Assembly: GCA_041488275.1 (NCBI GenBank)
Contig: JBGPOY010000002.1
Location: 11,336 to 75,335, forward strand
DNA: 64,000 nt
DNA from: Candidatus Nanoarchaeia archaeon
Lineage (GTDB): Archaea; Nanobdellota; Nanobdellia; Woesearchaeales; ARS49
Direction of reading: 5' to 3'
In this document: positions 1 to 64,000 of the stretch, piece by piece
Layout: every line of letters starts with the position of its first letter
How positions within the stretch are numbered: position 1 is the first letter of the stretch
Program-made: the position numbers and the translations under genes
The notes under the pieces: model-generated
What the model was told of the DNA's origin: nothing
Databases searched by the model: none
The model's input: only the letters and a program-made list of their open reading frames with translations

Positions 1-2
1 CA

Positions 3-623
3 GTCCTGATTGTGGGCGCCGGGCTTGTGGGAGTCGAGCTCGCGGCGGAGTTGGCGGTCCACGGCAAAACAAAGGTGACGCTCGTCAGCAGCGGTCCTAC
101 TCTTTTGGAGCGCAACGAACCGAAATCGCAGCGCTATGCAGAAAAATTCCTACGCGCCCACGGCGTCACGCTCCTGTTCCGCGAGCTCGTGCACGCGAAA
201 GGCAAGGGGTTCATCACCGATTCAAAGAAAAAGCTCAAGGCGGATATGGCCTTCTTCTGCACCGGACTGATACCGAACTCGTCCGTGCTTCCGAAATCGG
301 TGGACGACCACAAGCGCGTCAGAGTCAACGAATTCCTGCAGGTTGAGGGCATGAAGAACGTCTTTGCCCCCGGCGACCTCAACAACGTGGTCGTCGAGAA
401 AACGGCGCAGAACGCCGAAATACAGGCGCGTCTCGCGGTGGACAACATCAAACGTCTGGAACACCGCCGCCCGCTCGTCGCGTATCGACCGAGAAAAACG
501 CCGCTCGTCATCAGTCTCGGACCGCGGGACGGCATTTTCGAAACGCGTTCGTTCGTCATCACGGGATTTATTCCTGCGTTGCTCAAGCGCGTGATTGAGT
601 TTCGGGAAATGAGAAAGTTCTAG
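3..623 (+). CDS. FAD/NAD(P)-dependent pyridine nucleotide-disulfide oxidoreductase (NDH-2-like), C-terminal part; 5' end outside window
   Basis: Frame is open from the window edge. Second Rossmann motif GAGLVGVELAAEL and FAPGD motif are typical of type II NADH dehydrogenase-like flavoproteins. Confidence 0.75.
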   Translation, partial: VLIVGAGLVGVELAAELAVHGKTKVTLVSSGPTLLERNEPKSQRYAEKFLRAHGVTLLFRELVHAKGKGFITDSKKKLKADMAFFCTGLIPNSSVLPKSVDDHKRVRVNEFLQVEGMKNVFAPGDLNNVVVEKTAQNAEIQARLAVDNIKRLEHRRPLVAYRPRKTPLVISLGPRDGIFETRSFVITGFIPALLKRVIEFREMRKF

Positions 624-662
624 TTCAGCAACAAAAGAATCTGCACTCTAGAAATGGATAAC

Positions 663-735
663 GCACCCGTCGACTATTCCGAGACCGCTCGGAAAGCCGC
701 CGGTTGCTAGCAGGTCAGGTTCGAGAACAGCGTGC
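663..735 (-). pseudogene. tRNA-Glu-derived remnant / tRNA-like branched hairpin
   Basis: 73 nt. 5' GCACGCTG vs GCACCTG, and GCGGCTTTCCGAGC vs GCGGCCTTTCGAGCC, of the adjacent tRNA-Glu. The 3' GACGGGTGCG repeats the tRNA 3' end. Contains hairpin TCCGAG-CGGT-CTCGGA. No T-loop or cloverleaf. Confidence 0.35.
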
Positions 736-753
736 ACACTACAACTCACAGAA

Positions 754-828
754 CGCACCCGGCGGGATTTGAACCCGCGTAAGCGGCTCGAAAGGCCGCT
801 ATCCTTGACCGGACTAGACGACAGGTGC
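754..828 (-). tRNA. tRNA-Glu (anticodon UUC)
   Basis: Manual cloverleaf: acceptor GCACCTG/CGGGTGC, anticodon stem GCGGC/GCCGC with loop CTTTCGA, T arm GCGGG-TTCAAAT-CCCGC, discriminator G. No encoded CCA. Confidence 0.9.
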
Positions 829-853
829 AATGATCGTTTGCTTGTGCGCATGG

Positions 854-906
854 TGCGCTCGTCGGTTCTCAGAGACGCCGGTCTCGGGAACCGCCTTCGC
901 TCACGA
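854..906 (-). repeat. tRNA-Gly trailer (TCGTGAGCGAAG) + hairpin + direct repeat of tRNA-Gly 3' end
   Basis: CCGACGAGCGCA at 854-865 matches the tRNA 3' end CCGCCGAGCGCA (907-918) at 11/12. Hairpin CGGTTC..GAGAC-CGGC-GTCTC..GAACCG lies between them. Confidence 0.5.
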
Positions 907-977
907 TGCGCTCGGCGGGAATTGAACCCGCGTCTCAGCCTTGGCAAGGCCGTATTCTACCACTAAACCACGAGCGC
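907..977 (-). tRNA. tRNA-Gly (anticodon GCC)
   Basis: Manual cloverleaf: acceptor GCGCTCG/CGAGCGC, D loop AGTGGTA, anticodon loop TTGCCAA, T arm GCGGG-TTCAATT-CCCGC, discriminator A. Confidence 0.9.
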
Positions 978-1046
978 GAACTTCTGAGTTGTCGAGGAGG
1001 CGTATTTAAAGATATCTGAGAAGGAAAGAAAAAAAGAAAGAAGAGA

Positions 1047-3476
1047 TTACGTCCAGGACGGGTTGTTGGTGTCGAACGGGCAGAAGCAGTCGTTCGACGT
1101 CAGCGTCTGTCGGACGCGTCCGGAGAGCGGTCCGTTGTAAATCCACACGGAGCAGCTCGTTGCCGTCTGCCGCAGGACGCCGTCGTTGCCTCCGATGCAG
1201 CCGACCAAGTTGTCCGCGATGCTGGGCTGTCCCCACGCGGCGCGGGCTTCCTGCGCCATCGTCAGCGTGTACGTCGCGCTCTGGCCGGGAGTTCCCTTCG
1301 GAGCGCAGTCAAAGTAGTTCTGTCCCACTCCGTTGCTGTGCACGACGGAGCACGTTCCTCCCGGGCAGTTCGCCGGGACTCCGGGCGGGCACGGCGAGAC
1401 GCAGGCGCCGTTCGTGCAGCTGAATCCGTTCGGACACACGAGGTTGCACTGTCCGCAGTTGAAGTTCGTGTTCAGCTGCGTTTCACAGCCGTCGCCGAGC
1501 TGGTGGTCGCAGTCGCTGAATCCCGGGTTGCACACGCCGACCGTGCACGCGCCGTTGGAGCACGTGCTCACGCCGTTGAATACAGGGGGGCACGCGTTGT
1601 TGCAGCCGCCGCAATTGTTGAGGTCGGTGAAGAGGTTAATCTTGCACGGCTGTGACTGTCCGCACGTCGCGGAGCCGTACGGGCACGCGATGGGCGTGTG
1701 CTGGCAGCCGGTCTGCCGGTCGCAGCTGTCGGCGGTGTTCGGGTCGTTGTCATTGCACGAAACCGCGGTGTTGAAGCAGCCGTAGGCGGCGTCGCATCCG
1801 TCGCTGGTGCACGCGTTTCCGTCGTCGCACGAGGCTGCGGTGGTGCTGGCGCAGACGCCTGACTGGCACCTGTCGAACGCAGTGCAGGGGCTGCCGTCAT
1901 CGCAGGCAGTGCCGTCGGAGGCAGCGGGGTTGGAGCACTGACCGGTTTGCGGGTCGCACGCGCCTGCCGCATGGCACGCGTCCGTGGACTGGCACACTAC
2001 AGGGGTTCTGCCGGTGCAAACTCCGTTCATCATGACGTCCGATTGCGTGCACGCGTTTCCGTCATTGCACGGCGTTCCGTCCTGAGGAATTATTTCGCAC
2101 GCGTCGCCGACGCCGTTGCCATCAGCGTCTCGCTGGTCGCTGTTCGCAACCGTCGGGCAGTTGTCCTGATTGTCCACGATTCCGTCGCCGTCCGCGTCAG
2201 CGTTGGCGCTGTGATGGCACAGTCCGCTCTGCTGGTCGCAGAGGTCGCTGGTTGACACGTCGCCGTCGTCGCAGTTGACTTGGTTGCTGCCCACGCAGAC
2301 GCCGTTCTGAATGGTGTCTGTTTGAGTGCATGCGCTTCCGTCATTGCAGGCAGAGCCTTCCGCGGGAGCTGCCGGGAAGTGGCTTTCAAGCGCAGCAACG
2401 CGGGCTTCAAGCGAGGCAATGCGCGCGTCCTGGTCCGATTGTCCTGCGCGGTAATCCGCGAGGGATACGAACGTGTCGGTGAGCTGGTCGAATTGGTGTT
2501 GAAGCGCAACGGTGAGCGTTTCGAGCGCGTCAAGCCGTGAGCCGTGGTCGGTCAGGATGGTTTGGAATCCGTCAATGACCAATTGGAATGCGTTGAGCTT
2601 GGCGTCAGACGCGTTTGCCTGCCCGCTGATGTCGACGACATAACCTTGGACTTTGGCGTACTCGTCGTGGTCGCTCTGCGCGTGGCTGCTTTGCGCGGCG
2701 GACGCGTTCGCGAGACCGCTCTGGATGTATTGGTCAAGGTCGCCGAGGCGCGCGTGGTCAATCTGGTGCGCCGAGATGTAGCCGTCAATTTGCGTTTGCA
2801 GCGTGGCGTCGCCGGACAGGCGGGCGGCGGCTTCGTTGTTGAGCATGCCGGTCAGGTCGCTGCGGACGAGGTTAATCATGTCCGTGAGTGCCTGCTTGGC
2901 GGCGTCAATCGAGCCCGCGCGCAACGCGGCTTCCGCCGCCGCTTTGAGGTCAGTGTACGCGTTTGCCGTCGTGAGAGTCGCGGCGTCGCCCGCGTCTGAG
3001 TATTGCCGGGCTGCCGTCAGTGTGCTGGAGTCTCCCGCAGCGCGGGCAGCAGTCTCGGCGTTGAGATTGTTTTGCAAGGTTGCGTCTGCGCTCTGCCGCG
3101 CGGCGCTTTCACTTGCAACGCTGGAATCGGTGTAGGATTTTGCTGAAGAAAGTCCGCTGGTGTCTCCCGCAACTCGCGCGGACGCTTCGTTATTGACATT
3201 CGTCTGGAGTGTGGCGTCGGCTGCCTGTCGGGCGGCGGTTTCCGCGGTCACGCTGTTTTTCGCGGCGGTGAGGTTGCCCTGCAGTCCGATGAGCGGCGGG
3301 TTGCAGTTCGCGATGCACGTCTGCCAGTTTGCCCACGCCGGAATTGCGGAGGGTTCGGCGCCGCACGCGGTGATGCAGTTTTGCCTGCCTTCGAGCGGAG
3401 CGGTGACGAACGTCGCTGCCGAAGCAACGGACGCGAGCAACAGGAATACGACGGCAAGAACGCTGAACTGTTTCAT
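1047..3476 (-). CDS. Large secreted fibrous, Cys-rich surface protein (signal peptide, Ala/Gln-rich fibre repeats, thrombospondin type-3-like Ca-binding repeats, CxDGNxCTxDxC repeats)
   Basis: Start taken at MKQFSVLAVVFLLLASVASAATF (signal-like). Repeats of the form ETAARQAADATLQTN; DADGDGIVDNQDNCPTVANSDQRDADGNGVGDAC; many C-DGN-C-T-D-C units. Confidence 0.8.
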   Translation of the reverse strand: MKQFSVLAVVFLLLASVASAATFVTAPLEGRQNCITACGAEPSAIPAWANWQTCIANCNPPLIGLQGNLTAAKNSVTAETAARQAADATLQTNVNNEASARVAGDTSGLSSAKSYTDSSVASESAARQSADATLQNNLNAETAARAAGDSSTLTAARQYSDAGDAATLTTANAYTDLKAAAEAALRAGSIDAAKQALTDMINLVRSDLTGMLNNEAAARLSGDATLQTQIDGYISAHQIDHARLGDLDQYIQSGLANASAAQSSHAQSDHDEYAKVQGYVVDISGQANASDAKLNAFQLVIDGFQTILTDHGSRLDALETLTVALQHQFDQLTDTFVSLADYRAGQSDQDARIASLEARVAALESHFPAAPAEGSACNDGSACTQTDTIQNGVCVGSNQVNCDDGDVSTSDLCDQQSGLCHHSANADADGDGIVDNQDNCPTVANSDQRDADGNGVGDACEIIPQDGTPCNDGNACTQSDVMMNGVCTGRTPVVCQSTDACHAAGACDPQTGQCSNPAASDGTACDDGSPCTAFDRCQSGVCASTTAASCDDGNACTSDGCDAAYGCFNTAVSCNDNDPNTADSCDRQTGCQHTPIACPYGSATCGQSQPCKINLFTDLNNCGGCNNACPPVFNGVSTCSNGACTVGVCNPGFSDCDHQLGDGCETQLNTNFNCGQCNLVCPNGFSCTNGACVSPCPPGVPANCPGGTCSVVHSNGVGQNYFDCAPKGTPGQSATYTLTMAQEARAAWGQPSIADNLVGCIGGNDGVLRQTATSCSVWIYNGPLSGRVRQTLTSNDCFCPFDTNNPSWT

Positions 3477-3622
3477 CGGACACCCCGCGAGCCGCACCGC
3501 TGCTCGTCAACACACTCTTTCACGACGCTCGTCGATGCGCCCGTCTATAAAAAGATTCACGATTACAAATGCTGTAACGCTCCCCCGCAACGTTTATATA
3601 ATGTCCTCACGAAAAACAGCGT

Positions 3623-3793
3623 ATGACCCTTACGAAGGATGAGAAGGCGTACGTCAAGGCCGTGATTGAGCGGGAATGGAAGCATCTCGCGACCGAAGAA
3701 TCGGTGCGCGAACGCAACAGCCCGCTGGCGTTCTTCGTCACGCAGGAAAACTACGAGCAGTTCGTCAAGGCGCTGCTCAAGAAACTGCAATGA
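3623..3793 (+). CDS. Small hypothetical protein (56 aa), translationally coupled to prefoldin alpha
   Basis: ATG 3623 lies about 25 nt downstream of TATA-like gtttatataat. Stop overlaps the pfdA start (ATGA). Below the ORF-track size cutoff; translated by hand as MTLTKDEKAYVKAVIEREWKHL... Confidence 0.45.
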   Translation: MTLTKDEKAYVKAVIEREWKHLATEESVRERNSPLAFFVTQENYEQFVKALLKKLQ

Positions 3794-4227
3794 CTGACCA
3801 CGCTCACGCAGAGGACAGCAAGGACGCGCAAGCCAAGGCGCAGCGCAAGTACTTGGAGCTGCAGGTGCTGAACCAGAAAATGCAGCAGGTCCAGCAGCAG
3901 ATGGAAGCCCTCGAACAACAGGCAGAAGACGTCGACAAGGTCACGAAGCATTTGGACGAATTGTCCGCGGTGCATCAGGGAACAGAACTGCTTGTGCCTA
4001 TCGCCAACGGCATTTTTCTGAAAGCGTCGCTCAAGGACGCGAAGAATTTGATTGTCAACATCGGCGCGAACACCGCCGTCCCGAAAAGCGTTCCCGACGT
4101 AAAACTGCTCATCGCGACCCAGCTCGAGGAATTGCGGCAATTGCAGAAGGATTTGGCGGGACAGCTCGAGACGCTCACCTCGCACGCGGGCAAGGCTGAG
4201 ACAGAACTTCGCCAACTCGTGAGTTAA
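3790..4227 (+). CDS. pfdA: Prefoldin alpha subunit
   Basis: Coiled coil, beta-hairpin core (LLVPIANGIFLKASLKDAKNLIVNIGANTAVPKS), coiled coil. 145 aa. Sits directly upstream of ftsY, as in many archaea. Confidence 0.85.
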   Translation: MTDHAHAEDSKDAQAKAQRKYLELQVLNQKMQQVQQQMEALEQQAEDVDKVTKHLDELSAVHQGTELLVPIANGIFLKASLKDAKNLIVNIGANTAVPKSVPDVKLLIATQLEELRQLQKDLAGQLETLTSHAGKAETELRQLVS

Positions 4228-4228
4228 G

Positions 4229-5986
4229 ATGTTCAAGTTTCTCAAAGACAAGCTGAAAGGCGCGCTTTCGGCGTTTTCCAAGAAAGTCGAGGAGACGGCG
4301 AAGGAAGAAACGCAGGAAGTTGAAGAAACGTCTGCCGAAGCGCCTGCTTCCGCAACGTCTGAAGCTGCTGAAGAAGTTACTGCGGAGCAACCTGCCGTAC
4401 CATCGGAAAAACCAAGCAAGCTCACAGAACCCGAGGCGCAGGGCGCCGAAGTCGCCGAAGAACTCATTGAGGAACTCGAAAAAGCGAATCCCGAACCCGA
4501 AGAGCCTGCAGACGTTCCCAAAATCACTCTTCCGAAAGAAAAGAAGGGATTTTTCTCGACTATCAAGAAGATGCTGGGAGGCAAGGAAGAATTGCCTCGC
4601 GAAGAAATCACCGCAACTCCCGCCGAGAAGCCGATGTTCGACGAAATCGTGATAGAATCGGCGGACATGCAGGTGGAAGGCTCGCCGCTGCGCAAAGTCG
4701 ACATCCACCAGCACATCGAGGAAGAACGACCTGCTGTTGAGCAGCTGTTCGAACCCATCGAGCCGAAACAGGTGAAGCCCGAGAAGAAACAAGTTGCATC
4801 GGCTGAGGAAATGCATCCCGACAAAGTTAAAGCGAGAATTGTTGGAGAAGGCAAAGACCCAAACACACTAAGAGTTAAAGAATACACTCGCGCACTAAAT
4901 AAGAAGGACACAGAAATGCAGCCGTTGGTAGATTTTGCAGGCCCCAAAGCTGCTAACTTAATCGGAAAGATAAAAGAAGAAGAGATTAAAAAAATTCAAG
5001 AACCTCTCAAAACAAAACAATACCCTCCTATTTCAATCCCTTCTGCAGATACTAAGGCAACTAAACTTAGTGACAAACCAGTAAAGTCCAGCAAACTTGC
5101 CGCTCCCGAGAAAAAAGGATTTTTCTCCCGCCTGAGAGAAGCCGTAACGACGAAGAAAATCACGGCGCAGCAGTTCGAGGAATTGTTCTGGGAGTTTGAA
5201 GTTGCATTATTGGAAAACAACGTCGCGTTGGAAGTCATCGAGAAAATCAAGCAGGACTTGAAGCTCGCGCTCGTCGACCAGCCGATACCGCGCGGCAATG
5301 TCGAAACGACGATTCTCGGCGCGCTGAAGCGCTCGCTCGAGGACTTGTTCACCGCGCCCGAAATCGATTTGCTCCAAGCAGCGAAAACGAAAAAGCCGCT
5401 CATCATTTGTTTTGTCGGCATCAACGGCTCGGGAAAGACGACCACGATTGCGAAAGTCGCTCATTTGTTCAAAACGCACGGTCTTGACGTCGTTCTTGCG
5501 GCTGCGGACACGTTCCGAGCGGCGGCGATTGACCAATTGCAGGAGCACGCGAACCGCTTGCAGGTCAAGCTCATCAAGCACGATTACGGTTCTGACCCGG
5601 CTGCGGTCGCGTTCGACGCCATCAAGCACGCGCAGGCGACCAACAAGGACGTCGTGTTAATCGACACCGCCGGACGGTTGCACTCAAACATCAATCTCGT
5701 CGATGAAATGAAAAAGATTGTCCGCGTCGCCAAGCCCGACCTCACGCTGTTCATCGGAGAGTCCATCACGGGCAACGACTGCGTCGAGCAGGCGAAGCAG
5801 TTCAACGAAGCCGTCGGCATTGACGGCATCGTGCTCTCGAAAGCCGACATCGACGAAAAAGGCGGCGCCGCCATTTCGGTTTCGTACGTCACGAAGAAGC
5901 CGATACTATATCTGGGCGTAGGACAGGAGTACGACGACCTGAAAAAGTTCGATCCTCGGGCGCTGCTCGAAAGCTTGGGCTTGTAG
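4229..5986 (+). CDS. ftsY: Signal recognition particle receptor FtsY with long charged N-terminal extension
   Basis: C-terminal NG domain motifs GINGSGKTTTIAK, DTAGR, SKADID. N-terminal ~290 aa is acidic and Lys-rich. Confidence 0.95.
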   Translation: MFKFLKDKLKGALSAFSKKVEETAKEETQEVEETSAEAPASATSEAAEEVTAEQPAVPSEKPSKLTEPEAQGAEVAEELIEELEKANPEPEEPADVPKITLPKEKKGFFSTIKKMLGGKEELPREEITATPAEKPMFDEIVIESADMQVEGSPLRKVDIHQHIEEERPAVEQLFEPIEPKQVKPEKKQVASAEEMHPDKVKARIVGEGKDPNTLRVKEYTRALNKKDTEMQPLVDFAGPKAANLIGKIKEEEIKKIQEPLKTKQYPPISIPSADTKATKLSDKPVKSSKLAAPEKKGFFSRLREAVTTKKITAQQFEELFWEFEVALLENNVALEVIEKIKQDLKLALVDQPIPRGNVETTILGALKRSLEDLFTAPEIDLLQAAKTKKPLIICFVGINGSGKTTTIAKVAHLFKTHGLDVVLAAADTFRAAAIDQLQEHANRLQVKLIKHDYGSDPAAVAFDAIKHAQATNKDVVLIDTAGRLHSNINLVDEMKKIVRVAKPDLTLFIGESITGNDCVEQAKQFNEAVGIDGIVLSKADIDEKGGAAISVSYVTKKPILYLGVGQEYDDLKKFDPRALLESLGL

Positions 5987-6055
5987 TTTTCTCGTCGGAA
6001 ATCCTCCGGCGGTTCTTTGATAAAACATATAAAGCAGCGGCGCATACGGACGGGT

Positions 6056-6292
6056 ATGAACAAACGAGGTTTTGCTCCCGCGCCGCAAACGGCACGCGCG
6101 TCGCTGCTTTCCCGAAACGTCCACGTCATCGCCGCGGTTGAGCTTATCACCATCGTTTATCTTTGGAGCCTGATTGTTCCGCTCGTTCTTGGGGCGATTG
6201 CGCTGCAAACGAGCGCGCTCATTTCGTTCACGCTCGGCTTCACGACGTATTTGATTATCGGCGGCAAACTCCTGCAGCAGATTCCCCTGTAA
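6056..6292 (+). CDS. Small hypothetical membrane protein
   Basis: ATG about 25 nt downstream of TATA-like acatataaag. Two hydrophobic helices (VIAAVELITIVYLWSLIVPLVLGAIAL..). Confidence 0.4.
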   Translation: MNKRGFAPAPQTARASLLSRNVHVIAAVELITIVYLWSLIVPLVLGAIALQTSALISFTLGFTTYLIIGGKLLQQIPL

Positions 6293-6345
6293 CACCCGCA
6301 TTTTTATAGTGCGATTTCTTTCCTTCTCAAAAATAAACCCGTGAG

Positions 6346-6744
6346 GTGGTTGCGTTGTTCAACAAACTGATAGCCAAACACAGCGATTCCCTGTATTTCG
6401 CGTTCCGCGTGATTATTGGAGTCCTGTTCTTTATGATTGGAACTACGAAGCTGTTGGGATGGTTCGGCGGCACGCCGATACCGATTCCGATGGGCAGCCT
6501 GTTCTGGTTCGCGGGACTGATTGAAGTCATCGCCGGAATCCTGATCACGGTCGGATTCCTGACGCGCTACGCCGCGGCGTTCTGCGCCGTCGAGATGCTG
6601 ATTGCGTACTACATCGGACATCTGAGTCCGGCGTGGAACTGGAACCCCATCACGAACATGGGCTTTCCCGCGCTCCTCTACTTTGCCATCTTCCTCGCGA
6701 TTGTCGCGAAAGGACCCGGCAAATGGGCGATTGACAAGAAGTAG
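6346..6744 (+). CDS. DoxX family membrane protein
   Basis: GTG start. 4-TM pattern with FRVIIGVLFFMIGTTKL..FAGLIEVIAGILITVGFLTR, typical of DoxX. Confidence 0.75.
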   Translation: MVALFNKLIAKHSDSLYFAFRVIIGVLFFMIGTTKLLGWFGGTPIPIPMGSLFWFAGLIEVIAGILITVGFLTRYAAAFCAVEMLIAYYIGHLSPAWNWNPITNMGFPALLYFAIFLAIVAKGPGKWAIDKK

Positions 6745-6748
6745 GTGA

Positions 6749-6769
6749 TTTCTTCTTTTTTTTATTTTT
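6749..6769. terminator. T-rich tract between convergent DoxX and MFS genes
   Basis: tcttctttttttttattttta lies between the two stop codons. Archaeal termination commonly uses oligo-T. Confidence 0.4.
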
Positions 6770-7937
6770 AATTCTTTTGCGGATGCACTGCGAAAAACAG
6801 CACGAGTGCAAGCGCTGAAAGTCCCGCTGCAGCTTCAAACGCGAGCGCAGGCGAGAGAAGCCACAGCGCGCCCGCAATCAACGACGCGAGCACGTAGAGC
6901 AATCCCGCAATGAAGTTGTACGCGCCGATGGCGGTCCCGCGGCGTTTCTGTTCGAGGTCGGAAATGAACGCTTTCGTTTGCCCTTCGTCGATGGCGTAGA
7001 AGACGCCGTAGACGAGGAAGAGCGCGATGACGTGCCAGTGCTGTGTCGCGAACACGAACCCGACGCACATCAGCAAGTAGACGAGATAGCTGAACGGAAT
7101 GATGTACTTCCTGCCGATGAGGTCGCCGAGCTTGCCGGCGAGCGGCGACGTGATGACGAACGATGCGTTGAACAGCGCGTACAATAATACAACGTCAGCG
7201 ACGGAAAACCCGAGCTGATACGCGCGCAGCAAAAGAAACGCGAAGCTGAAGTACGCGAGCGCGAACGCGCCCGCGGGAATGAGGTAGCGCTTGAACGCCG
7301 GACTGAGCGTCTGGAACGCGGTGAAGATGTTCTCGCGCTTTCGTGGAATGGTTTTCTTTTCACGCACAAACGCCAAAACGATGAGCGACAAGACCGCCGG
7401 AACGAGCGCGACGATAAACAGCGTGTGAAACGTCGAGGCGTTCGTGCCGAACGACTGCAGCAAGGCATACCCGATGAGCGGACCGAGCACGGCGCCGGCT
7501 TTGTCCAGCGCTTTGTGAACTCCGAATGCCAAGCCGCGATTTTTTTCAGGGGCGACCGCGGCGAGCCACGCGTCGCGAGGCGGTCCGCGGAAACTCTTGC
7601 CCAGGCGTTCGACGACGCGGAACACGGACGCGCTTCCGACGGACGTCGCGAACATCAGCAGGACTTTGGACGCGGTCGAGAAACTGTAGCCGAGCAGCGC
7701 GAGCGGTTTGCGCTTTCCTGTTTTGTCCGACAGCCAGCCCGCAAGGTAGTCCAGCGATGAGGCTGAGAAATCAGCGAGCCCCTCAATGATGCCCAAGGCG
7801 GCGGTCGTGCCTCCGATGATGAGCGTGAAGAACAGCGCGAACACGGCGAAAATCATTTCCGAGCTGACGTCCGTGAGGAAGCTCACGATGCCGAGCAGCC
7901 AGACGTCGCGCGGGACGCCCATCAACGGCTTTTTCAC
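6768..7937 (-). CDS. MFS transporter
   Basis: About 12 TM segments. MFS-like loop motif DKTGKRKP after TM2. GTG start. Confidence 0.85.
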   Translation of the reverse strand: MKKPLMGVPRDVWLLGIVSFLTDVSSEMIFAVFALFFTLIIGGTTAALGIIEGLADFSASSLDYLAGWLSDKTGKRKPLALLGYSFSTASKVLLMFATSVGSASVFRVVERLGKSFRGPPRDAWLAAVAPEKNRGLAFGVHKALDKAGAVLGPLIGYALLQSFGTNASTFHTLFIVALVPAVLSLIVLAFVREKKTIPRKRENIFTAFQTLSPAFKRYLIPAGAFALAYFSFAFLLLRAYQLGFSVADVVLLYALFNASFVITSPLAGKLGDLIGRKYIIPFSYLVYLLMCVGFVFATQHWHVIALFLVYGVFYAIDEGQTKAFISDLEQKRRGTAIGAYNFIAGLLYVLASLIAGALWLLSPALAFEAAAGLSALALVLFFAVHPQKN

Positions 7938-8001
7938 GAACGCTGTTGAGGAGGAGCGGTTAATAAGCGTTGCGACGCCGCAATCTCGGCGAAGAAGAAG
8001 T

Positions 8002-8862
8002 TTATCGGCGCTTACCGGTCTTTTCCGCGATTTCCTTGCGGATTCTGTTCCGCGATGCTACGATGAGCCCTTCGAAAGCGCTCGCGAGCGTGCCAATCTC
8101 GTCCTTGCGGTCGGTGAGCGTCGGTGAGATGTCTCGGTCGACATCTCCTTTCGTGACTGCAACGACCGTTTCCAGAAGGCTGGCGAGCGGCTCCGATAAT
8201 GAACGTGCGATGAAGATGCCCAGCAGGATTGCGCCGAGGATGAGCGCCGCAATGTACAGGTAGCTCTGACGGATGATGCGGGCGGTGATCTGCGTTACGT
8301 CGTTAATCTTGCGGTTGATAGCCTCTGCTGAGTTCTCGAATGCGCGGTCCTTCTGCACGCCTCGCGCGTTGAAATAGTTCGTGAGCCCGTTGGCATAGAT
8401 TGCCTTCTGGTGCCAGTACTCCGTGCTTTCCAGGATGCGGACAGCCTCTGCGGCATTACCCTTGTCGACCTCGTCCAGCGATTGATGCTCCAGAATGACA
8501 AGCGCGATGTTCGACTCGTTGACCGCGGAGAAGAAAGATTTCTCGGTTGCGTCCCCTTTTGCGACGGCTTCCGTGATGGCGGCGTCAAGAGCGGGTTCTG
8601 CGTCCAGATAGCGCTGCCTCCACTGCTTGTCCTTCGTGAATGCGTAGTTCCGAGCCGACTGCGTCAGCACCTCGTCATAGTAGCGGATGACTTCTGCGAG
8701 ACCGAGGAGTCTGGTCGAGTCCTGCGCGGTTTGCACCGTTTCCGGAAGAAGCTGCAGCGAAGCCGAGAACGATTTGAATTCCTGGACTTCAATATAGCTG
8801 ATGACGCCGCTCAAGAGGGCAATCACGACGAATCCTAGGATGAGTTTGTTGCGAAGGTTCAT
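8002..8862 (-). CDS. Membrane protein with extracytoplasmic domain and a C-terminal HAMP domain only
   Basis: Start taken at MNLRNKLILGFVVIALLSGV (the longer track ORF overlaps the Sm gene). TM1, ~170-aa loop, TM2, then HAMP-like LSEPLASLLETVVAVTKGDVDRDI..DEIGTLASAFEGL. No output domain. Confidence 0.7.
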   Translation of the reverse strand: MNLRNKLILGFVVIALLSGVISYIEVQEFKSFSASLQLLPETVQTAQDSTRLLGLAEVIRYYDEVLTQSARNYAFTKDKQWRQRYLDAEPALDAAITEAVAKGDATEKSFFSAVNESNIALVILEHQSLDEVDKGNAAEAVRILESTEYWHQKAIYANGLTNYFNARGVQKDRAFENSAEAINRKINDVTQITARIIRQSYLYIAALILGAILLGIFIARSLSEPLASLLETVVAVTKGDVDRDISPTLTDRKDEIGTLASAFEGLIVASRNRIRKEIAEKTGKRR

Positions 8863-8992
8863 ACGCGCTCTTTTTTGTGAAGCAGTTGGAATGAGGCTAA
8901 TAAACCTTGCGCTTGAGGGGGGGGGAGAACGGAAACATTTAAATAGCACCCTTCTGCGAATTCCTGAATAACCGTTATTACGGGGTGTCTCT

Positions 8993-9223
8993 ATGATGGA
9001 ACAAAGTCGTCCGTTGGACGCGCTCAACAAGGCGCGCAACAAGAAAGTGATGGTCGAGCTGAAGGGTGGCAAGACGTACGTCGGCAACCTGAACGCGTTC
9101 GACATCCACATCAACGTTGTCTTGGACAACGCTGAAGAACATGAAAACGGCGCCGTGAAGCGCAAGCTCGGAACCGTCTTTTTGCGCGGCGATACCATCA
9201 TCCTGATTTCGCCCGCAGCGTAA
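8993..9223 (+). CDS. Sm-like (LSm) archaeal protein
   Basis: Sm1/Sm2 motifs VMVELKGGKTYVGNLNAFDIHINVVL...VFLRGDTII. Precedes L37e, as is typical in archaea. Confidence 0.92.
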   Translation: MMEQSRPLDALNKARNKKVMVELKGGKTYVGNLNAFDIHINVVLDNAEEHENGAVKRKLGTVFLRGDTIILISPAA

Positions 9224-9232
9224 GGAACTTCC

Positions 9233-9397
9233 ATGAAAGGCACATACTCGATGGGCAAGCGCAACAAGCGCGCGAGCCATATCATTTGCAGGCGTTGCGG
9301 CAGACATAGCTATCACACCCGCAACAAGGCCTGTGCGAGCTGCGGCTTCGGCAAGTCCGCGAGGATGCGCCACTACGCCTGGAAGAACGACGCGTAA
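9233..9397 (+). CDS. rpl37e: Ribosomal protein L37e
   Basis: Hand translation [54 protein letters not shown], a C4 zinc ribbon. Below the ORF-track cutoff. Confidence 0.92.
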
Positions 9398-9519
9398 GTC
9401 CTTTTTTGTATCTTCTCCGATATTTAGTTTACGACTTCTATTTCGTAATACTTTCCACTCGTGATTTGTTCGTGAAACACGCAAGACTATTAAGCAAGGC
9501 TTTGTTCAGGAGTCATAAC

Positions 9520-9602
9520 GCAGGGATGCCGGAGTGGCTAACGGGCACGGCTTAGGACCGTGTGGCTCAGCGCCTTCGCAGGTTCGAATCCTGCTCCCTG
9601 CA
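9520..9602 (+). tRNA. tRNA-Leu (anticodon UAG), class II long variable arm
   Basis: Acceptor GCAGGGA/TCCCTGC, anticodon stem CACGG/CCGTG with loop CTTAGGA, T arm GCAGG-TTCGAAT-CCTGC, discriminator A. Confidence 0.9.
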
Positions 9603-9621
9603 TCGTGAGCGAAGCGAACGA

Positions 9622-9676
9622 GTAGGGACAGGCCCTCCGAGGCGAAGACTCGGAGACTGCCTGCTCCCTGCATCGT
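9622..9676 (+). pseudogene. tRNA-Leu-derived minihelix remnant ending in a 17/17 direct repeat of the tRNA 3' end
   Basis: GTAGGGA..TCCCTGC acceptor-like stem, CAGGC/GCCTG stem, CTCCGAG-GCGAAGA-CTCGGAG stem-loop. CCTGCTCCCTGCATCGT at 9660-9676 equals 9590-9606. Confidence 0.45.
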
Positions 9677-10050
9677 AACGGCTTGATGACTAAATATAGG
9701 AGCCCGTCTTAGGAGTTTAGTACTGCGTTCCTGCTTGCTTCCTACTGCGCTTCCATGCTGCCGGGGCAGTTCTCAGGCGGGGCTCCTGCGTGTTTCCCTG
9801 CGCTGTTCAGGGTTTGTTCGCGTTTCCGTCGACAAACGCGTGAGGGAGTGGCGCGTTTTCGCCAATATCCGTTCCATACCATTTCGGAGTAACGACGCAG
9901 TTTTAGACCGCAGGGAGGGCATTAACTTGCGTAATGGCTAAAAACTGCATTTATGCCGAGGGGGGATTGCGAAAAACTTATAAACGGTCATGGGTTTGGC
10001 AGTAGTGCTTAGTTGTCATAGCTTTCACAACAGGCAGAAAGAGAGGAACG

Positions 10051-10068
10051 TATATTTTTGAAAATATA
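10051..10068. promoter_or_regulatory. AT-rich 18-bp palindrome upstream of the S-layer gene
   Basis: TATATTTT-TG-AAAATATA with perfect 8-bp arms, about 110 nt upstream of ATG 10177. TATA-like cataaata follows at ~10088. Confidence 0.3.
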
Positions 10069-10176
10069 TGTTCTCACCACACAAGGCATAAATACGCACT
10101 CGTTGGGAGTCCCCCTTCTGGGTACGCGTCTTTATTCCAATAAAGATATACAGCCCAAAAACACGGAGGTGTTTAG

Positions 10177-12600
10177 ATGAAAGCAATAAATACCAAGAAG
10201 ATTATCGCATTGACCACTGGCCTCGCCATGGTTGGAGCGACTATCTTCGGCGCAGCTGCTCAGGACCTGAGTCAGTATCCGTCCCCCTTGTTCATCAAGG
10301 ATGGCGTTTTCGACGGATCTATCGTGGTCGGCGAGCTCGCTAAGACATCCGACGTTATTGGTTCGATTGAACTCGCAGCCGGCCTTCAGGCCGCCGCAGT
10401 CAAGAAGACCATCTTGAACATCGGTGCAGGAAGTTCGGTTATTGACAAGGGAGTCAAGATCGACAAGTCGGGTAACCACCTCGGTTACAACAAGTACCTG
10501 TTCAATGTGCAGGACTCTGACTTGGACAGCGGCAGTTTGCCTGACTTGATGCCCAGCGGACTCTACGATGACTCCGAAGGAAACACCAAGAACAAGGTTG
10601 ACTACGACCAGCGTCTTTCATTCTCGGCCACGGGCGGACAGGTTGTCTTCACCCAGGACGACGAAGACGCACCGAACGCAGGACCGTACCTGTGGTTTAA
10701 CAGCAACGTCAACATGTACAACTACACGTTGAAGTTCAATGAGGACGTCGACTTCGACAGTACCTCAACGACAACGGCCACGGAAGACTTCCAGTCGACC
10801 AAGGTCAACATGCTCGGTAAGACGTACACCGTCACCGACGCGCACATCTCCAGCGGTGCTATCGACAAGATGACGCTCCTCGCGGGCGACACGACTCGAT
10901 GGATGACGCAGGACGAACCTTTGGACCGTGAAATCGGCGGCGCGAAGCACACCTTCACGCTCGTTGATGTCAACGAAGGAGAAGACAAGTGTGGCGTCAG
11001 CGTTGACGGCACTGTTCAGTGGATCGACAAGGGTCAGACTAAGACCATCAACGGCATCCAGATCGGCGTTACGGACGCGATTACCGTCCACAGCGCAGGT
11101 AAGGACACCGACGTGTGTGAAGTCAACCTCGGCGCGACCGAACTGAAGCTCGAGAACAGCAACGAAGTGAAGTTGAACGGCGTCTCCCTCGCGGGATCGC
11201 AGGTTACCTTCACCGGCGGCGCTGGAACCTTGCGTTCGCTCGGCATTGTCTACCAGCCCGACAACGACGTGTTCCTCGGAGAGGGAGCTCACTACACTGA
11301 GCCCATCTTCGATGCGTTCACGTTCTACTTCGACGGCATGACGAAGGACAAGACCGAAGCAATCAACCTCGACGCGTCAGGCAAGAGCGCAGACCTGCAC
11401 TTCTTGAACTCCGACAACAAGGATGTCAAGATTAGCTGGAAGATGAACAACTCCAACGTCATTGTCCTCGGTACGGACAGCGACAAGGACAAGCGCATCT
11501 ACCTGCAGACTCAGGCGTGCGGTTACAACCAAGCGGTTGAAACGGTCAAGTCGTGCGAAGGAAGCAAGTTCTTGGTCATTACATCAGGCGGCGAAGCCCA
11601 CCTGTTGAAGATCTTGAACTTCGACACCTCGAACGCCAAGATCAAGTTGCACGACGAAACGTACGGCTCGGACAGCGAAGACGACTTTAACACGTCGGTT
11701 CTCGGTTCGGCCCAGACGATCGACCTCGGCAGCGGCGCGGGTTCAGTTACCGTGACGCTCAAGGCCAACCAGTCGAACGTCGGCAACAACACGCAGACGC
11801 TCAACTTCACGAGCATCGCCGGCAACGGCGGCGTTTCGAAGACGAGCCTGAACAACGGAAACAACGGCGCTGGCACGGCCGGCCTCGTGATTCCGTCATA
11901 CGACCAGAACGGAACCGCGTTCAAGTTCACTGAGGAAACTCAGGACAACTACGGCGGCGCCATCTGGAACGCGACGATCTCCGTTGACACTGCGGACACC
12001 GACATCAACGTCGGTACTCCGACGATTTCGCCGGCGGGTTCATTCATCGCCAGCGGCATCGACGCGAACAAGGACGACAACGACCACTCGTACTACGTTA
12101 CGAACTGGTCGACAACGGCCTACTTCGACAACAAGGACAACAACTTCGTCCACATCGAATACCCGGACTCGTACAGGTACGGTCAAGTGTTCGTTGGAGA
12201 AGCCGAAGCAAAGATTACTTCGGCGGGCGGCGCAGTTGAAAGCGTCCAGGTCCAGCAGATCCCGGTCGGAAGCGCAAAGCTCGACAAGGATGTCACGGAC
12301 TGGAGCGCCCAGAACTTGATTGTCGTCGGTGGTCCGTGTGCCAACACAGTCGCGGCTGCTCTCTTGGGCAACCCGGCTGACTGTTCCGCGGGCTTCAAGG
12401 AAGGCGAGGGTATCATCCAGCTGTTCAAGGCCAGCACCGGCAAGGTTTCCTTGCTTGCTGCAGGCTACAGCGCATTGGACACTCGCCGTGTCAGCCGTGT
12501 CCTTGCGAACTACAAGGACTATGCTTCCAGCCTGAAGGGCACGGAAGTGAAGGTCAAGGGCACGTCCTTGAGCGACATCAGCATCGAAGCTGTTGCGTAA
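10177..12600 (+). CDS. S-layer protein (archaeal, Methanococcus-like type)
   Basis: Signal peptide. N-terminal DLSQYPSPLFIKDGVFDGSIVVGELAKTSDVIGSIELAAGL and C-terminal NLIVVGGPCANTVAAALLG motifs. SD GGAGGTG 6 nt upstream. Thr/Asn/Asp-rich. Confidence 0.9.
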   Translation: MKAINTKKIIALTTGLAMVGATIFGAAAQDLSQYPSPLFIKDGVFDGSIVVGELAKTSDVIGSIELAAGLQAAAVKKTILNIGAGSSVIDKGVKIDKSGNHLGYNKYLFNVQDSDLDSGSLPDLMPSGLYDDSEGNTKNKVDYDQRLSFSATGGQVVFTQDDEDAPNAGPYLWFNSNVNMYNYTLKFNEDVDFDSTSTTTATEDFQSTKVNMLGKTYTVTDAHISSGAIDKMTLLAGDTTRWMTQDEPLDREIGGAKHTFTLVDVNEGEDKCGVSVDGTVQWIDKGQTKTINGIQIGVTDAITVHSAGKDTDVCEVNLGATELKLENSNEVKLNGVSLAGSQVTFTGGAGTLRSLGIVYQPDNDVFLGEGAHYTEPIFDAFTFYFDGMTKDKTEAINLDASGKSADLHFLNSDNKDVKISWKMNNSNVIVLGTDSDKDKRIYLQTQACGYNQAVETVKSCEGSKFLVITSGGEAHLLKILNFDTSNAKIKLHDETYGSDSEDDFNTSVLGSAQTIDLGSGAGSVTVTLKANQSNVGNNTQTLNFTSIAGNGGVSKTSLNNGNNGAGTAGLVIPSYDQNGTAFKFTEETQDNYGGAIWNATISVDTADTDINVGTPTISPAGSFIASGIDANKDDNDHSYYVTNWSTTAYFDNKDNNFVHIEYPDSYRYGQVFVGEAEAKITSAGGAVESVQVQQIPVGSAKLDKDVTDWSAQNLIVVGGPCANTVAAALLGNPADCSAGFKEGEGIIQLFKASTGKVSLLAAGYSALDTRRVSRVLANYKDYASSLKGTEVKVKGTSLSDISIEAVA

Positions 12601-12611
12601 ACAACCAACCA

Positions 12612-12636
12612 TTTTATTTTTCTTTTTTTTTATTTT
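12612..12636 (+). terminator. Oligo-T tract after the S-layer gene
   Basis: ttttatttttctttttttttatttt starts 12 nt after the stop codon. Confidence 0.5.
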
Positions 12637-12703
12637 CATCTTCTCGTCTTTTACTCATACCAACGACGACATGAATTCAGTCCATTGAGCTCTCCGGCTT
12701 TCT

Positions 12704-12766
12704 CCCAGGGGAGTTGGAAGTGGTTGCGTAATTCAGAAATGACTACCTACGACAATACTGCCTGGG
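12704..12766 (-). repeat. Palindromic intergenic repeat, copy A
   Basis: Contains ctacgacaatactgcc, the reverse complement of the 16-mer ggcagtattgtcgtag found in copies C and D. Outer arms cccagg/cctggg pair perfectly. Confidence 0.75.
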
Positions 12767-12840
12767 TACGGTAAACGTTTTCACGACGCACTAGACACGC
12801 TTGCGCGAGGTTTTTAACGGGCGTAGAACTCCTCTGACGC

Positions 12841-13653
12841 ATGTTGAGGGAGAGTTTTGTGCTGCTGCCGAAAGTGCGTCAGGCGACCGAGCAGCGCATT
12901 TGGGCGCAGGCGCCGGACTGGAACGCGTTTCTCGACCAAGCGCGCATCAAGGGGTTTTCGCCTTCGAGAAAGCGCGGCTGCGACCAACGCATCATTGAAG
13001 CAAAACGCGCCGTGCTCGCCGAAGACGCAGCCGCACTCGCATCATTATTCCCGCGCCGCGACCATTGGCGTCTCTACCAGGAATTCAAGCACGATGCCGC
13101 GTTCCTCGACATCGAGACGAGCGATTATCCGGGCGGCGTCACGGTTGTCGGCATCTGGAACGGCAACGAAACAAAAACCTTTGTCCAAGGCTTCAATCTC
13201 GACAGAGCAGCATTACAGAAAGAACTTGCCAACTACAAACTGTTAGTCACGTTCAACGGCGCCAGTTTTGACCTTCCTGTCCTGAAACGCTACTTCCAGC
13301 TCCCGTTCAATCAACCGCACGTCGACCTGCGTCACGTCTGCGCCAAGCTCGGTTTCGTCGGCGGGCTGAAATCCATCGAGCGAGAAATGCATGTCAAGCG
13401 TCCGGACAGCATCAAGCACGTGACGGGCGAAGACGCGGCGGAATTATGGCGTTGCTGGCACGCAACAGGAGACAAAGACTTCCTTGATATGCTCATTACG
13501 TACAATGAAGAGGACTGCGTGAACCTGAAAACCATCGCAGACAGACTTATCCCTGAACTTTGGCGAGCGACGCGCGCGAATTCTTTTCCCTACGCAAAAA
13601 ATCACTCTGAAATGAAAACAATCCTAGTTAATGAAAACCCTAGGTTGAGCTGA
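12841..13653 (+). CDS. RNase H-like 3'-5' exonuclease domain protein (YprB / PolB-exo-like)
   Basis: FLDIETS (ExoI-like), TFNGASFDLPVL (ExoII-like) and YNEEDC (ExoIII-like) motifs. Leaderless spacing from TATA-like ggtttttaac. Confidence 0.65.
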   Translation: MLRESFVLLPKVRQATEQRIWAQAPDWNAFLDQARIKGFSPSRKRGCDQRIIEAKRAVLAEDAAALASLFPRRDHWRLYQEFKHDAAFLDIETSDYPGGVTVVGIWNGNETKTFVQGFNLDRAALQKELANYKLLVTFNGASFDLPVLKRYFQLPFNQPHVDLRHVCAKLGFVGGLKSIEREMHVKRPDSIKHVTGEDAAELWRCWHATGDKDFLDMLITYNEEDCVNLKTIADRLIPELWRATRANSFPYAKNHSEMKTILVNENPRLS

Positions 13654-13676
13654 AGCAATCTTTATAAACCAATTTC

Positions 13677-13692
13677 ACTTTGTCGGTTGTGG
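13677..13692. promoter_or_regulatory. Candidate NrdR box 1 (weak)
   Basis: actttgtcggttgtgg matches about 9/16 of the recalled NrdR-box consensus acaCwAtATaTwGtgt. Centre is 33 bp from box 2. Confidence 0.25.
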
Positions 13693-13709
13693 TAGGAAAA
13701 GAGGTGAAA

Positions 13710-13725
13710 ACACAAGCTGTTGTGG
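13710..13725. promoter_or_regulatory. Candidate NrdR box 2
   Basis: acacaagctgttgtgg matches about 12/16 of the recalled consensus, with palindromic arms CACAA/TTGTG. Lies between TATA-like tttataaa (~13661) and the nrdR start. Confidence 0.35.
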
Positions 13726-13805
13726 TTTTCTCATCGACGGCATCGTCGGTGGCTCTTGAGCTCCTGACCCCTATCCCTTGTGGATACAAAGGAAGTTATG
13801 ACGCA

Positions 13806-14279
13806 ATGAAGTGCCCGTTTTGCCTGCATCAGGAAACAAAAGTGGTGGACTCGCGCGAGACCACCGACTTGGACGCAACCCGCAGAAGGCGGGAATGTCT
13901 TGACTGCAACAAGCGCTTCACCACCTATGAGCGCCTGGACACGATTGACCTCGCGGTCGTCAAGAAAGACGGCAGGAGAGAGCCGTTCAGCCGCGCAAAA
14001 CTGCTCCGCGGCTTGCTCAAGGCGTGCGAAAAGCGCCCCATCACGCGAGAAAAAGTGGACGACAGCGTCGCGGCCATTGAAGGATTGCTCAGAAAGTCCG
14101 ACAAGCAGGAGATTTCTTCCAAAAAAGTGGGCGAACTCGTGATGGCGCAATTGAAAACGCTCGACCAAGTCGCGTACGTCCGTTTCGCTTCCGTGTACCG
14201 AAGTTTCCGAGATATTTCCCAATTCGAAAAGGAGATCAAGCTCCTGAAACAAGACAAAACGTCAAAACAAGAAGCCTGA
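13806..14279 (+). CDS. nrdR: Transcriptional repressor NrdR (zinc ribbon + ATP-cone)
   Basis: MKCPFCLHQETKVVDSRETTDLDATRRRRECLDCNKRFTTYE, then an ATP-cone. Start taken at the internal Met of the track ORF. Confidence 0.92.
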   Translation: MKCPFCLHQETKVVDSRETTDLDATRRRRECLDCNKRFTTYERLDTIDLAVVKKDGRREPFSRAKLLRGLLKACEKRPITREKVDDSVAAIEGLLRKSDKQEISSKKVGELVMAQLKTLDQVAYVRFASVYRSFRDISQFEKEIKLLKQDKTSKQEA

Positions 14280-14289
14280 GGTGTAGATA

Positions 14290-17200
14290 ATGGTGCAATT
14301 GGTTACTGAGACAAATATGGGCAAGCCCGGATTGATCGTGCAGCGCAGGTTTACCCTGCCCGGCAAGAGCCCGTACGACATGCTCGATTACGAGAAACGT
14401 ACTTCAGTCATCAAGGAACCCGACGGCAGCATTGTTTTCGAGCTCAAGGATATTGAAGTCCCGAAGTCGTGGACACAATTGGCGACGGACATCGTCGCGT
14501 CGAAGTACTTCCGCAAGGCAGGCGTGCCCGGCACCGGCAACGAAGTCAGCGTGAAGCAAGTCGTTTACCGAATCGCGCACACCATCCGCTCCTTCGGCGA
14601 GGACCAGGGCTATTTCTCGTCGAAAGACGACGCCAACTCGTTCGAGGACGAACTCGCGTACATGCTCCTGACCCAGCGCGGCGCGTTCAACTCCCCTGTA
14701 TGGTTCAATTGCGGGTTGTTCCACCAGTACGGCATTTTGGGAAGCGCGGGCAATTTCGGTTGGAGTTTCCGCAGCAGCCAGATTGAAACGCTGCCGAACG
14801 CGTACGAGCGGCCGCAATGCTCGGCGTGCTTCATCCAATCCGTGCACGACGACATCCGCAGCATCTTCAACCTACTCAACCAGGAAGCCATCGTGTTCAA
14901 GTACGGCTCCGGCACGGGCAGCAACTTCAGCAAACTCCGAGCAGCGGGAGAAAAACTCTCGGGCGGCGGCACGTCCTCGGGAGTGATGAGCTTCCTCAAG
15001 ATTTTCGACACGGGAGCAGGCAGCATCAAGAGCGGCGGAACGACGCGCAGAGCTGCAAAGATGGTCGTGATGGACATCGACCACCCCGACATCCTGACCT
15101 TCATTGAATGGAAAGCCAAGGAAGAACAGAAAGCAAAACTCCTCATCGAGCACGGCGGATTTCCCGCCGACTTCAACGGCGAAGCGTACGCGACGGTTTC
15201 GGGGCAGAACTCGAACAACAGCGTCCGCATTACTGACGAGTTCATGAACGCCTATCTTTCCGGCGGCAAGTGGGCGACGACATGGAGGACGACCGGCAAG
15301 GTTGCGAAAGAATACGACGCCAAGTTCATGATGCGCAAAATCGCGGAAGCCGCGTGGGCGTGCGCAGACCCGGGCGTGCAGTACGACTCGACCGTCAACG
15401 ACTGGCACACTGCATCAAACACGGACAGAATCAACGCAAGCAACCCGTGCAGCGAGTACATGTTCCTCGACGACACGGCGTGCAACCTCGCCAGCATCAA
15501 CCTGATGAAGTTCACGAGCGACGACAACGCCTTCGACATCGAAGGATACCGCCACGCGTGCAGAACGTTCTTTATCGCGCAGGAAATCCTCGTCGACTTG
15601 TCGTCATATCCGACGAAGCCGATTGCGCAGAACAGCCACGACTACCGTACGCTCGGATTGGGCTACGCGAACTTGGGCACGATGCTGATGGTCAGCGGCA
15701 TCCCGTACGACTCGGAAAAGGGGCGAGCCATCGCAGGCGCGCTTACTGCAATCATGACCGGTCACGCGTATAAGACATCGGCTGAAATGTCCGCCGTCAA
15801 GGGACCGTTCCCCGGCTACGCAAAGAACAAGGAACCGTGCTTGCGCGTCATGAACAAGCACCGCGACGCGGCGTACAAGATTGACGTCCGCTTCTGTCCG
15901 TCCGACCTTTTGCGCGCCGCGCGAGAGGACTGGGACGACGCGGTTGCCGTCGGAGAAAAGCACGGCTACCGCAACGCGCAATCAACGGTCATCGCTCCGA
16001 CAGGAACGATTGGCTTGCTGATGGACTGCGACACGACCGGTGTCGAGCCCGAATTCGCGATTGTCAAGTGGAAGAAGCTCGCCGGCGGCGGCTACTTCAA
16101 GATTGTCAACCACAGCATCTTGCGCGCGTTGAACTCGCTTGGTTACAGCGAGGACGCGATGGGTGAAATTCTCGAATACGTGCTCGGGCACAACTCGTTC
16201 GAAGGAGCGCCTCACGTCTCGCCTGAAGCGCTGCGACGACTCGGCTTTACGGCAGAACAAGTCCGCGAAGCAGAAGAAAGCGTGCAGAAAGCCAAGACGT
16301 GGACGGACTGGACGCCGCACATCAACCCCAAGACGCTCATCAACAAGGGCTTGTCCAAGGAGCAGATTAGCGACGCCAAGATTTACATCGAAGGCGCGCA
16401 AACGCTCGAAGGCGCTCCCGGACTGAAGGAAGAGCACACCGCCGTGTTCGACTGCGCCAACGTGTGCGGCATCGGCAAGCGCTTTATCGCGCCGATGGGC
16501 CACATCAAGATGATGGCTGCCGTGCAGCCGTTTATCTCAGGAGCGATTTCGAAGACGGTCAACATGCCCAGCCAGACAACGGTCGAGGAAATCGAGATGA
16601 CGTACGTCGAGGGCTGGAAGCTCGGTCTGAAAGCGATTGCGCTGTACCGCGACGGATGCAAGGCATCTCAGCCGCTCAACACGAAGAGCGACGAAAAGAA
16701 GGCGGAAGCCATCACGGCGCCTATCGTTCAGGAATACAAGGGCTTGAAGCGCGGCGAAAAGCTCGCTTTGTCGACCAAGCGCAAGGGCGTCACGATTGAA
16801 GCCACCGTTTCAGGGCACAAGGTGTTCCTGCGAACGGGAGAGTACGACGACGGTAAGGTCGGAGAAATCTTCATCGACATGCACAAGGAAGGCGCGGCAT
16901 ACCGTTCGCTCGTGAACTGCTTCGCTATTGCCGTGTCAATCGGACTGCAGTACGGCGTTCCGCTGGAAAAGTTCGTGGAAAAATTCACGTTCACGCGGTT
17001 CGAGCCCAACGGCATGACCGACCACCCGAACATCCGCATGTGCACGTCGATTATCGACCTCGTGTTCCGCATCATGGGCTACGAGTACCTGGGCCGCACG
17101 GACTTTTTGCACGTGAAGCCGACCACGATGGACGAAGTCAAGGTCTCCGAAGGACCGGGACCCGTCGCATCGCAGGTCGATGTGCAGGCGCCGCTCACGA

Positions 17201-17361
17201 ACTTCGAGTCGCGCGTCTCCGACGACGTGATGGGCATGCAGCAGCAGATGGGCAAAATGATGGGCGACGCGCCCGCGTGCTCCAGCTGCGGCCACGTGAC
17301 GGTCAGAAACGGCTCGTGTTACAAGTGCTTGAACTGCGGCAACTCGATGGGTTGCAGCTGA
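14290..17361 (+). CDS. nrdJ: Adenosylcobalamin-dependent ribonucleotide reductase, long form (class II, NrdJ)
   Basis: Motifs [43 protein letters not shown]. C-terminal Cys-rich tail [21 protein letters not shown]. 11 nt after nrdR. Confidence 0.93.
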   Translation: [1023 protein letters not shown]

Positions 17362-17371
17362 TTTTTTCTTT

Positions 17372-17482
17372 ATGATTTCCCTTTTTGGTAAGCGCGGGCA
17401 AGTGCAGTACATCATCTACGCGATTATGTTCTTTATCGTCGCGTTCCTGCTAATCTGGCTCGTCAAGAAAGTGACGCCGTGA
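17372..17482 (+). CDS. Possible 36-aa single-TM micropeptide
   Basis: Hand translation MISLFGKRGQVQYIIYAIMFFIVAFLLIWLVKKVTP. Stop overlaps the GTG start of the next gene (GTGA). Confidence 0.3.
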   Translation: MISLFGKRGQVQYIIYAIMFFIVAFLLIWLVKKVTP

Positions 17483-17997
17483 CGCTCTACTACACGAAAG
17501 CGGGCGACAAGGGCGAAACAGGCGTGTTCGGCAAGCGCGTGCGCAAGACCGACCCGTCCATCGAAGCGATTGGCGACATTGATGAGACGAACGCAGCCTT
17601 GGGAGTCGCGCTCGCGCACGTCGATGACGGGCAAGTCCGGCAGGCAGTCATCAAGGCGCAGAACCTGATGTTTACTGTCGGCGCGGAACTCGCAGGTGTG
17701 GCAAAAGTCAGCGTGAAAGCAGCGCACGTCGAAGAATTGGAAAAAACAATCGACGCGTTCGCTGCACAAATCGAAGAGCAGACAACGTTCTTGCTGCCAA
17801 ACGGAACAAAAGGCGCGTCCTTCCTGCACCTCGCGCGCGCCGTGTGCCGCCGCGCGGAAAGAGCGGTCGCGCGCCTGCACGAAACAAAGGCAATCAACCC
17901 CGACTTGCTCAAGTATCTCAACCGGCTTTCATCCTTGCTTTACGTTCTTGCGCGGTTTGAAAACAGAAAGATAGGAGAAACGGCGCCGGTGTACTAA
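17479..17997 (+). CDS. ATP:cob(I)alamin adenosyltransferase, PduO type
   Basis: N-terminal YTKAGDKGETG motif. Helical-bundle size 172 aa. GTG start. Confidence 0.88.
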   Translation: MTLYYTKAGDKGETGVFGKRVRKTDPSIEAIGDIDETNAALGVALAHVDDGQVRQAVIKAQNLMFTVGAELAGVAKVSVKAAHVEELEKTIDAFAAQIEEQTTFLLPNGTKGASFLHLARAVCRRAERAVARLHETKAINPDLLKYLNRLSSLLYVLARFENRKIGETAPVY

Positions 17998-18686
17998 ACC
18001 GCCGGCACGTCAATCACGAGTACTTTTGCGTCCTTCTCGGCAGCCAACTTCACGATTTTCTCATCGGTGATGTCGGCGGAGTCGCCCGCTGCGAGCTTCT
18101 TGCCGTTCACGTTCAGCGCGCCGGAAATCAGAAAGACGAACGTGCAGTCCGTTATCGGCGTGTGCGTCACGCTCGTTCCTTTGTCCAATTCGCCAAGCAA
18201 GAACGCCGCGTCCTGATGCATCGTGAGCGCGTGAGCGGCTTTCTTGCCCGACACCAACAAAGTAAGCGCGTTCTTTTTCAACGCAATATCTTTTTGCCCG
18301 TACGCGGGCTTGATGCCGTGCGATTTCGGCTCGACCCAGATTTGCAACAGATGAACCGGCTTCTTGCCGTGATTGAACTCGGCGTGCACGACGCCTGTGC
18401 CCGCGCTCATGTGCTGGACGCTTCCCGCAGGAATCGTTCCTTTGTTGCCCATGCTGTCTTGATGCGTCAGCTCGCCGTCCAGAATAATCGTCACGATTTC
18501 CATATCGCGGTGCGGATGCATCCCGAACCCCTTGCCGGCGGCAATCACGTCTTCATTCAGCGCGCGCAGCGCGCCGAAGCTCACTCTTTCGGGATTGTAG
18601 TAGTCGGCAAAGCTGAAGCTGTACTTGGTTTTCAGCCAGTCAAGATTTGCGCTGCCGCGGGAAGAAGATGTGTGAACCGTAATCAT
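17994..18686 (-). CDS. Pirin family protein
   Basis: Cupin motifs GFGMHPHRDMEIVTIILDGELTHQDSMGN and HAEFN. Confidence 0.88.
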   Translation of the reverse strand: MITVHTSSSRGSANLDWLKTKYSFSFADYYNPERVSFGALRALNEDVIAAGKGFGMHPHRDMEIVTIILDGELTHQDSMGNKGTIPAGSVQHMSAGTGVVHAEFNHGKKPVHLLQIWVEPKSHGIKPAYGQKDIALKKNALTLLVSGKKAAHALTMHQDAAFLLGELDKGTSVTHTPITDCTFVFLISGALNVNGKKLAAGDSADITDEKIVKLAAEKDAKVLVIDVPAV

Positions 18687-19210
18687 TTTTCCCTTTTCAG
18701 TTTCCGAACTTCAGAAATGAGAATCTCAAATGATCTCAGCAAGGCAATCCATGTCAATCCTGCGCAAATCGCACTCACCATGATGAACGCAAGCACCCAA
18801 ATAATGATTGTTAGAAGGTCTGCAGCTTTGGGCCCCTGCGATAAAAACGAAAATGCGGAAAAGAAGACAGTAAGCGCTCCAACAACTACAAGAGTTTCCT
18901 GAAAGCGGTTACTTGATTGTGCACGTTCATTCTCCAACGCAACATTAAATCCCTTTTCGGTAATGTCAAGATGACTAGAATATTCTTTTCCAGGAGGTAC
19001 GTTAAGAAAAAGTAGTTTTTGATCTGTTAAAAATGCAACGGCCAGCATTAATTCGTAGCCTGAAATCCGCAATTTTCTTGCCAGTTCATGTTGATTGTTT
19101 GAGAAGGTCATTTTAGAAGATTCGCCGTATTTATGAGGCGCAAAACGGTAAATTTCGCCAAGAACATCTTTCCAGTTCTGTCCGGTCGAACCAGACATAA
19201 ATGTATTCAC
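18683..19210 (-). CDS. Hypothetical protein, N-terminal soluble domain + 2 C-terminal TM helices (visibly lower GC)
   Basis: 175-aa ORF overlaps the pirin start by 4 nt. No family recognised. AT-richer codon usage than its neighbours. Confidence 0.55.
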   Translation of the reverse strand: MNTFMSGSTGQNWKDVLGEIYRFAPHKYGESSKMTFSNNQHELARKLRISGYELMLAVAFLTDQKLLFLNVPPGKEYSSHLDITEKGFNVALENERAQSSNRFQETLVVVGALTVFFSAFSFLSQGPKAADLLTIIIWVLAFIMVSAICAGLTWIALLRSFEILISEVRKLKREK

Positions 19211-19755
19211 GGCCCAACACTCGACGCAACCTTCACATCCTGCGCGGTGGCTTTCAGAATCGTGACGTCCTCAAGCGGCTTGTCGTTGTGGTCGCGTTCG
19301 GAGTTCACAATCTCGTCCACAACGTCCATTCCCGTCACAACCTTTCCAAAAACAGGATGTTTCGTATCAAGAAAGTTGTTGTTGCCGATGTTGATGAAGA
19401 ACTGGCTGCCGCCCGTGTTGGGTCCGGCGTTCGCCATCGCGATGGTGCCGCGGTCGTTCCTGTTTCCCGGAGCGAACTCGTCCTTGATTTCGTAGCCCGG
19501 TCCGCCCGTGCCGTCGCCGTTCGGGTCGCCGCCCTGAATCATGAATTTGGGAATGACGCGGTGGAAGATGATGCCGTCATAGAACCCTTGCGAGACCAAT
19601 TTCTTGAAGTTGCCCGTCGTCACAGGCATGGTCTTGTCATACAACTCAAGCGTGATGTCGCCTTTCGTGGTGTGCAGGAGGACGTGGGTTTTCATTTCGG
19701 TGGGTGCGCAGGCAGTGAGCAAAAGCACCGCCAGCAGGATGACTGCCTTTCTCAT
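19207..19755 (-). CDS. Cyclophilin-type peptidyl-prolyl cis-trans isomerase with lipoprotein-like signal
   Basis: FHRVIPKFMIQGGDP and GTGGPGY motifs. N-terminal MRKAVILLAVLLLTAC. Confidence 0.9.
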   Translation of the reverse strand: MRKAVILLAVLLLTACAPTEMKTHVLLHTTKGDITLELYDKTMPVTTGNFKKLVSQGFYDGIIFHRVIPKFMIQGGDPNGDGTGGPGYEIKDEFAPGNRNDRGTIAMANAGPNTGGSQFFINIGNNNFLDTKHPVFGKVVTGMDVVDEIVNSERDHNDKPLEDVTILKATAQDVKVASSVGP

Positions 19756-19780
19756 ACCTCTGCGTGCAAAGTGCCCCTAT

Positions 19781-20494
19781 TTAAACGTTTCTCGACGCCA
19801 TCTTCCACAGCAGGTCAAAGTAGTTCTTGTACGCGGAGGCGATTTGCTTGTTCTTGATGAGAATCGCGACGGGCTCGTGGCTCCACAGAATAATGGCGAC
19901 TTTGTCCCCGTAAATGTTCGTTGACACGGGCGACGCGAATTCCTCAGGCAAATACCGCACGTCTCCGAGAGGAATTTCTTTTTTGGTCGTGCGTTTGCCG
20001 GCGTAAATCAAATGCAGCTTAATCTTGCGCGTCACTCTTTTACTGGTATAGTGCGGCAGGTAAAACCGCAAAATGTCGTCGGCGTTCTTCGCCGCGCCGA
20101 GAATGAACACGTCCTCGTTTGTCACGATTTGGTCTTCAAAAATCGTTTTGATGCCTTCCACGCCGCGGTAGAACGTCGTTTCCTGCTTTTGCTTGACTTC
20201 GGCGTACTTCGCCTTCAGCGTCGGAAGAATGGAAGAAACATCAGCCGCGGTCTGCTTCAACAATTCATTAATCCGTTCAGGATCCGTCGGAGTGTAGTAG
20301 CGCTTGTCGTTTTCCTTGATGTACGACACCAGCCCCTTCTCAATCAAGCGTTCAAGCGCATCATAAACACTTCTGCGGTGAATGCCGGTACGGCGAGAAA
20401 TAATGCCTGCCTGCGCGCGCCCGACTTCGACAAGCGTGACGTAGATTTTCGCTTCCGTCGCCGTCAACCCGAGAGGAACGAGTTTCTCGAACAT
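19781..20494 (-). CDS. TrmB family transcriptional regulator
   Basis: N-terminal wHTH LGLTATEAKIYVTLVEVGRAQAGIISRRTGIHRRSVYDALERLIEKGLV plus a C-terminal effector domain. Confidence 0.85.
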   Translation of the reverse strand: MFEKLVPLGLTATEAKIYVTLVEVGRAQAGIISRRTGIHRRSVYDALERLIEKGLVSYIKENDKRYYTPTDPERINELLKQTAADVSSILPTLKAKYAEVKQKQETTFYRGVEGIKTIFEDQIVTNEDVFILGAAKNADDILRFYLPHYTSKRVTRKIKLHLIYAGKRTTKKEIPLGDVRYLPEEFASPVSTNIYGDKVAIILWSHEPVAILIKNKQIASAYKNYFDLLWKMASRNV

Positions 20495-20495
20495 A

Positions 20496-20514
20496 GGGGG
20501 CGGTAACCGCCCCC
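20496..20514. promoter_or_regulatory. Perfect 19-bp GC palindrome in the trmB-like / ogg divergent promoter
   Basis: GGGGGCGGT-A-ACCGCCCCC lies 2 nt upstream of the trmB-like start and immediately before TATA-like gtatataat. Confidence 0.5.
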
Positions 20515-20523
20515 AAGTATATA

Positions 20524-21357
20524 ATGGTAACCTTTATGAAGCCTCATTCCCGTGCCTCAGCCATGCTCCAGACCGCGCAGCTGCTCAAAACCAAGGACTT
20601 TGACCTTTCTTCGACGGTCGAATCCGGACAAATCTTCCGCTGGCAGAAGCTCGACGACGGATACCGCATCCAGCACGGCAGGGAAGACTTCACCGTCCAG
20701 CAACAGGGAGACGCCCTCGAGTTCAGCGGAACGACGCCCGAATTCGTCACGCGCTTCTTCGGTTTGGACGTCGATTACGCAACTCTCAAGCGCCAGCTGA
20801 GCAAGGACGCGAAACTCGCGGTCGCCATCCGCGCGTATCCCGGCATCCATCTCATCCAGCAGGATCCTTGGGAGTGCACTGTCGCGTTCCTGTGTTCGTC
20901 GTTCAGCAACATCAAGAAAATCCAGCTCAATCTCAGAAAACTCGTCGAACACTTTGGCAAGGATGGCAAGTTTCCCAAGCCCGGCGCATTGAACGACCAC
21001 GAGAAAATCAAAGCCTGTTCAACGGGCTACCGCTCGAAATATATTTTTGAAGTCAACAAAAAGGTCAGCCCGCTCCTCTTCACGCATTTGCAAAACGCGT
21101 CGTACGCGAAAGCCAAGGAAGTCCTGACGGAATTGCCCGGCATCGGAGAAAAAGTCGCGGACTGCATCTGCCTTTTCGCCTTGGGAAAAACCGAAGCGTT
21201 CCCCGTCGACGTCTGGATGCAGCGCGTGATGCAGGAACTCTATTTCAACAACAAAAAGACGAAAGAAAAGGACATTCGCGCGTTCGCATTATCAAAATGG
21301 GGTCCGCTCGCCGGGTACGCGCAGCAATACCTCTACCATTGGAGGCGTTTGCAATGA
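20524..21357 (+). CDS. ogg: 8-oxoguanine DNA glycosylase (Ogg1-like, HhH-GPD)
   Basis: GQIFRWQK N-domain motif; HhH-GPD LPGIGEKVADCICLFALGK..FPVDVW. Start uncertain (20524, 20536 or 20563) because the TATA overlaps the first ATG. Confidence 0.85.
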   Translation: MVTFMKPHSRASAMLQTAQLLKTKDFDLSSTVESGQIFRWQKLDDGYRIQHGREDFTVQQQGDALEFSGTTPEFVTRFFGLDVDYATLKRQLSKDAKLAVAIRAYPGIHLIQQDPWECTVAFLCSSFSNIKKIQLNLRKLVEHFGKDGKFPKPGALNDHEKIKACSTGYRSKYIFEVNKKVSPLLFTHLQNASYAKAKEVLTELPGIGEKVADCICLFALGKTEAFPVDVWMQRVMQELYFNNKKTKEKDIRAFALSKWGPLAGYAQQYLYHWRRLQ

Positions 21358-21722
21358 AAGCGCTCTCGCTCAGACAACCGTTCGCCGAATTAGTCCTGAT
21401 AGGCAGAAAAACGATTGAAACCCGCACGTGGAACACGACGTATCGCGGCAAATTCCTTATCCACGCGGCCGCGAAATCGAACGACGAAAAAATGGAGGAA
21501 TACGGCTTCACCGAACTCCCGACGGGCTGCATTGTCGGCGAAGCCGAAATCGTGGACGTCAAAGTCTATCACGACTTGGAAACGTGGAACGCGGACGTCG
21601 AAAAACACTGCTTCCCGTTGACGGAATGGACCAAAACCCGCTACGGCTTCCTGCTCGAAAACGTGAAACGCCTCAAGCTTAAACCCTACAAGGGCGCACT
21701 GAACTTCTTTTACGTCCGATGA
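21354..21722 (+). CDS. ASCH domain protein
   Basis: MKALSLRQPFAELVLIGRKTIETR is a typical ASCH N-terminus. ATGA overlaps with both neighbours. Confidence 0.8.
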   Translation: MKALSLRQPFAELVLIGRKTIETRTWNTTYRGKFLIHAAAKSNDEKMEEYGFTELPTGCIVGEAEIVDVKVYHDLETWNADVEKHCFPLTEWTKTRYGFLLENVKRLKLKPYKGALNFFYVR

Positions 21723-22369
21723 CGACTCACGAGGAAATCGACAGCGTTCTCAAAACGCTGGTGAAAAAGCAGGGCACGAGCACGATGCTCGGGCGTCTGG
21801 GACAGCGCTACGACCCGTTTCGCGTCTTAATCTCTACTATCATGAGCGCGAGAGCGAAGGACGAAGTCACGGAAGTGCTCGCCGGTCGTTTGTTCGAGAA
21901 ATATCCTGACGTGCACGCGCTTGCGAAGGCAAAACAGAACGACGTCATCAACATCATCCGCAGCATCGGTTTTTACAACGCGAAGTCGAAGAACGTCATC
22001 AACGCGTCCAAAATGCTGCTCGAAAATTTTAACGGCAAAGTGCCTGAAACGTTAGAACAGCTTATCGAACTTCCCGGCGTCGGACGAAAAGTCGCCAACT
22101 GCGTTCTCGTGTATTCGTTCAAGCAGGACGCGATTCCCGTCGATATTCACGTGCACCGCATCAGCAACAGGCTCGGCTGGGTGAAGACCCAGGACCCGGA
22201 AGATACCGAACAGAAATTAATGAAACTCGTGCCGAAAAAGCACTGGCAGATTCTCAACGACACGTTTGTCGCGCACGGAAAAACCATCTGTCTGCCGAGA
22301 ATTCCGCGTTGTTCTCAGTGTCCCGTCTTTAAGCACTGCAAACGCGTCGGCGTGACGAAACAGCACTAA
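21719..22369 (+). CDS. nth: Endonuclease III
   Basis: HhH motif LPGVGRKVANCVL, catalytic-region PVDIHV, and 4Fe-4S cluster C-x6-C-x2-C-x5-C at the C-terminus. Confidence 0.92.
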   Translation: MTTHEEIDSVLKTLVKKQGTSTMLGRLGQRYDPFRVLISTIMSARAKDEVTEVLAGRLFEKYPDVHALAKAKQNDVINIIRSIGFYNAKSKNVINASKMLLENFNGKVPETLEQLIELPGVGRKVANCVLVYSFKQDAIPVDIHVHRISNRLGWVKTQDPEDTEQKLMKLVPKKHWQILNDTFVAHGKTICLPRIPRCSQCPVFKHCKRVGVTKQH

Positions 22370-23163
22370 GTCGTCGGGCTCACGATTTTCAGCTGTTGGT
22401 AGAACGCGTACGCGAGGAACAGCTGCGCTGCGGAGTAGAGCAGATCAAAGTACGTTCCGGTCTTGTAAGTTCCTGCATACGTCTGAAACGAAAATGCGAG
22501 GTCGCCGACGGCGTAGAGCGCGAATGCAATGCTGAAGGTGCGTAAGCTCTCGCCAAATGCGCCCTTGCGAAGCGTAAAGAACAGGACGAGGGAGAGGAGG
22601 AGCAGGACTAAGTCCCCGACCGGGTAGACCAGGCTGAAAAACTTGGAAAAAAATCCCAGTGCCGCATCGCTGATGATGAGTGAAAGAACGCCGCGGTACA
22701 CTCCGATGAGCAGGACGCTCCAGCCGATCAGAAGGGTCAGCAGGCCCCAGGCATTGATGAATTTTTTGATGCGCCCGATCAGCAGGATGAGCGCAAGGAT
22801 GCCGCAGACGTAGTAGACCGTCCAAATGACGTCAGCGACGGACGGAAACGGGTTCACGATGCCGAGCGCCACTTCGTTGTACGCCCAGATAATGCCGCCG
22901 AGGGCGTCAAGCATCCCTACGGTTGTAAGGAGCGCGAGGATTTTGCCGAGCGGGCTACGGAGACCGTGCGCGCGTACCGCCCAGACGCCCATCAGCCCGG
23001 CAATGCCTGCGAAGAGGATATACACAACATCGCCGATGACCGTCAGCCCGTGCTCGCCGCCGGGCGCCAGCACGTAGAGCAGCAGGTTGACTAGAAACAG
23101 CCCGATGAGACCCAACGTCATCATGGACTCGCGCGGTATGCGCGCAGGAGCACCTCTTTCCAT
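22366..23163 (-). CDS. 8-TM membrane protein, paralog 1 of a tandem pair
   Basis: Start taken at MERGAPARIPRES, 25-30 nt from TATA-like gtttaaatagc. Aligns along its whole length with the upstream paralog. Confidence 0.65.
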   Translation of the reverse strand: MERGAPARIPRESMMTLGLIGLFLVNLLLYVLAPGGEHGLTVIGDVVYILFAGIAGLMGVWAVRAHGLRSPLGKILALLTTVGMLDALGGIIWAYNEVALGIVNPFPSVADVIWTVYYVCGILALILLIGRIKKFINAWGLLTLLIGWSVLLIGVYRGVLSLIISDAALGFFSKFFSLVYPVGDLVLLLLSLVLFFTLRKGAFGESLRTFSIAFALYAVGDLAFSFQTYAGTYKTGTYFDLLYSAAQLFLAYAFYQQLKIVSPTT

Positions 23164-23184
23164 GCCGCGATTGAACGGCAAGCG

Positions 23185-23991
23185 CTATTTAAACTTAGTG
23201 CCGGCGCGCTCCGTTGGAAGAATGGCCTTGATTTGCAGATAGAAACTGTACGCGAGCAGCAGGTGGCAGGCATACCAGAACAGGTCGATGAAGCTGCCGG
23301 TCTGGAACGTGCCCGCGATGAGCTGAGCGCCGTAGTTGAGGTCGCCGACCGCGAACGAGGCGTAGGCGAGCAGGAATGCCAGCCACGTGGCGCCGAACAT
23401 GCCCTTGCGGAGCGTGAGGAAGATGAGCGCGGCCAGCAGGATGAGGATGAGGTCGCCCAGCGGGTATTCTGCGGACAGGAATTTCAGCCATGCCGATTGC
23501 GTCGGGTCAACGAAAATCGTGCGGAGTATCGATGTCCAGACGATGTACACAAGCATTCCCCAGCCGACGAGCGTGATGAGCACGGTGCGGGTTGACAGGA
23601 CGTCCTTCACTTTCCAGAGCGCGTACACGAGTCCGCTGATGGCGATGACGTAAAACAGGAGCCAGAGATAGTCGGCAGGCGTCGGGAACGGGCTGTCGAG
23701 TCCGAGCCAGACTTCATAATACAGCCACACCACTCCCGCGATTGCGTCGAGCGCCGTCGCGATGGCGAGCAGGCGCAGGATTTTTCCTTGGGGAGAACGC
23801 GTGCCGTAGAGCCGGACCGCGATGAACCCGATGATGGCGGCGATGCCCGCGTACAAGACATACACGATGTCGCCGAACGCCTTGATGCCGTTAGCTCCGC
23901 CGGGCTTGACGGCGTACACCAAGAAGGTCAGCAGAAACAAGATGATGAGCGTCAACGAAACCGTTGACTCGCGCGGAATGCCTCCTTTCAC
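23185..23991 (-). CDS. 8-TM membrane protein, paralog 2 of a tandem pair
   Basis: Start proposed at GTG (VKGGIPRES), about 25 nt from TATA-like gtttataaatc. The longer track ORF would include the TATA box. Confidence 0.6.
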   Translation of the reverse strand: MKGGIPRESTVSLTLIILFLLTFLVYAVKPGGANGIKAFGDIVYVLYAGIAAIIGFIAVRLYGTRSPQGKILRLLAIATALDAIAGVVWLYYEVWLGLDSPFPTPADYLWLLFYVIAISGLVYALWKVKDVLSTRTVLITLVGWGMLVYIVWTSILRTIFVDPTQSAWLKFLSAEYPLGDLILILLAALIFLTLRKGMFGATWLAFLLAYASFAVGDLNYGAQLIAGTFQTGSFIDLFWYACHLLLAYSFYLQIKAILPTERAGTKFK

Positions 23992-24080
23992 AGAGCGCTC
24001 ACTCCGAGAGCGATTTATAAACGTTTCGCGCTGTTGCACAATAACAATCCATATAAACCGTCGGTGCTTCCTCACAACTG

Positions 24081-24716
24081 GTGTCTGGAATGGAAACCGG
24101 TGAGTGGACTAACGCGTTCTTGCCGCTGCAGTTCCGCAAGGAATTGGAGCACGTCTACCGCGAGGTCGAGTCCGTCACCGAAGCGGTCTACCGCGTCGGC
24201 ACGCAGGAAGCGTTCGATGTCGGGCTGGAGTCGATGCTCGAGACGTGCTGGACCGTTGAGCAGTGGAAGGCAAAGTTTTCGGACACGCTCTCGCCGTACG
24301 CACTGGCGTATTTTGTCAACGACACGCAGACGTACATCGCGGACATGATGCATTACGCCGATGAATGGGTGCGCCCTCGAGACTTCACCACGCGCGCCAA
24401 GTTCCGCGACGGAAAGCAAGTGGGTTGGGACGAGCCCGGCAAGAAAGTCTATTCCTCAGAAGTCATCTCGCTCAGCGAGCTCGTCAACGGCAAATCTGAA
24501 CCATTCACCCCGCCGCCGCGCGACGACCGAAAGGGCTGGGTCAGTAAATGGCTCTTGCGCGGAGCCGTCGCCGGCGCCATCATGGCGTGCGCGGTCTACG
24601 GCGCGCTCGATGGGAGAAGCAAGCCGATGGACTACGTCGCCCCCTTCTTTGCCTCGATGGGTTTTGCAGGCATGATTGCGGCATCGAAACCGTACGAGCC
24701 TCGGCGAACGGTATGA
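24081..24716 (+). CDS. Hypothetical protein with C-terminal TM helices
   Basis: 211-aa ORF with GTG start (or ATG at 24090). Its stop overlaps the alaX start (ATGA). No family recognised. Confidence 0.55.
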   Translation: MSGMETGEWTNAFLPLQFRKELEHVYREVESVTEAVYRVGTQEAFDVGLESMLETCWTVEQWKAKFSDTLSPYALAYFVNDTQTYIADMMHYADEWVRPRDFTTRAKFRDGKQVGWDEPGKKVYSSEVISLSELVNGKSEPFTPPPRDDRKGWVSKWLLRGAVAGAIMACAVYGALDGRSKPMDYVAPFFASMGFAGMIAASKPYEPRRTV

Positions 24717-25423
24717 ACCCGACGTATCTTCTCGACAGCTACGCAAAAGATATCCACACCGAAGTCGTTTCCCTGACCACTCCGACGCACATCATTCTGA
24801 AAGACACGATTTTTTACCCGCAAGGCGGCGGACAGCCGTTCGACACCGGCGCACTCGTGCGAGAGGACGACGGGAAAGAGTTTGCCGTCGTGGGCGTCAA
24901 GAAAGTTGACGGAAACATTGTCCACGAAATCGCGGAAGCCGGCCTGAACGCCGGCGACCACGTGCTGTGCTCGATTGACTGGGAACGACGATACCAACTG
25001 ATGCGGATGCACACCGCGGCGCACGTGCTCTCTGCCGTCATCCACCGCCATACGGGCGCGCTCATCACGGGCAACCAACTTGACATCGAGCAGTCGCGCA
25101 TCGACTTCAGTCTGGACGTGTTCAGCAAGGAACAGATGGAACACTACATCGACGAGGCGAACACGGCGATTGCGCAAGGCGCTCCCGTCACCATCACGTT
25201 CATGAAGCGAGACGTCGCGATGGGTTTGCCGCACTTGGTCAAGCTCGCGGGCGCGCTGCCGCCCAACATCGCGGAATTGCGCATCGTTAAGATAGGGACC
25301 ATCGACGAGCAAGCCGACGGCGGCACGCACGTGAAGGACGCGAAGGAAATCGGAAAAATTATCTTGCTCTCCGCAGAAAACAAGGGCAAGAACAACCGGC
25401 GCATCTATTTCACAATCGAGTAA
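24713..25423 (+). CDS. alaX: Alanyl-tRNA editing protein AlaX (AlaX-M type)
   Basis: MHTAAHVL and DGGTHV zinc-site motifs; N-terminal beta-barrel region. 236 aa. Confidence 0.88.
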   Translation: MNPTYLLDSYAKDIHTEVVSLTTPTHIILKDTIFYPQGGGQPFDTGALVREDDGKEFAVVGVKKVDGNIVHEIAEAGLNAGDHVLCSIDWERRYQLMRMHTAAHVLSAVIHRHTGALITGNQLDIEQSRIDFSLDVFSKEQMEHYIDEANTAIAQGAPVTITFMKRDVAMGLPHLVKLAGALPPNIAELRIVKIGTIDEQADGGTHVKDAKEIGKIILLSAENKGKNNRRIYFTIE

Positions 25424-25426
25424 TTT

Positions 25427-25741
25427 CTATCCCAGAGCTTTGCCGGCAAGATAGCCGAACAACAACAGCAGGCAGAAGACAATCAGCACGATGACGCTGA
25501 GAATCAAGAAAATAATGCCGATGACGAATCCCGCGAGCGCGAATGCCGTGCCGCCGTAGGCGTACCGGTCGTGGCGAATCCAGTTCAAGGCTGACTTCGA
25601 GAACACGACGGATAGGAGCGTAAGCAGGGTGCCCAGCAGCGGAACCCAGAACAGCAGCGCGCCGACCAGCGAGAAAATGAATCCCGCGATGGCAAGCCCC
25701 TTCTTTGTTCCGCGCTTCGCAGTCGCCCGCATGGTGAACAT
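25427..25741 (-). CDS. Small membrane protein (DUF4190-like)
   Basis: Start taken at MFTMRATAKRG. Hydrophobic helices LAIAGFIFSLVGALLFWVPLLG.. and ALAGFVIGIIFLILSVIVLIV. Confidence 0.55.
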   Translation of the reverse strand: MFTMRATAKRGTKKGLAIAGFIFSLVGALLFWVPLLGTLLTLLSVVFSKSALNWIRHDRYAYGGTAFALAGFVIGIIFLILSVIVLIVFCLLLLFGYLAGKALG

Positions 25742-25773
25742 CTTACACGCGCGAGGGCATAAAAACCTTTGCC

Positions 25774-26376
25774 TTACAGCTTGCGCATCTTGTCCATGCC
25801 GAGGTTCTTGATGAGCTTGTTCGGCTCGCTCCAGTCGATGTTTTGGAAGAACGCGTCGATGTATTTCTTGCGTCCGGTGGCGTAGTCGAGGAAGTAGGCG
25901 TGCTCGTACACGTCCAGCACGAGCAGCGGCGAGCAGTGCCACACGCCGCCTTGGTTGTGCACGTCTGCGATGTAGTTGTGGAGCTTGCCTTCGCGCCAGT
26001 CCATCGCGAGCACGACCCAGCCGCGGGCGCACAATCCGAGCGCGCGGAATTCAGCTTCCCACTTTTCGTAAGAACCGAAGTCCTGCTCAATCAGTTTCAG
26101 TATCGCGCCGCCTGCTTTTCCGCCCTTGCCGCCGAGGTTGTCAAAGTAGCATTCATGCAGGCGAACGCCGTTCGCGGCAAAAGTCTCTTCGACTTTCAAC
26201 TCGCGCAAGTCCGAGAACGTGCCGTTCGCGGTGGACAAATCGACGGTGCTTGCCTTCTGGCGAATCTCATCCAACTTCTTGCAGTAGCCTGCGTAGAGAA
26301 CGTCGTGATGTTCGGAAAGTTGTCTCTCAGAAAGGCCGGGTAATGACTTGTATTTCAACGGTTTGACTTCGGGCAT
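25774..26376 (-). CDS. sod: Fe/Mn superoxide dismutase
   Basis: HHDVLYAGY (HHxxHH-region equivalent) and LDVYEHAYFLDY motifs. Start at MPEVKP, preceded by GAGGTGG. Confidence 0.85.
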   Translation of the reverse strand: MPEVKPLKYKSLPGLSERQLSEHHDVLYAGYCKKLDEIRQKASTVDLSTANGTFSDLRELKVEETFAANGVRLHECYFDNLGGKGGKAGGAILKLIEQDFGSYEKWEAEFRALGLCARGWVVLAMDWREGKLHNYIADVHNQGGVWHCSPLLVLDVYEHAYFLDYATGRKKYIDAFFQNIDWSEPNKLIKNLGMDKMRKL

Positions 26377-26445
26377 GATGACCACCTCACACACTTGTCG
26401 TCGAGTGTGGATTATTTAAGGATTATGGAGAATGAGTTATGACAC

Positions 26446-26976
26446 CTAACGCAACGTGACTCCGAGTAACTTGCCAATCAAGTATCCCGCGATTGCGCTC
26501 AGCATGCCGATGAGCATCAGGTTGAAGCCCGACTTCCAGACGTTTCCGACCGTCAGCCGCGCCTTGATCGCGCCGCCGAAAAACAGCACGGCGCTGCACA
26601 CAATGACTGACGTGACCATCGCCGTTCCGACGGGAAGGAAAAAGAACGGCACAATCGGAATCACCGAGCCGACGAGCGACGAGAAAAAAACAACGGCAGT
26701 CGTATTCAGCGGCGAGTGCTCGAGGAGTTTGTGCCGGTGCACGCTCTTGAAATAGGATTCCTCTGCTTCGGAACTCGTGTACGCGACGGCGCCCATCGAG
26801 ATGGATTCGGCGAACGTGGAAGCCAGTCCCGCGATGATGACGATTCTGGTTTCGTTCGTCGCGGACGCGACGCCCAGCACCAGCCCGAGGACGTTGACGA
26901 CGCCGTCTTGCCCGCCGAGAATGATGTCGTGCAAGCGCGAGGCCACGCCGTCGTGGAACGTCACCTTCTTTTTCAC
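26446..26976 (-). CDS. VIT1/CCC1 family iron/manganese transporter
   Basis: ILGGQDGVVNVLGLVLGVA motif and 5 TM helices. Confidence 0.8.
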   Translation of the reverse strand: MKKKVTFHDGVASRLHDIILGGQDGVVNVLGLVLGVASATNETRIVIIAGLASTFAESISMGAVAYTSSEAEESYFKSVHRHKLLEHSPLNTTAVVFFSSLVGSVIPIVPFFFLPVGTAMVTSVIVCSAVLFFGGAIKARLTVGNVWKSGFNLMLIGMLSAIAGYLIGKLLGVTLR

Positions 26977-27092
26977 AGGTGCACAGAAACCAAAATGCTA
27001 TTTAAGCGTATCGAGCAGGAGCGTGCCATCATATCTTGGCACGTTCCTTCTGCTCCACAAGATTTAAAACCCCTTTCCCAGACAAAGTTGTT

Positions 27093-27332
27093 ATGCCATT
27101 AACGATTATTCACGAGCGCTGGAAGTGCATCGGGTGCGGGAGCTGCGTCGCGGTGGACCCGGACCGCTGGGACATGGCTGATGACAACTTCGCGGACTTG
27201 AAGGAAAGCAAGCACGAGCAGGTGAAGGAAGGCACGCTCGAAAGCCGAGAGGTCGCGGATATCGGGCGCAGTCAGGACGCGGAAGACCTGTGCCCGGTCA
27301 ACTGCATTCACATCAAGAAGCCCATCAAGTAA
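27093..27332 (+). CDS. Small 4Fe-4S ferredoxin
   Basis: CIGCGSCV...CPVNCI. Leaderless spacing from TATA-like gatttaaaac. Confidence 0.75.
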   Translation: MPLTIIHERWKCIGCGSCVAVDPDRWDMADDNFADLKESKHEQVKEGTLESREVADIGRSQDAEDLCPVNCIHIKKPIK

Positions 27333-27463
27333 AATATTTCTGTATAGAAACAAATTCTCCCTTGTGAAGCTATAAATACCAACCTATTTCTCCTATATTG
27401 AAAATAACGAATATTTATTAACAACCCTCGGCTAGGAAAACGACGAAGAGGTCCTGGTTTTTC

Positions 27464-29569
27464 ATGCCAAAATTAACCCAAGTCCGCAAGCGCGACGGTT
27501 CTCTGGAACACTTCCAGCCCGAGAAAATCAGCGTCGCAATCTCGAAAGCGCTCCATTCCGTGAAAGGAAAGGACGGCAAGGCCGCGAAACGGCTCGCCGA
27601 ACAAGTCGTTGCCAGCCTCGAGCGCCACTTCTCCAGCCGCGTCATCCCTTCCGTTGAAGACGTTCAGGACGTCGTTGAGGAAATTCTTGTCAAGAACAAG
27701 CTCGCGGACGTCGCGAAGGCGTTCATTCTGTACCGCCAGCAGCACAAGGAAGTCCGCGAATTCAAGACGTTCCTCGGCGTGCGCGACGAACTCAAACTTG
27801 CTCCGAACGCCATCAAGGTGCTCGCGAAACGTTACCTGCTGCGCAACGACGAAGGCAGCATCATCGAAACGCCCGCAAGACTCTTCAGACGCGTCGCGAA
27901 GGCAATCGCGGCCGTTGAACGCGTGTACGACCCGAAAGCCAACACGCAAAAGCTCGAAGAAGCGTTTTACCAGGTGATGTCCACGCTCGAATTCCTTCCG
28001 AACACGCCGACGCTGATGAACGCGGGAGCGCCGCTCGGTCAGCTCTCTGCCTGCTTCGTCCTTCCGGTCGGCGACTCGCTCAACGAAATCTTTGACGCAA
28101 TCAAGCACATGGCGCTCATTCATCAGTCGGGCGGCGGCACGGGCTTTTCGTTCAGCCGACTGCGTCCGAAAGGCGACCTCGTGCGCAGCACCAAAGGAGT
28201 CGCGTCCGGTCCCATCAGTTTCATGCGCATCTTTGACACGACGACCGACGTCATCAAGCAGGGCGGCAAACGCAGAGGAGCGAACATGGGCATCCTGCGC
28301 GTCGACCATCCGGACATCCTCGAATTTATCAGCGCGAAAACCAAGGAAGGGTTTCTCGCGAACTTCAACGTCAGCTGCGCCGTCACGGACAAGTTCATGG
28401 CTGCCGTCGAGAAAAACCTCGAGTACGAGCTCATCAATCCGCACACGAACCGTCCGGTCAGCAAGCTGAAGGCAAAGGAAGTGTTTGACCAAATCGTCGC
28501 GAATTCGTACCGCACCGGCGATCCCGGCATCATTTTCATCGACGAAATCAACCGCAGGAACCCGACGGCGGGCATCGGAACGATCGAAGCCACGAACCCG
28601 TGCGGCGAACAGCCCCTGCATCCGTTCGAGAGCTGCAATCTGGGCAGCATCAACGTCGCGAAGTTCGTCAAGAACGGCAAGCCCGAATGGGAACGCCTGC
28701 AAAAAACCATCGCGCTTTCAGTCCGGTTCCTCGACAACGTCATTGACGCGAACAAGTATCCGCTTCAGCAGATTGAGGAAATCACGAAAGCCAACAGGCG
28801 TATCGGGCTGGGCATCATGGGCTTTGCCGAAATGCTGATTCGCATGGGCATCCCGTACGACAGCCCGAAAGCCGTTGAGTTCGCCGAACGGCTCATGAAG
28901 TTCCTGAACGACGAGGCGCGCAAAGTCTCGAACGACCTCGCGCAAAAGCGCGGCAGCTTCCCGAACTTCGACAAGAGCAGCTGGGCGAAGGACAAGCGCA
29001 CCGCGAAAGGAACGCGCAACGCCACGGTTACCACTATCGCTCCGACGGGCACCATCAGCATCATCGCGAACGCGACGTCCGGCATCGAGCCGCTGTTCGC
29101 CGTCTCATTCGTCCGCGAAGTGATGGAAGGAACGCACCTGCTCGAGACCAATCCAGTGTTTGAGGAAGTCGCGCGCAAGCGCAACTTCTCGTCCAAGGGA
29201 CTGATGATGAAAATCGCGCGCAAGGGCTCGGTGCAGGGCATCAAGGAAGTGCCGAGAGACGCCCAACGCCTCTTCGTCACGGCGCTCGACATCGCGCCGG
29301 AATGGCACGTCAAGATTCAGGCGGCATTCCAAAAGTTCTGCGATAACGCCGTCAGCAAGACCATCAACCTCGACGAAGACGCGCCCTTGGAAGACGTCCG
29401 CAAGGCGTACTTGCTCGCGCACAAGCTGAAGTGCAAAGGCATCACCGTCTATCGCTACGGCTCGAAGAAAGAACAAGTGCTGTACGTCGGCAAAGTGCCG
29501 GGCGAAGAACACGTCGCCGCCAAGTCCGAATTCTCCGGCGGCTGCCCGGGCGTTGAGTGCCCGTACTAG
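27464..29569 (+). CDS. nrdJ: Adenosylcobalamin-dependent ribonucleotide reductase with N-terminal ATP-cone (class II)
   Basis: ATP-cone VRKRDGSLEHFQPEKI. Motifs SACFVL, GGKRRGANMG, NPCGEQPL, APTGTISIIANATSGIEP. Confidence 0.93.
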   Translation: MPKLTQVRKRDGSLEHFQPEKISVAISKALHSVKGKDGKAAKRLAEQVVASLERHFSSRVIPSVEDVQDVVEEILVKNKLADVAKAFILYRQQHKEVREFKTFLGVRDELKLAPNAIKVLAKRYLLRNDEGSIIETPARLFRRVAKAIAAVERVYDPKANTQKLEEAFYQVMSTLEFLPNTPTLMNAGAPLGQLSACFVLPVGDSLNEIFDAIKHMALIHQSGGGTGFSFSRLRPKGDLVRSTKGVASGPISFMRIFDTTTDVIKQGGKRRGANMGILRVDHPDILEFISAKTKEGFLANFNVSCAVTDKFMAAVEKNLEYELINPHTNRPVSKLKAKEVFDQIVANSYRTGDPGIIFIDEINRRNPTAGIGTIEATNPCGEQPLHPFESCNLGSINVAKFVKNGKPEWERLQKTIALSVRFLDNVIDANKYPLQQIEEITKANRRIGLGIMGFAEMLIRMGIPYDSPKAVEFAERLMKFLNDEARKVSNDLAQKRGSFPNFDKSSWAKDKRTAKGTRNATVTTIAPTGTISIIANATSGIEPLFAVSFVREVMEGTHLLETNPVFEEVARKRNFSSKGLMMKIARKGSVQGIKEVPRDAQRLFVTALDIAPEWHVKIQAAFQKFCDNAVSKTINLDEDAPLEDVRKAYLLAHKLKCKGITVYRYGSKKEQVLYVGKVPGEEHVAAKSEFSGGCPGVECPY

Positions 29570-29600
29570 ATTCTCTGCGTTCGTCGTAAACCATGAGGCA

Positions 29601-29659
29601 CCGGCCGTCTGGTCCGTCGTCGAATTCAGCGATGACGACGTACGTCAATACTGCCTAGG
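29601..29659 (-). repeat. Palindromic intergenic repeat, copy B
   Basis: acgtcaatactgcc is one mismatch from the family core. Shares the 13-mer catgaggcaccgg (29592-29604) with copy C. Contains the perfect palindrome ctgcctaggcag. Confidence 0.7.
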
Positions 29660-29691
29660 CAGACTGAGCGGAGAGCTCGTGAGTTCCAACG

Positions 29692-29979
29692 TCAGTTCGA
29701 CGAGCGATATTCGTTCTGTGATTCCACGCGCACTCCCGGCAGTCCTGACAGCGCGCGTTCCAACTCCCCCAACGCCGCCGCATCGGGCGCCGTCGCAAAC
29801 AACACCGGCTGCGCAATCAATCGTTCTCGTTCATCAACCGTCATTCCATAGGCGCGTACCAGCAGCTTCAGCCCGTCAACGTACGTTTCCGGACGCGTTT
29901 GCAAAATCGAGCAGAGCCAGCGCATCCGTTCCGTCGGTTCCAATCGTTCAAAGCCGGAGTAATTGATTTTGATATTCAT
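29692..29979 (-). CDS. Small hypothetical protein (95 aa) downstream of the subtilase
   Basis: Start taken at MNIKINYSGF, 10 nt after the subtilase stop. No family recognised. Confidence 0.5.
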   Translation of the reverse strand: MNIKINYSGFERLEPTERMRWLCSILQTRPETYVDGLKLLVRAYGMTVDERERLIAQPVLFATAPDAAALGELERALSGLPGVRVESQNEYRSSN

Positions 29980-29989
29980 GCGTTCACCG

Positions 29990-31870
29990 TCACGTTTCCA
30001 CCAACTGCGCGCAGTCGGGAATGCCGTATCCAAATCTCCGCCGCCACTCTTCGCCCTGCCGGTTTCCGAATTCCGTCTGACACCGCGCGTGCGCAATCAT
30101 CACGCGCGCGTCGAGCGTGAGTTCGGGCTGGACGCTTAACTGCAGCGACAGCGCGCCCGCGACTGAAGGAGCGGCCATCGACGTGCCGTCCATCGTGCCG
30201 AATCCGCCGCCCGGAAGCGTCGAAAGGACATCTTCGCCGAGCGCGGCAAACGACACGTAGCCCATGTTGCTGAACCACGAGTGGTTTTTATGTTTGTCGA
30301 CGCTTCCGACGCTTTGGACGCCCGCAAACGCGGCGGGAAAACTCGGCATATCAGGACTTGCTTCGCCGTCGGAGTCATTGCCGGCAGCGGCGACGATGAG
30401 CGTGCCGTACTCCGCCGCCGCTTCGACGACGCGGCGCTCTTCTTCGGACGCGAACGTCGCTCCGAAACTGCAGTTCACGAGCGGAATGCGCTCGCGATAA
30501 CAATACTCATACCCCAGCAAAATATCCGCCTCCGCGCCGCGCCCGAGTTCGTCGAGCACGCGAACGGCACGAAAGTGGACTTCGGGAGCGACCGCGGCCC
30601 AGATGCCCGCGACGTGCGTGCCGTGCCCTTCACGGTCGAACGGGTCGTTCGTGTTCCGCACAAAGTCGTACCCCTTGTCGTCGTTGAACCGCGCGGCGAG
30701 GGCAGGGTGCGTGTAGTCGACGCCCGTGTCCATCACGGCTCCGAGAACGCCCTCGCCGCGGGTGGTTTTGTGCGCGGCGTACGCGTTCAGAAGTTCGACG
30801 TGCGGGAGTTTCAGTTCCGTGTCCAGCCTGCGATGTTTGGGTTTCGGCAACGTGACGACGCGAATCCGCGAGGGACGGACGGACGCGACCGCCGCGGTCG
30901 TGTGCCGTGACGGCCGCGAGCGGATGTGGCGCGCGACGTCCTCGATTTCTTTCGGCTCGCCCTTGATGACGATGGACGGTATCGTGCGCAGCGCCGTGCA
31001 CGCGACGCGGTATTCGCGCGCGAGTCGATCAGCGATGTCGCCGCGATAGTCCGCGCGAATCTCGTGCGTCTTGACGAGCAGGCTCGCAAACGGCGAAGGC
31101 GTCGCGAGCAGGTCTTGTTTCCGCGTTTCGCCGTCCGTGCGGGCAACGGGAACTTGGATGAGCGGCGCGAACAATCGCTTGAGCCCGTCCTTGATGGTGA
31201 CGAGCGTGCGGTCGATGGCGCAGTAGTCTTCCGCGAGGAAGGCGTCGACGATTTTGTTCGCGCGCGGGAGGTCCTGCGTCTTGAGCGCGTCGAGGAACTT
31301 GCCGTAATACGGCGCGGTGATGGCGCACTTCGCGCGGCTGAGGCAGTTTCCGGCGCGGTAGTGTTCCGGCGGCAGCGTGAGCTTCGTGTCAGGATGATAG
31401 AGCGCGCGTGCGCCTTCCTTCCCGACGATGACGAACTGCATCGGCTGCTTTTTGGCGTCGCGCGCGGCGATATTCGCGAGTTGCAAAAGCGGGTCGCGCA
31501 GCGAGATGAATACTCCTGAATTGTGCGCCGCGTAGCTGGTCAGTATTTGCGACACCGCGCCGCTCACGTTCGAGACTTCGCGGAGGTCGATGCCCTGGTC
31601 GTAGCCGACGACATAGACGCTGCCTTTCGCGGGCACGCCGAACTGCGCAAGCTGCTGCGCAAGCGTTTCCGGCGTTGCGCGTTTCTCGTCACGAAGCGCG
31701 GAAAGGAACTTCGGCGTGTGCCGTTCCGCGAGCGCGGTCACGCGCGCGAGTCCGTCCTCGGGCGAGTCCGGCGCGACGAGATTGCCTGCGATGACGTAGA
31801 GCTGCTGTTCGAGCGTCGGTGAACGCGTCATCGCGTACGCGCGCTGCTGGTTTGCGGCAAGGAAGACCAT
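29990..31870 (-). CDS. Subtilisin-like (S8) serine protease with ~330-aa uncharacterised N-terminal region, no signal peptide
   Basis: Catalytic triad motifs AVMDTGVD, GHGTHVAG and GTSMAAPSVAG in the C-terminal half. The N-terminus lacks a hydrophobic leader. Confidence 0.85.
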   Translation of the reverse strand: MVFLAANQQRAYAMTRSPTLEQQLYVIAGNLVAPDSPEDGLARVTALAERHTPKFLSALRDEKRATPETLAQQLAQFGVPAKGSVYVVGYDQGIDLREVSNVSGAVSQILTSYAAHNSGVFISLRDPLLQLANIAARDAKKQPMQFVIVGKEGARALYHPDTKLTLPPEHYRAGNCLSRAKCAITAPYYGKFLDALKTQDLPRANKIVDAFLAEDYCAIDRTLVTIKDGLKRLFAPLIQVPVARTDGETRKQDLLATPSPFASLLVKTHEIRADYRGDIADRLAREYRVACTALRTIPSIVIKGEPKEIEDVARHIRSRPSRHTTAAVASVRPSRIRVVTLPKPKHRRLDTELKLPHVELLNAYAAHKTTRGEGVLGAVMDTGVDYTHPALAARFNDDKGYDFVRNTNDPFDREGHGTHVAGIWAAVAPEVHFRAVRVLDELGRGAEADILLGYEYCYRERIPLVNCSFGATFASEEERRVVEAAAEYGTLIVAAAGNDSDGEASPDMPSFPAAFAGVQSVGSVDKHKNHSWFSNMGYVSFAALGEDVLSTLPGGGFGTMDGTSMAAPSVAGALSLQLSVQPELTLDARVMIAHARCQTEFGNRQGEEWRRRFGYGIPDCAQLVET

Positions 31871-31925
31871 TCCTTTCTTTGCGTGAGGAGTTTAGAAACC
31901 GCTTGCGGCGGAAAGCCCGAAAGAA

Positions 31926-32363
31926 TTACGCCGCGTGCCGGACGTCTTTCGGCGTCCACGCTTCGCGCTTTAAATCCTCAATCAGGTGTACGGTGCGTAA
32001 GTTCGCGACGCGGGGCGTGAGCCACTCCTCAAAGAGCGTTGCTTCGGCAACCGTACGGAACACCATCTCGATGAGCGTGTCTTTCCCGTTCGCGATGGTC
32101 GTAAACCCGTTGAGGTGCGGATGGCTGCGCAGTTCGTTGAAGTCCAGACGCTTCGCGGTGAAGGCGTACAGCATCCGGTGCGGAAACCCAAGCCGGTCGA
32201 GCCGTACGAGCATTGTGTTCTTCGTGACCAGTTCCTGCTGCACGCGCTTCATGCGCTCGTGAACCGTAGAAAGAGGAATGCCGGTGTGGTGCGCGATGTC
32301 CAGTAATGTCATCCGCGCGTCGCGGCGCAGTTCGTTCAGAATGGCGAGGTCCTTGGCGTTCAT
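31926..32363 (-). CDS. Lrp/AsnC family transcriptional regulator
   Basis: HTH LDIAHHTGIPLSTVHERMKRV plus a C-terminal RAM-like domain. Confidence 0.85.
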   Translation of the reverse strand: MNAKDLAILNELRRDARMTLLDIAHHTGIPLSTVHERMKRVQQELVTKNTMLVRLDRLGFPHRMLYAFTAKRLDFNELRSHPHLNGFTTIANGKDTLIEMVFRTVAEATLFEEWLTPRVANLRTVHLIEDLKREAWTPKDVRHAA

Positions 32364-32483
32364 AGCGTTCTAGGGCGTTGCGGAATTTAAGTGGCTTGCT
32401 CGCCTGCATCCGTCAGTTTTGCGCAGAAAGCGGAAACGCTCCAAGCCGCAATTCTTAAAAACCTGAAGTCCTTTTCGAAAGTC

Positions 32484-32870
32484 ATGGACATCCACAAACA
32501 CCACAAAGAAGTCCTTTCGGGGATTCACGCGCAGCTCAAAGACGTCTTCGACCGTTCCTCGCAGGGAATGTACTTGTTCCTTGACGACGAACACATTTTG
32601 TGCAACGACGTTTTTTCCGCGATGCTGAAGTTCAAGTCTCCCAACGAATGGCAAAGCGCCGAAAAACCGTTCCTCGAAGCGTACGTGGAAGGCAAGAGTC
32701 AGGCGAAACTTGTTGCAGCCTATCGAGCAGCGATGGAAAAGGGAACCGCGTCCAAGCTGCCCGTCACGTGGGTCTCCAAGGACGGCAAGCACGTGAAGAC
32801 CGAAGTCATCATCGCGCCCATCGCGTACGAAGGGCACCTCATCGCGATTCACTGGATTGAGAAGGTCTAG
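32484..32870 (+). CDS. PAS-like domain protein
   Basis: PAS-core-like pattern LFLDDEHILCNDVFSAML...WVSKDGKHVKTEVIIAPIAYEG. Start uncertain, because the GTG at 32391 overlaps a TATA-like element. Confidence 0.55.
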   Translation: MDIHKHHKEVLSGIHAQLKDVFDRSSQGMYLFLDDEHILCNDVFSAMLKFKSPNEWQSAEKPFLEAYVEGKSQAKLVAAYRAAMEKGTASKLPVTWVSKDGKHVKTEVIIAPIAYEGHLIAIHWIEKV

Positions 32871-32931
32871 ACGCAAGGTTTTTAAATCAGCCCTGTGCTA
32901 ATTCGTCCAGAGTTCAAAAGGAGGATTTCCA

Positions 32932-33252
32932 ATGGCAGTCAATGATGAAGGAAAATTGTGGGCGTTTCTCGCCTACCTGTTGAGCATTATCGGATTCATT
33001 CTGGTGATGGTGCTCCAGAAGAAAAACAAGTTCGCGATGTTCCATGCCAAGCAGAGCCTCGTGCTCTTCATCGCGTGGATTGTCATCAGCGTCGTCGGCG
33101 CGATTATTCCCGTTGTCGGTTGGGCTCTCATCCTGCCGCTGGGAAGCGTCTTCGTCGTCGTCCTCTGGGTCATGGGCATGATTAACGCGCTCACGGGCAA
33201 GCAGAAGGAACTCTGGTTCATCGGCAAGTACGCCGACAAGCTGGACTTCTGA
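32932..33252 (+). CDS. Small membrane protein (DUF4870/Tic20-like)
   Basis: WAFLAYLLSIIGFILV..HAKQSLVLFIAWIV pattern with 3 TM helices. Confidence 0.65.
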   Translation: MAVNDEGKLWAFLAYLLSIIGFILVMVLQKKNKFAMFHAKQSLVLFIAWIVISVVGAIIPVVGWALILPLGSVFVVVLWVMGMINALTGKQKELWFIGKYADKLDF

Positions 33253-33677
33253 TGTTCGAGAACGTGACGTGGGGATTCGGCGTCTGGGCACTCGTCGGCA
33301 TTTTGCTTAGCGCCGTGATGCTGACCGTCACTTCACGCCTCTTCCGTTCGAAGGAGCGCAGGTTCGGTGTCGCCTTGCTGGTTGCGGGCGGTTCGGTGTT
33401 CGTGTATGCGTTCGCCGCAGCCGCAGTCGCTATCGTGAAAGCGGCGCTCGGGACGATTGTTTCTCTTTTTGCTTTTGTTTTAGTCGCGATAATTTACATC
33501 GCAGTTGTCTGCTGGTTCGTCAAGAAAGCGTTCAAGGTCGGCTGGCTTCGCGCGTTCCTGATGTTCCTCATCTGGATGCTCTTGAGCTTCGGCGTGAGCG
33601 TGCTGGTCTGGCTGTTCTTCATCGTGTTCTTTGTCGGAACCAAACTCGCGGGCGGCAGCGGGATTTTGATTCGGTAA
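33252..33677 (+). CDS. Hypothetical 4-TM membrane protein
   Basis: TGATG overlap with the upstream gene. Hydrophobic throughout. Confidence 0.55.
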   Translation: MFENVTWGFGVWALVGILLSAVMLTVTSRLFRSKERRFGVALLVAGGSVFVYAFAAAAVAIVKAALGTIVSLFAFVLVAIIYIAVVCWFVKKAFKVGWLRAFLMFLIWMLLSFGVSVLVWLFFIVFFVGTKLAGGSGILIR

Positions 33678-33724
33678 GCACGCCGCCAAGATGCGAGCGA
33701 GGCAGCAGATGACTCGTTTCCGTG

Positions 33725-33782
33725 CCCAGGCAGTATTGTCGTAGCGTCAGGAATTGCACAGCGAACGACCAGACTGCCGGTG
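33725..33782 (+). repeat. Palindromic intergenic repeat, copy C
   Basis: ggcagtattgtcgt (33729-33742) pairs 12/14 with acgaccagactgcc (33765-33778). The 16-mer ggcagtattgtcgtag is identical in A (reverse complement) and D. Confidence 0.8.
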
Positions 33783-33864
33783 CCTCATGTTGCGGCGACG
33801 AACCTGGCGTTTTGTTCGTAACCTTTAAATACCCTGTTCTATTCGCTTCTACTCGGGGGTAACA

Positions 33865-34626
33865 ATGAAAGCACTCTGGGCTGTCCTGTTCTGCACGCTG
33901 TTCCTGCTTGCAGCCTGCGACATTCCCGCTGCTCCTACGGGCACCACGACGCCGGTTCCTCCGGTCACGCAGCCCGGGCCTGCAGCGCAGCATCCTGCGC
34001 AAACTCCTCCTACAATTTCCACTCCCGTTCACACGCCGCCTTCGACTGGCGCGAATCCGCTGAACACGACACCGCCGAACGCGACGACGCTTGGCATCAA
34101 GCAGTACGTCGGCTCGCTCGGTTTCCAAAGCCCGATGTTCAAGAACAAGCAGTGGGCGCATTACCGCATCACGGTTGAAAACAGCGGCGACACGCACACG
34201 TTCGAGCGCGACTACAGCGTCGTCACGGACTACATGAACAGCGACCCGTGCACGGGCATCGAGCGCAACTCGACCGTTCCGGGAGAATTCCGCACGAAGA
34301 ACCTTTGGTGCGGCGATGTCAAGTACCTGCTCATCTGGAACAACCGCAGCACGTCGTACAGCACGCCCGTCGTTGTCGGACGCCCGTCGCATTGGGAAGA
34401 CAACGACATCAACGCGTTCGAAACAAAGGTCAGCGGACTCTATCAAGTCACCGTGCCCGCCGGAACGTTCTGGACCATCAAGAACAGCAAGTGGGACGGC
34501 ACGACCAAGAAAGACTTGTACGCGTCGCCGCTCATCCCTGGTTTTGAAGGCGGTCTCGTCAAGGAAGTCGACATCGAGAACGGCGTGACCACGACGACGG
34601 AATTGATTGATTACGACGGCGTCTAG
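33865..34626 (+). CDS. Secreted/lipoprotein-like hypothetical protein with Pro/Thr-rich linker
   Basis: MKALWAVLFCTLFLLAAC lipobox-like leader followed by a PT-rich segment. No family recognised. Confidence 0.6.
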   Translation: MKALWAVLFCTLFLLAACDIPAAPTGTTTPVPPVTQPGPAAQHPAQTPPTISTPVHTPPSTGANPLNTTPPNATTLGIKQYVGSLGFQSPMFKNKQWAHYRITVENSGDTHTFERDYSVVTDYMNSDPCTGIERNSTVPGEFRTKNLWCGDVKYLLIWNNRSTSYSTPVVVGRPSHWEDNDINAFETKVSGLYQVTVPAGTFWTIKNSKWDGTTKKDLYASPLIPGFEGGLVKEVDIENGVTTTTELIDYDGV

Positions 34627-34629
34627 AAA

Positions 34630-35298
34630 CTAATCCTCGAACGCAATTTTCCCGTCCAAATACACTCCCTTGTGTAACTTGACCGGACGCCACGTGTCTT
34701 GCACGAGCGTTGCGCCGAGCCAGTCTGCCAATTCCTCGGGGTTGCCAATGGTGGCGGACAGCCCGATGATTTGCAGGTTCTTCAGCAATTTCTTGAGAAT
34801 CGTAATCAGGATTTCGAGCGTCGGACCGCGCTCGACGTCGTTCAGCAGGTGAATCTCGTCGATAATGACGGTCGTGACGTAGCGGAGCCACGGCGCGCTG
34901 TGGCGCGTCAAGGAGTCGAGCTTTTCGGACGTGCACACGATTAAGTCGTAGTCGGCGAGAAACGCGTCCGCGGAATCGATGTCGCTCGAGCTTTGCGCGA
35001 CCTTGAACAAGCCCGCATATTTCCGCTTGAACTCTTTCGTTTTCTCGTTCGCGAGCGCGACGAGGGGAACGATGTAAATTGCTTTGCCGCGGCCGGTCAT
35101 GATGCTTTTGCCCGCCGCCAGTTCGGCAATCAGCGTTTTGCCGGACGCCGTCGGCGTACAGACCAGCAACGACTTGAAATCAAGTAGTCCTGCGTTGATT
35201 GCTTTTTCCTGCGCAGGACGCAACTCAGAAATCCCTTCTTTCGCAATGACGAGCGAGAGGTCTGCCGGAATCTGGTTCTGAATGTCGGCGAGCTTCAT
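34630..35298 (-). CDS. Stand-alone RecA1 half of a Ski2/Hel308-like DEAD/DEAH helicase (truncated or split)
   Basis: Motifs Q/I (LRPAQEKA, TPTASGKT), II (DEIH) and III (SAT). Ends right after WRPVKL, where RecA2 normally begins. Leaderless spacing from a TATA. Confidence 0.7.
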   Translation of the reverse strand: MKLADIQNQIPADLSLVIAKEGISELRPAQEKAINAGLLDFKSLLVCTPTASGKTLIAELAAGKSIMTGRGKAIYIVPLVALANEKTKEFKRKYAGLFKVAQSSSDIDSADAFLADYDLIVCTSEKLDSLTRHSAPWLRYVTTVIIDEIHLLNDVERGPTLEILITILKKLLKNLQIIGLSATIGNPEELADWLGATLVQDTWRPVKLHKGVYLDGKIAFED

Positions 35299-35386
35299 CA
35301 CCCGAACGTCGCGCGGTGGGCTATAAAATGCTTGTGCCGTCGGCACAACAGCAATGCATTTATACCCTCGTGAAGCGTATTCGTGT

Positions 35387-36313
35387 ATGGGGGACATCGA
35401 GGACTATCGTCAGTACTTCAAGGTCGAGAGCGGCACGCTCACGTTTTGCAAAAAGCCGATTTCTCGGCACATTATCGAAGAAACCAAGCGAGTGCTGAAG
35501 CTGCACGTCGCGCCGGACTTGAGCGCGCGCAGCCTCTACGAAGCGCTGATTTTCTGCATCGCCAGCCAGAGAGTGCGTTTCGAGCGTTCGGTCAGTCTCG
35601 TGATGCGAACGCACGGCGCAACGCTCGAACAACTGACCGACAACGCGTTTCTCGAGGACGTGCGAAAAGAAGCGGGCGCGCCGTGTAAGGGCAGGTTCAA
35701 GGAATCGCTGGACTACATGCAGCACTATCCCGGCGGCATCGAAGCGGTCGCGCGCGACTATCTCAAGAATCCGAGAGACATGCGCCGCACGCTCGTCAAG
35801 GAAGTCAAGTGGCTTGCGGCGAAAACCGCGTCGTTCTGGTATCTCTGCATGGGCGGCACGAAGCTGATGACGATGGACGTGCACAACTACCGCCAGATGG
35901 CGGGCGCGGGCGTCGCTATCGACAAGCGCTACTTTGTCGGGCAGCGCCGCACGACCGACGACAGACCTATCACGACCACGCCCGGGCTTTCGAAGTACGA
36001 ACAAATCGAGCAGGACGTGTTCGCGCGCTTCCAAGACTGCCCGACCGCGCAGAACGGGCAAGGAGTGGACGGCGCGTTCGTGACCGGATTGTTTTGGACG
36101 GTGGGAGCTGCAGCGCATCGAGGAGACGACCCGCACCAATCGCGCTGCATCGACGTTCCGGTGCGGTTGGCGTTCGCGACGCCGTACTCGAAGAACGCGG
36201 ACCCGAAGCGCGTAAAGGAATTCCTGCACGAGTACGCCATCCGGAAGCGCTGGGAAAACCCGCGCAACTATGTTCCGCCGAAAACCGAAGGCCAGTCCGA
36301 GCTCCATTTCTGA
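35387..36313 (+). CDS. Hypothetical protein, possibly an HhH-GPD/Ogg2-like DNA glycosylase
   Basis: Segment VKWLAAKTASFWYLCMGGTKLMTMDVHNYRQ resembles the HhH region of thermostable Ogg (K..ASHFLRN....aIlD.H). Weak; judged by eye only. Confidence 0.4.
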   Translation: MGDIEDYRQYFKVESGTLTFCKKPISRHIIEETKRVLKLHVAPDLSARSLYEALIFCIASQRVRFERSVSLVMRTHGATLEQLTDNAFLEDVRKEAGAPCKGRFKESLDYMQHYPGGIEAVARDYLKNPRDMRRTLVKEVKWLAAKTASFWYLCMGGTKLMTMDVHNYRQMAGAGVAIDKRYFVGQRRTTDDRPITTTPGLSKYEQIEQDVFARFQDCPTAQNGQGVDGAFVTGLFWTVGAAAHRGDDPHQSRCIDVPVRLAFATPYSKNADPKRVKEFLHEYAIRKRWENPRNYVPPKTEGQSELHF

Positions 36314-36365
36314 TTAAAAACCTTTAAATAGCCCTCGTCCCCTGTCCGTGATAAAGGGGTGAAAG

Positions 36366-37298
36366 GTGGGAGAAGTACGCCGCGATTACATTCTTGACCG
36401 CTGGGTCGTCATCGTGCCAAAGCGAGGCGCCAGACCGTTCGAATTCAAGAAACCCGTTTCTATTATTGAAGAAAAATGCTTCTTCTGTCCCGGCAACGAA
36501 TCGCTCACGCCGTCCGAAATCGGCAGGATAGGAAGCAAGGACTGGAAAGTGCGCTGGTTCGCGAACAAGTTCGCCGCGTTCGCTCCCGAAGGCGAGCCGA
36601 AGCCAAGAACCGATAACCGTTTCTTCACGTTCGCGTCCAATTACGGTCATCATGAAGTCATCGTGGAAACGCCGCAGCACGGCAAGCAGCTGGCTGAGTT
36701 GAGCGAACAGGACATCGTGAATGTCTTGGAAGCGTACAAGAACCGCATTAACGACCTCTCCGGCGAACCGAACGTCGCGTACGTGCAGGTGTTCAAGAAC
36801 TCCGGCATTGACGCCGGCACGAGTTTGGTGCACTCGCACAGTCAATTGATGACGAGCGCGATTCCGAACAAAGAAGTTCTCGAGAAGGTCGCGGCGCGCA
36901 GGCGTTTCGTCGCGTGTCCGTACTGCGCCATCGTCCCAGCAGAAAAGCAGGGACCGCGCCGCTGCTTCGAAAACAATGACTGGGCGGCGTTTACTCCTTA
37001 CGCTTCGCGGTTCAACTACGAGTGCTGGGTGTTTCCGAAAGCCCACCTCCGCACGCTGAACGAGGCAAATCTCACGACGCTCGCGAACATGCTCAAACAA
37101 GTCCTTGCGAAAATCCATCAACTGCAGGCGTCCTACAATCTTGTCGTGCATTACTCTCCTGCCGGAGAAGACTTGCACTTTCACATCGAACTCCTACCGC
37201 GCATCAGCACATGGGGCGGCTTCGAACTCGGCTCCAATATCATCATCAACACGGTTGCTCCGGAAGACGCGGCGAAATTCTACCGAGGCGAGCAATGA
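36366..37298 (+). CDS. galT: Galactose-1-phosphate uridylyltransferase-like HIT-family nucleotidyltransferase
   Basis: Zn motif CFFCPGNE and active site HSHSQL (HxHxQ). GTG start. Confidence 0.85.
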   Translation: MGEVRRDYILDRWVVIVPKRGARPFEFKKPVSIIEEKCFFCPGNESLTPSEIGRIGSKDWKVRWFANKFAAFAPEGEPKPRTDNRFFTFASNYGHHEVIVETPQHGKQLAELSEQDIVNVLEAYKNRINDLSGEPNVAYVQVFKNSGIDAGTSLVHSHSQLMTSAIPNKEVLEKVAARRRFVACPYCAIVPAEKQGPRRCFENNDWAAFTPYASRFNYECWVFPKAHLRTLNEANLTTLANMLKQVLAKIHQLQASYNLVVHYSPAGEDLHFHIELLPRISTWGGFELGSNIIINTVAPEDAAKFYRGEQ

Positions 37299-39118
37299 AA
37301 ATCGAGCACGTCGCCGGCGGAAAACGCACCATCGCGTCTGAAGGCGATGTGCACATCTTGCAGACCAATCGTACCGGCGGATTTGCGGCGCTCGCGCCCA
37401 AACCAACAAGCAGGTACGAAGGCGTCTTCTTCCGCAAAGGTAACGACGTGTTCAAGGTGATTGAACGCCTCGAACTGCCCGGCACCGTGACGAGCGTCAC
37501 AAACCGCGTGTCGAGCGTTTCTCGCGCGTACGACCACGGTCTTGTCGAAACCTTCTGCATGCCGGACGGTCAGGACGCGCTCATCTATTCACTTGACAAA
37601 CGCAGCGAAGTTTCTCTCGTGTTGGATTGCCGCCAGCTGTACGACAGTAAGCAGTGGGGACGGACGTACACGCTCAGCGTCGACCACAAATGTCTGGTGG
37701 TGTCGTTCCAGAAAAAGAACGATGCTCGAGAGACGAACGGTCAGGAATACGACCTCCATCTCGCCGTTTTCGGCGAAGGAATGGAATTTTTGCCCGTGCA
37801 GCAGTGGAACGAAAATTATTACGACGCCGACCAGCGCCGCAACTCGTTCCCGTGGAGCCGCTGGGTGTTCACGGCGTGCAAGATGCGCGTCAAGGATGCC
37901 GTGTTCGCGTTCGCGACCGACAAAAACAAAGCGGTTGAAACGGCCATCAACGTCTACGCCCAGCGCGCGAAATTCATTGACGCAAAACAGCAACGAATCA
38001 AGCAGCTGCTCAGCGAAAACAAACTCAAAAATCCCGATTTGAACGTCAGCCGCGCGCTCGCCGTCGGAGCGCTTGACGCGCTGCACTGCGGCGACGGAAA
38101 ATCATATGCGGGCATTCCTTGGTTTACGCAGGCGTGGACGCGCGACGAATTGATTTCAATCGGTGCGAACATCGTGCTTGGGGATTTCGTGCACGCCAAG
38201 CACGTCCTGGGCAGATATTTGAGCGAAGCGAAAGGTGCGGTGCTGCCGCGCTTTTCGGGCAGCCCGATGGGCGCGCCGGATGCGCACGTTCCGGCAGCCG
38301 ACGGCATGGGCTGGCTGTTCTTCCGCATGGGGCAGTTCATGGACGCGCTCGAACGTGCGCGGAAACTCAAGACGTTCCTCAAGAGCAGCGAGCTCGATAC
38401 GGCGGAGGACAAGCTCGACACTGCGTTGAACGGGCTGTTCAAAGAACGAAGTAAAGACGGACTCATTATCAACAATCCTGACGAGACGTGGATGGACACG
38501 TCGTTCAACGGCGATTCGAGAGCCGGTGCGAGAATCGAGATTCAGGCGCTCACGCTCGCGATGCTGCAGCTGCACGCGAGATTGACCGGAACGCCCGATC
38601 CGAGAGAAAAAGAACTCCGCGACGCGGTGCGCAAGCATTTCTGGACAGGCAAGACGATCAAAGACGGCAAGGAAGACCCCACCATACGCCCCAATTGCTT
38701 CCTTGCCGCTTTTCTTTATCCGCAGCTCTTTGACAAGAAAGACTGGATGCGCGCGTTTGACGCGATGCTCCCGAAGCTCTGGCTCGACTGGGGCGGGCTT
38801 GCCAGCATCGCGACCGACCATCCGCTGTTCACCGCCAACAGTTCGGGCGAGAACGTCCGCAGCTACCACCGCGGCGATTCCTGGTTCTGGGTGAACAACA
38901 TCGCCGCCATCGTGTTGCACCGGCTGGACAAAAAGAAGTACAGCGATTACATCCGCACCATCCTGAAAGCCAGCATGCATGAGCAGGAAGCGCTCGGTAT
39001 TTCCGGTGCGTCCGGCGAACTGAGCAGCGCGTCGACATTGCGTTCCGAGGGCTGCTGGTCGCAGTTGTGGAGCAGCGCGACGCTCATTGAGCTGTTGCAC
39101 GAACTCGAGAACAAGTAG
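37295..39118 (+). CDS. Glycogen debranching enzyme (amylo-alpha-1,6-glucosidase, archaeal type)
   Basis: Start MKIEHV with ATGA overlap to galT. GDE_C-like motifs GIPWFTQAWTRDELIS, ETWMD, IEIQAL. Confidence 0.85.
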   Translation: MKIEHVAGGKRTIASEGDVHILQTNRTGGFAALAPKPTSRYEGVFFRKGNDVFKVIERLELPGTVTSVTNRVSSVSRAYDHGLVETFCMPDGQDALIYSLDKRSEVSLVLDCRQLYDSKQWGRTYTLSVDHKCLVVSFQKKNDARETNGQEYDLHLAVFGEGMEFLPVQQWNENYYDADQRRNSFPWSRWVFTACKMRVKDAVFAFATDKNKAVETAINVYAQRAKFIDAKQQRIKQLLSENKLKNPDLNVSRALAVGALDALHCGDGKSYAGIPWFTQAWTRDELISIGANIVLGDFVHAKHVLGRYLSEAKGAVLPRFSGSPMGAPDAHVPAADGMGWLFFRMGQFMDALERARKLKTFLKSSELDTAEDKLDTALNGLFKERSKDGLIINNPDETWMDTSFNGDSRAGARIEIQALTLAMLQLHARLTGTPDPREKELRDAVRKHFWTGKTIKDGKEDPTIRPNCFLAAFLYPQLFDKKDWMRAFDAMLPKLWLDWGGLASIATDHPLFTANSSGENVRSYHRGDSWFWVNNIAAIVLHRLDKKKYSDYIRTILKASMHEQEALGISGASGELSSASTLRSEGCWSQLWSSATLIELLHELENK

Positions 39119-39251
39119 TCGATAGCCGCTCGCTTCGGCCCGTCGCCCCGCAACGTCAGCAGCCCAAGCCGTTTGGTTCGCCGCCGCGACGGAGAAGCGC
39201 TGAGTTCTCGACCGTCACTCCTGCCTAGCTCGCATATTGGCTATCGACTAC
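39115..39251. repeat. Perfect 13-bp inverted repeat bracketing a 111-bp GC-rich segment (possible degenerate family member, copy E)
   Basis: gtagtcgatagcc (39115-39127, overlapping the TAG stop) and ggctatcgactac (39239-39251). The interior shares ctgcctag with copy B. Confidence 0.45.
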
Positions 39252-39312
39252 TCGAGCGATAAGTTAATATTCTCGCAAGCACCATTTCTTCTATCATCGT
39301 TGGAGGTTTGGC

Positions 39313-39903
39313 GTGAACGAATATCCCTCACACTTCTGCATGCTCGAGTCCCTGCGCCCGCGCGTCACGCGCGACGCGCTGGTCTGCCCGCTCATCGGCG
39401 AACTGCACAAGACGGACGACGAGTTTCCCTTCGTCACGATGCTTGCCGCCGACCGCGTGTACGACAAGGAATACTCCCGATTCGCAGGCTGGACCCGCCG
39501 GTTGGCGGACCGCATTCTCGCGTCAGGAACCGAGGCTGCGCTGCGCGCCAGCCACGTGGTCAACGCGTACGAACTCATCTGGCAGGGGCTCTACGGGCAG
39601 GATACGGAAATCGTGAAAGAACTCATTGAGTATTTCGGGACGTTTCGGAGGCTGCACGTGCTGCTCTACGACCAAACTGCGAACGCGGACATTCCGCAGA
39701 CCGTCAATCACGTCGTGAAACTCCACGTTCCCGAGCACTCCCTGCAGTTTTTCCACGGCGGCGAGATGGCGGTCGCCAAGTCCATCCCGCTGGAACAGAT
39801 TGTCGGCATCTATTCGCGCAACCCCGCCATCGCGATGCAGCAGCTCGCGGCTTTGGACGCGGAGATTGCGGTCCTGCCGTTCCCTGATAAGGCGAACGCC
39901 TGA
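39313..39903 (+). CDS. Hypothetical protein
   Basis: 196-aa ORF with GTG start preceded by GGAGG. No family recognised. Confidence 0.55.
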   Translation: MNEYPSHFCMLESLRPRVTRDALVCPLIGELHKTDDEFPFVTMLAADRVYDKEYSRFAGWTRRLADRILASGTEAALRASHVVNAYELIWQGLYGQDTEIVKELIEYFGTFRRLHVLLYDQTANADIPQTVNHVVKLHVPEHSLQFFHGGEMAVAKSIPLEQIVGIYSRNPAIAMQQLAALDAEIAVLPFPDKANA

Positions 39904-39946
39904 CCATTTCATAACCTTAATAAGCAAAATCGCTTCTTCTTCACCC

Positions 39947-40540
39947 ATGGACGACCGCGTTGTTCTCGACCGCGAAAGCTTCAAGGCGCTTGCCGCAGAG
40001 TCGAGAATCAAGATTCTCAAGGAACTGCACCGCCGCAGGCAGATGCAGGCGGAGCTTGCGCACGCTCTCGGGCTTGCCCTGCCGTCGGTCAAGGAGCACT
40101 TGGACGCGCTCGAAAAGGCAGGATTGATTGTCAAGAAAGAGGAAGGGCGCAAGTGGAAGTACTACGAGCTCACGATGAAGGGCAAAGCCGTGCTCGACCC
40201 CGAACAAAAGAAGTTCTGGATTATTCTTTCTCTGTTCATTCTCAGCGCGGCGGGCGGGCTTTCCGCGTACGCGCGTGTCTTACTTGCGCAGTTCTACAAC
40301 CCTCCCGTGCAGGCGTTCGCCAAGACCGCTTCACTGGCTGCGCCGCTCGCTCCCGGTCCCGAAGCCGCTGACGCAGGAACGTTGGCCGCGACCGCAGCGC
40401 CCGGAACCGTCATCCCGTGGGGCATCATTATCTACGGCGCCTGGCTCGTCCTGCTCGCAGGAATGCTTATTTACTCGTACGTGCAACGCAAGAAGTACGA
40501 AGGCATTGACCTTACCAAATCCCAGACTATTAATAAATAA
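39947..40540 (+). CDS. ArsR-family wHTH regulator fused to a membrane anchor
   Basis: ESRIKILKEL..QAELAHALGLALPSVKEHLDALEKAGLI, then two TM helices. Confidence 0.75.
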   Translation: MDDRVVLDRESFKALAAESRIKILKELHRRRQMQAELAHALGLALPSVKEHLDALEKAGLIVKKEEGRKWKYYELTMKGKAVLDPEQKKFWIILSLFILSAAGGLSAYARVLLAQFYNPPVQAFAKTASLAAPLAPGPEAADAGTLAATAAPGTVIPWGIIIYGAWLVLLAGMLIYSYVQRKKYEGIDLTKSQTINK

Positions 40541-40568
40541 GGCACTATCCTGGAAAGAGGTGAACCCC

Positions 40569-41309
40569 ATGGAAAAAACAAACAATCTCGCGTGGATTGT
40601 CGCGCTCGCAGCACTGCTCGTCGTGGCATTCCTCGTGTACAACAACGTGTACGGCGCAAGCAACAGCAATACGCTCCGCGACACCATTACTGTCTCGGGC
40701 ACGGCGCAGTTTGACGTCGACCCGGACAAGGCGGACCTCTGGCTCTCGGTCGAGAGCAAAGGCATCGACGCCGCCGCCGCGCAATCGGCGCTCCAGCTCA
40801 AGTCGAACAAAGTCATCGACGCGCTGAAAGCCGAAGGCGTCACGGACAAGGACATCCAAACACAGGGCTACAATGTCTACCCGGACTACACGTACGACCC
40901 GCAGACGGGTCAGAGCACCATCAACGGCTACAAAGCAACGCTCTCGCTGCTCGTGACGACGAAGAAGCTCGACCAGGCGGGACGCTTGGTTGACGTCGCA
41001 GGAGGCGCCGGCGGACTGATTCAGAACGTCCAGTACGGACTGACGGACGAAGCCAAGGCGACCGCGGACGCGCAGGCATTGAAGCTCGCAGCCGCAAACG
41101 CCCACAAAAAGGCGGAAGACCTGACCTCGAGCGTCGGCACCCGCCTCGGCAAGGTCGTTTCCGTGCAGGAAAACAACGTGAACTACCCGTCGTGGCCGCC
41201 GATTTACTACGCCAAGGGCGAAGCAGCGGGAACGACGTCATCGACTCCGTTGCCGCCGAACAGCGTTACGGTCACTTCAACGGTGAGCGTGACGTACGCA
41301 CTCGCGTAG
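40569..41309 (+). CDS. SIMPL (DUF541) domain protein with N-terminal TM anchor
   Basis: TITVSGTAQFDVDPDKADLWLSVESKG.. is a typical SIMPL N-terminus. SD-like GAGGTGA upstream. Confidence 0.75.
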   Translation: MEKTNNLAWIVALAALLVVAFLVYNNVYGASNSNTLRDTITVSGTAQFDVDPDKADLWLSVESKGIDAAAAQSALQLKSNKVIDALKAEGVTDKDIQTQGYNVYPDYTYDPQTGQSTINGYKATLSLLVTTKKLDQAGRLVDVAGGAGGLIQNVQYGLTDEAKATADAQALKLAAANAHKKAEDLTSSVGTRLGKVVSVQENNVNYPSWPPIYYAKGEAAGTTSSTPLPPNSVTVTSTVSVTYALA

Positions 41310-41315
41310 AATTCT

Positions 41316-41376
41316 GATTTATTTTTTCTTATTTTATTCTTTTCTTCTCTCGTTTCTCTCTCGTTTCTTATTCTTC
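41316..41376. terminator. Pyrimidine/T-rich tract between convergent genes
   Basis: gatttattttttcttattttattcttttcttctctcgtttctctctcgtttctta lies between the stops at 41309 and 41378. Confidence 0.4.
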
Positions 41377-41377
41377 T

Positions 41378-42139
41378 TTACTTCATTCCTAATTTTGCAA
41401 GCATGAGTCCGACCAGCACTCCCACAATCGCCCAGCCGTAGTGCACCGCGTGCGCTTTGACGTGGGCGTGGATGCGGTGGTGGAGCGGCAGCGTCGGAAC
41501 GATGGGTTCGGGTTCAGGCTCGTAATCGTCATCGATGACGGGCGCGACTGGCTCGCCGATTTTCGACCTGATGAGCGCCTGCACTTCTTCGAACGAGAGC
41601 GGCAACGGTGCTTTCGGAGGTTCAGGCATGATGCGAGCAGGAGGCAGTTTTGGCAAGGGGTGTTCCTTCGCAATGGTGCGGACAGAGACTTGCGGGGTAA
41701 CGATACGCTTCTTCGTAACTGCCTGAGGCACGGATTTCTTCACTGCAGCGATTTTCTTCATCGGTGCCGTTTTCTTCACGGGCTCCCTGACAATCTCCGT
41801 CGTGCGCGTTCCCTTTATCGGCGATGTCGGTCCGACGTGCAGCACGTGAGGCTCTTTGCCGTGGTTCTCGAGCCGCGCAATGCGCCGTTCGACGACGTCC
41901 GCCATCGCGTCCTTCTCACGAACCTGCGCCAACTGCATCGCAAGGTCTTCGTCCTTGACGATGTGGTATATCCAGTTGTAAAAGTCGTTCTTCGCGTCGT
42001 TGACGTGGTGGCGGAACTGCGCGTCGTTGATTCTGCGCAGCTCACGCTCCAAATCGTACAGGTTCTTGAGCGCCGGCCCGTCTTTCAGCCGAAAGGCGTG
42101 GTCCGGATGCACGTCCCGCAACGCAGGGTGGTACTCCAT
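41378..42139 (-). CDS. Paralog 1 of a three-gene family (conserved ~80-aa N-domain, Pro/Lys-rich linker, C-terminal TM anchor)
   Basis: Shares the pattern F..xDG..l..LyeL...L..m.d..F..Hvn..kNDF..Wi......D..LA with the two upstream genes. TAATG overlap. Confidence 0.7.
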   Translation of the reverse strand: MEYHPALRDVHPDHAFRLKDGPALKNLYDLERELRRINDAQFRHHVNDAKNDFYNWIYHIVKDEDLAMQLAQVREKDAMADVVERRIARLENHGKEPHVLHVGPTSPIKGTRTTEIVREPVKKTAPMKKIAAVKKSVPQAVTKKRIVTPQVSVRTIAKEHPLPKLPPARIMPEPPKAPLPLSFEEVQALIRSKIGEPVAPVIDDDYEPEPEPIVPTLPLHHRIHAHVKAHAVHYGWAIVGVLVGLMLAKLGMK

Positions 42140-42495
42140 TACTTCTGCTCACCCAGCCGTTTTGCTTCGCGCACCAAGTGCTTCAACAGTCCGCGCTGCA
42201 TTTCGATGCGGTTCTTCAGTCGCTTCAACTCTTCGGCGAGCGGCTTGTCGTGGAACACTCCTTCGACCCAGCTGGCGAAGTCGTTCTTGATGTCATTCAC
42301 GAAGCTCTTGAACGTTTCTTCGCTCATCGTTTCGAGTTCGTCGACCAATTCGTACAGCGTGCGCAGTTTCCTGCCGTCGTGCATGACGAATGTCTTGTCG
42401 TCCGGCGCCTGACCGAGCGTCGGTGCTTTCATCGTCGTTGATGCCAGCGCTTTCTTCTCAAACTGCTGGTGCTTTTTTTCTTTCATCTCATTCAC
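42139..42495 (-). CDS. Paralog 2 of the three-gene family
   Basis: FVMHDGRKLRTLYELVDELETMSEETFKSFVNDIKNDFASWVEGVFHDKPLAEEL. Confidence 0.7.
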   Translation of the reverse strand: MNEMKEKKHQQFEKKALASTTMKAPTLGQAPDDKTFVMHDGRKLRTLYELVDELETMSEETFKSFVNDIKNDFASWVEGVFHDKPLAEELKRLKNRIEMQRGLLKHLVREAKRLGEQK

Positions 42496-42570
42496 CTCGC
42501 GGTTATGCTGTTTTTCTGTGCCGTCAGCCGTGCCCTGCAGCGTTCGACAAATTGTTCGCGGTTTGTCATG

Positions 42571-42864
42571 TTAATGCCTCAGCGCAAGCGATTTCAATCG
42601 CCGCGCAACCGACTGCGCCATACGCATACGTGTCGGGTTCTGCTCAAAGTCCCGAGCGAGCTTGTCGTCGCTCCACACGTGACGGACCCAGTTCGTGAAG
42701 TGGTTGCCGTCCTTGTTCGTGTGGTGGTCGAACGCGGGGTCGTCCATCCGCTTCAGCCCGTCGAGCAGCTCCGCGTAGTTGCGGTACACCTGCCCATTGG
42801 TGGCGTTGAACGCCTTGTGCTCAGGGCAGTTGAGCAGCAGTGGCGTTGTTTTGCCTTTGTTCAT
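42571..42864 (-). CDS. Paralog 3 of the three-gene family
   Basis: FNATNGQVYRNYAELLDGLKRMDDPAFDHHTNKDGNHFTNWVRHVWSDDKLARDF. Lies 9 nt after the GH57 stop. Confidence 0.7.
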   Translation of the reverse strand: MNKGKTTPLLLNCPEHKAFNATNGQVYRNYAELLDGLKRMDDPAFDHHTNKDGNHFTNWVRHVWSDDKLARDFEQNPTRMRMAQSVARRLKSLALRH

Positions 42865-42873
42865 TCATTCACC

Positions 42874-44070
42874 TCAGACTGTGAGCCATTGTGGTTCCTG
42901 TTTTGCCTCGAGACGACCTTGCAGGTCGTTGAGGATGTTCATAAACGCGATAAAGCAGTCGTACGGGCTGTCGTACGGGTTGAAGTACTTGTGGACGTCG
43001 CCGTCGGCAAACCACTTCGTGCACATGTAGTAGAAGTGGTCGCTCGTACTGAGCTTTCTCCACGTCTCCAGCAGTGACCCGTCCCGAGAGCCCTTGATTT
43101 TCGGCAGCATCGCGTACAAGTGGTACGCAGCGGAGTTCTGCATCCGGTTTCCGAGCCAGGCAGAAAGATCGCGCTCGATGTCCGCCCACGAAATCGGCGT
43201 GTGGATGTCGAGCTCGCCTTTCGGTTCCACTTTGGCGAGTTCGCTGGGCAGTTGGAATCCGAGCCCGCGCTTGAACATTTCGTCAGGCAAGTGGCTGAGG
43301 AAGCTAAAGATTCCCGTGTCCTCCCACTGGTGTTCGCCGAACGTCTCGTAGTCCATGAACAGGTTAATCGAGTCGCCCATGATGGGCGCGAGCCAGCTCG
43401 CGTACTTCGGCGCCGTGAGAGGCCAGCTTTCCCAGCTCTTTTGCGAGAACCGGAACGCGACGTCGTCCGACAGCCGGTAGTTCTTGAGCAACAGCTTCAG
43501 CTTCTTGCAGCCCTTGGGCTGGTACACGAAGTTGGGGCTTCTCCAGCCGAGGATGTGGTCCGCCCCTTCCGCGAGGATGGCCTTGTAGCCCATTTCTTCC
43601 ACGGTGCGGGCGAGTTCGTTGTTGTAAATCAGTTCCGTATTCCTAAACACGGTCGGCGTGACACCGAACAGTTTCTTGATTTTCTTTTTGTGCATCGCGA
43701 CCTGTTCGGCGAATTCCTGTTTGTCGTGCAGGAACGAGAGGCTGTGATAGAACGTCTCGCCCAGGAATTCAACGTGGCCGGTGTCCGCGAGCTGCTTGAA
43801 CAGCGGAATGACTTCAGGAGCATACTGCTCGAACTGTTCAAGCGCGGTTCCGGTAATGCTGAAGCTCACCTTGAATTTACCCTTGTGTTTCTTGACGAGC
43901 TCAAGGATTGTCTTGGTCGCGGGAACGTAGCACTTGCGCGCGACTTTCTCCATCACTTCCCGGTTTTTGTGGTCATCAAAGTAGCCTTGATGCTTGCCGA
44001 TGTCAAACACTTGGTACTGCCTCAGCCGGAACGGCTGGTGGATTTGGAAGTACAGGCACAGGTTGGTCAT
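42874..44070 (-). CDS. GH57 family alpha-amylase / alpha-glucan-active hydrolase
   Basis: Start MTNLCLYFQIHQPFRL, a typical GH57 N-terminus. ATGA overlap with the upstream GT gene. Confidence 0.88.
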   Translation of the reverse strand: MTNLCLYFQIHQPFRLRQYQVFDIGKHQGYFDDHKNREVMEKVARKCYVPATKTILELVKKHKGKFKVSFSITGTALEQFEQYAPEVIPLFKQLADTGHVEFLGETFYHSLSFLHDKQEFAEQVAMHKKKIKKLFGVTPTVFRNTELIYNNELARTVEEMGYKAILAEGADHILGWRSPNFVYQPKGCKKLKLLLKNYRLSDDVAFRFSQKSWESWPLTAPKYASWLAPIMGDSINLFMDYETFGEHQWEDTGIFSFLSHLPDEMFKRGLGFQLPSELAKVEPKGELDIHTPISWADIERDLSAWLGNRMQNSAAYHLYAMLPKIKGSRDGSLLETWRKLSTSDHFYYMCTKWFADGDVHKYFNPYDSPYDCFIAFMNILNDLQGRLEAKQEPQWLTV

Positions 44071-45305
44071 TGTTTTCGCCTCGTTTTGCTCATAAGATCG
44101 CCATATAGGTTGAGGATGCGCTGCGCGGGAGCGGTCCACGTGAGTTTGCTGCTTTCGGTGCGGCCTTGGATGCCGAGTTCGTCTTGGAGTTCCTTGTAAT
44201 ACAGGACGCCGAGGATTTTGTTCGCCATTTGGTGCGTGTCCCAGAAGTCGACCTTGAGGCAGTGCTTGATGACTTCGCTGACGCCCGACTGCTTGCTGAT
44301 GATGACGGGCGTACCGTTCCGCATCGCTTCCAGCGGCGTCAAGCCGAAAGGCTCGGACACGGACGGCATCACGTACACGTCGGCCATCTTGAACGCGCGG
44401 TCAATGTCCGCGCCCTGCAGCCAGCCCGCGAAGAGGACGTTCTTTGCCAGCCCGAGCTCGGCGGCTTTCTCAATCATGAACGTCTCCATGTCTCCGCCGC
44501 CGACGATGACGAACTTGACGTTCGGGTCTTTCTCGACGACTTTCTTCGCAGCGTACAGGAACCAGTCGGGACCTTTCTGGAGCGTGATTCTGCCCAGGTA
44601 CAGCACGATTTTGTCCTTCTTGGAAAATTGAGGCACGTGCTTCGGCTCCTCAGTAAGCTCGATGCCGTTGTGGATGGCGTGGACTTTCGCGGCGGGAATG
44701 CCGTAATGGTGCAGCACTTTCTCGCGCGTGAAATTGCTGACCGCAACAACGGCGTTCGCTTCCATGAACCCTTTCTTTTCAATGTTGAACACGTGCGGGT
44801 TCACGCCGTTGTTGCCGGTGCGGTCGAATTCCGTCGCGTGGATGTGGACGACGAGGGGTTTGCCCGAGACTTTCTTGGCGTTGATGCCTGCCTGATACGT
44901 CATCCAGTCGTGCGCGTGAATCACGTCGTGCGGCACTTCCTTTGCGATGACTTTTGCCATCTCCGCGTATCGTTCGACTTCGTTCCAGAGATTGTTGCCG
45001 TAGAGCGCGCTCGCCTGCGGCTGCCGGCGCTGCCAGAACTTTTGTCCTTCGTTGCCGCTCGTGACGTACGGCGACACGACGCCGTTGAGTTTGACTCCTC
45101 GGATGGTGAGGTTGCCGTTGCCTCTTCGGTCGGCGGAGATGATGGTGACGCCCGGCACCGAAATGTCCTTGCTCATTTTCGGCAGCACGAACGTGACGTC
45201 CGCGCCTTGCGCGACGAGCTGCTTGACCAATCCTGCGGACGCGACGCCCAAGCCGCCGGAGATAAGCGGCGCGAATTCCCAGCCGAACATCAGGACGCGC
45301 GTCAC
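44067..45305 (-). CDS. Glycosyltransferase (GT4/GT5, glycogen synthase-like)
   Basis: N-terminal FGWEFAPLISGGLGVA and E-x7-E region SVSEPFGLTPLEAM. GTG start with GTGA overlap to the upstream wHTH gene. Confidence 0.85.
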   Translation of the reverse strand: MTRVLMFGWEFAPLISGGLGVASAGLVKQLVAQGADVTFVLPKMSKDISVPGVTIISADRRGNGNLTIRGVKLNGVVSPYVTSGNEGQKFWQRRQPQASALYGNNLWNEVERYAEMAKVIAKEVPHDVIHAHDWMTYQAGINAKKVSGKPLVVHIHATEFDRTGNNGVNPHVFNIEKKGFMEANAVVAVSNFTREKVLHHYGIPAAKVHAIHNGIELTEEPKHVPQFSKKDKIVLYLGRITLQKGPDWFLYAAKKVVEKDPNVKFVIVGGGDMETFMIEKAAELGLAKNVLFAGWLQGADIDRAFKMADVYVMPSVSEPFGLTPLEAMRNGTPVIISKQSGVSEVIKHCLKVDFWDTHQMANKILGVLYYKELQDELGIQGRTESSKLTWTAPAQRILNLYGDLMSKTRRKQ

Positions 45306-45562
45306 AAGGCGCCTCCTTTCAACGCGGAGCGTCCGCGGTCGGTGATTTCGTAAATCTTGACGTAGCGGGAAACGAAGACTTCTCTGAGAAAACCGCGGCC
45401 CGTGAGATAGACGACGTGATTGTCGACGGTGCGCCAGTTGATGCCGGTTTCGGTCGCGACTTGGTTGACGGTTTTCTGTCCCGCAACAAACGTCTTGAGA
45501 ATCAACGAACGAAGGTGCGCGTACTTGCGTCGCGCCGCGGGGCGTTTGGACACTACGCGCAC
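45302..45562 (-). CDS. Small winged-helix DNA-binding protein, first gene of the GT-GH57 operon
   Basis: 86 aa. HTH-like QKTVNQVATETGINWRTVDNHVVYLTGRGFL. GTG start 33-40 nt from TATA-like atttataa. Confidence 0.6.
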   Translation of the reverse strand: MRVVSKRPAARRKYAHLRSLILKTFVAGQKTVNQVATETGINWRTVDNHVVYLTGRGFLREVFVSRYVKIYEITDRGRSALKGGAL

Positions 45563-45615
45563 CTCTTCATTGCACGGCTTCCACGAACGTCTCCTTATAA
45601 ATCTTTCGTTCTTTT

Positions 45616-45632
45616 AGTAGTAGCATACTACT
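45616..45632. promoter_or_regulatory. Palindrome AGTAGTA-GCA-TACTACT upstream of the wHTH-GT-GH57 operon, plus an extra half-site
   Basis: Perfect 7-bp arms. A third TACTACT lies at 45648-45654. Located in an AT-rich intergenic island just upstream of the TATA at 45595-45602. Confidence 0.45.
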
Positions 45633-45802
45633 TAAATAACTATTACCTACTACTTTTGAAGGTATTAGTTATAATTGAAATAGTCATAGGATAGTCAGTA
45701 GAAAGGATAGGTTGGAGAAGTCAGTGCTATCGGCAAGCAGGTTTGAAGCGCAGAAACGAGGAAGCGTCACCAGCAAGGAAGCATTATCTGAAAAGCAATT
45801 CT

Positions 45803-46459
45803 TTACGCAATCCCTGCAACCGTCACGACGTCCGTGCGTTGGTTGTTGCTTTCGTCGCTCTCAGCAACGACATCGTGCGGGTCCACGACGCTGGTGATGC
45901 GGAACGTGCCCGGCACGCGGTAGACAACGCTGTAAACAACATCGGTCGTTTCGCCCGGCGCGAGCGGCGTCAAAGGCGGCGTTGCAAGAAGGCCGTAGCC
46001 GGGTTCAAAGTACACATCAAGGTCAACGGCAAAGACAGGATACTCTCCTTCGTTCTTCACGTGGAAGGTGACTTTGAGTTCGTCGTTGACGTGCGGCTGT
46101 TTGTCCACAACCACATCGGTAACGACCAAGTCCGGCGCGACGCAGCGTCCTGCCTGACAGCTGTTCGGGCACGCAATCGTCGTCAATCCGACACGCCCAC
46201 GCGGTTCCTGCAATGAATACTGACACGAGAATTCCTGCAATTGTGTCGCGTCGATGCATTTGTCTGTTATGCTCGAGCCGGTGCGCCAGTCAAACGCGAC
46301 TCCTGAAACAAACGGGTTGATTCCTCCGTCCGTGTCCGTGCATTTGTACGAGCTGGACGCGGGCTGGTCGGGAAACGCTGCAATCACGGCGATAATGACG
46401 AGGATGAGCAGTCCCAGAGCGAGCAATCCTTCGATTTTTTGGTGGTTGCTGCGCCTCAC
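45803..46459 (-). CDS. CARDB domain surface protein with N-terminal TM anchor
   Basis: APDLVVTDVVVDKQPHVNDELKVTFHVKNEG is a typical CARDB motif. 4-nt overlap with the CBS gene. Confidence 0.75.
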   Translation of the reverse strand: MRRSNHQKIEGLLALGLLILVIIAVIAAFPDQPASSSYKCTDTDGGINPFVSGVAFDWRTGSSITDKCIDATQLQEFSCQYSLQEPRGRVGLTTIACPNSCQAGRCVAPDLVVTDVVVDKQPHVNDELKVTFHVKNEGEYPVFAVDLDVYFEPGYGLLATPPLTPLAPGETTDVVYSVVYRVPGTFRITSVVDPHDVVAESDESNNQRTDVVTVAGIA

Positions 46460-47280
46460 GCGCGCGAAACCTCGTGCAATAAGTCTTTGGTCGTCACGAT
46501 GCCGACCGGGCGGTCACCTTCGACAAGAATGACGTCAGAAAGCTCGTTTTCGAGCAGGAGCTTGACGATGTCGGTGGCGCGTGTTTTCGGTGACGCCGTA
46601 ATCAGGATGCGGGACATCACGTTCTGCAAGGGCAGCGCGTCATAGTTCGGGCGTTCTCCCGAGTCTTGTCCCGAGTGCGAGGTGCGTCCGTGTTTGCCGT
46701 GACGGCCGGACACCGAGCCCTGCGGCGTGCCGAGGTGGAAGCGAATGGCGATATCGAACACCGACGCGACTCCAGTCAGCCGGCCGCTGCCGTCGATGAG
46801 CGGGATGTGGTCAATCTTGTCGTGGTGGAGCACGGCGACCGCTTTTGCGAGCGGATCCGTGTCTCGAAGCGTGATGAGTTTCATTGTGCCGACTTCGGAC
46901 GCTTTCGCGTCGCCGAGCAAGTGCTGGAGGTTGTCGAGCACGTCGCGCGCGCCGCAGATGCCGAGCACGCGTTTGCCTTTGTCCAAGACAGCGAGCACGT
47001 GAAAGTCAGATTCGTGCAACAGGCGGGCGGCTTCTTCGAGCGGCATTTCCGCAGTCAAGGTCGCGGGCTTGGTAATGAAGTTTTTCGCTTTCGTCGCCGC
47101 GGGGTCAATCCTGCCGCGGATGAGCGCGCGCTTCCACAGCATGCCGGCATACCTTCCTTGGTCGTCGAGCGCGACGGCTTCGGTGTGCTTGCCCTTTTCG
47201 AGCTTGCCGAACACGCTCGAGAGCGTATCGTTCGGACTGATGGCGAGATAGTTGATTCTCAAAACGTCTTTGACTTGCAT
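46456..47280 (-). CDS. CBS domain protein (four CBS repeats)
   Basis: Repeated CBS patterns (e.g. HVLAVLDKGKRVLGICGARDVL, HIPLIDGSGRLTGVASVFDI, DVILVEGDRPVGIVTTKDLL). ATG preceded by AGGTGAT. Confidence 0.8.
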   Translation of the reverse strand: MQVKDVLRINYLAISPNDTLSSVFGKLEKGKHTEAVALDDQGRYAGMLWKRALIRGRIDPAATKAKNFITKPATLTAEMPLEEAARLLHESDFHVLAVLDKGKRVLGICGARDVLDNLQHLLGDAKASEVGTMKLITLRDTDPLAKAVAVLHHDKIDHIPLIDGSGRLTGVASVFDIAIRFHLGTPQGSVSGRHGKHGRTSHSGQDSGERPNYDALPLQNVMSRILITASPKTRATDIVKLLLENELSDVILVEGDRPVGIVTTKDLLHEVSRA

Positions 47281-47380
47281 GCAATCACCTTTTGTCTTGC
47301 TCTTCAAGGAAGTTCGAGTCTATATAAAGATTTGGAGCGCACCGTATCATTTATATAGGTCTCGGCCTCCGCAAAATGCA

Positions 47381-49984
47381 ATGTCGTTCCACGACACGAC
47401 CGCGAATGAGGTGATGCAGGAGCTGAAGACGTCAGCTTCGGGGCTTTCTTCGAGCGAAGCGCAGCATCGTATTCTCGAGTACGGCAAGAATGCCATTGAG
47501 GGCAAGAAAGGTCCGAGTATTCTGTCGCTGTTCCTTGAACAGTTCAACAATCCGGTCGTGTGGGTGTTGCTCGCAGCGCTCGTCATCGCGTTCCTCCTGA
47601 AGGAATACACGGACTTCTGGGTGATTCTCGTCCTCGTCATCATTAACGCCGCGCTCGGCGTCATTCAGGAATACCGCGCCGAGGAAGCCATCGCCGCGCT
47701 CAAGAAGCTCACCGCCCTGAAGGCGAAAGTGCTGCGCGACGGCAAGGAAGCGCTCATCAGCTCCGAGGACTTGGTTCCCGGCGACGTCATTCTGCTCGAA
47801 ACGGGCGACAAGGTCCCCGCCGACTGCCGTTTGCTCGAAGTCGTCAATCTCCAAACGCTGGAGTCCGCGCTTACCGGCGAGAGCACGCCGGTCACGAAGA
47901 AACTCGACGCAGTCAAGGCGAACGCGCAGGTCGCCGACCAAGTCTGCATGGCGTTCTCCGGCACCGTCGTTACGGCAGGGCGCGCGAAAGCTGTCGTCAC
48001 GGGCACCGGACTGAAGACCGAGCTCGGCAAAATCGCGAAAATGATTGACGAAGCAGAACCCGACGACACTCCCCTGCAAAAGAAGCTCGCCGGCTTGAGC
48101 GTGTGGATTACGGTGCTCGTGCTTGGCATTTGCGGAGTCGTGTTCGTGACGGGATTGCTCGAGCACAAGCCGTTCCTCCAATTCCTGCTCGAAGCGGTCG
48201 CGCTCGCGGTCGCCGCAATTCCTGAAGGACTGCCCGCCATCGTCACGATTGAACTCGCGCTCGGCGTGCGCCTGATGGCTGCCCGCAACGCGCTCATCCG
48301 CAAGCTTCCCAGCGCCGAGACCTTGGGCGCGTGCAACGTGATTTGCTCCGACAAAACCGGAACGCTCACGCGCAACGAAATGACCGTCCGAAAGCTGTAT
48401 GTCGACGGCAAAGTCATTGACGTTACGGGCTCAGGCTATGCTCCGGAAGGAACGTTCTCGGAAAAACCCAAGGATTTGCAGCTCTTGCTCACCATCGGCG
48501 CGCTGAACAACAACAGCCGCATCGCGCATAACGGCGCGTGGAACGTGTTCGGCGACCCGACCGAAGGCGCGCTGCTCGTTTCCGCGATGAAGCTGGACGT
48601 TGATTACGAGGCGCTGAACAAAAAGCTCCCGCGCGTCGCGGAACTCGAGTTCACGTCCGAACGCAAGCGCATGACGACGTTCCACACGCAGGGCGCCAAG
48701 GTCGTCGCGTACGTCAAGGGCGCGTCCGACATCATTCTCGCACGCTCGACGCACATTCTCCACAACGGCAAGAAAGTCAAGCTGACGCCCGCGATGCGCA
48801 AGGAAGCGACTGCTGCAATCGAGCAGTTTGCCAAGGGCGCGCTTCGCGTACTGGGCTTCGCGTACCGCGAGCCGGGCAAGGAGCGCACCGACAAAGTCGA
48901 AAAGGACTTGGTGTTTGTCGGCTTGCAGGCGATGATTGACCCGCCGCGCGACGAGGTCAAGCAGGCGATTGCCGAATGCATTACTGCAGGCATCAAGGTC
49001 GTGATGATTACCGGAGACCACCCCGCGACCGCGAAAGCGATTGCCGACGAGCTCGGCATCACAGGCGGTGAAATGACGGGCGAGGAGCTCGAGCGCGTCA
49101 AGGATTTGAACTCGCACGTGGAACGCATCGGCGTGTATGCGCGCGTCAATCCCGCGCACAAGCTCAAGATTGTTGATGCGCTGCAGAAGCGCGGCTACAT
49201 CGTCGCGATGACTGGCGACGGCGTCAACGACGCTCCCGCGCTGAAGCAAGCGGACATCGGCATCGCGATGGGCATCGCCGGCACGGACGTCGCGAAGGAA
49301 GCGAGCGCGATGGTGCTTGCCGACGACAACTTCGCGTCCATCGTTTCGGCCGTGCGCGAAGGGCGCAGAATCTTTGACAACATCCGCAAGTTCATTCTCT
49401 ATCTCCTGTCCAGCAATGTCGGCGAGGTGCTGATTGTGTTCGGCGCGCTCATCCTTGGAATGCCGCTGCCCTTGCTGCCGGTGCATTTGTTGTGGATTAA
49501 TCTCGTGACGGACGGGCTCCCTGCGTTGGCGCTCGGCGTTCTTCCGCCCGAGAGCGACACGATGCAGCGTCCTCCGAAGAGCACGAAGGAAGGCATCATG
49601 ACGCGCCGCAACAACATCGAGCTGTGGGTGCTCGGGCTCACGATGGCGGTTACCGCCCTCTACGTCTTCCGGCAGTATCCTTCCGACTTAATCCGCGCGC
49701 AGACGGTCGTCTTCACCGCGGTCGTATTGCAGGAAATGTTCAACGTGCTCAACTATCAGGGCGACCATTCCGCGTTCGTCACGAAGGGCTCGAAGTGGGT
49801 GTGGCTTGCGATTGTGTCGTCCATCGCGCTCACGCTTATCGTGATTTACACGCCCGTGCTCGACATCCTCTTCGATTCGGTGCCGCTCAACCTGCACGAC
49901 TGGCTGCTGGTGCTGGCGGCAAGCGCCCCGATGTTGCTCGTGGGCGAAGTGCTCAAAATTATCTATCCGCGCAGTAAAAAGTAA
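47381..49984 (+). CDS. P-type cation-transporting ATPase (P2, Ca2+-ATPase-like)
   Basis: DKTGTLT, TGDHPATA, TGDGVNDAPAL and TGES motifs. Leaderless spacing from catttatatagg. Confidence 0.93.
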   Translation: MSFHDTTANEVMQELKTSASGLSSSEAQHRILEYGKNAIEGKKGPSILSLFLEQFNNPVVWVLLAALVIAFLLKEYTDFWVILVLVIINAALGVIQEYRAEEAIAALKKLTALKAKVLRDGKEALISSEDLVPGDVILLETGDKVPADCRLLEVVNLQTLESALTGESTPVTKKLDAVKANAQVADQVCMAFSGTVVTAGRAKAVVTGTGLKTELGKIAKMIDEAEPDDTPLQKKLAGLSVWITVLVLGICGVVFVTGLLEHKPFLQFLLEAVALAVAAIPEGLPAIVTIELALGVRLMAARNALIRKLPSAETLGACNVICSDKTGTLTRNEMTVRKLYVDGKVIDVTGSGYAPEGTFSEKPKDLQLLLTIGALNNNSRIAHNGAWNVFGDPTEGALLVSAMKLDVDYEALNKKLPRVAELEFTSERKRMTTFHTQGAKVVAYVKGASDIILARSTHILHNGKKVKLTPAMRKEATAAIEQFAKGALRVLGFAYREPGKERTDKVEKDLVFVGLQAMIDPPRDEVKQAIAECITAGIKVVMITGDHPATAKAIADELGITGGEMTGEELERVKDLNSHVERIGVYARVNPAHKLKIVDALQKRGYIVAMTGDGVNDAPALKQADIGIAMGIAGTDVAKEASAMVLADDNFASIVSAVREGRRIFDNIRKFILYLLSSNVGEVLIVFGALILGMPLPLLPVHLLWINLVTDGLPALALGVLPPESDTMQRPPKSTKEGIMTRRNNIELWVLGLTMAVTALYVFRQYPSDLIRAQTVVFTAVVLQEMFNVLNYQGDHSAFVTKGSKWVWLAIVSSIALTLIVIYTPVLDILFDSVPLNLHDWLLVLAASAPMLLVGEVLKIIYPRSKK

Positions 49985-50093
49985 TTTTTCTCACTTTCGG
50001 ATAGTATACAATCCTTTTATACGCTGTTCGGAATGACTCCATCATGACCTTGTCAAAGGGCTACCCCGCGTTCCTGAGTCCACGCTCGCGCGT

Positions 50094-50156
50094 CCCCGGC
50101 AGTATTGTCGTAGGCAGTCAATCTGATACGTACGACGAACGACCAAACTGCCTGGG
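50094..50156 (+). repeat. Palindromic intergenic repeat, copy D
   Basis: ggcagtattgtcgt (50098-50111) pairs 12/14 with acgaccaaactgcc (50139-50152). Outer ccccgg/cctggg. Ends 34 nt upstream of the GT3 gene start. Confidence 0.8.
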
Positions 50157-50189
50157 AAGCAGCGTGCGCTCTCAGCACGGAGGCGCGTA

Positions 50190-51977
50190 ATGGACGCCAA
50201 GGCAAAAACGTGCTGTGAGGTCTCCTGGGAGGTCTGCAACAAGGTCGGCGGCATTTACACGGTCGTGAGCAGCAAGGCCTCGAGAATGGTCGAGCACTAC
50301 CACGAAAACTACTTCACCATCGGACCGTATTTCCTGAACAAGACCTTCGGCGCGTTCGAAGAAAAAGTCCCGCCGGACAAATTCAAAGCAGTATTTGCCA
50401 GCTTGAAAGCCGAGGGCATCGAGTGCCATTACGGCACGTGGCTCATCAAGGGCAGTCCGAACACGATACTCATCGACTTCACGAATTTCGTCAAGCACGC
50501 CGACGGCATCAAGAAATTCCTCTGGGACCGCTACCAAATCGACTCGCTCGGCACGGAATACTACGACTTCGACGAACCCGTCATCTGGGCGTGGGCGGCG
50601 GGCAAGCTGGTCGAGAAAATCGCGCAGGTCTCGGACGGCGCGACGGTCGCGCAGTTCCACGAGTGGCTTTCGGGCGCGGGGATTCTCTACCTCAAGGCGA
50701 ACAACGTCCGCGTCGCGACGGTCTTCACGACGCACGCCACGATGCTGGGACGCACGCTCGCGAGCGCGGGACAATTGTACGAAATGCTCGACTCCATCAA
50801 CGCGGACGAGGAAGCGAACCGCCGCGGACAGGGCTTGAAAGCCAAGCACTATCTTGAGAAGCAGTCGGCGCAGCAGACCGACATTTTCACGACGGTCAGC
50901 GAAATCACGGGCATGGAAGCAGAACACCTGCTCGGGCGCAAGCCGGACGTCCTGCTGCCGAACGGATTGGACATGGGCAAGTACCCGACGTTCGAGGAAA
51001 TCAGCATCAAGCACAAGCTCACCAAGTCCAAGATTTTCGACTTTTTGCTTTCCTACTTTTTCCCGTACTACTCGTTCGAGCTGAACGACACGCTCGTGTT
51101 TTTCCTCGCGGGACGGTACGAGTTCCACGACAAGGGCATTGACATTTTCATCAAAGCGTTAGCAAAACTGAACGACCGCCTCAAGGCGGAGAGCAGCCCG
51201 AAGACGGTCGTCGCGTTCTTTTGGGTGCCGGGCAACGTGAAAGCCATCAAGCAAAGCCTGCTTGAGAGCAAGACGTACTACCGCGACCTGAAGGAATCGA
51301 TTTCGGACGACATCGACGAGATTGAGCACAACATCATCCACGAACTCATTTCCGGCACCGAAATCAACAAGGACAAACTGTTTAACGAGGACTTGCGCGA
51401 CGAGCTCAAGCGCAAAATCCTGCGCTTCAAGCGCAAAGGACGCCCTCCGGTCGCGACGCACGACCTCTACGACGAGCAGAGCGACCTCATCATCAACGCG
51501 CTGACCAGTCTGGGGCTCGACAATGAAGCGGACGACCGCGTCAAGGTTGTCTACTACCCGACGTACCTCACCGGCGCGGACGGCTTGCTGGATATGAGTT
51601 ACAACGAGGCGATGCAGGGCTCGCACTTCGGCGTGTTTCCTTCGTATTACGAACCGTGGGGGTACACGCCGCTGGAAGCAGGCGCGCTTGGCGTTCCTTC
51701 GGTCACCACTGACTTGTCAGGATTCGGGCGCTTCATCTGCGTCGAATGCGAGCAGGGCAGGGCTCCCGGCATTTGGGTCCTGAAACGCCTGAAAAAGACC
51801 GATGAAGAAGTCGTGAACGAGCTCGCTGAAACGATGCACGCCTATGTCGCGCTTCCCAAGCAGGAGCGCATCGAGAACAAGCTCGCCGCGCGCGAAATCG
51901 CGAACATGGCTGACTGGAAGATGTTCATCGAGCACTACATCGAGGCGCAGAACAGAGCCGTCGACAAACTGGGGTGA
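50190..51977 (+). CDS. Glycogen synthase, GT3 (animal/fungal-like) family
   Basis: N-terminus CEVSWEVCNKVGGIYTVV resembles eukaryotic FEVAWEVANKVGGIYTV. 595 aa. SD GGAGG 6 nt upstream. Confidence 0.88.
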   Translation: MDAKAKTCCEVSWEVCNKVGGIYTVVSSKASRMVEHYHENYFTIGPYFLNKTFGAFEEKVPPDKFKAVFASLKAEGIECHYGTWLIKGSPNTILIDFTNFVKHADGIKKFLWDRYQIDSLGTEYYDFDEPVIWAWAAGKLVEKIAQVSDGATVAQFHEWLSGAGILYLKANNVRVATVFTTHATMLGRTLASAGQLYEMLDSINADEEANRRGQGLKAKHYLEKQSAQQTDIFTTVSEITGMEAEHLLGRKPDVLLPNGLDMGKYPTFEEISIKHKLTKSKIFDFLLSYFFPYYSFELNDTLVFFLAGRYEFHDKGIDIFIKALAKLNDRLKAESSPKTVVAFFWVPGNVKAIKQSLLESKTYYRDLKESISDDIDEIEHNIIHELISGTEINKDKLFNEDLRDELKRKILRFKRKGRPPVATHDLYDEQSDLIINALTSLGLDNEADDRVKVVYYPTYLTGADGLLDMSYNEAMQGSHFGVFPSYYEPWGYTPLEAGALGVPSVTTDLSGFGRFICVECEQGRAPGIWVLKRLKKTDEEVVNELAETMHAYVALPKQERIENKLAAREIANMADWKMFIEHYIEAQNRAVDKLG

Positions 51978-51980
51978 GCT

Positions 51981-52322
51981 ATGGATGACTACGATCGCGC
52001 GTACCAAAAAATTCTTGACGTGCTTCGCGTGTGCCGCGCGCTTCCCGACTCCCTGCTGAAAACGTACGGCGAGGCTGCGCACACGACCATCACCTTCCGA
52101 AATCCGCTGTACGCCGAGGCCGTGCTCAAACAACTTGACGCGCTGCTCCTGCGCGTCTCGGAGCTCAATGCCGAGAACGTTGCGTTTGACGAGACTTCCT
52201 TAAGCAGGCTGGCGACGGATGCGCTCGAGGCGATGGTGCACGTGACGACCGCCACGAAAGACCAAGCGCCCTTGACGTACCAAAAGCTTGAGAAGCGTCT
52301 GCTCGACCGCGTCACACCTTGA
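51981..52322 (+). CDS. Hypothetical helical protein following the GT3 synthase
   Basis: 113-aa ORF starting 3 nt after the synthase stop. No family recognised. Confidence 0.5.
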   Translation: MDDYDRAYQKILDVLRVCRALPDSLLKTYGEAAHTTITFRNPLYAEAVLKQLDALLLRVSELNAENVAFDETSLSRLATDALEAMVHVTTATKDQAPLTYQKLEKRLLDRVTP

Positions 52323-52884
52323 CGCGGTACGCCCAGTATTTGTCCTGCGCGTTCTCGATCTTTCTCATCTGAGAAATGGTCAAATGCTCGAAGTATTTGC
52401 GTAACGGACGAATCGAGTTGCCGTGCGCGGAAATCGCGACGTTGACTTTGTAGTTCTTCATGATGTGGAGCAGGTCGTGGATGAACGGCTGCACGCGCGC
52501 GTTGACATCCTTGAACGACTCGCCTTGCGGCGGCCCGATGTTGTACGCGCGGTGGTAGACGGCGTAGAGTTTCGGGTTTTTCTTTGCGAACGCGACCTTG
52601 CTTTTGCCCGTGAGTTTGCCGTAGTTGCGCTCGCGCAGACGCGGGTCAATAATCACGGGTGCGCCTTTGTGAAATTTCAGGACTTCATCGAGCGTCTGCA
52701 GCGCGCGCTTCTGGTCGGACGAAAACGCGACGTCAATGTGCTTGCCCTTGAGCTTGCGAGCGACCTTTTTCGCCTGGCTCAGCCCGAAAGACGTGAGCGG
52801 CGTGTCGCGCCAGCCCGAGAAAATCTGGCGCTTGTTGTCGACGGACTGCGAGTGCCGAAAGAGGTAGAGAGTGCGGAACGCCAT
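52312..52884 (-). CDS. Histidine phosphatase family protein (phosphoglycerate mutase-like)
   Basis: LFRHSQSVDN (RHG-motif equivalent) and SAHGNSIR. Confidence 0.82.
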   Translation of the reverse strand: MAFRTLYLFRHSQSVDNKRQIFSGWRDTPLTSFGLSQAKKVARKLKGKHIDVAFSSDQKRALQTLDEVLKFHKGAPVIIDPRLRERNYGKLTGKSKVAFAKKNPKLYAVYHRAYNIGPPQGESFKDVNARVQPFIHDLLHIMKNYKVNVAISAHGNSIRPLRKYFEHLTISQMRKIENAQDKYWAYRVKV

Positions 52885-53756
52885 CAGCGCAATGCCTCCG
52901 CGAACGCGCCGGTGACGTCAATCGTTGCCACGGGATTGTCAATGGTGTTCGTCGCCTCGACTTTTGCGCCCAATGCCCGAAGCTTCTTGAGCGCGCCGTT
53001 GGCAAACACGCCGTGCACGCCGATGCACACGACTGAACGCACGCCGAGCTTCTTCAGCTGCTTGATGGGCTCGAGCATCGTGTGGCCGGTGCTGATGATG
53101 TCGTCCACAATCACGACGTTCCTGCCCTTCAGCGGAATCTTTGAGTGAACGATGACGCGGACTTTCGTTGCGGTGTAGCGCTTTTTCTTGAGTATGACGG
53201 AATCAACGCCTGCCTGCTTTGCGACGTCGGCTGCCCACTGGGACGATTCGCCGTCAGGGCCCATCACGATGGCGTTGCGGTGCTTTTTGCGCAGCGCGTC
53301 AGCGATAAGTCCGTCGGCGGTGAGCGTCGTCGTCTTGGTCTTGAAAATCTGGTTCAGGCTTTTGATGCGGTGCAGGTGCGGGTCCATCGTCACGACGCGG
53401 TCCGCTCGGCTGAGCGCTTCGGCAATGATGCGGTTGCTCATCGCCTCGCCGGGGTGGAACATCTTGTCCTGCCGGAGAAAGCCGAGATAGGGAGCGACGA
53501 GCGTGACGTTCTTCGCGCCTTGCTGGCGGCAGGCGCCGATGGCGAACAATGCCTGCAGCAGCGCGCGCTCGGGATTGGGCTGGAAGGAGTGCACCAGAAG
53601 CACGCGAGCGCCCGTGACCGAAAGCGGAATGCGCAGCTTCAGCTCGCCGTCAGGGAAGTGGTCGGCGATCAGCGAAGCGTAAGAAGCCTTCAGTCTGCGG
53701 GCAAGCTTGCGGGCAAACTGTTCAGAACCGGTGCCGCTCAGGACGATAGTTTTCAT
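52884..53756 (-). CDS. prs: Ribose-phosphate pyrophosphokinase
   Basis: PRPP-binding loop VVIVDDIISTGHT and DPHLH-region motifs. Start taken at MKTIVLSG. Confidence 0.9.
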   Translation of the reverse strand: MKTIVLSGTGSEQFARKLARRLKASYASLIADHFPDGELKLRIPLSVTGARVLLVHSFQPNPERALLQALFAIGACRQQGAKNVTLVAPYLGFLRQDKMFHPGEAMSNRIIAEALSRADRVVTMDPHLHRIKSLNQIFKTKTTTLTADGLIADALRKKHRNAIVMGPDGESSQWAADVAKQAGVDSVILKKKRYTATKVRVIVHSKIPLKGRNVVIVDDIISTGHTMLEPIKQLKKLGVRSVVCIGVHGVFANGALKKLRALGAKVEATNTIDNPVATIDVTGAFAEALR

Positions 53757-53833
53757 CACGCCTCTTTTTACTCTGCTGTGTGCGGACAAACGTTTTTAAA
53801 TGCATCGCTCTCGATTCAGGGCAAAGAGGACGC

Positions 53834-55093
53834 ATGCACATCAAGAACGCAGCACAGGTAGGAACGTCTCCCGCATCGCGTGCGTGCGTGAAAATCCTGA
53901 ACGCAGGCCTGGACGCCGTTGACCCGGAACGCGCGCTCCGCGAAGCGATTTCAGTGCAAGGGAACGTGCTGCGCATCGGGACGTTTTCATGCTACTCTCA
54001 CCAGTTCCGCCGCATCATCGTTGTCGGTGCGGGAAAGGCGTCGGGTATCATGGCCTCTGTTGTTGAAAAGATTCTCGGCAATCGCATCACGAAAGGCAAA
54101 GTGATTGACATCACGGCGCGCACGCTGAAACGCATTACGGTCGTCGCGGGCGACCATCCGGTACCTTCGCCCAACAATGTCGCGCACACCAAGAGCATCC
54201 TGCGCATGACAAAAGGTCTGCGCGAAGACGACCTCGTCCTGTGCCTGATTTCCGGCGGCGGCAGCGCGCTTTTTACCGACCCGCGCATCCCGCTTGCCCA
54301 GTATCTTCCGCTCACGAAACGTTTGCTGAAGAGCGGCGCGACCATTCAGGAGTTCAACACGGTGCGCAAGCACCTTGACGGCGTCAAGGGCGGGAGGTTC
54401 GCGGCGCACTGCGCTCCCGCAACCGTCGTTTCGCTGCTGGTGTCAGACGTGCCCGGGAACGATCCCGCGGTCATCGCCAGCGGTCCGACGGTGCACGACC
54501 CGACGACGATTCGCGACGCGCAGCAGATTCTCGCGAAGTACAGCCTGCCGCAGGTGCCCGTGTCCGAAACGCCGAAAGAGGCGAAGTTCTTCAGGCACGT
54601 GCACAACCAAGTCGTCATCGACAATACGCGCGCCGTGAACGCGATGGTCGTCGAAGCCAAGAAACTCAAGCTCAAGACGATTATTCTTTCGACAGAACTG
54701 ACGGGAGAAGCGCGCGACACGGGAAAGAAACTGCTCGCGAAACTCAAGCCGCGCACGGCGGTGATTGCCGCGGGCGAAACGACCGTCACGGTGCGCGGCA
54801 CCGGTAAAGGCGGGCGCAATCAGGAGCTCGTGCTGGGCAGCATCCGCGAGCTGGCGAAAATGAAAAACACCGCGCTCGCGTCCATCGGCACGGACGGCAT
54901 TGACAATTCCCCTCACGCAGGCGCGATTGCGGACACCATGACATTCACACGCGCGCAGCAGCTCAAGCTCGATGACAAAGCGTTCCTGAAAGACAACAAC
55001 TCCTTCGTGTTCTGGCAAAAACTCAAAAAAGCGGTCATTACGGGTCCGACGGGGACCAATGTGTCTGACGTGATGCTCGCGGTCCGGCTTTAA
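53834..55093 (+). CDS. Glycerate 2-kinase (DUF4147 + MOFRL family)
   Basis: VVGAGKASGIMA and AGETTVTVRGTGKGGRNQE motifs. Leaderless spacing from gtttttaaatgc. Confidence 0.85.
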   Translation: MHIKNAAQVGTSPASRACVKILNAGLDAVDPERALREAISVQGNVLRIGTFSCYSHQFRRIIVVGAGKASGIMASVVEKILGNRITKGKVIDITARTLKRITVVAGDHPVPSPNNVAHTKSILRMTKGLREDDLVLCLISGGGSALFTDPRIPLAQYLPLTKRLLKSGATIQEFNTVRKHLDGVKGGRFAAHCAPATVVSLLVSDVPGNDPAVIASGPTVHDPTTIRDAQQILAKYSLPQVPVSETPKEAKFFRHVHNQVVIDNTRAVNAMVVEAKKLKLKTIILSTELTGEARDTGKKLLAKLKPRTAVIAAGETTVTVRGTGKGGRNQELVLGSIRELAKMKNTALASIGTDGIDNSPHAGAIADTMTFTRAQQLKLDDKAFLKDNNSFVFWQKLKKAVITGPTGTNVSDVMLAVRL

Positions 55094-55725
55094 TTCGCTT
55101 TAAGCGATTGCAGCGCGTCAAATTCCGCTGCGCTCAACGGTTCTTTGTATAATTCCTGCTCGAGCCAGAGCCCGCTTTCGCGGATTTTCTGTTTTGGAGA
55201 ATGGAGACCGAGCCAATTTGATGAGGGCTCGCACGCGGCGCAGTGCGAGAGTGTTGAAATGATGCGCGATTCGAACAATTTTCTTTGCGCGGGGTCGTCG
55301 ACCTGCACGACGACAAAACTAAAAGAATTTTGCAGGCGCTTGCTGACGTGCTGCTCTGTCGTTTCCTGCTTCTTGAAATCAATGCTCGCCGAGTGCTTTT
55401 CCTTTGCGTCTTTGGTCGTCAAGTCGAGTTCCCATTGCGCAAGAAACGGGTCGTTGTCTTTCGCGAGCAGCGCGCGTCCGATATTTTTGCGAAAGATGCT
55501 GCGGTCCTTGTTTTCGTTCTCGAAATGCTGCCACAGCCGCGAGCGCAGCTGGTCCTTGCCCGTGTGGGTTCCGACGCGGACAATGCGCCGCGCGCCGTGA
55601 CCGGTTTCGCCGTGCTCGAACAGCAGATAGATGCCGTTCAGCGGAATGTCCTTGTTGTTGAACGGAAACGTGAACGCGGGCAGCTGGTTCGCCCACCGGT
55701 GCAGCGCGTTGCAGAGGTCAGCCAT
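55090..55725 (-). CDS. GIY-YIG-like nuclease domain protein
   Basis: NGIYLLFE...IVRVGTH...LRSRLWQH...LFESRIISTL fits a GIY / YIG / R / E pattern. By-eye assignment only. Confidence 0.55.
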   Translation of the reverse strand: MADLCNALHRWANQLPAFTFPFNNKDIPLNGIYLLFEHGETGHGARRIVRVGTHTGKDQLRSRLWQHFENENKDRSIFRKNIGRALLAKDNDPFLAQWELDLTTKDAKEKHSASIDFKKQETTEQHVSKRLQNSFSFVVVQVDDPAQRKLFESRIISTLSHCAACEPSSNWLGLHSPKQKIRESGLWLEQELYKEPLSAAEFDALQSLKAN

Positions 55726-56134
55726 GGAGTTTCCCCTTCAAAAACTGCAGCTGCTTGCCGATGCCGAGCCCGCGCATCGGGACCGTGACGTGGCTTAGGT
55801 GAGCGAGCAGGTACTTGCGGTAGTTTTCGCCGGCGAGAAAGACGACTTCGTCGTCGCGCATGTTGATATGCGTTCTCAGCTGCTGCGCAACGCGGTCTGC
55901 CCACGCCTTTTTCTCGCGTTCGGGCATTGCGTTCAGGGTTTGGTCGTACGGCTCAATCTCGTCGTTGAGCGCAATCAGGCCGTACTTTGCCGAAAGAATG
56001 AAAATGTCGCGCGGCTTGAGCGTTTTCGCGTAGGCGAGGTTGAACTTGAACAGCGTGCTCGTGTACAAGTCCTGCGCGCGAGCCTTTCGGGCGAGCTTTT
56101 TGCTCACGCACGATAGCAGCACCACCCGTTCCAT
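55718..56134 (-). CDS. Conserved uncharacterised protein (recalled as DUF6884-like; unverified)
   Basis: VVLLSCVSKK..DLYTSTLFKFNLAYAK...IFILSAKYGLI..DEIEPYD.TLN.....K.WA..V...L.....FLAG..Y...L......P..GLGIGKQLQFLK. 8-nt overlap with the GIY-YIG gene. Confidence 0.6.
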   Translation of the reverse strand: MERVVLLSCVSKKLARKARAQDLYTSTLFKFNLAYAKTLKPRDIFILSAKYGLIALNDEIEPYDQTLNAMPEREKKAWADRVAQQLRTHINMRDDEVVFLAGENYRKYLLAHLSHVTVPMRGLGIGKQLQFLKGKLHG

Positions 56135-56211
56135 GCGTATGCATAAGGTGGGTTCTTATAAAATACTTGCGAGCGCAACGTTCTTAAATTCCGCCCTTTC
56201 ACCCCGACGCT

Positions 56212-56721
56212 ATGGCCAAGATTTTCACCAACGAGACGTGCGCCATCGCCACGATTTACCTGTTCGTGGACCGTCATCCCGAAAAATCGGCAGCCACGAT
56301 GGAGTTCGCGCGCGCCAATTGCGAGTTTAACGCGCGGAAGAAACAGCCGAACTGGCAGCCCACCTTCAAAGGCGGAGACTCGTTTGAGCGCAGGCTGTAC
56401 GGCACGTTCGAACGCCCGATGGTGGAGGTCGTTAAACGAATGCTTGAGCGCGCGCCGCGCAGCGATTACGGCGACAAACGCATCGTCATCGGAACCCATA
56501 CCGGCTCGTCGTGGGGCAAAACGCAGTACGGAATCCACAACGAAGGACAAACGCTCTTTTTCTACACCTCGAACGCCGCCTTCAACCAGCATTGCCAGCC
56601 GCCGCGCGACGCGTTCGAACTCTTTCGCCCGTGGGTGTCAGGACCGCAGTACGAATGGGAATTACGAGCGTTGATTGAAACGCAGTTGGAAGAACTCGTT
56701 ACCGAATACACGCTCGCGTAA
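56212..56721 (+). CDS. Hypothetical protein
   Basis: 169-aa ORF, divergent from the DUF/GIY-YIG pair. Leaderless spacing from ttcttaaatt. No family recognised. Confidence 0.5.
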   Translation: MAKIFTNETCAIATIYLFVDRHPEKSAATMEFARANCEFNARKKQPNWQPTFKGGDSFERRLYGTFERPMVEVVKRMLERAPRSDYGDKRIVIGTHTGSSWGKTQYGIHNEGQTLFFYTSNAAFNQHCQPPRDAFELFRPWVSGPQYEWELRALIETQLEELVTEYTLA

Positions 56722-58026
56722 TCACGCCTTCGGCATCCAGCATTTCTTGTCGCAGAACTTCACGCCTTCTTCCATTTTCTCCTCGATGCGGAGGAGTTGG
56801 TTGTATTTGCTCGTGCGTTCGCCGCGTGCGGGCGCGCCTGCCTTGATTTGCTGGTTGCCCAGCCCGACAGCGAGGTCGGAGATGAAGTGGTCCTCGGTTT
56901 CTCCCGAGCGGTGCGAGACCATCACGTTCCAGTTCGCCTTTTGCGCGAGGTGGGCTGCGTCAATCGCTTCCGTGAGCGTGCCGACTTGATTGACTTTCAG
57001 GAGCAGACAGTTGGCGGATTTTGACTTGATTGCGCGAGCGATGCGGTGCGTGTTGGTGACCGTGAGGTCGTCGCCGACAATCTGGCATTTCGCGCGGAAC
57101 TTGCGCGTCGCCTGCGCGAAATCGCCGAATGCCTCCTGATGAAATGGGTCCTCGATGCTGACAATGGGGTATTTCTTGAGCAAGTCAGAATAGATGTCAA
57201 GCAGTTCGCCCGAGGACACGTGCTTGCCGCGCACCAGGTACGCGCCGTGGTGGTAGAACTCGCTCGCGGCGACGTCCATCGCGAACTTGACCTCCTTTTG
57301 GTAGCCGAGTTCCTCGACGGCTTCGGTCAGCAAGTCGAGAGGTTCCTCGACGAGCTCGCACATCGTGCCGCCTCCGCCGTGACAGTGCGGCGTGAACCCG
57401 CCTTCGTCTCCGACGTTCGAGGACTCCTTGCCATAGCGCTTGATGATGATTTCGCGGAGCGTGTGGTAGGTCTCGGACGCCATCCGTAGGCTTTCGCGGA
57501 AGTTTTCGCCGAACGGCACAATCATGAATTCCTGAAAGTCAATGTTGGTGCCGGCGTGCCTGCCGCCGTTGATGACGTTCATGAACGGCGCGGGAAGGAT
57601 GTACTTCTTGTGCCCGCAGAGCTTGCCGAGATATTGGTACGTGGGCATTTCTGACGTGACGGCTGCCGCTTTCGCGACGGCGAGGCTGACGCCCATGATG
57701 GCGTTCGCGCCGAGGACGGACTTGTTCGCGGTTCCGTCGATTTCAATCATCAGTTCGTCAATCGCGCGCTGATCCCGAGAGTCCATTCCCGTGATTTTGG
57801 GCGCAATCTGGTGGAGAATGTTCCGCACCGCGCGCTGAACGCCCAGCCCGAGAAACCGTTTGCCGCCGTCGCGCAGTTCGAGCGCTTCGTGGACGCCGGT
57901 GGACGCTCCGGAAGGAACCATCTCGCGGCCGTACCTGCCCGAGGAGGTGTGGACATCCACTTCGACCGTGGGGTTGCCACGGCTGTCGAGCACTTCGCGG
58001 GCAAGAATTTTCGTTATTGCATACAT
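56722..58026 (-). CDS. eno: Enolase
   Basis: Full-length match to enolase motifs (SRGNPTVEVDV, SHRSGETED, IKAGAPARGER). Confidence 0.96.
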   Translation of the reverse strand: MYAITKILAREVLDSRGNPTVEVDVHTSSGRYGREMVPSGASTGVHEALELRDGGKRFLGLGVQRAVRNILHQIAPKITGMDSRDQRAIDELMIEIDGTANKSVLGANAIMGVSLAVAKAAAVTSEMPTYQYLGKLCGHKKYILPAPFMNVINGGRHAGTNIDFQEFMIVPFGENFRESLRMASETYHTLREIIIKRYGKESSNVGDEGGFTPHCHGGGGTMCELVEEPLDLLTEAVEELGYQKEVKFAMDVAASEFYHHGAYLVRGKHVSSGELLDIYSDLLKKYPIVSIEDPFHQEAFGDFAQATRKFRAKCQIVGDDLTVTNTHRIARAIKSKSANCLLLKVNQVGTLTEAIDAAHLAQKANWNVMVSHRSGETEDHFISDLAVGLGNQQIKAGAPARGERTSKYNQLLRIEEKMEEGVKFCDKKCWMPKA

Positions 58027-58118
58027 GCGCGGGACCTCTTTTGCCTGAATGAGGCGTGCGGAGTTTTTAAGGGTTGGGGTGCGTAACCTTTAAAAGCCGC
58101 CCGAGTGAAATCTCAGCT

Positions 58119-58742
58119 ATGCATGCGGAAGACTGGGGGCGCGCGTACACTGCCTCGACGAGGAACGAACTGCCGGAAGTCAAGCGAGAGTTCTCGCTCG
58201 AAAAGCTCGCGGTCGAGAAGTACGCGACGCCGCTCGACATGGACCTGACGGTTGCGGAAAAGAAGATGCGCGAACAGCCGCCGGGAAGTCAGCTGGTCTT
58301 CGTCACGCTCGAGCACGTCTGCAATGAGGGCAAGAAGTTCGCGATTCTGCCCAGCCATCCGGGTTTTGAGCAAATTCGTTCGCTGGCGGCGGACGTTCTG
58401 CGCGATTTCGCCATCGAGCCCGCGCTCCGCGTCACGCTGCCGTGCCTGACCTACGTCAACCCGCTCGTGTACACGGCGTGGCACGACACGGCGACGGGTT
58501 CCGGCTCGTACGCGGACATGCAGCGCTCCATCCGCGAGCAGCATCCTGACTTTCAGCTCAACAATGCCATTCTTTCATCCGCGGGCAAGTATTCCAAGCT
58601 GACGTTCCACTTCGGCTATTTCCCAAAGAACCAGCAGGCAGAAGCAATTGTCAAGAAGTACGAAGCGCAGTTGAAGCGCGTGCTCATCTCAAGCACGAGA
58701 ATCAAGAAGCAGCGGCAGACGAGTTCTCCGTTCGCGCTATAA
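58119..58742 (+). CDS. Hypothetical protein
   Basis: Start taken at MHAEDWG, about 25 nt from cctttaaaag. No family recognised. Confidence 0.5.
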   Translation: MHAEDWGRAYTASTRNELPEVKREFSLEKLAVEKYATPLDMDLTVAEKKMREQPPGSQLVFVTLEHVCNEGKKFAILPSHPGFEQIRSLAADVLRDFAIEPALRVTLPCLTYVNPLVYTAWHDTATGSGSYADMQRSIREQHPDFQLNNAILSSAGKYSKLTFHFGYFPKNQQAEAIVKKYEAQLKRVLISSTRIKKQRQTSSPFAL

Positions 58743-58778
58743 GAAACATTTATAGAGTTCTCAGCGCCACTCCGCAGC

Positions 58779-59822
58779 ATGACCGACCTGCTCGTACGAC
58801 GTTTTGCGAACGAACGGCTGGTCAATTCTCCGTTCACGACGCCGCGCGACGTCGTTGCTTGGTTCGGCGCGGTGCAGGCGCAGGATTTCTACGCAAGCAC
58901 GTGGGCGGTTGGGATGCGCATTCCCGGCGCGACCGAGAAAGACATCGAGCGCGCGCTGCACGACGGCTCAATTATCAAGACGTGGGCGATGCGCGGCACG
59001 CTCCACTACGTCACGCCTGACGATTTCCGTTGGATTATGAAACTCACCGCGCCGAGAATGATGAAACGGTTCGCGTATTATCACAAAAAGATTGGATTGA
59101 CCGAAGCGATAGTCGCGAAGTCCGAAAAAGTCATCGTCAAGGCGCTCAAAGGCAGGCAGTTGACACGCGCGGAGATTAAGCACGCGCTGGTCAAGGCGGG
59201 ATTACGCACCGCCGAGATGAAAGCGATGTTTATGCTCAGTAACGCCGTGTACAAAGGGCATGTCTGCTGGGGTCCGCGCCGGGGAAAACAGTTCACGTTC
59301 GTGCTGGTCGACGAATGGGTGCCGAAAGGAAAGCAATTGACGCACGACGAAGCGCGGATTGAGCTCGCGCGGCGCTATTTCACGAGCCACGGTCCGGCGA
59401 CGGTGCGCGATTACGTCTGGTGGTCGAGTTTGACGGTGAAGGACGCGAAGTTTGCGCTCGCGCATCTCAAACACGAGCTGACGGAAGAAGTCATCAGTGG
59501 CAAAGCGTATTACGCGCCCAAGAAGCAGCTGCCCGTCAAAAGAGGAATGACCGACCTGATTCCCATTTACGACGAATACACTATCGCGTTCCAAGACCGG
59601 GACTCGTTCTACGACGTGAAGTACAAGCGGGAAATGATCATGGGCTTCGGCTACATTATCGTGCGCGACGGCAAGGCAGTCGGCACGTGGCAGCGGAAGC
59701 TCGACAAGAAGAAAGTCACCATCAAACTCAAGGTGTTCGACGGCGCCGTCGACCAGGGGGTCGTCGTCGCCGCGAAGAGATACGCCGACTTCGTCGGAAA
59801 GAAACTTGTCGTGAAGAAATAA
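58779..59822 (+). CDS. AlkZ/YcaQ-like winged-helix DNA glycosylase family protein (HTH_42)
   Basis: FGAVQAQD and WAMRGTLHYVTPDDFRW motifs, characteristic of the family. Confidence 0.8.
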   Translation: MTDLLVRRFANERLVNSPFTTPRDVVAWFGAVQAQDFYASTWAVGMRIPGATEKDIERALHDGSIIKTWAMRGTLHYVTPDDFRWIMKLTAPRMMKRFAYYHKKIGLTEAIVAKSEKVIVKALKGRQLTRAEIKHALVKAGLRTAEMKAMFMLSNAVYKGHVCWGPRRGKQFTFVLVDEWVPKGKQLTHDEARIELARRYFTSHGPATVRDYVWWSSLTVKDAKFALAHLKHELTEEVISGKAYYAPKKQLPVKRGMTDLIPIYDEYTIAFQDRDSFYDVKYKREMIMGFGYIIVRDGKAVGTWQRKLDKKKVTIKLKVFDGAVDQGVVVAAKRYADFVGKKLVVKK

Positions 59823-59845
59823 AAAGTAAAAGAAAAAATATCGCT

Positions 59846-59998
59846 TTACGCTTCCGCTTTCTTTTGCAGATCCTTGATGCGTTCCTTCACGCCCTGCGTC
59901 TCGTGCTCGAGCTGCTCCTGGTATTCCTTGAGCATCTCAATCTTCTCTTCCTTGGTCAGGAAGTTGCGAGGGCCGCAGGCGTTGCCGCAGCAGTCCAT
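59846..59998 (-). CDS. Small Cys-rich/coiled-coil protein (50 aa)
   Basis: Hand translation MDCCGNACGPRNFLTKEEKIEMLKEYQEQLEHETQGVKERIKDLQKKAEA. Below the ORF-track cutoff. Confidence 0.4.
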   Translation of the reverse strand: MDCCGNACGPRNFLTKEEKIEMLKEYQEQLEHETQGVKERIKDLQKKAEA

Positions 59999-60036
59999 TC
60001 CCACCGTGTCACCTCCGCGCGTGTCCGCGCACGTTG

Positions 60037-60639
60037 CTAGAATCCCAGTACCTCAGGCACCAGGATGATGGTGATGCGTCCGGGCGTGATTTCCTTGTTG
60101 ACGACCAGCATTTTGTTGATGCCGCTGTGGACGCCGTACGCCTTGAGCGCGCGTGCATCCTCAAGCGGGAACGTGTGGGTTTCGAGGCGCTTCATGCCGT
60201 CGTTGAAATCCTTGACGATTTTCTGCGTGCCGACGACCCAGATGACTTTTTCCGCGCCATACGCGTAGGCGGGAATCTGTGAGCCTGTCGCGGACGCGAT
60301 GTGGACGTGGCCTTCCTGCGTCACGGCGTGGACGCTCCCGACGGCGTAGTCGGGAATGCAGCCGAGCGCTTTCTTTTCTTTCTGCGGGACGCTCTTGTCC
60401 CAGAGTTTGCCTCGCGCGGCCTTGTACTGGCCGGACTCGTTGATTTCCTTCGAGATGCCCAGCGCGTCGAGCGTGACCGAGGTCATCTGCATGACTTCCG
60501 CGCCTTTCGGAATGAGCTTGAAAACGTGCGCCTTCGCGTCGGCGCCGTCTTTCGCGACGATGACGTTGAAGCCGTTCTTCCTCAGCGCCTCTGCCGTCTT
60601 GTTCACGATGTCGTGAGTTGCAAGGGTGTCGTATGCCAT
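60037..60639 (-). CDS. LUD domain (LutC/YkgG-like) protein
   Basis: Start taken at MAYDTL. Pattern ..AVGSVHAVTQEG.....SATGSQ...Y.....IWVVGTQKIV is typical of the LUD/DUF162 fold. Confidence 0.65.
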   Translation of the reverse strand: MAYDTLATHDIVNKTAEALRKNGFNVIVAKDGADAKAHVFKLIPKGAEVMQMTSVTLDALGISKEINESGQYKAARGKLWDKSVPQKEKKALGCIPDYAVGSVHAVTQEGHVHIASATGSQIPAYAYGAEKVIWVVGTQKIVKDFNDGMKRLETHTFPLEDARALKAYGVHSGINKMLVVNKEITPGRITIILVPEVLGF

Positions 60640-60667
60640 AGGTATTTCCTCCACGAGTATGTTCTGT

Positions 60668-60683
60668 ATATCGGATATCCGAT
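60668..60683. promoter_or_regulatory. Perfect 16-bp palindrome TATCGGATATCCGATA (candidate PadR operator)
   Basis: Lies in the divergent LUD / padR intergenic region. Confidence 0.5.
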
Positions 60684-60696
60684 ACAACTATTTAAG

Positions 60697-60714
60697 CATA
60701 TCGGTTTTCCGATA
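60697..60714. promoter_or_regulatory. Inverted repeat ATATCGG-TTTT-CCGATAT (second candidate PadR operator)
   Basis: Same half-site as the 16-bp palindrome. A further CACCGATAG half-site follows. Confidence 0.45.
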
Positions 60715-60756
60715 TTCACCGATAGATATAAGAAGGAAGCGTCCGTTGAGAACCGT

Positions 60757-61056
60757 ATGACCGCGCACTGCGAGATGAAGGGTTTTCTGAGCTTTCTCGT
60801 GCTGCGAATGATCAGCGAAAAGGAGATGTCCGGCGACGACGTGCGCAAGGAAATCGAAAAGCGCAAGGGCTGCCTGCCCAGCGCGGGCACGATTTATCCC
60901 GTGCTCAAGGACCTGAAGGAAGGCGGACTCATCAAGGAGCTCAAAGACGGCGGAAAAGTCAAGAAGTACACCGTCACCGAAGCCGGCAAGAAGGAAATGA
61001 AGACTGCGGTGAAGAAGTTCGTGGCGCTGTTCTCGGATTTGCGGAACGAGTTCTGA
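60757..61056 (+). CDS. PadR family transcriptional regulator
   Basis: LSFLVLRMISEKEMSGDDVRKEIEKR.....SAGTIYPVLKDLKEGGLI is the PadR wHTH signature. Confidence 0.85.
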   Translation: MTAHCEMKGFLSFLVLRMISEKEMSGDDVRKEIEKRKGCLPSAGTIYPVLKDLKEGGLIKELKDGGKVKKYTVTEAGKKEMKTAVKKFVALFSDLRNEF

Positions 61057-61127
61057 TGCTCTTAAAATCCCAATACCGCAAGGATTAAAAGAAGACCACT
61101 GTCGGAGGCGAGTATGGCGCGTAGAAC

Positions 61128-61200
61128 AAGAGTTGGGTTCTGGTCCGGTGACGACTACGTTGAGTTCTTGGCACGGCGCAAAAGACGACGGAGAGCCTAG
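61128..61200 (-). repeat. Possible degenerate relative of the palindromic repeat family (copy F)
   Basis: Shares tctggtccg with copy B. ttggcacgg..aaa resembles cctgggcacggaaacg of copy C (reverse complement). Lacks the 16-mer core. Confidence 0.25.
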
Positions 61201-61201
61201 C

Positions 61202-61747
61202 ATGGGCGAGAATGACTACTCGGTAAGCATCAAGAAAGCAATCATTTCTTATGCGAAATCGTGTGGAAAAAGATACGCGCGTATTGTCGAAGAAGGAAAA
61301 ATCTGGCTGAAAGCACCGGAAAGCAATACCTCTTTCTATCAGTTCCCGTACAAACCGGAAGTGCGGCTGACGCGCAAGAGCAAAAACGGAAGAGAAACTC
61401 ACTCCATATTTGAAGTTCTTGATTCTCAGCTGAAGGATCCTAACCTGATAATCGCGGACATCATCCAAGGGCTTTTGGTTGAAGGGGCAACACACATCGT
61501 TTTCATTGCACCAACGGACGAGGGCGAAGAGAAAGCCCGTTCACTTTCCGAAACACTCGGAGGCATACTTAAGAACAAGCTCTTCGAAGCAACGTGGAAG
61601 ATTGTTCCTCAGAAGAAGCTTTTCCAAATCGCAAGAAGGTATAGTCTGCCCGAGATTCTTTGCTATCGTATCAGTTATGCCGAAGCGGAAAACCCTGAGA
61701 CGCTGCAAGGACTTCTCGCGCAGTGGGCAAACGAGGACGGCTGGTAA
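61202..61747 (+). CDS. Hypothetical protein (visibly lower GC)
   Basis: 181-aa ORF starting at MGENDYS. No family recognised. AT-richer than its neighbours. Confidence 0.5.
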   Translation: MGENDYSVSIKKAIISYAKSCGKRYARIVEEGKIWLKAPESNTSFYQFPYKPEVRLTRKSKNGRETHSIFEVLDSQLKDPNLIIADIIQGLLVEGATHIVFIAPTDEGEEKARSLSETLGGILKNKLFEATWKIVPQKKLFQIARRYSLPEILCYRISYAEAENPETLQGLLAQWANEDGW

Positions 61748-61807
61748 CCTTCAGCAACCTTTATAAACGCCCATTTCCTCATTCCGTCTATTCAGGGGGT
61801 ATTCACT

Positions 61808-61993
61808 ATGAAGGGTCTGAAAGAAACCAATAGCAAGTTCATCAAGGTGCGCTGTCCGAAGTGCAAGAACGAACAAATCATCTTCGGCAAGGCCTCGACG
61901 CGTGTCAAGTGCCTGATTTGCCAGAAGATTCTCGCCGAGCCGACGTCGGGCAAGAGCCGCGTCAAGGCGCGCGTGTTGGAAGTCTTGGAGTAA
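61808..61993 (+). CDS. rps27e: Ribosomal protein S27e
   Basis: C4 zinc ribbon VRCPKCKNEQIIFGKASTRVKCLICQ. Confidence 0.92.
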   Translation: MKGLKETNSKFIKVRCPKCKNEQIIFGKASTRVKCLICQKILAEPTSGKSRVKARVLEVLE

Positions 61994-62002
61994 TTTTTCA
62001 CG

Positions 62003-62782
62003 ATGCTGCTCCGCAAGGAAGGCTGGCCTGAGCCCGAGGAACTCGTTCTCTGTACGATTACGAACGTCCAGTTCCACAGCGTTTTCTGCAAACTCGATGA
62101 GTACGCGGAAAAGTCGGGCATGATTCACATCAGCGAAATCGCTCCCGGCAGAATCAAGAACATCCGCGAGTTCGTGCAGGAAGGCAAGAAAGTGGTTTGC
62201 AAGGTCATGCAAATCAACAAAGAGCGAGGGCACATCGACCTTTCTCTCCGGCGCGTCAACGAAGGACAGAAGCGCACGAAGCTGAGCGACATCAAGCAGG
62301 AACAGCTCGCGGAAAAAATTCTCGAGCACGTCGCGAAAGCGAAAAAGATGGACGTCAAGCTGGTCTACACGAAAGTCAAGGGACCGATTTTTGCGAAGTA
62401 TCCGGGATTGTTCCCCGCGTTCGAAGCCGCAAGCCGCGGCGAAGAAGACCTCACGACGTTGGGCGTTGACGCCGCCATCGCCAAGGACATCACGGAAGCC
62501 GTGAAGGCGCGCATCAAGCCGCCGGAAGTCCAGATTGTCGGCGATTTCACCATCACCAGCACCGCCCCGGACGGCATTGACATCATCCGCCACGCGCTCA
62601 ACGAAGCCCTGAAAGTCAAGGGCGACCTGAACGTGCGGTACAAAGGGGCCGGCACGTATCACCTCACCGTCAAATCAGACGACTTCAAGAAAGCAGAGAA
62701 AGTGCTCAAGGAAGCCGTCGAAAGCACGCTCGCGTACGCGGAAAAGCACAAGGCGGAGGCAGCGTTCGCCCGCCAAGAATGA
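62003..62782 (+). CDS. eif2a: Translation initiation factor 2 subunit alpha (aIF2-alpha)
   Basis: S1 domain ELVLCTITNVQFHSVFCKLDEY...GMIHISEIA and the downstream helical and alpha-beta domains. Confidence 0.92.
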   Translation: MLLRKEGWPEPEELVLCTITNVQFHSVFCKLDEYAEKSGMIHISEIAPGRIKNIREFVQEGKKVVCKVMQINKERGHIDLSLRRVNEGQKRTKLSDIKQEQLAEKILEHVAKAKKMDVKLVYTKVKGPIFAKYPGLFPAFEAASRGEEDLTTLGVDAAIAKDITEAVKARIKPPEVQIVGDFTITSTAPDGIDIIRHALNEALKVKGDLNVRYKGAGTYHLTVKSDDFKKAEKVLKEAVESTLAYAEKHKAEAAFARQE

Positions 62783-62955
62783 GACGCATCCTCTTCTGTC
62801 CGAAAGACGCGACGTTCACGCTGAAAGAAGCCTGCCCGACGTGCGGCGCTCCGACAACGACAACGCAGCCGCCGAAATTCTCGGTTGAAGACAAATACGC
62901 CAGTTACCGCCGCGAAGGCAAGAAAAAGCAGCGCTCGGACGCGGGGCTCCTATGA
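62779..62955 (+). CDS. nop10: H/ACA RNP protein Nop10
   Basis: Hand translation MRRILFCPKDATFTLKEACPTCGAPTTTTQPPKFSVEDKYASYRR.. ATGA overlaps on both sides. Confidence 0.85.
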   Translation: MRRILFCPKDATFTLKEACPTCGAPTTTTQPPKFSVEDKYASYRREGKKKQRSDAGLL

Positions 62956-63716
62956 CGTGGACCGCGATTGCGCAGCGCAAGCTCGCGAAACTGAACAAGC
63001 CGATACTCGTGGAAGGCTTGCCCGGCATCGGCAACGTCGGCAAAGTCGCGACGGACTTCATTATCGACAAGCTCAACGCCAAGAAAGTGTATGACTTTCA
63101 GGGCACGAGCATTCCGCACTCGGTGTTCGTCAACGAACATAATCTGGTGGAACTGCCGCGCATCGAACTGTATCTTGCGAAGGCAGGCGGGCGCGACATT
63201 CTCCTGCTCGCCGGCGACGTGCAACCCATCACGGAAGATTCCTGCTACGAATTCTGCGACAAGATTCTCGAAGTGTGCGACACGCTCGGGTGCGAGGACA
63301 TCATCGCGCTGGGCGGTATCGGCTTGAAGCAGATTCCGAAAGCGCCCAAGATTTACTGCACCGGAACGGCAAAGAAACCCGTGCAGGACTTCTGCAAAAA
63401 CACGGGCGCGACCAACAAGCTGTACGGCATTGTCGGACCGATTGTAGGCGTTTCGGGAGTGCTCGTCGGATTGGCGGGCAGGCAGGGCAAGAGCGCGATT
63501 GCGGTCTTGGCGGAAACGTACGGTCACCCGATGTACTTGGGCGTGAAAGGCGCGCGCGAACTTCTGAGAGTGCTGAACAAGCACTTGAAGCTCAAGCTCG
63601 ACCTGAAGCAGCTCGACGCCGAAATCGAGGAGCTTGAAGAAGAGATGCTCGCGCGGGGTCCTGAAAAACTGCCCAAGATGCGCCGCCCCATCGGCGAAAC
63701 GAGCTATATCGGATAG
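62952..63716 (+). CDS. PAC2-family proteasome assembly chaperone-like protein
   Basis: ILVEGLPGIGNVGKVA motif. Conserved archaeal neighbourhood S27e / aIF2-alpha / Nop10 / PAC2. Confidence 0.82.
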   Translation: MTWTAIAQRKLAKLNKPILVEGLPGIGNVGKVATDFIIDKLNAKKVYDFQGTSIPHSVFVNEHNLVELPRIELYLAKAGGRDILLLAGDVQPITEDSCYEFCDKILEVCDTLGCEDIIALGGIGLKQIPKAPKIYCTGTAKKPVQDFCKNTGATNKLYGIVGPIVGVSGVLVGLAGRQGKSAIAVLAETYGHPMYLGVKGARELLRVLNKHLKLKLDLKQLDAEIEELEEEMLARGPEKLPKMRRPIGETSYIG

Positions 63717-63763
63717 TTTGCAACAGCAGAATTCTTAAAAACCCGCTCACGTCCGGCGCTTCT

Positions 63764-64000
63764 ATGATACGGGTGGACGTGCAGGAATCGCAGCGGGTCG
63801 TGCGTTATGCGTTGCAGGGCGAGAACCGTTATCGGTACGTCTGCGCGGTCAAGATTGGCGACTGGGACTGGATTGTGGAGCCCAACGCGCGCTCGTTTAT
63901 CATCGGCTCGGTCGGCGTGAACGGCGGCGTGCCGAACCTCGCGACCAAGACGAATAACATTCTTGTTGGGAACTCGCTGGTGATTGGGCTTGACGGCGAG
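63764..64000 (+). CDS. Hypothetical protein, 3' end outside window
   Basis: ATG about 25 nt downstream of ttcttaaaaac. Frame stays open to the window end (MIRVDVQESQRVVRYALQGENRY...). Confidence 0.45.
   Translation, partial: MIRVDVQESQRVVRYALQGENRYRYVCAVKIGDWDWIVEPNARSFIIGSVGVNGGVPNLATKTNNILVGNSLVIGLDGE

Follow-up and report, generated by a model that had tools for sequence, protein, structure and literature searches.

Two tRNA genes near the start of the 64,000-nucleotide stretch of DNA analysed here (the window) are each followed by a short hairpin-bearing unit that closes with a second copy of the gene's own 3′ end, and the same kind of unit recurs at other tRNA genes of this archaeon. 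The units probably represent a miniature, non-autonomous and structure-dependent insertion element of tRNA gene ends, for which no enzyme was identified in the genome. Gene-less, hairpin-forming modules of about 35-95 bp would settle at tRNA gene ends and leave the genes intact. This class of element is apparently undescribed; full-text literature searches led to MITEs, casposons and the tRNA fragments that stem from large integrated elements, and to no description of such units.

Three units in the window

Coordinates are those of the window and refer to the minus strand unless marked. The intact tRNA-Gly(GCC) gene (907..977), which has no encoded CCA, was called by ARAGORN and scored 70.4 bits with Infernal. 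An archaeal TATA-like box, TTTAAATA (1003..1010), was read in the sequence and ends 25 nt upstream of the +1 position of tRNA-Gly. The last 12 nt of the gene, CCGCCGAGCGCA (907-918), form the proximal repeat X of the Gly unit. This is followed by a left-end module, TCGTGAGCGAAG (895..906), and by the hairpin CGGTTC-C-CGAGAC-CGGC-GTCTC-TGA-GAACCG (863..893), which is weak when taken alone (DNA fold −8.8 kcal/mol, z = −1.2). The distal copy of the 3′ end, CCGaCGAGCGCA (854..865), matches the proximal repeat at 11 of 12 positions, as the earlier note had reported; the CCA that stands after it is happenstance. The 12-mer TCGTGAGCGAAG also occurs in identical form after tRNA-Leu(UAG), and related forms were seen after tRNA-Ala(CGC) and after tRNAs in sister species.

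The second gene, an intact tRNA-Glu(UUC) (754..828), was likewise called by ARAGORN with Infernal in agreement. No TATA-like box was read between the two tRNA genes, and the box upstream of tRNA-Gly is probably the single promoter for tRNA-Gly, its unit, tRNA-Glu and its unit. The proximal repeat of the Glu unit, CGCCGGGTGCGTT (752-764), includes two trailer nucleotides and recurs at 12 of 13 positions as the distal copy CGaCGGGTGCGTT (660..672). The variable left part of the unit (704..751) contains GCACGC, the outer part of an inverted copy X′ (complement of the acceptor 3′ strand); a shorter, unrelated stretch occupies the place of this left part in one sister species. The conserved right part (667..703) holds the inner X′ CCGGCGGC, the core hairpin TTCCGAG-CGGT-CTCGGAA and a linker, with a DNA fold of −14.1 kcal/mol (z = −3.2). 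It runs into the first nucleotides of the distal repeat and has an orthologue in the sister genome G004 (identity 0.88). A T-rich, terminator-like sequence (628-659) follows the distal copy. In the Gly and Glu units alike, the single mismatch between the two copies is a change from C to A at the last T-stem base, in line with the earlier note, whose description of the second copies as T-arm plus acceptor 3′ strand, with a hairpin in place of the T loop, is accurate for 3′ units.

A third unit, absent from the earlier note, lies on the plus strand at tRNA-Leu(UAG) (9520..9602, ARAGORN). Its proximal repeat is CCTGCTCCCTGCATCGT (9590-9606, plus strand), and the whole unit (9603..9676, plus strand) consists of the module TCGTGAGCGAAGCGAACGAG (9603-9622), the X′ TAGGGACAGG (9623-9632), the core hairpin CTCCGAG-GCGAAGA-CTCGGAG (9635-9655) and a perfect 17-nt distal repeat (9660-9676). 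Its fold z-score was −4.9 in the genome catalogue and −3.6 in DNA folding.

A family with a common layout and strand polarity

Across the whole 0.92 Mb genome, 9 of the 48 tRNAs have their own 3′ 12-mer repeated (at least 11 of 12 positions) within 120 nt downstream, against 0.085 expected, and for 5 of the 48 the own 5′ 12-mer recurs upstream at the same stringency, against 0.064 expected. The expected counts come from a control in which the 12-mer of each tRNA was searched beside every other tRNA. A search of all 48 tRNAs for their own end repeat on the wrong side found none. Since the cross-tRNA control lies far below the observed counts, a chance origin of the repeats was rejected; those at tRNA-Gly and tRNA-Glu are real, far beyond chance and not limited to these two genes. 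The catalogue for the genome comprises about 16 units with repeats of variable length (12-22 nt), at around a third of the tRNA genes of this small archaeon, and most of the catalogued sister units fold with z between −3 and −7. In eight genomes about 40 units were found, all of 35-95 bp with no intermediate sizes, the single exception being an insert of 1.85 kb. The units occur in multiple related copies per genome and have no ORFs or coding capacity; units of the same kind are also found beside promoters that lie away from tRNAs.

All units share one layout when read from the tRNA end outward: X comes first, then a variable spacer, then X′ (X copied imperfectly and in inverted form), a conserved hairpin and a second X. 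X takes in the final 12-17 nt of the tRNA gene together with 1-5 nucleotides of the flank, and the spacer sometimes contains a conserved module, TCGTGAG..GAACGAG. The consensus of the core hairpin is GCT-NGCCGAG-CGNN-CTCGGCN-TTG, with a 7-bp stem, a CGNN loop and GCT/TTG flanks. The second X is essentially exact and is followed by the original flank, which is the terminator at 3′ units and the promoter plus leader at 5′ units. An acceptor-like stem and the discriminator base are present in 3′ units, and in 5′ units the inner arm corresponds to tRNA nucleotides 1-13, D-stem included, in reverse complement (Ser-CGA, Ser-UGA). Variation in the stem is fully compensated (CCGAG/CTCGG, CCGAA/TTCGG, CCGAC/GTCGG, as well as two outer base pairs), and a stem defect 4-5 bp from the base is recurrent. 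Within one genome, several tRNAs have near-identical cores: GCTCACCGAGCGGYCTCGGTGTTTG was found at Val-GAC, Ser-GCU (twice) and Lys-UUU in this genome, and GGCTCGCCGAA..TTCGGCGCCTGC at Ala-CGC, Glu-UUC and Val-GAC in the sister genome G001. The exact hairpin CACCGAG-N4-CTCGGTG was absent from 40 related species; the family varies too fast for exact patterns.

The 5′ units are the same element in inverted orientation. They match the 3′ units better when read outward from the tRNA than in the transcript sense (Wilcoxon p = 0.002-0.005), and by hand count the core of the Ile-UAU 3′ unit is identical to that of the Pro-CGG 5′ unit at 22 of 23 positions, with opposite orientation relative to the transcript. 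This inversion favours a process at the level of DNA over an RNA signal.

Comparison with sister species of the genus revealed empty sites, differing units at one tRNA and one hairpin variant at several tRNAs of a single genome. The genome G004 has no units at Gly, Leu-UAG, Val-GAC, Arg-CCG and Ile-UAU, and its gap between the Gly and Glu genes is only 12 nt; it carries units at His, Trp and Leu-CAG, tRNAs that have none in the present genome. Tandem arrays with three copies of X were found at the Gly gene of both G002 and G006, at Leu-UAG of G002 and, in the present genome, at Ser-GGA, where the 1.85 kb insert forms part of the array. Although the acceptor stems vary from one species to another, the distal copies always match their own tRNA: at every between-species variable site examined, about 12 in total, the distal copy has the sequence of that species' own tRNA end (Lys-UUU, with five species and four acceptor variants, Val-GAC, Glu-UUC, Gln-CUG, Gly-GCC and Ser-CGA). 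X′ also tracks the tRNA sequence across species in part. Unit interiors are conserved between orthologues at Lys in G001 and G005 and at Gln and Glu in this genome and G004, which could reflect long-term retention under selection rather than turnover. A metagenome scan with the neighbouring 816-aa protein yielded no close relatives.

Where the inserted block begins and ends is ambiguous. A target duplication that extends several nucleotides into the flank fits Ile-UAU when compared to G002, and flank similarity was seen in 9 of 41 units. A ready-made X′-hairpin-X block placed 1-25 nt beyond the tRNA end fits Arg-CCG when compared to its paralogue Arg-GCG, and Gly of G006 compared to G002. Such a block also fits the two Ser units, which on reading of their sequences have 56 nt in common, including the distal repeat and excluding the 10-12 nt after the proximal repeat.

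Origin of the units

We infer that the units are mobile now or were so recently. They would be non-autonomous, and their recognition would depend on structure and not on the sequence of the target. The target would serve as the source from which the copy of the tRNA end is made, at insertion or later, either by a long target duplication or by templated copying of that end into both stem arms. The responsible enzyme may belong to the replication or repair machinery of the host, or may be a protein that is supplied in trans. Transcription probably runs through tRNA and unit together, with the unit then removed in the course of normal end processing; the units would therefore be tolerated. Among the three options that the earlier note had offered, a tiny hairpin element targeting tRNA ends is the best fit to the genome-wide family, the empty sites, the shared variants and the mirrored arrangement at both ends.

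Against mobility stands the enzyme complement. The 94%-complete genome gave no match to tyrosine recombinase (PF00589; controls positive), Cas1 (PF01867), reverse transcriptase (PF00078), TnpB (PF07282) or the Y1 (HUH) transposase of RAYT or IS200 type (PF01797), and mobility would therefore proceed without an identified engine. The partial tracking of the tRNA by X′ is not predicted by a simple model of an element plus a target duplication. A more specific reading is possible, and we put it forward tentatively: a new class of archaeal mobile element in which a polar hairpin of about 25 nt would be recognised by its shape and, when it inserts next to a structured gene end, would have both stem arms (the inverted and the direct copy of the tRNA end) built from the target, with no dedicated transposase and with a distal copy re-copied from the tRNA frequently enough to evolve in concert with it. 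Candidate routes without a transposase would be template switching at stalled forks or single-strand recombination of hairpins.

We regard it as unlikely that the units are scars of classical integration, in which an integrase-bearing plasmid or virus with a copy of the tRNA end in its attP site would have integrated and been mostly deleted, so that an attP arm (X′ and hairpin) remained next to the original tRNA end, now displaced. Archaeal tyrosine recombinases are known to integrate into tRNA genes at their 3′ or their 5′ part (PMC8371274), and there is ample documentation of the tRNA fragments that integration leaves behind (PMC9897764). The succession of intact tRNA, foreign DNA, partial tRNA copy and original terminator or promoter has the architecture of attL and attR, and the tandem X arrays resemble those at integration hot spots. 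The 1.85 kb insert also lies between two copies of the tRNA-Ser(GGA) end, with a flanking repeat of 14-15 nt. Its GC content is 49.5%, compared to 57% for the genome, and it carries orphan and horizontally spread genes; larger DNA therefore enters sites with the same kind of repeat. None of its three ORFs matched a Pfam or PHROG family. The 220-aa ORF has 236 homologues, mostly bacterial hypothetical proteins, and no relative in the PDB; it was rejected as a recombinase and attributed to cargo. The idea of att remnants in the earlier note thus gained indirect support from this insert, but it fits poorly with the absence of a tyrosine recombinase from the genome, with the tiny size of the units and with the lack of decay. 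The approximately 40 units in eight genomes are uniformly 35-95 bp long, and the lone large insert has no hairpin at its end. A displaced copy should decay, yet the distal copy matches the current tRNA at all of the variable sites. Within one genome, a given hairpin variant is found at tRNAs with unrelated X, which goes beyond the specificity of one integrase. Exact-pattern scans of viral contigs gave only chance-like matches inside coding sequence, and pattern scans of viral and genome collections remained at chance level, with matches mostly in GC-rich bacteria and within coding sequence.

A role as functional RNA is improbable. The units would then be minihelices that mimic the acceptor, or alternative pairings, that guide RNase P, tRNase Z, termination or folding, and selection would keep their match to the tRNA end. 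Holzle et al. reportedly described tRNA-like elements as processing signals in Haloferax in 2008 and 2012. The units lie within what is presumed to be the transcription unit, the 5′ units after the TATA box and before the tRNA, the 3′ units after the tRNA and before the T-rich tract; their stems are kept by compensatory changes, the stem defect recurs at its position, and X, and in part X′, tracks the tRNA between species. However, the core occurs in both orientations relative to transcription, so that the RNA loop and linkers would be complementary between 5′ and 3′ units, which disfavours the processing or termination structure listed in the earlier note. Orthologous tRNAs of sister species do without a unit, the tracking covers nucleotides of the T-stem and the trailer for which the 5′ strand of the tRNA would offer nothing to pair with, and the same kind of units occurs at promoters away from tRNAs. 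A search of window positions 1-6000 against Rfam at E ≤ 1 returned the two tRNAs and antisense artefacts only, with no family for the Gly and Glu units.

That the units are decayed tandem duplicates of tRNA genes is highly improbable: the segment 663-735, read in the earlier note as a decayed tRNA-Glu copy, has an alignment score with tRNA-Glu above that of 495 of 500 interior shuffles, a weak similarity that is better explained by X′, which necessarily resembles the acceptor 5′ strand; Infernal at E ≤ 1 and ARAGORN at moderate thresholds called no tRNA there (ARAGORN matched only where spurious matches appear), no cloverleaf was detected, unrelated tRNAs have the same central hairpin, and the G004 orthologue of the Glu unit has no acceptor-like 5′ part. 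The anatomy of the 5′ units, with an inner arm that is the reverse complement of the tRNA start and not the tRNA 3′ end, already largely refutes it.

Known systems and significance

The insertion element that we favour shares features with several known systems. As in archaeal elements integrated by SSV- and pNOB8-type tyrosine recombinases (PMC8371274, PMC9897764), an insert and a direct repeat of the tRNA end stand between an intact tRNA and its original flank, insertion can take place at 3′ as well as 5′ ends, and tandem arrays occur at one tRNA. The units differ in being gene-less and only 35-95 bp long in a genome without tyrosine recombinase, in a repeat of only 12-22 bp that is identical to the tRNA across species, and in the use of one hairpin variant at many tRNAs. 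With casposons, which are driven by Cas1 (PMC4046053), they have in common the insertion at tRNA 3′ ends, an unusually long duplication (14-15 bp) and tandem copies at one site; however, they occur in a genome without Cas1 or PolB, lack terminal inverted repeats, are about 100 times smaller and are found at 5′ ends too. MITEs, REP/BIME sequences (mobilised by RAYT in trans) and Rickettsia palindromic elements are likewise short, non-coding, multi-copy hairpins with species-specific variants and no enzyme of their own. The units differ from these in lacking terminal inverted repeats next to a short target duplication of fixed length; what follows the proximal repeat is not complementary to what precedes the distal repeat. 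They are also placed strictly at tRNA gene ends and promoters, with stem arms made of target sequence. The GTAG-type motif and the Y1 transposase of REP/BIME are absent.

Archaeal BHB tRNA introns at non-canonical positions (PMC4033280, PMC4090602) are also small structured inserts that spread among the tRNAs of one lineage. Here, in contrast, the tRNA is intact without splicing, and a custom scanner found no in-register BHB motif in 14 of 15 units, on which ground an intron reading was rejected. The Ser-GCU unit gave two weak in-register candidates, with an out-of-register background of 0.5 per offset. Transposition was reportedly proposed for archaeal BHB tRNA introns by Fujishima et al. in 2010. 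Integron attC sites are folded single-strand recombination sites, imperfect hairpins recognised by shape, whose polarity comes from asymmetric defects. The units may be likened to them in their imperfect hairpins, strand polarity and arrays growing at one site, as an analogy only; here there are no integron integrase and no cassettes.

Carried by about one in three tRNA genes of a genome smaller than 1 Mb, the units are a major and unannotated feature of the tRNA loci of this lineage. They create false partial-tRNA signals and can mislead predictions of integrated elements that are based on att sites, and they indicate sites that are open to larger foreign DNA as well. The units show that duplication of tRNA gene ends on a miniature scale can occur without a recognisable integrase or transposase, and the concerted evolution of the spare copy with the tRNA points to an underlying mechanism of copying or recombination. 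If this mechanism is new, it would bear on the origin and spread of small structured inserts, including tRNA introns, in archaea.

Hairpin units at tRNA gene ends

On the minus strand of the window, an archaeal-type TATA box (1003-1010) lies ahead of intact genes for tRNA-Gly(GCC) (907-977) and tRNA-Glu(UUC) (754-828), both called by ARAGORN and Infernal and both lacking an encoded CCA. The 3'-terminal 12 nt of tRNA-Gly are present again, with one mismatch, at 854-865, and the 12-mer TCGTGAGCGAAG (895-906) and a hairpin (863-893) lie before this distal copy. For tRNA-Glu, the final 11 nt and two trailer nt are repeated with one mismatch at 660-672, behind a hairpin TTCCGAG-CGGT-CTCGGAA. With both genes called and the repeats re-found, the coordinates and hairpins of the earlier note proved correct, as did the C-to-A mismatch common to the two repeats; its description of a T-arm plus acceptor strand with a hairpin in place of the T loop is the true look of a 3' unit, as we call these small (35-95 bp), gene-less hairpin inserts at the 3' end of a tRNA gene. 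No Rfam family matched these first two units of the window. About 70 nt separate tRNA-Gly from the end of an upstream ORF of 816 aa (1047-3497, minus strand). A metagenome scan returned no close relatives of its protein, only distant ones with 29-50% identity along parts of it.

The tRNA-Gly/tRNA-Glu finding is real and not ordinary, being one instance of a family of units. The genome of the window comprises 917 kb in 13 contigs (57% GC, 94% complete) with 48 tRNAs. Nine of these have their own 3' 12-mer again (at least 11 of 12 nt) within 120 nt downstream and five their own 5' 12-mer upstream, versus 0.085 and 0.064 expected from a control in which each tRNA end was searched in the flanks of all other tRNAs. 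The check on other tRNA loci and on chance proposed in the earlier note thus revealed a genome-wide pattern, and on the wrong side of each tRNA no repeat of its end was found. About 16 units could be delimited, with repeats of 12-22 nt, spacers of 35-79 nt and folding z-scores mostly between -3 and -7. A third unit in the window, previously overlooked, belongs to tRNA-Leu(UAG) and has a perfect 17-nt repeat (9590-9606 and 9660-9676, plus strand). Outside the window, tRNA-Ile(UAU), which contains a 27-nt canonical intron and escapes default ARAGORN (no intron option), has at its 3' end a unit whose 14-nt repeat is perfect (contig C2, 8065-8169, minus strand). Also outside the window, the hairpin core CACCGAG-N4-CTCGGTG was seen just upstream of TATA boxes (C4:22560-22630, C4:60570-60640 and C1:57460-57530), with copies of GAAACCT/GAAAGCT, a promoter-proximal sequence, on its flanks; one of these examples precedes the promoter of tRNA-Pro(UGG). 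Strict confinement of the units to tRNA ends therefore does not hold. Exact-pattern scans of viral and genome collections gave chance-like matches only. A 47% GC contig of a MAG labelled Methanosarcinales has the core TTGCCGAGCGTTCTCGGCATTG, unaltered, in a hairpin (locus L108, 2700-2780) at a distance of about 130 nt from tRNA-Ser(CGA); this may be a related unit of another lineage, unless the contig was mis-binned.

Anatomy of a unit

All units follow a single plan. Read outward, away from the tRNA, the gene end (X) is followed by a spacer, an imperfect inverted copy of X (X'), a core, a second X and the original flank. The spacer is variable and in several units starts with a module TCGTGAG..GAACGAG, X' usually departs from perfect pairing 4-5 bp from the stem base, by a mismatch or a one-base bulge, and the conserved core is a hairpin with an NGCCGAG-type stem of 7 bp and a loop whose first bases are CG, preceded by GCT and followed by TTG(T). 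The second, distal X is nearly always exact. A T-rich tract follows it in 3' units and a TATA box precedes it, at the normal distance, in units at the 5' end; the distal copy therefore occupies the original gene-end site, with the complete tRNA on its inner side. TCGTGAGCGAAG is identical directly after tRNA-Gly and tRNA-Leu(UAG) (9603-9622, plus strand), and related TCGYGAG..GAACGAG modules follow tRNAs in three sister genomes (G001, G002 and G006). This second conserved module includes mini-hairpins (GCGAAGC or GNRA-like). The hairpin stems vary in compensated pairs only, and structure therefore matters, for propagation or for function.

Units in sister species

The comparison of tRNA loci covered six genomes from the same genus, together with a few that are more distant. 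In the sister genome G004, tRNA-Gly and tRNA-Glu are 12 nt apart, which represents an empty site for the Gly unit, and units are also missing at Leu-UAG, Val-GAC, Arg-CCG and Ile-UAU; those at His, Trp and Leu-CAG are present in G004 and missing from the genome of the window. The same tRNA has different cores depending on species (for Lys-UUU, CACCGAG here, CGCCGAC in G001 and G005, GGATC in G002 and G006), and one core variant is found at several unrelated tRNAs within a single genome. Three X copies stand in tandem at two tRNAs of G002, Gly and Leu-UAG, and in G006 at Gly. On contig C9 of G002, tRNA-Gly and tRNA-Glu (loci L008 and L019) are 3.2 kb apart, which suggests a larger insertion between them, since they are adjacent in our genome, G003 and G004.

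Four acceptor-stem variants of tRNA-Lys occur among five species, and every one of these species has a distal copy that matches its own tRNA end exactly. The same holds at Val-GAC, Glu-UUC, Gln-CUG, Gly-GCC and Ser-CGA, so that all of about 12 variable sites are tracked by the distal copies. In a unit compared between G001 and G005, with flanks about 97% identical and identical interiors, the only differences are at tRNA pair 4:69, the matching distal-copy base and X'.

Origin of the units

Deletion remnants of integrase-borne elements are an unlikely origin. Large integrated elements leaving tRNA fragments have been described (PMC9897764, PMC8371274), and outside the window (C3:75619-77467) the 3' end of tRNA-Ser(GGA) is present three times, with a 1.85 kb insert separating the first and second copies and a hairpin unit the second and third; the sites of units are therefore also used by larger foreign DNA. 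The insert has 49.5% GC, versus 57% for the genome, and its three ORFs (129, 86 and 220 aa) matched no Pfam or PHROG family. For the 220-aa ORF, 236 homologues were found, of which those with a name are bacterial hypothetical proteins, along with a faint DUF4145 signal; the family of this ORF consists of hypothetical proteins, mostly in bacteria. A passive scar would not change in concert with its tRNA as the distal copy does. The 94%-complete genome yielded no tyrosine recombinase, Cas1, reverse transcriptase, TnpB-type nuclease or Y1 transposase in searches that were positive in control genomes, and no match to Phage_integrase (PF00589), which would include a XerA-type recombinase.

A functional RNA structure, such as the processing or termination structure considered in the earlier note, could account for the compensated stems and is distinctly unlikely in view of polarity at the DNA level. 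The 5' units of this genome are at Ser-CGA, Ser-GGA, Ser-UGA, Pro-CGG and Pro-GGG, and those of relatives at Trp, Leu-CAG and others. Their core is that of 3' units and likewise faces outward, which is antisense to the tRNA. By our count, 22 of 23 core positions are identical between the 3' unit of Ile-UAU and the 5' unit of Pro-CGG, whose orientations relative to the transcript are opposite, and 12 5' units resembled 3' units more when read outward than in the transcript sense (Wilcoxon p = 0.002-0.005). One would not expect an RNA signal to function in the form of its own complement; a DNA process on the strand whose 3' end points out of the gene would yield exactly this outward symmetry. 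An intron reading was also rejected, our own scan having found no bulge-helix-bulge motif with tRNA-restoring cuts in 14 of 15 units.

Decayed tRNA duplicates are highly improbable, and decayed tandem copies are ruled out because the inner arm of 5' units is the reverse complement of tRNA nt 1-13, D-stem included, and not a tRNA 3' end. The decayed tRNA-Glu copy proposed in the earlier note did not hold up: the similarity is marginal, its score was reached by 5 of 500 shuffles, no tRNA model matched at E ≤ 1 and the orthologous unit of a sister species has no 5' part. The impression arises because X' must resemble the acceptor 5' strand.

The genome-wide family, the empty sites in G004 and the polarity make the second explanation of the earlier note, a tiny hairpin element targeting tRNA ends, essentially right. 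What the evidence best supports is a miniature insertion module, non-autonomous and recognised by shape, that targets tRNA gene ends and occasionally promoters. Insertion might produce a long, variable target duplication (X and up to about 10 flanking nt) around a spacer-X'-core element, for which the support is that flanks retain similarity in 9 of 41 units (3.8% in controls), together with the comparison of Ile-UAU with G002. It might instead place a block already composed of X', core and X at a site 1-25 nt outward of the tRNA end, as supported by Arg-CCG versus its paralogue Arg-GCG, Gly in G006 versus G002, Ile-UAU versus G004 and, in our reading, the two Ser units of this genome, which have 56 nt in common, including the distal repeat and excluding the 10-12 nt after the proximal one. 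With either product, the target-derived arms and their concerted change would imply repeated copying from the tRNA gene, conceivably by re-insertion, gene conversion or template switching.

MITEs and casposons are described in the literature searched; no description of such units was found in its full text, and the family appears to be undescribed there. New here are the absence of standard mobility enzymes among the families searched in the genome, the polarity test and the concerted evolution of the spare tRNA end.

Follow-up and report, generated by a model that had tools for sequence, protein, structure and literature searches.

Hairpin cassettes with direct and inverted copies of the tRNA 3' end follow tRNA genes in a woesearchaeal genome and in other archaea

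tRNA-like processing elements include the Haloferax 't-element' upstream of 5S rRNA, tRNA punctuation and mascRNA. Direct repeats of the 3' part of a tRNA are the hallmark of integrations at tRNA genes by elements with a tyrosine integrase, where they form attL and attR (PMC9897764). At tRNA 3' ends, with the T-arm serving as 'leader', casposases generate duplications of 14-15 bp; they integrate short duplexes in vitro, and tandem insertions are possible (PMC5137440, PMC4779613). Finally, GCGAAGC, of the type d(GCGNAGC), is a known and extraordinarily stable mini-hairpin (PMC13037366). Our search of the literature turned up mini-hairpins, duplications made by casposons and partial tRNA copies left by integrating elements, but no description of cassettes in which an inverted and a direct copy are both matched to the adjoining tRNA. 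Here we describe cassettes with this layout behind tRNA genes of a Candidatus Nanoarchaeia archaeon and compare them with these systems.

The window, which is the whole stretch of 64,000 nt that was analysed, encodes LSm, L37e, an S-layer protein, NrdR and other housekeeping genes. Its closest LSm homologues come from genomes named Candidatus Woesearchaeota or Nanoarchaeota, and the window is 99.98% identical to a contig from a JGI sediment metagenome. We therefore assign it to a DPANN archaeon. No integrase, transposase, Cas1 or reverse transcriptase was present among the Pfam matches of 45 ORFs of the window, and the gene tables of the flanks, which bring the total to about 96 kb, contain no integrase or Cas1 either.

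A tRNA-Leu(UAG) gene that does not encode CCA lies on the plus strand at 9520-9602 (ARAGORN; Rfam RF00005, 58.1 bits). As the first-pass annotation had reported, its 3' end is repeated a short distance downstream: the 17-mer CCTGCTCCCTGCATCGT is found in exactly two copies on the plus strand, at 9590-9606 (X1) and at 9660-9676 (X2), which agree at 17/17 positions. No third copy exists in the 64 kb at up to 3 mismatches, a tolerance at which 0.14 matches would be expected by chance. X1 is made up of the T-stem 3' strand, the acceptor 3' strand, the discriminator and the native trailer TCGT. Between the two copies, all on the plus strand, lie a small hairpin that we call hp1 (9603-9621; predicted fold TCGT-GA-GC-GAA-GC-GA-ACGA, with a GCGAAGC mini-hairpin core), an inverted imperfect copy of the 17-mer that we call X' (9618-9633), and an inner hairpin B (9635-9655; predicted fold CTCCGAG-GCGAAGA-CTCGGAG, with the core CCGAG..CTCGG). 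hp1 consists of TCGT-GAGCGAAGCGA-ACGA and becomes the 20-mer TCGTGAGCGAAGCGAACGAG when G9622 is added. X', as judged from the sequence and its predicted pairing, differs from the perfect complement of the 17-mer by one substitution and two one-base deletions. The order of parts is X1, loop, X', hairpin B, X2.

The region downstream of the tRNA is predicted to be highly structured, with a minimum free energy (MFE) for 9603-9676 as RNA of -40.4 kcal/mol against -23.5 +/- 3.4 for shuffled sequences (z = -5.0). The 19-bp minihelix proposed earlier is a real hairpin but was drawn too small. The predicted structure is an interrupted hairpin of 23 bp that spans 9618-9676; its stems measure 4 + 7 + 5 + 7 bp, and C9664 and A9672 each bulge out as a single base. 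The 4 additional base pairs are formed between the TCGT of X2 and the ACGA of hp1. When tRNA-Leu is included in the folding, the MFE structure retains the cloverleaf together with both hairpins. The description of this hairpin as an acceptor/T-arm mimic stands only in part. Twelve of its base pairs and an unpaired discriminator do match the acceptor and T-stem strands of the adjoining tRNA, in a helix of acceptor plus T-stem that is predicted to have 12 bp (at Leu 7 + 5 bp, interrupted by a bulge) and to leave the discriminator single-stranded, and comparable helices are predicted for the Glu, Ile, L371 and L121 cassettes described below. The 5' arm, however, is the complement of the tRNA 3' end and not a version of the tRNA 5' strand: it reads ACGA-G-TAGGGA-CAGGC and is an imperfect inverted copy of the entire 17-mer, so that it could pair either with the 3' end of tRNA-Leu itself or with X2. 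The Leu hairpin lacks a T-loop, in whose place there is a 7-bp hairpin, as well as other tertiary tRNA features, and neither the Rfam tRNA model nor ARAGORN calls it as a tRNA. Weak repeats at 9700-9803 hinted at an older, decayed copy of tRNA-Leu, a candidate that we discarded since its alignment score was no better than that of shuffled sequences.

An allele that lacks the cassette was found by aligning public contigs to positions 9200-10200. A contig from a related population (run X3) joins 9589 straight to 9660, skipping 70 nucleotides, with 17 letters that fit on either side; the 70-bp indel can thus be written as 9590-9659 on the plus strand or as any other 70-nt frame within 9590-9676. 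[quoted passage not shown] The flanks are identical for 45 nt, and downstream the identity extends to 9704 before the sequences diverge. Given the one copy in this allele, 17 bp of the cassette are a duplication and 53 bases are new, and TCGT belongs to the native trailer. The duplicated 17 bases span the insertion point, 13 of them at the end of the tRNA and 4 in the trailer, and the 53 new bases are made of the loop GAGCGAAGCGA, the inverted copy ACGAGTAGGGACAGG and the small hairpin with its flanks CCCTCCGAGGCGAAGACTCGGAGACTG. The ends of the insert, GAGCGAAGCG... and ...CGGAGACTG, are not complementary, and there are thus no terminal inverted repeats. The two direct copies are identical whereas X' carries 3 defects. 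The opposite polarity is an alternative, in which the empty allele could be a secondary deletion.

The same layout, in which X1 (the tRNA 3' end) is followed by a linker, in some cases the hp1 module, and then by X', a small hairpin and X2, recurs behind tRNA-Leu, tRNA-Gly, tRNA-Glu and an intron-containing tRNA, that is, at 4 of the 6 tRNAs in ~96 kb of this genome. Two propositions of the first-pass annotation are borne out: the repeat is not a random duplication, and all three tRNAs of the window share one architecture, which is also present at the fourth tRNA and in other archaea. On the minus strand, tRNA-Gly(GCC) occupies 907-977 and tRNA-Glu(UUC) 753-829 (ARAGORN, Rfam). The Gly cassette (846-918, minus strand) has X1 at 918-899, covering the tRNA 3' end and trailer, TCGTGAGCGAAG at 906-895, an inner hairpin at about 894-863 and X2 at 865-846; the direct copy, 53 nt downstream, matches at 16/20 positions (899-918 against 846-865). 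It sits between the two tRNAs, and no close orthologues of the gene adjoining tRNA-Gly were found. The Glu cassette (660-764, minus strand) has X1 at 764-752, X' at 707-697 (GCAACCGGCGG), an inner hairpin at 692-679 (CCGAG-CGGT-CTCGG) and X2 at 672-660, with a direct copy that matches at 12/13 positions (752-764 against 660-672) and lies 92 nt downstream.

The remaining three tRNAs lie outside the window, in the ~10 kb that precede its start (locus L374). This stretch carries tRNA-Val, an rRNA operon with tRNA-Ala in its spacer, and the intron-containing tRNA (L374 positions 16644-16745, detected by Rfam only), which is probably tRNA-Ile. Behind the latter come a 16-nt linker, X' (GGGAACGGACCGGC), the hairpin GCCGAG-CGGA-CTCGGC and then an exact 14/14 copy of its X, TCGGTCCGGGCCCA, at +52. 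The end of this Ile cassette lies ~25 nt ahead of a same-strand ORF. There is no cassette at tRNA-Val, which is immediately followed by oligo-T, nor at the tRNA-Ala of the rRNA spacer. In every cassette of the genome X consists of the T-stem 3' strand, the acceptor 3' strand and the discriminator, with 0-4 further nucleotides, and is one strand of the 12-bp acceptor/T helix. Otherwise the four cassettes have only small hairpins in common, in which CCGAG..CTCGG is often capped by a C-GAA-G triloop. The core CCGAG-N3-9-CTCGG occurs 3 times in ~96 kb, always between X' and X2 and only in tRNA trailers.

The origin of the arms can be read at positions where the 5' acceptor strand of a tRNA departs from the perfect complement of its 3' strand, and wherever this happens X' follows the complement of X. 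In tRNA-Glu a T6.G wobble in the tRNA is replaced by C (C-G) in X', and in the tRNA-Ala of L121, a Nanoarchaeota locus, G3.U70 in the tRNA becomes A3 (A-U) in X', so that the Ala identity pair is lost. The source of the arms is therefore X and not the 5' half of the tRNA. A degenerate tRNA gene was rejected on the same ground. We also rejected a PBS-like primer-binding site, as no complement of CCA stands ahead of X'; a cDNA stop at m1A58, as X' continues through the T-loop in L121 and L308; and a BHB intron, as there are no 3-nt bulges flanking a 4-bp helix.

The first-pass annotation had suggested a comparison of orthologous loci. The orthologous site was defined as the L37e / tRNA-Leu / S-layer locus, for which the closest orthologous loci are L338 (a Woesearchaeota MAG of 57% GC) and L357 (a mis-binned contig from a Binatia MAG). 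No cassette follows tRNA-Leu in L357, L368 and L369, nor in L366/L367, where LSm is 97% identical and the tRNA is in the opposite orientation. A different cassette is present in L371/L372, from two independent samples, with X at 13/13, one mismatch in X' and quite different inner hairpins, and L338 has two extra copies of X separated by unrelated spacers. The Leu cassette is a presence/absence polymorphism that is missing from most close relatives. The intergenic region around the orthologous tRNA-Leu is also very plastic. In the orthologous Nanoarchaeota pair L121/L365, tRNA-Ala(CGC) is followed by two modules that include the identical 20-mer TCGTGAGCGAAGCGAACGAG, and no cassette is found at tRNA-Ala(GGC). 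The copies of X decay between these two loci without compensation (X2 and X3 in L365). Across the orthologous loci (L357, L366/367, L368, L369 and the X3 contig; L365), we found no cassette preserved with compensatory changes as in a conserved structured RNA. Together, the polymorphism and the uncompensated decay favour DNA-level insertion or duplication over a conserved functional mimic. In collections that do not include the window's genome, scans for a T-loop followed by N11 and TCGTGAGCGAAG returned only L121 (genomes) and its orthologue L365 (metagenomes), and a scan of the genome collection with the 15-mer GCATCGTGAGCGAAG gave only chance matches, L053 being without a tRNA.

The 12-nt trailer TCGTGAGCGAAG had been described as common to tRNA-Leu and tRNA-Gly, and this holds: it directly follows the discriminator of both (9603-9614 and, on the minus strand, 895-906), and the window contains no further exact copy. 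The trailer makes up the 5' half of a hairpin with a GA/GNA triloop. The complete TCGTGAGCGAAGCGAACGAG hairpin has 4-5 bp, tandem G.A/A.G, G-C and C-G pairs and a GAA triloop, with GCGAAGC at its centre. This 20-mer is present at more than 119 genome loci among the matches listed, where about 1 is expected, mostly in haloarchaea (chromosomes and plasmids). Several bacterial phyla have it as well, as do five viral contigs, in which it is embedded in a larger conserved structured region. Loop variants, among them GAACGGAGTGA and GAGCGTAGCGA, preserve the pairing, with G-C alternating with A-T. Of 122 hp1 occurrences, 18 fall in the 400 nt that follow a tRNA gene, against an expectation of about 0.6 (~28-fold enrichment), and hp1 near tRNAs is found in both orientations. 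The haloarchaeal hp1 is typically located inside a partial copy of the tRNA in question (tRNA-Tyr, Pro, Leu-CAA, Lys, Ser), and a haloarchaeal two-hairpin module has BLAST matches in 27 haloarchaeal plasmids, all in unannotated intergenic DNA. The 12-nt trailer was rejected as a tRNA-processing signal since it is half of a widespread hairpin that occurs in either orientation and also in bacteria and viral contigs.

No recurrent protein family was found within 2.5 kb of the 20-mer, neither hp1 nor the cassettes nor the viral-contig region match an Rfam family, and BLAST against phage and plasmid collections gave no match for the window cassette or for the viral-contig region. Around hp1 in haloarchaea there was no signal of an immediate target duplication above controls. 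hp1 resembles REP/BIME and MITE sequences in being high-copy, intergenic, mosaic and dispersed in haloarchaea, and it contains the GCGAAGC mini-hairpin (PMC13037366) within a loop family, GA-RC-GNA-GY-GA, with variable stems. Unlike those elements, it shows no terminal inverted repeat (TIR), short fixed duplication or linked transposase, and the modules in the window's genome are confined to tRNA trailers. GARCGNAGYGA occurs there only at 9607 and as one coding chance match, and the many dispersed copies with defined ends that characterize MITE or REP families within one genome are not found.

Copies of tRNA 3' ends behind the tRNA are not limited to DPANN. In 119 loci that share the 25-mer of the tRNA-Leu 3' end, a copy of the tRNA's own 3' end (at most 1 mismatch in 12) lies downstream of 17 of 165 tRNAs and upstream of 3, while none of 15 tRNAs in unrelated, mostly bacterial control loci had such a copy. 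MAGs of Thermoplasmatota and Poseidoniales contain tandem units of trailer, inverted T-arm, hairpins and X (L308, L332, L255/L278).

How such cassettes arise, and whether they are used, can be weighed against the systems described above. A putative functional RNA, that is, a tRNA-matched trailer minihelix under selection, is possible but in our view rather doubtful. Such a minihelix might mark a cleavage site or an RNA end for tRNase Z, RNase P or the CCA-adding enzyme and so set the tRNA apart from the RNA that follows. Other possible roles are a guard that keeps X' sequestered and lets the tRNA fold, or a decoy for an enzyme or toxin that reads acceptor ends. It would fit the arms, which in independent cassettes are limited exactly to the 12-bp acceptor/T helix and discriminator, as well as the very stable predicted fold that keeps the tRNA cloverleaf in the MFE structure. 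It would also fit the distribution of cassettes, which occur at 4 of 6 tRNAs with the core hairpin confined to them, while the cassette-free tRNAs have other end signals (oligo-T after tRNA-Val, the rRNA spacer for tRNA-Ala), and which stop short of the next ORF (Ile) or lie between two tRNAs (Gly). As in tRNA-like processing elements, a predicted acceptor/T-arm-like helix adjoins an RNA end, a possible recognition site for tRNase Z or RNase P. However, the cassette differs from those elements in having no T-loop, D arm or anticodon arm and in not being conserved at orthologous sites. Selection on an RNA would also sit uneasily with a polymorphism that leaves most close relatives without a cassette, with inner sequences that vary between lineages, with the decay of X2 and X3 in L365, with the loss of the G3.U70 pair in L121 and with the two orientations of the hp1 motif.

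Explanations based on known integrating elements fare less well. We consider it unlikely that the cassettes are integration scars, in which attL and attR of tyrosine-integrase elements would have shrunk to dozens of bases and become CIME-like remnants. A tRNA that stays intact and has its 3' part directly repeated behind it, the precise empty site and the 17/17 repeat that flanks inserted DNA are all as in att-type duplications (PMC9897764), and the two successive copies in L338 and the inverted tRNA of L366 in a plastic intergenic region would be in keeping with such scars. Yet the inserts are only 36-79 nt long (53 nt at Leu) and without genes, the repeats measure 13-17 nt against the usual 20-50 or more, and 96 kb hold neither integrase nor cargo. 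Four tRNAs would need four different elements, but an inner hairpin and the layout are common to their cassettes, and the inverted copy would be left unexplained. Integration of the Cas1 or casposase type, by which short DNA would enter at the tRNA 3' end, duplicate a target of ~14-17 bp and form CRISPR-like mini-arrays with the tRNA end as 'repeat', appears very unlikely. Here too there are points of likeness (PMC5137440, PMC4779613), namely duplications of 13-20 bp against 14-15 bp for casposons, an intact tRNA, and tandem arrays such as the units in Thermoplasmatota and Poseidoniales MAGs. Against it stand insert ends without terminal inverted repeats, Cas1 not being found in about 96 kb, inserts that are tiny, hairpin-rich and of varying length, an inverted copy that would not be expected, and a shifted register, in which nearly the whole duplicated segment belongs to the tRNA (13 nt of the tRNA in X, against 4-5 nt for the casposons of A. 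boonei and M. mazei). Chance, or an assembly artefact such as a fold-back chimera, can hardly be credited. Amplification chimeras can yield inverted-plus-direct junctions, but the locus is identical in the JGI assembly and in Logan contigs, the same cassette is found in two independent samples (L371 and L372), L121 and L365 are orthologous, similar arrangements exist in complete isolate genomes, and even at 3 mismatches the expected number of 17-mer matches is far below one (0.14).

The reading that we prefer, to which we would give about even chances, is that the cassettes result from duplicative insertion at the DNA level at tRNA 3' ends and that the minihelix look-alike is a product of this process. 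This explanation is the best supported in light of the indel, the perfect duplication, the target-derived arms, the restriction to tRNA 3' ends, the lineage-specific inner sequences, the tandem arrays and the absence in relatives. The positions of the breaks, a fold-back step and an enzyme behind the insertion are what we infer beyond this, as follows. A break or staggered cut would bracket tRNA positions ~61-73 (+0-4), and a pre-existing stable hairpin module would be captured there. The repair strand would then fold back at the captured hairpin and copy X into X', and gap filling would generate the direct duplication X2 while the tRNA gene is kept intact. The 12-bp acceptor/T-stem look-alike with its unpaired discriminator would be the outcome of this fold-back geometry. 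The geometry of the insertion resembles a target-site duplication that spans ~61-73. Neither a donor copy nor a responsible enzyme was identified, and the lack of a general target duplication around haloarchaeal hp1 also counts against this reading. With cassettes at four tRNAs of one genome, the process is recurrent, and since 17-bp direct repeats around a hairpin favour deletion, cassettes are probably gained and lost quickly. Simultaneous copying of both arms fits poorly with the youngest cassette, with its 3 defects in X' and 0 in X2, unless fold-back synthesis is error-prone. The exact limits of the arms at the 12-bp acceptor/T helix and discriminator, together with the presence of cassettes at 4 of 6 tRNAs, could equally be caused by selection at the RNA level.

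There is a real chance that the tRNA-end cassettes represent a new mechanism or a new class of RNA. More specifically, we tentatively raise the possibility, itself on the improbable side, of an undescribed archaeal process that is specific for tRNA 3' ends and writes short hairpin cassettes there, copying the arms of each from the 13 terminal nt of the tRNA that it follows. This would be either a tRNA-end-targeting mobile or repair mechanism that works without Cas1 and produces CRISPR-like repeat-insert-repeat mini-arrays, or a class of tRNA-matched minihelix RNAs for end processing or as decoys for enzymes or toxins that read acceptor ends. The cassettes clearly occur in DPANN/Woesearchaeota and apparently also in Thermoplasmatota, Poseidoniales and haloarchaea. 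The hp1 20-mer occurs in identical form across domains, in haloarchaea, DPANN, several bacterial phyla and viral contigs.

If the cassettes are the product of a process at the DNA level, insertions that duplicate their target, capture a hairpin and spare the gene would have hot spots at tRNA 3' ends, with a geometry like that of casposon or CRISPR integration and no visible Cas1. This would bear on the origin of repeat-insert arrays and on the partial tRNA copies that litter archaeal genomes and confuse tRNA annotation. If instead the transcripts are used, the reduced genomes of DPANN archaea would offer a natural set of tRNA-specific minihelices on which RNase P, tRNase Z and CCA-adding enzymes can be tested.

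Partial copies of tRNAs lying close behind the intact gene are found in many haloarchaeal genera, where they occur 10-200 nt after the tRNA and extend from the anticodon arm to the 3' end, together with some of the trailer. These copies are split, at the T-stem/T-loop or in the variable arm, by a two-hairpin module consisting of hp1, the stable hairpin that directly follows tRNA-Leu in the window (9603-9621), and CTCGGAAGAC..GTCTTCCGG. Interrupted copies of this kind follow tRNA-Tyr (L190, L198, L204, L209), tRNA-Pro (L174, L194, L207, L225) and tRNA-Leu CAA (L167, L169, L170), and are present at further haloarchaeal loci (L144, L165). Across genera, the T-loop of the copy co-varies with that of the real tRNA. 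In L167 (about 5000-5350) a partial tRNA-Leu copy also contains an 83-nt hairpin unit in tandem, in an array whose length is masked by a run of N in that MAG. Long tandem units, of about 130-400 nt, also lie 3' of tRNA-Leu in MAGs of Methanosarcinales and Poseidoniales (L329, L255, L278), and every one of them is closed by a copy of the tRNA's final 16-20 nt.

Haloarchaeal intergenic DNA further carries multi-copy mosaic repeats, each assembled from several modules (L143, L149, L157, L158, L206, L213, L224, L237 and others; in Halorussus halobius, L130, L156, L196, L202, L210 and L229). One example is GCTGTCCTGGYG|GACTGAAAGGGCGA, with the hairpin module often inserted at the position marked '|', and a second is a module ending in ...GCCGAGGGCTTTCGAGG. 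This organization is BIME-like, and we found no name for it.

The 20-mer formed by hp1 and G9622 recurs with identical letters in IMG/VR viral contigs of 40-45% GC (L360, 5560-5579; L362, 3228-3247, minus strand; L363, 1796-1815; L364, 4562-4581). There it lies within a multi-stem region of ~120 nt that is conserved among different low-GC viral contigs and is laid out as …AGCCCCTAC-hairpin-GTTTGCCTG…[20-mer]…CAGGCAAAC…TTAGGGTAGTGGG. Neither Rfam nor the phage collection gave a match to this region, which may represent a structured element, RNA or DNA, that has not been described before.

Within the window, the only other occurrence of GAGCGAAGCGA (38221-38231) is inside an amylo-alpha-1,6-glucosidase-like ORF (37022-39118); it has no hairpin context and is a chance match. 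About 4 kb past the window's left end, the same genome encodes an intron-containing tRNA of 102 nt (L374, 16644-16745; Rfam, 54.9 bits) that ARAGORN missed, probably tRNA-Ile-UAU with an intron of ~28 nt.

Among close relatives, the tRNA-Leu of L366/L367 (615-697) is oriented opposite to that of the window (9520-9602), with the same L37e and S-layer genes on either side and an LSm 97% identical to the window's. The window's tRNA-Leu is preceded, at 9457-9481, by a hairpin module of 25 nt, GTGATTTGTTCGTGAAACACGCAAG; in L357 (3332-3355) this module is inverted and directly downstream of the tRNA, at 92% identity. L357 (DATILO010000107.1) has been assigned to a 'Candidatus Binatia bacterium' MAG, probably through a binning error, since its LSm, L37e, archaeal tRNA-Leu and S-layer genes make the contig clearly archaeal and it is closely related to the window. 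The intergenic DNA flanking tRNA-Leu is otherwise unrelated among relatives on both sides, which makes this spot very plastic.

Follow-up and report, generated by a model that had tools for sequence, protein, structure and literature searches.

Small intergenic hairpin repeats in a Woesearchaeota genome: a probable lineage-specific family of non-autonomous MITE/foldback-type elements

Repeat copies in the window and their neighbours

The window, a stretch of 64,000 nt, belongs to a Woesearchaeota (DPANN) archaeon. The flanking genes are archaeal and include those for an S-layer protein (PF05124), ribosomal protein S27e, Nop10 and eIF2-alpha, with promoters of the BRE/TATA type, and the glycogen synthase and the RNR have their best named relatives in Candidatus Woesearchaeota. 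From position 26156 onward, JGI contig Ga0534153_0000248 and Logan contigs have the same sequence as the window, and a 100% identical RNR is encoded on a 158-kb NCBI contig.

The flagged locus, copy C, sits downstream of the stop codon at 33677 and upstream of the following gene's TATA box (33819), and is one of four related palindromes (copies A to D, Table 1). Copy A is located between the stop of the S-layer gene (12600) and the start of a nuclease gene (12841), copy B begins directly after the RNR stop (29569), and copy D lies between a TATA-like box and the ATG of the glycogen synthase gene (50190). This box, which is conserved in relatives, places copy D within the 5′ untranslated leader. 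The initial annotation had described the repeats as strictly intergenic, which is true of all four. Through a family profile search (nhmmer), copies A to D were recovered with E ~1e-12 to 1e-17.

Table 1. Repeat copies and the glycogen synthase TATA-like box in the window
Feature	Position	Strand	Hairpin	Remarks
Copy A	12687..12790	-	12704-12766	nhmmer E=1.9e-16; CM match at 12704-12766
Copy B	29570..29678	-	29599-29659	nhmmer E=7e-12
Copy C (flagged locus)	33713..33812	+	33725-33782	nhmmer E=1.5e-13; hairpin z=-2.8
Copy D	50071..50189	+	50094-50156	nhmmer E=4e-14; z=-2.8
TATA-like box CCTTTTATACG	50013..50023	+		glycogen synthase promoter; conserved in relatives

A 16-mer, GGCAGTATTGTCGTAG, had been reported from three of the copies, and we located it exactly at 33729-33744 (+), 50098-50113 (+) and 12747-12762 (-); the version in copy B (29640-29655, -) differs by 2 mismatches over the 16 nt. 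With up to 3 mismatches allowed, there were 5 matches in the window against 0.37 expected, and 0 of 100 shuffles reached 5. The fifth match, at 39666-39681 (3 mismatches), was rejected as chance, its flanks containing no other family features. An unguided repeat search returned the same four loci as the best inverted and direct pairs (27-37 nt, 84-93% identity), with common stretches of 28 nt between A and C (93%), 27 nt between A and D (93%), 28 nt between B and C (89%) and 37 nt between A and B (84%). The B/C stretch includes the previously noted 13-mer (29592-29604 and 33777-33789), and the extension of the core shared by A and C was found as claimed. The mosaic flanks were also present, CCGGAGAGCTC in A corresponding to GAGCTCTCCGC in B in inverted order, and this flank motif belongs to a tail motif that is conserved in relatives. 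The peptides HEAPAVWS and RQYCLG, described as echoes of the repeat, occur in the frames crossing B and C.

The similarity of the four intergenic palindromes lies far above chance, confirming the family that had been proposed. It is hardly conceivable that chance, low complexity or an assembly artefact is behind it: no shuffle matched the observed 16-mer count, the JGI and Logan assemblies are independent and identical in sequence, and the family was found again in contigs from unrelated samples, while nothing was found to support such an explanation. The four palindromes are genuine copies of one small non-coding family, probably of mobile DNA.

Several other features of the window were recorded. 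Long T-tracts (up to T9) at 12611-12640, directly after the S-layer gene stop, are likely the real terminator of this highly expressed gene. Three tRNA genes are located at 754-828, 907-977 (-) and 9520-9602 (+), and the 3′ part of the tRNA gene at 907-977 forms a 38-nt inverted repeat with that of the tRNA gene at 9520-9602. The open reading frame 1047-3497 (-) encodes a Cys-rich secreted-type protein with Dicty_CTDC and TSP_3 repeat matches, and contains internal coding repeats of 69-80 nt at 1719-2361. A pair of GIY-YIG_3 and DUF6884 genes occupies 55090-56134, between the MOFRL and enolase genes; the related loci L028 and L029 carry other genes at this place, indicating a small variable spot.

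Structure and conservation of the element

In the following, copies named with K, L or M and one digit lie in related genomes, and three-digit L numbers denote loci. The full element unit is ~100-150 nt long and consists of a head, a hairpin and a tail; copy M2 fills a spacer of 148 nt, and copy D is an insert of 119 nt. No conserved ORF was found in the element. The hairpin is imperfect, 58-64 nt long, and has the form CCCAGGCAGTATTGTCGT...ACGACCAGACTGCCNGGG. On its 5′ side lies the head (consensus TTTaCCGT), of which the variants TTT(A)CCGT and TT(T)ACCGT adjoin the hairpin foot. Conservation is strong in the 5′ arm (CCCnGGCAGTATTGTCGT; consensus CCCnGGCAGTwTTGTCGT), with which the 3′ arm (ACGACCArACTGCCnGGG) forms pairs except at two fixed mismatches; the bulges are fixed as well. 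The tail has the consensus GCsGGAGAGC, often followed by TGTTT or TTTTC; in D this motif gives way to GGAGG.

Copy A has the head ACGTTTACCGTA 5′ of the hairpin on the minus strand, a tail with CCGGAGAGCTC at 12687-12697, and a degenerate 3′ arm. The head of copy B contains the inverted tail motif GAGCTCTCCGC, and its tail reaches the RNR stop codon. In copy C the head TCGTTTCCGT and the tail GCGGCGACGA form an outer stem, and the arms pair at 12 of 14 positions, as had been counted before. Outer inverted motifs (GAGCTCTCCGC...GCAGAGAAT in B) are present only in some copies. The arms are inverted repeats of 20-25 nt, and the homology runs on outside them into the head and the tail. Through sequence inspection, the arm CCCAGGCAGTATTGTCGTAG was seen to be without an internal dyad. 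The tetranucleotide GTAG does not stand beside the palindrome, where the initial annotation had placed it, but within the 5′ arm, where it spans hairpin positions 17-20; it is kept in 5 of 15 family members, and the other ten have GTTG, GTCG, GTGT, GTAC or GTTA.

The two arms are unequally conserved, the 5′ arm showing 74.8% identity (30.8 bits) and the 3′ arm 58.4% (23.1 bits), and the CM scored 79 bits on one strand versus 16 bits on the other. Pairing and covariation were computed from a hand-written structure with a subset of 11 sequences. In this subset 84.6% of the cells were paired, against 37-57% when the partner was slid, five pairs had changes on both sides, and the covariation score was 0.18 versus 0.127 in shuffles (reached by 5 of 500), showing that the hairpin is maintained, with some compensatory changes. 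RNAalifold returned no structure on the MAFFT alignment, because indels shift the 3′ arms out of register. The mean hairpin z-score was ~-1.9 over 15 copies. The mismatches in the arms comprised 10 G:T and 10 A:C, so no RNA strand is favoured; together with the kept pairing, this indicates that the structure matters but points to no single transcribed strand.

When hairpins from the same genome are compared, identity is ~61-63%, rising to a maximum of 81% in the subfamily pairs L1/M1 and M4/M5. The amplification was therefore not very recent, and the family is old and diversified instead of a recent burst.

Distribution in relatives and filled and empty sites

Relatives were reached through orthologous proteins and from these to the syntenic contigs, and more copies were found, as the initial annotation had suggested looking for. 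The L029/L036 lineage (glycogen synthase 74% and RNR 83% identical at the protein level) contained 11 copies in 43 kb, or 1 per 4 kb; ten of these gave nhmmer E values of 1e-13 to 1e-22 with a profile of 15 copies, and the eleventh, M6, is a partial copy (E ~0.3). The L028/L035 lineage (glycogen synthase 76%, RNR 83%) had one clear copy, K1 in L028. The window sequence CCGTGCCCTGCAGCGTTCG at 42528-42546 lies in the spacer that contains K1 in L028 and may be a decayed remnant of an insertion common to both; the alignment was unconvincing, and the relic was rejected. L037 (GCA_016203225.1; RNR 82%) showed a weak relic directly after the RNR stop (E=0.15-0.31). This locus also encodes, at 1-3750, a class II RNR of 1383 aa with an intein and a LAGLIDADG domain; the orthologue in the window (14290-17361, 1023 aa) is without the intein.

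No copies were found in L033 (68%), in L032, or in three GTDB loci at 59-69%, all Woesearchaeota/Nanoarchaeia, that a protein-guided GTDB scan returned (0 of 3 with the element). A gapped two-arm pattern gave 0 matches in GTDB genomes. CCNNGGCAGTATTGTCGTAG gave 9 matches in JGI metagenomes, none with a further family feature, and the 16-mer gave 14 in IMG/VR, all in unrelated coding DNA. The single match of the two-arm pattern in IMG/VR, L041, was rejected for its 7.9 bits and its position inside open reading frames. Phage and plasmid collections contained no family match, and a CM built from the hairpins of the relatives recovered only its training copies and window copy A (E=0.22), with nothing new in L033 and L037-L040. 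As copies occur in few lineages and none in distant ones, the family is confined to a narrow group of Woesearchaeota, within which its density varies several-fold.

Two weaker resemblances were noted in coding DNA. L026 contains, at 17419-17461, ~6.4 kb past the right end of the window, a stretch like the head and 5′ arm, TTTTCCGTGCCCGTGCAGTATGGTCGT, within the N-terminal part of a DUF192 gene; it was not significant (nhmmer E ~0.25). A conserved coding stretch of an ASCH gene, CCCAGGCCGTTTTGTCGTCG (L035 5069-5092, L036 3746-3771), resembles the 5′ arm with E of 0.002-0.03, probably by chance; in L036 this gene is directly followed by copy M2.

Every one of the 15 copies lies in intergenic DNA, which makes up only ~9% of L036, and each of the five longest L036 spacers contains a copy. 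Orientation relative to the neighbours varies: C, D, L1 and L3 are sense inside transcribed spacers, A, L2, M1, M2, M5 and K1 are antisense to both neighbours, L4, L5, M3 and M4 lie between divergent promoters, and B lies between convergent gene ends. Along L036 the orientation alternates (+,-,+,-,+). The position relative to the promoter also varies, C being upstream of a TATA box and D downstream of one, with L4, L5 and M3 also upstream of promoters.

Comparison of orthologous spacers revealed empty sites in relatives for B, C and D, and in the window for copies of the relatives. At site D the window has the 119-nt insert where L028 and L032 have 11 nt, and L033, with a total spacer of 31 nt, is also empty. 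Site B is empty in L035 and L036, where the RNR gene and the next gene abut; site C is empty in the same two loci, whose alignment to the window picks up only at the TATA box at 33819. Conversely, the spacers of the window and L035 are without the element at the M2 and M3 sites, and those of the window and L028 at the L5 site. In the window, the genes flanking L1, L3 and L4 overlap or are separated by ≤80 nt; L028 shows the same at L1 and L4. In total, at least nine sites hold the element in one lineage but not in others. No clear target-site duplication was found in the filled/empty comparisons of D, C, M2 and M3, in which the ends are not sharp at this divergence.

Only one spacer is clearly shared, the glycogen synthase leader, and its copies are in opposite orientation: the window copy is on the plus strand (49 vs 37 bits) and the L029 copy on the minus strand (59.5 vs 39 bits). 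This indicates independent insertions in the window and in the L029 lineage, and the coincidence needs no special cause, since ~25% of the spacers in the L029 lineage are filled. In its tail, copy D has GGAGG (50179-50183) 6 nt before the glycogen synthase ATG; the empty-site relatives have GGTGA and a GTG start at this gene. The D insertion apparently replaced the ribosome-binding region of glycogen synthase. Presence and absence could in principle come from loss instead of gain. The different positions in related genomes indicate repeated insertion (or loss) since the lineages split.

A segment with nrdR and the class II RNR gene (window 13562-16889) is inverted relative to L036 1-1500 and L035 1-3291. 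Copy M5 (L036 1405-1494) is located at this synteny breakpoint, and in the window copy A lies ~800 nt from the breakpoint; repeat copies may have recombined with each other here.

Interpretation and comparison with known systems

We consider the family to be, probably, a non-coding and non-autonomous transposable element of MITE/foldback type that is specific to its lineage and REP-like but not REP. This agrees in one part with the candidate of mobile MITE/REP-like palindromes in the initial annotation: the mobile part was supported by filled and empty sites, by copies in both orientations and by the lack of an Rfam match, while the link to REP through GTAG/CTAC was not supported, the tetranucleotide being internal and unconserved and the arms not being palindromes. 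The kind of element is familiar and the family is new, with no membership in REP/REPIN, attC or Rfam.

Mobilisation would occur in trans, by a transposase or recombinase whose gene lies elsewhere in the genome and which would recognise the hairpin arms; binding and cleavage by this putative enzyme may depend on the arm sequence and the mismatches, both of which are conserved. A protein-binding site, which had been proposed separately, is compatible with the mobile-element reading and would form part of it, the hairpin being where the mobilising enzyme would bind. Presumably only insertions into the scarce intergenic DNA are tolerated. As previously noted, no transposase is present in the window, and we found no transposase, HUH enzyme or recombinase in ~74 kb of this genome and ~130 kb of relatives; the annotated loci examined for a RAYT/TnpA-like gene contained no PF01797-type protein and no TnpB. 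The mobilising enzyme is therefore purely putative, none having been found in the ~200 kb examined. It may belong to the DDE-type cut-and-paste class or to the single-strand HUH/Y1 class, and our claim extends only to trans-mobilisation through the hairpin arms. Side effects on the host are also conceivable: the glycogen synthase leader would gain a strong hairpin from copy D, and in the L029 lineage from the corresponding copy, D may supply a new GGAGG ribosome-binding motif, and M2, L1 and L3 may have split genes that formerly overlapped or abutted.

Within this explanation falls, as a specific sub-case, an archaeal analogue of REP/REPIN or an IS200/IS605-derived (PATE-like) element, cut out and inserted in single-stranded hairpin form by a HUH/Y1 tyrosine transposase of RAYT/TnpA type with one gene copy in the genome. 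The imperfect hairpin with its conserved bulges and mismatches, the asymmetric arms evident in the CM scores, the compensatory changes that keep the pairing, the conserved 5′ flank TT(T)ACCGT beside the hairpin foot, and the lack of a detectable target-site duplication or clean terminal inverted repeat would all suit such an enzyme. We nevertheless regard it as unlikely, for the DNA examined contained no gene for Y1/HUH or TnpB, and the orientation alternates over short distances in L036, where a strand bias of the kind typical of IS200/IS605 would be expected. The tag GTAG/CGTC, by which REPs are defined (PMC3733652), is missing from the ends, and since neither arm is a palindrome in itself, the hairpin does not amount to a REP doublet. 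A fuller archaeal counterpart of REPIN-RAYT would comprise single-stranded DNA hairpins, a single-copy and vertically inherited HUH-type enzyme, subfamilies within a streamlined DPANN clade, and some co-opted copies, of which the hairpin and GGAGG leader of glycogen synthase would be an example. Arm asymmetry, fixed bulges, missing target duplications and persistence in at least three lineages make it compatible with the data, and we hold it to be quite improbable.

The initial annotation had also listed a 3′-UTR stability or termination structure and a small RNA family. A host-selected RNA module (3′-end stabiliser, terminator, 5′-leader regulator or small RNA), kept by selection and not by transposition, could explain why the hairpin is kept with some compensatory changes, why C, D, L1 and L3 are sense within transcribed spacers, why short T runs often end the tails, and why the glycogen synthase leader received a copy independently in two lineages. 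The stronger conservation of the 5′ arm could likewise reflect selection for a host function instead of transposition. We nonetheless find this reading very doubtful. About half of the copies (A, L2, M1, M2, M5 and K1) are antisense to both neighbours, C, L4, L5 and M3 are upstream of promoters, and G:U is not in excess over A:C (10 versus 10). Orthologous genes in relatives manage without the element, and the leader coincidence is expected by chance at the spacer occupancy of the L029 lineage. Rfam at gathering scores gave only 3 tRNAs in the window, and E-value scans gave nothing relevant in L036, nor in copies C and D even at E ≤10, so no Rfam family matches the element. Ahead of A and D, and independently of the element, strong T-tract terminators stand after the S-layer and ATPase stops, and no T-tract follows the RNR stop or the stop of the 141-aa gene within 120 nt; with half of the copies inverted, an intrinsic or archaeal terminator was rejected. 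The loop CTGA had suggested a C/D-box, H/ACA or K-turn sRNA, which was dismissed for having no C box or ACA box, no conservation in relatives and no Rfam match. A sigma-54 -24/-12 promoter, suggested by GGCAG...TTG, was discarded on its wrong spacing and the archaeal host.

Under the preferred reading of a MITE/foldback-type element, the family has some bearing on genome evolution in DPANN archaea, which have small and gene-dense genomes. The elements fill roughly a third of the intergenic DNA in one lineage and are 3-4 times rarer in another, indicating that transposable DNA can still expand in such genomes. The insertions in operons and 5′ leaders, together with the copy at the inversion breakpoint, make the family a marker of recent genome dynamics, and for annotation it accounts for the spurious ORF echoes and for unusually long spacers. 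It represents no new kind of biology, unless the mobilising enzyme proves unusual.

A REP is defined as a 20-40 nt palindrome that ends in a GTAG or CGTC tag (PMC3733652), and a REPIN combines two REPs in inverted order, both of them palindromic (Bertels & Rainey 2011, PMC3116915; Di Nocera et al. 2013, PMC3733652); the REPIN-RAYT systems described are bacterial (PMC3116915; PMC3733652). Our family resembles them as extragenic imperfect palindromes with conserved mismatches, in the hairpin size (~60-110 nt), in how densely copies can lie locally (1 per 4 kb in the L029 lineage), in the persistence in a clade of related genomes, and in that most copies are without a linked transposase. It differs in that GTAG is internal and found in only 5 of 15 copies, the arms are not palindromes, and the annotated loci contain no RAYT.

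Integron attC sites have been reported in archaea. They share with our elements the imperfect palindrome of ~60-140 nt, the extrahelical bases and the position just after stop codons. However, the elements have no RYYYAAC/GTTRRRY core sites at their ends, no cassette array and no integrase, and they occur in both orientations between syntenic housekeeping genes; by the absent R''/R' core sites, these neighbours and the missing integrase, attC was ruled out. Miniature elements derived from IS200/IS605 (PATEs) occur in haloarchaea and cyanobacteria, and have two separate subterminal hairpins with strand and target-tetranucleotide specificity. They provide an archaeal precedent in which imperfect hairpins are recognised and neither terminal inverted repeats nor target duplications are needed, whereas the family described here has one central hairpin and no detectable strand bias.

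The closest comparison is with prokaryotic foldback MITEs, such as the Correia elements of Neisseria and the archaeal MITEs of Sulfolobus and haloarchaea, which are under ~300-500 bp in size. Our family departs from these in its asymmetric head and tail beyond the inverted repeat, in the better conservation of the 5′ arm, and in that no target-site duplication was shown and ~200 kb contained no parent insertion sequence whose ends match. In common with them, it is 100-150 nt long, non-coding, multi-copy and intergenic, lies in either orientation and has arms that fold into a long hairpin; it also shows presence and absence between related genomes and mosaic subfamilies, and can land between a promoter and a start codon or inside operons.
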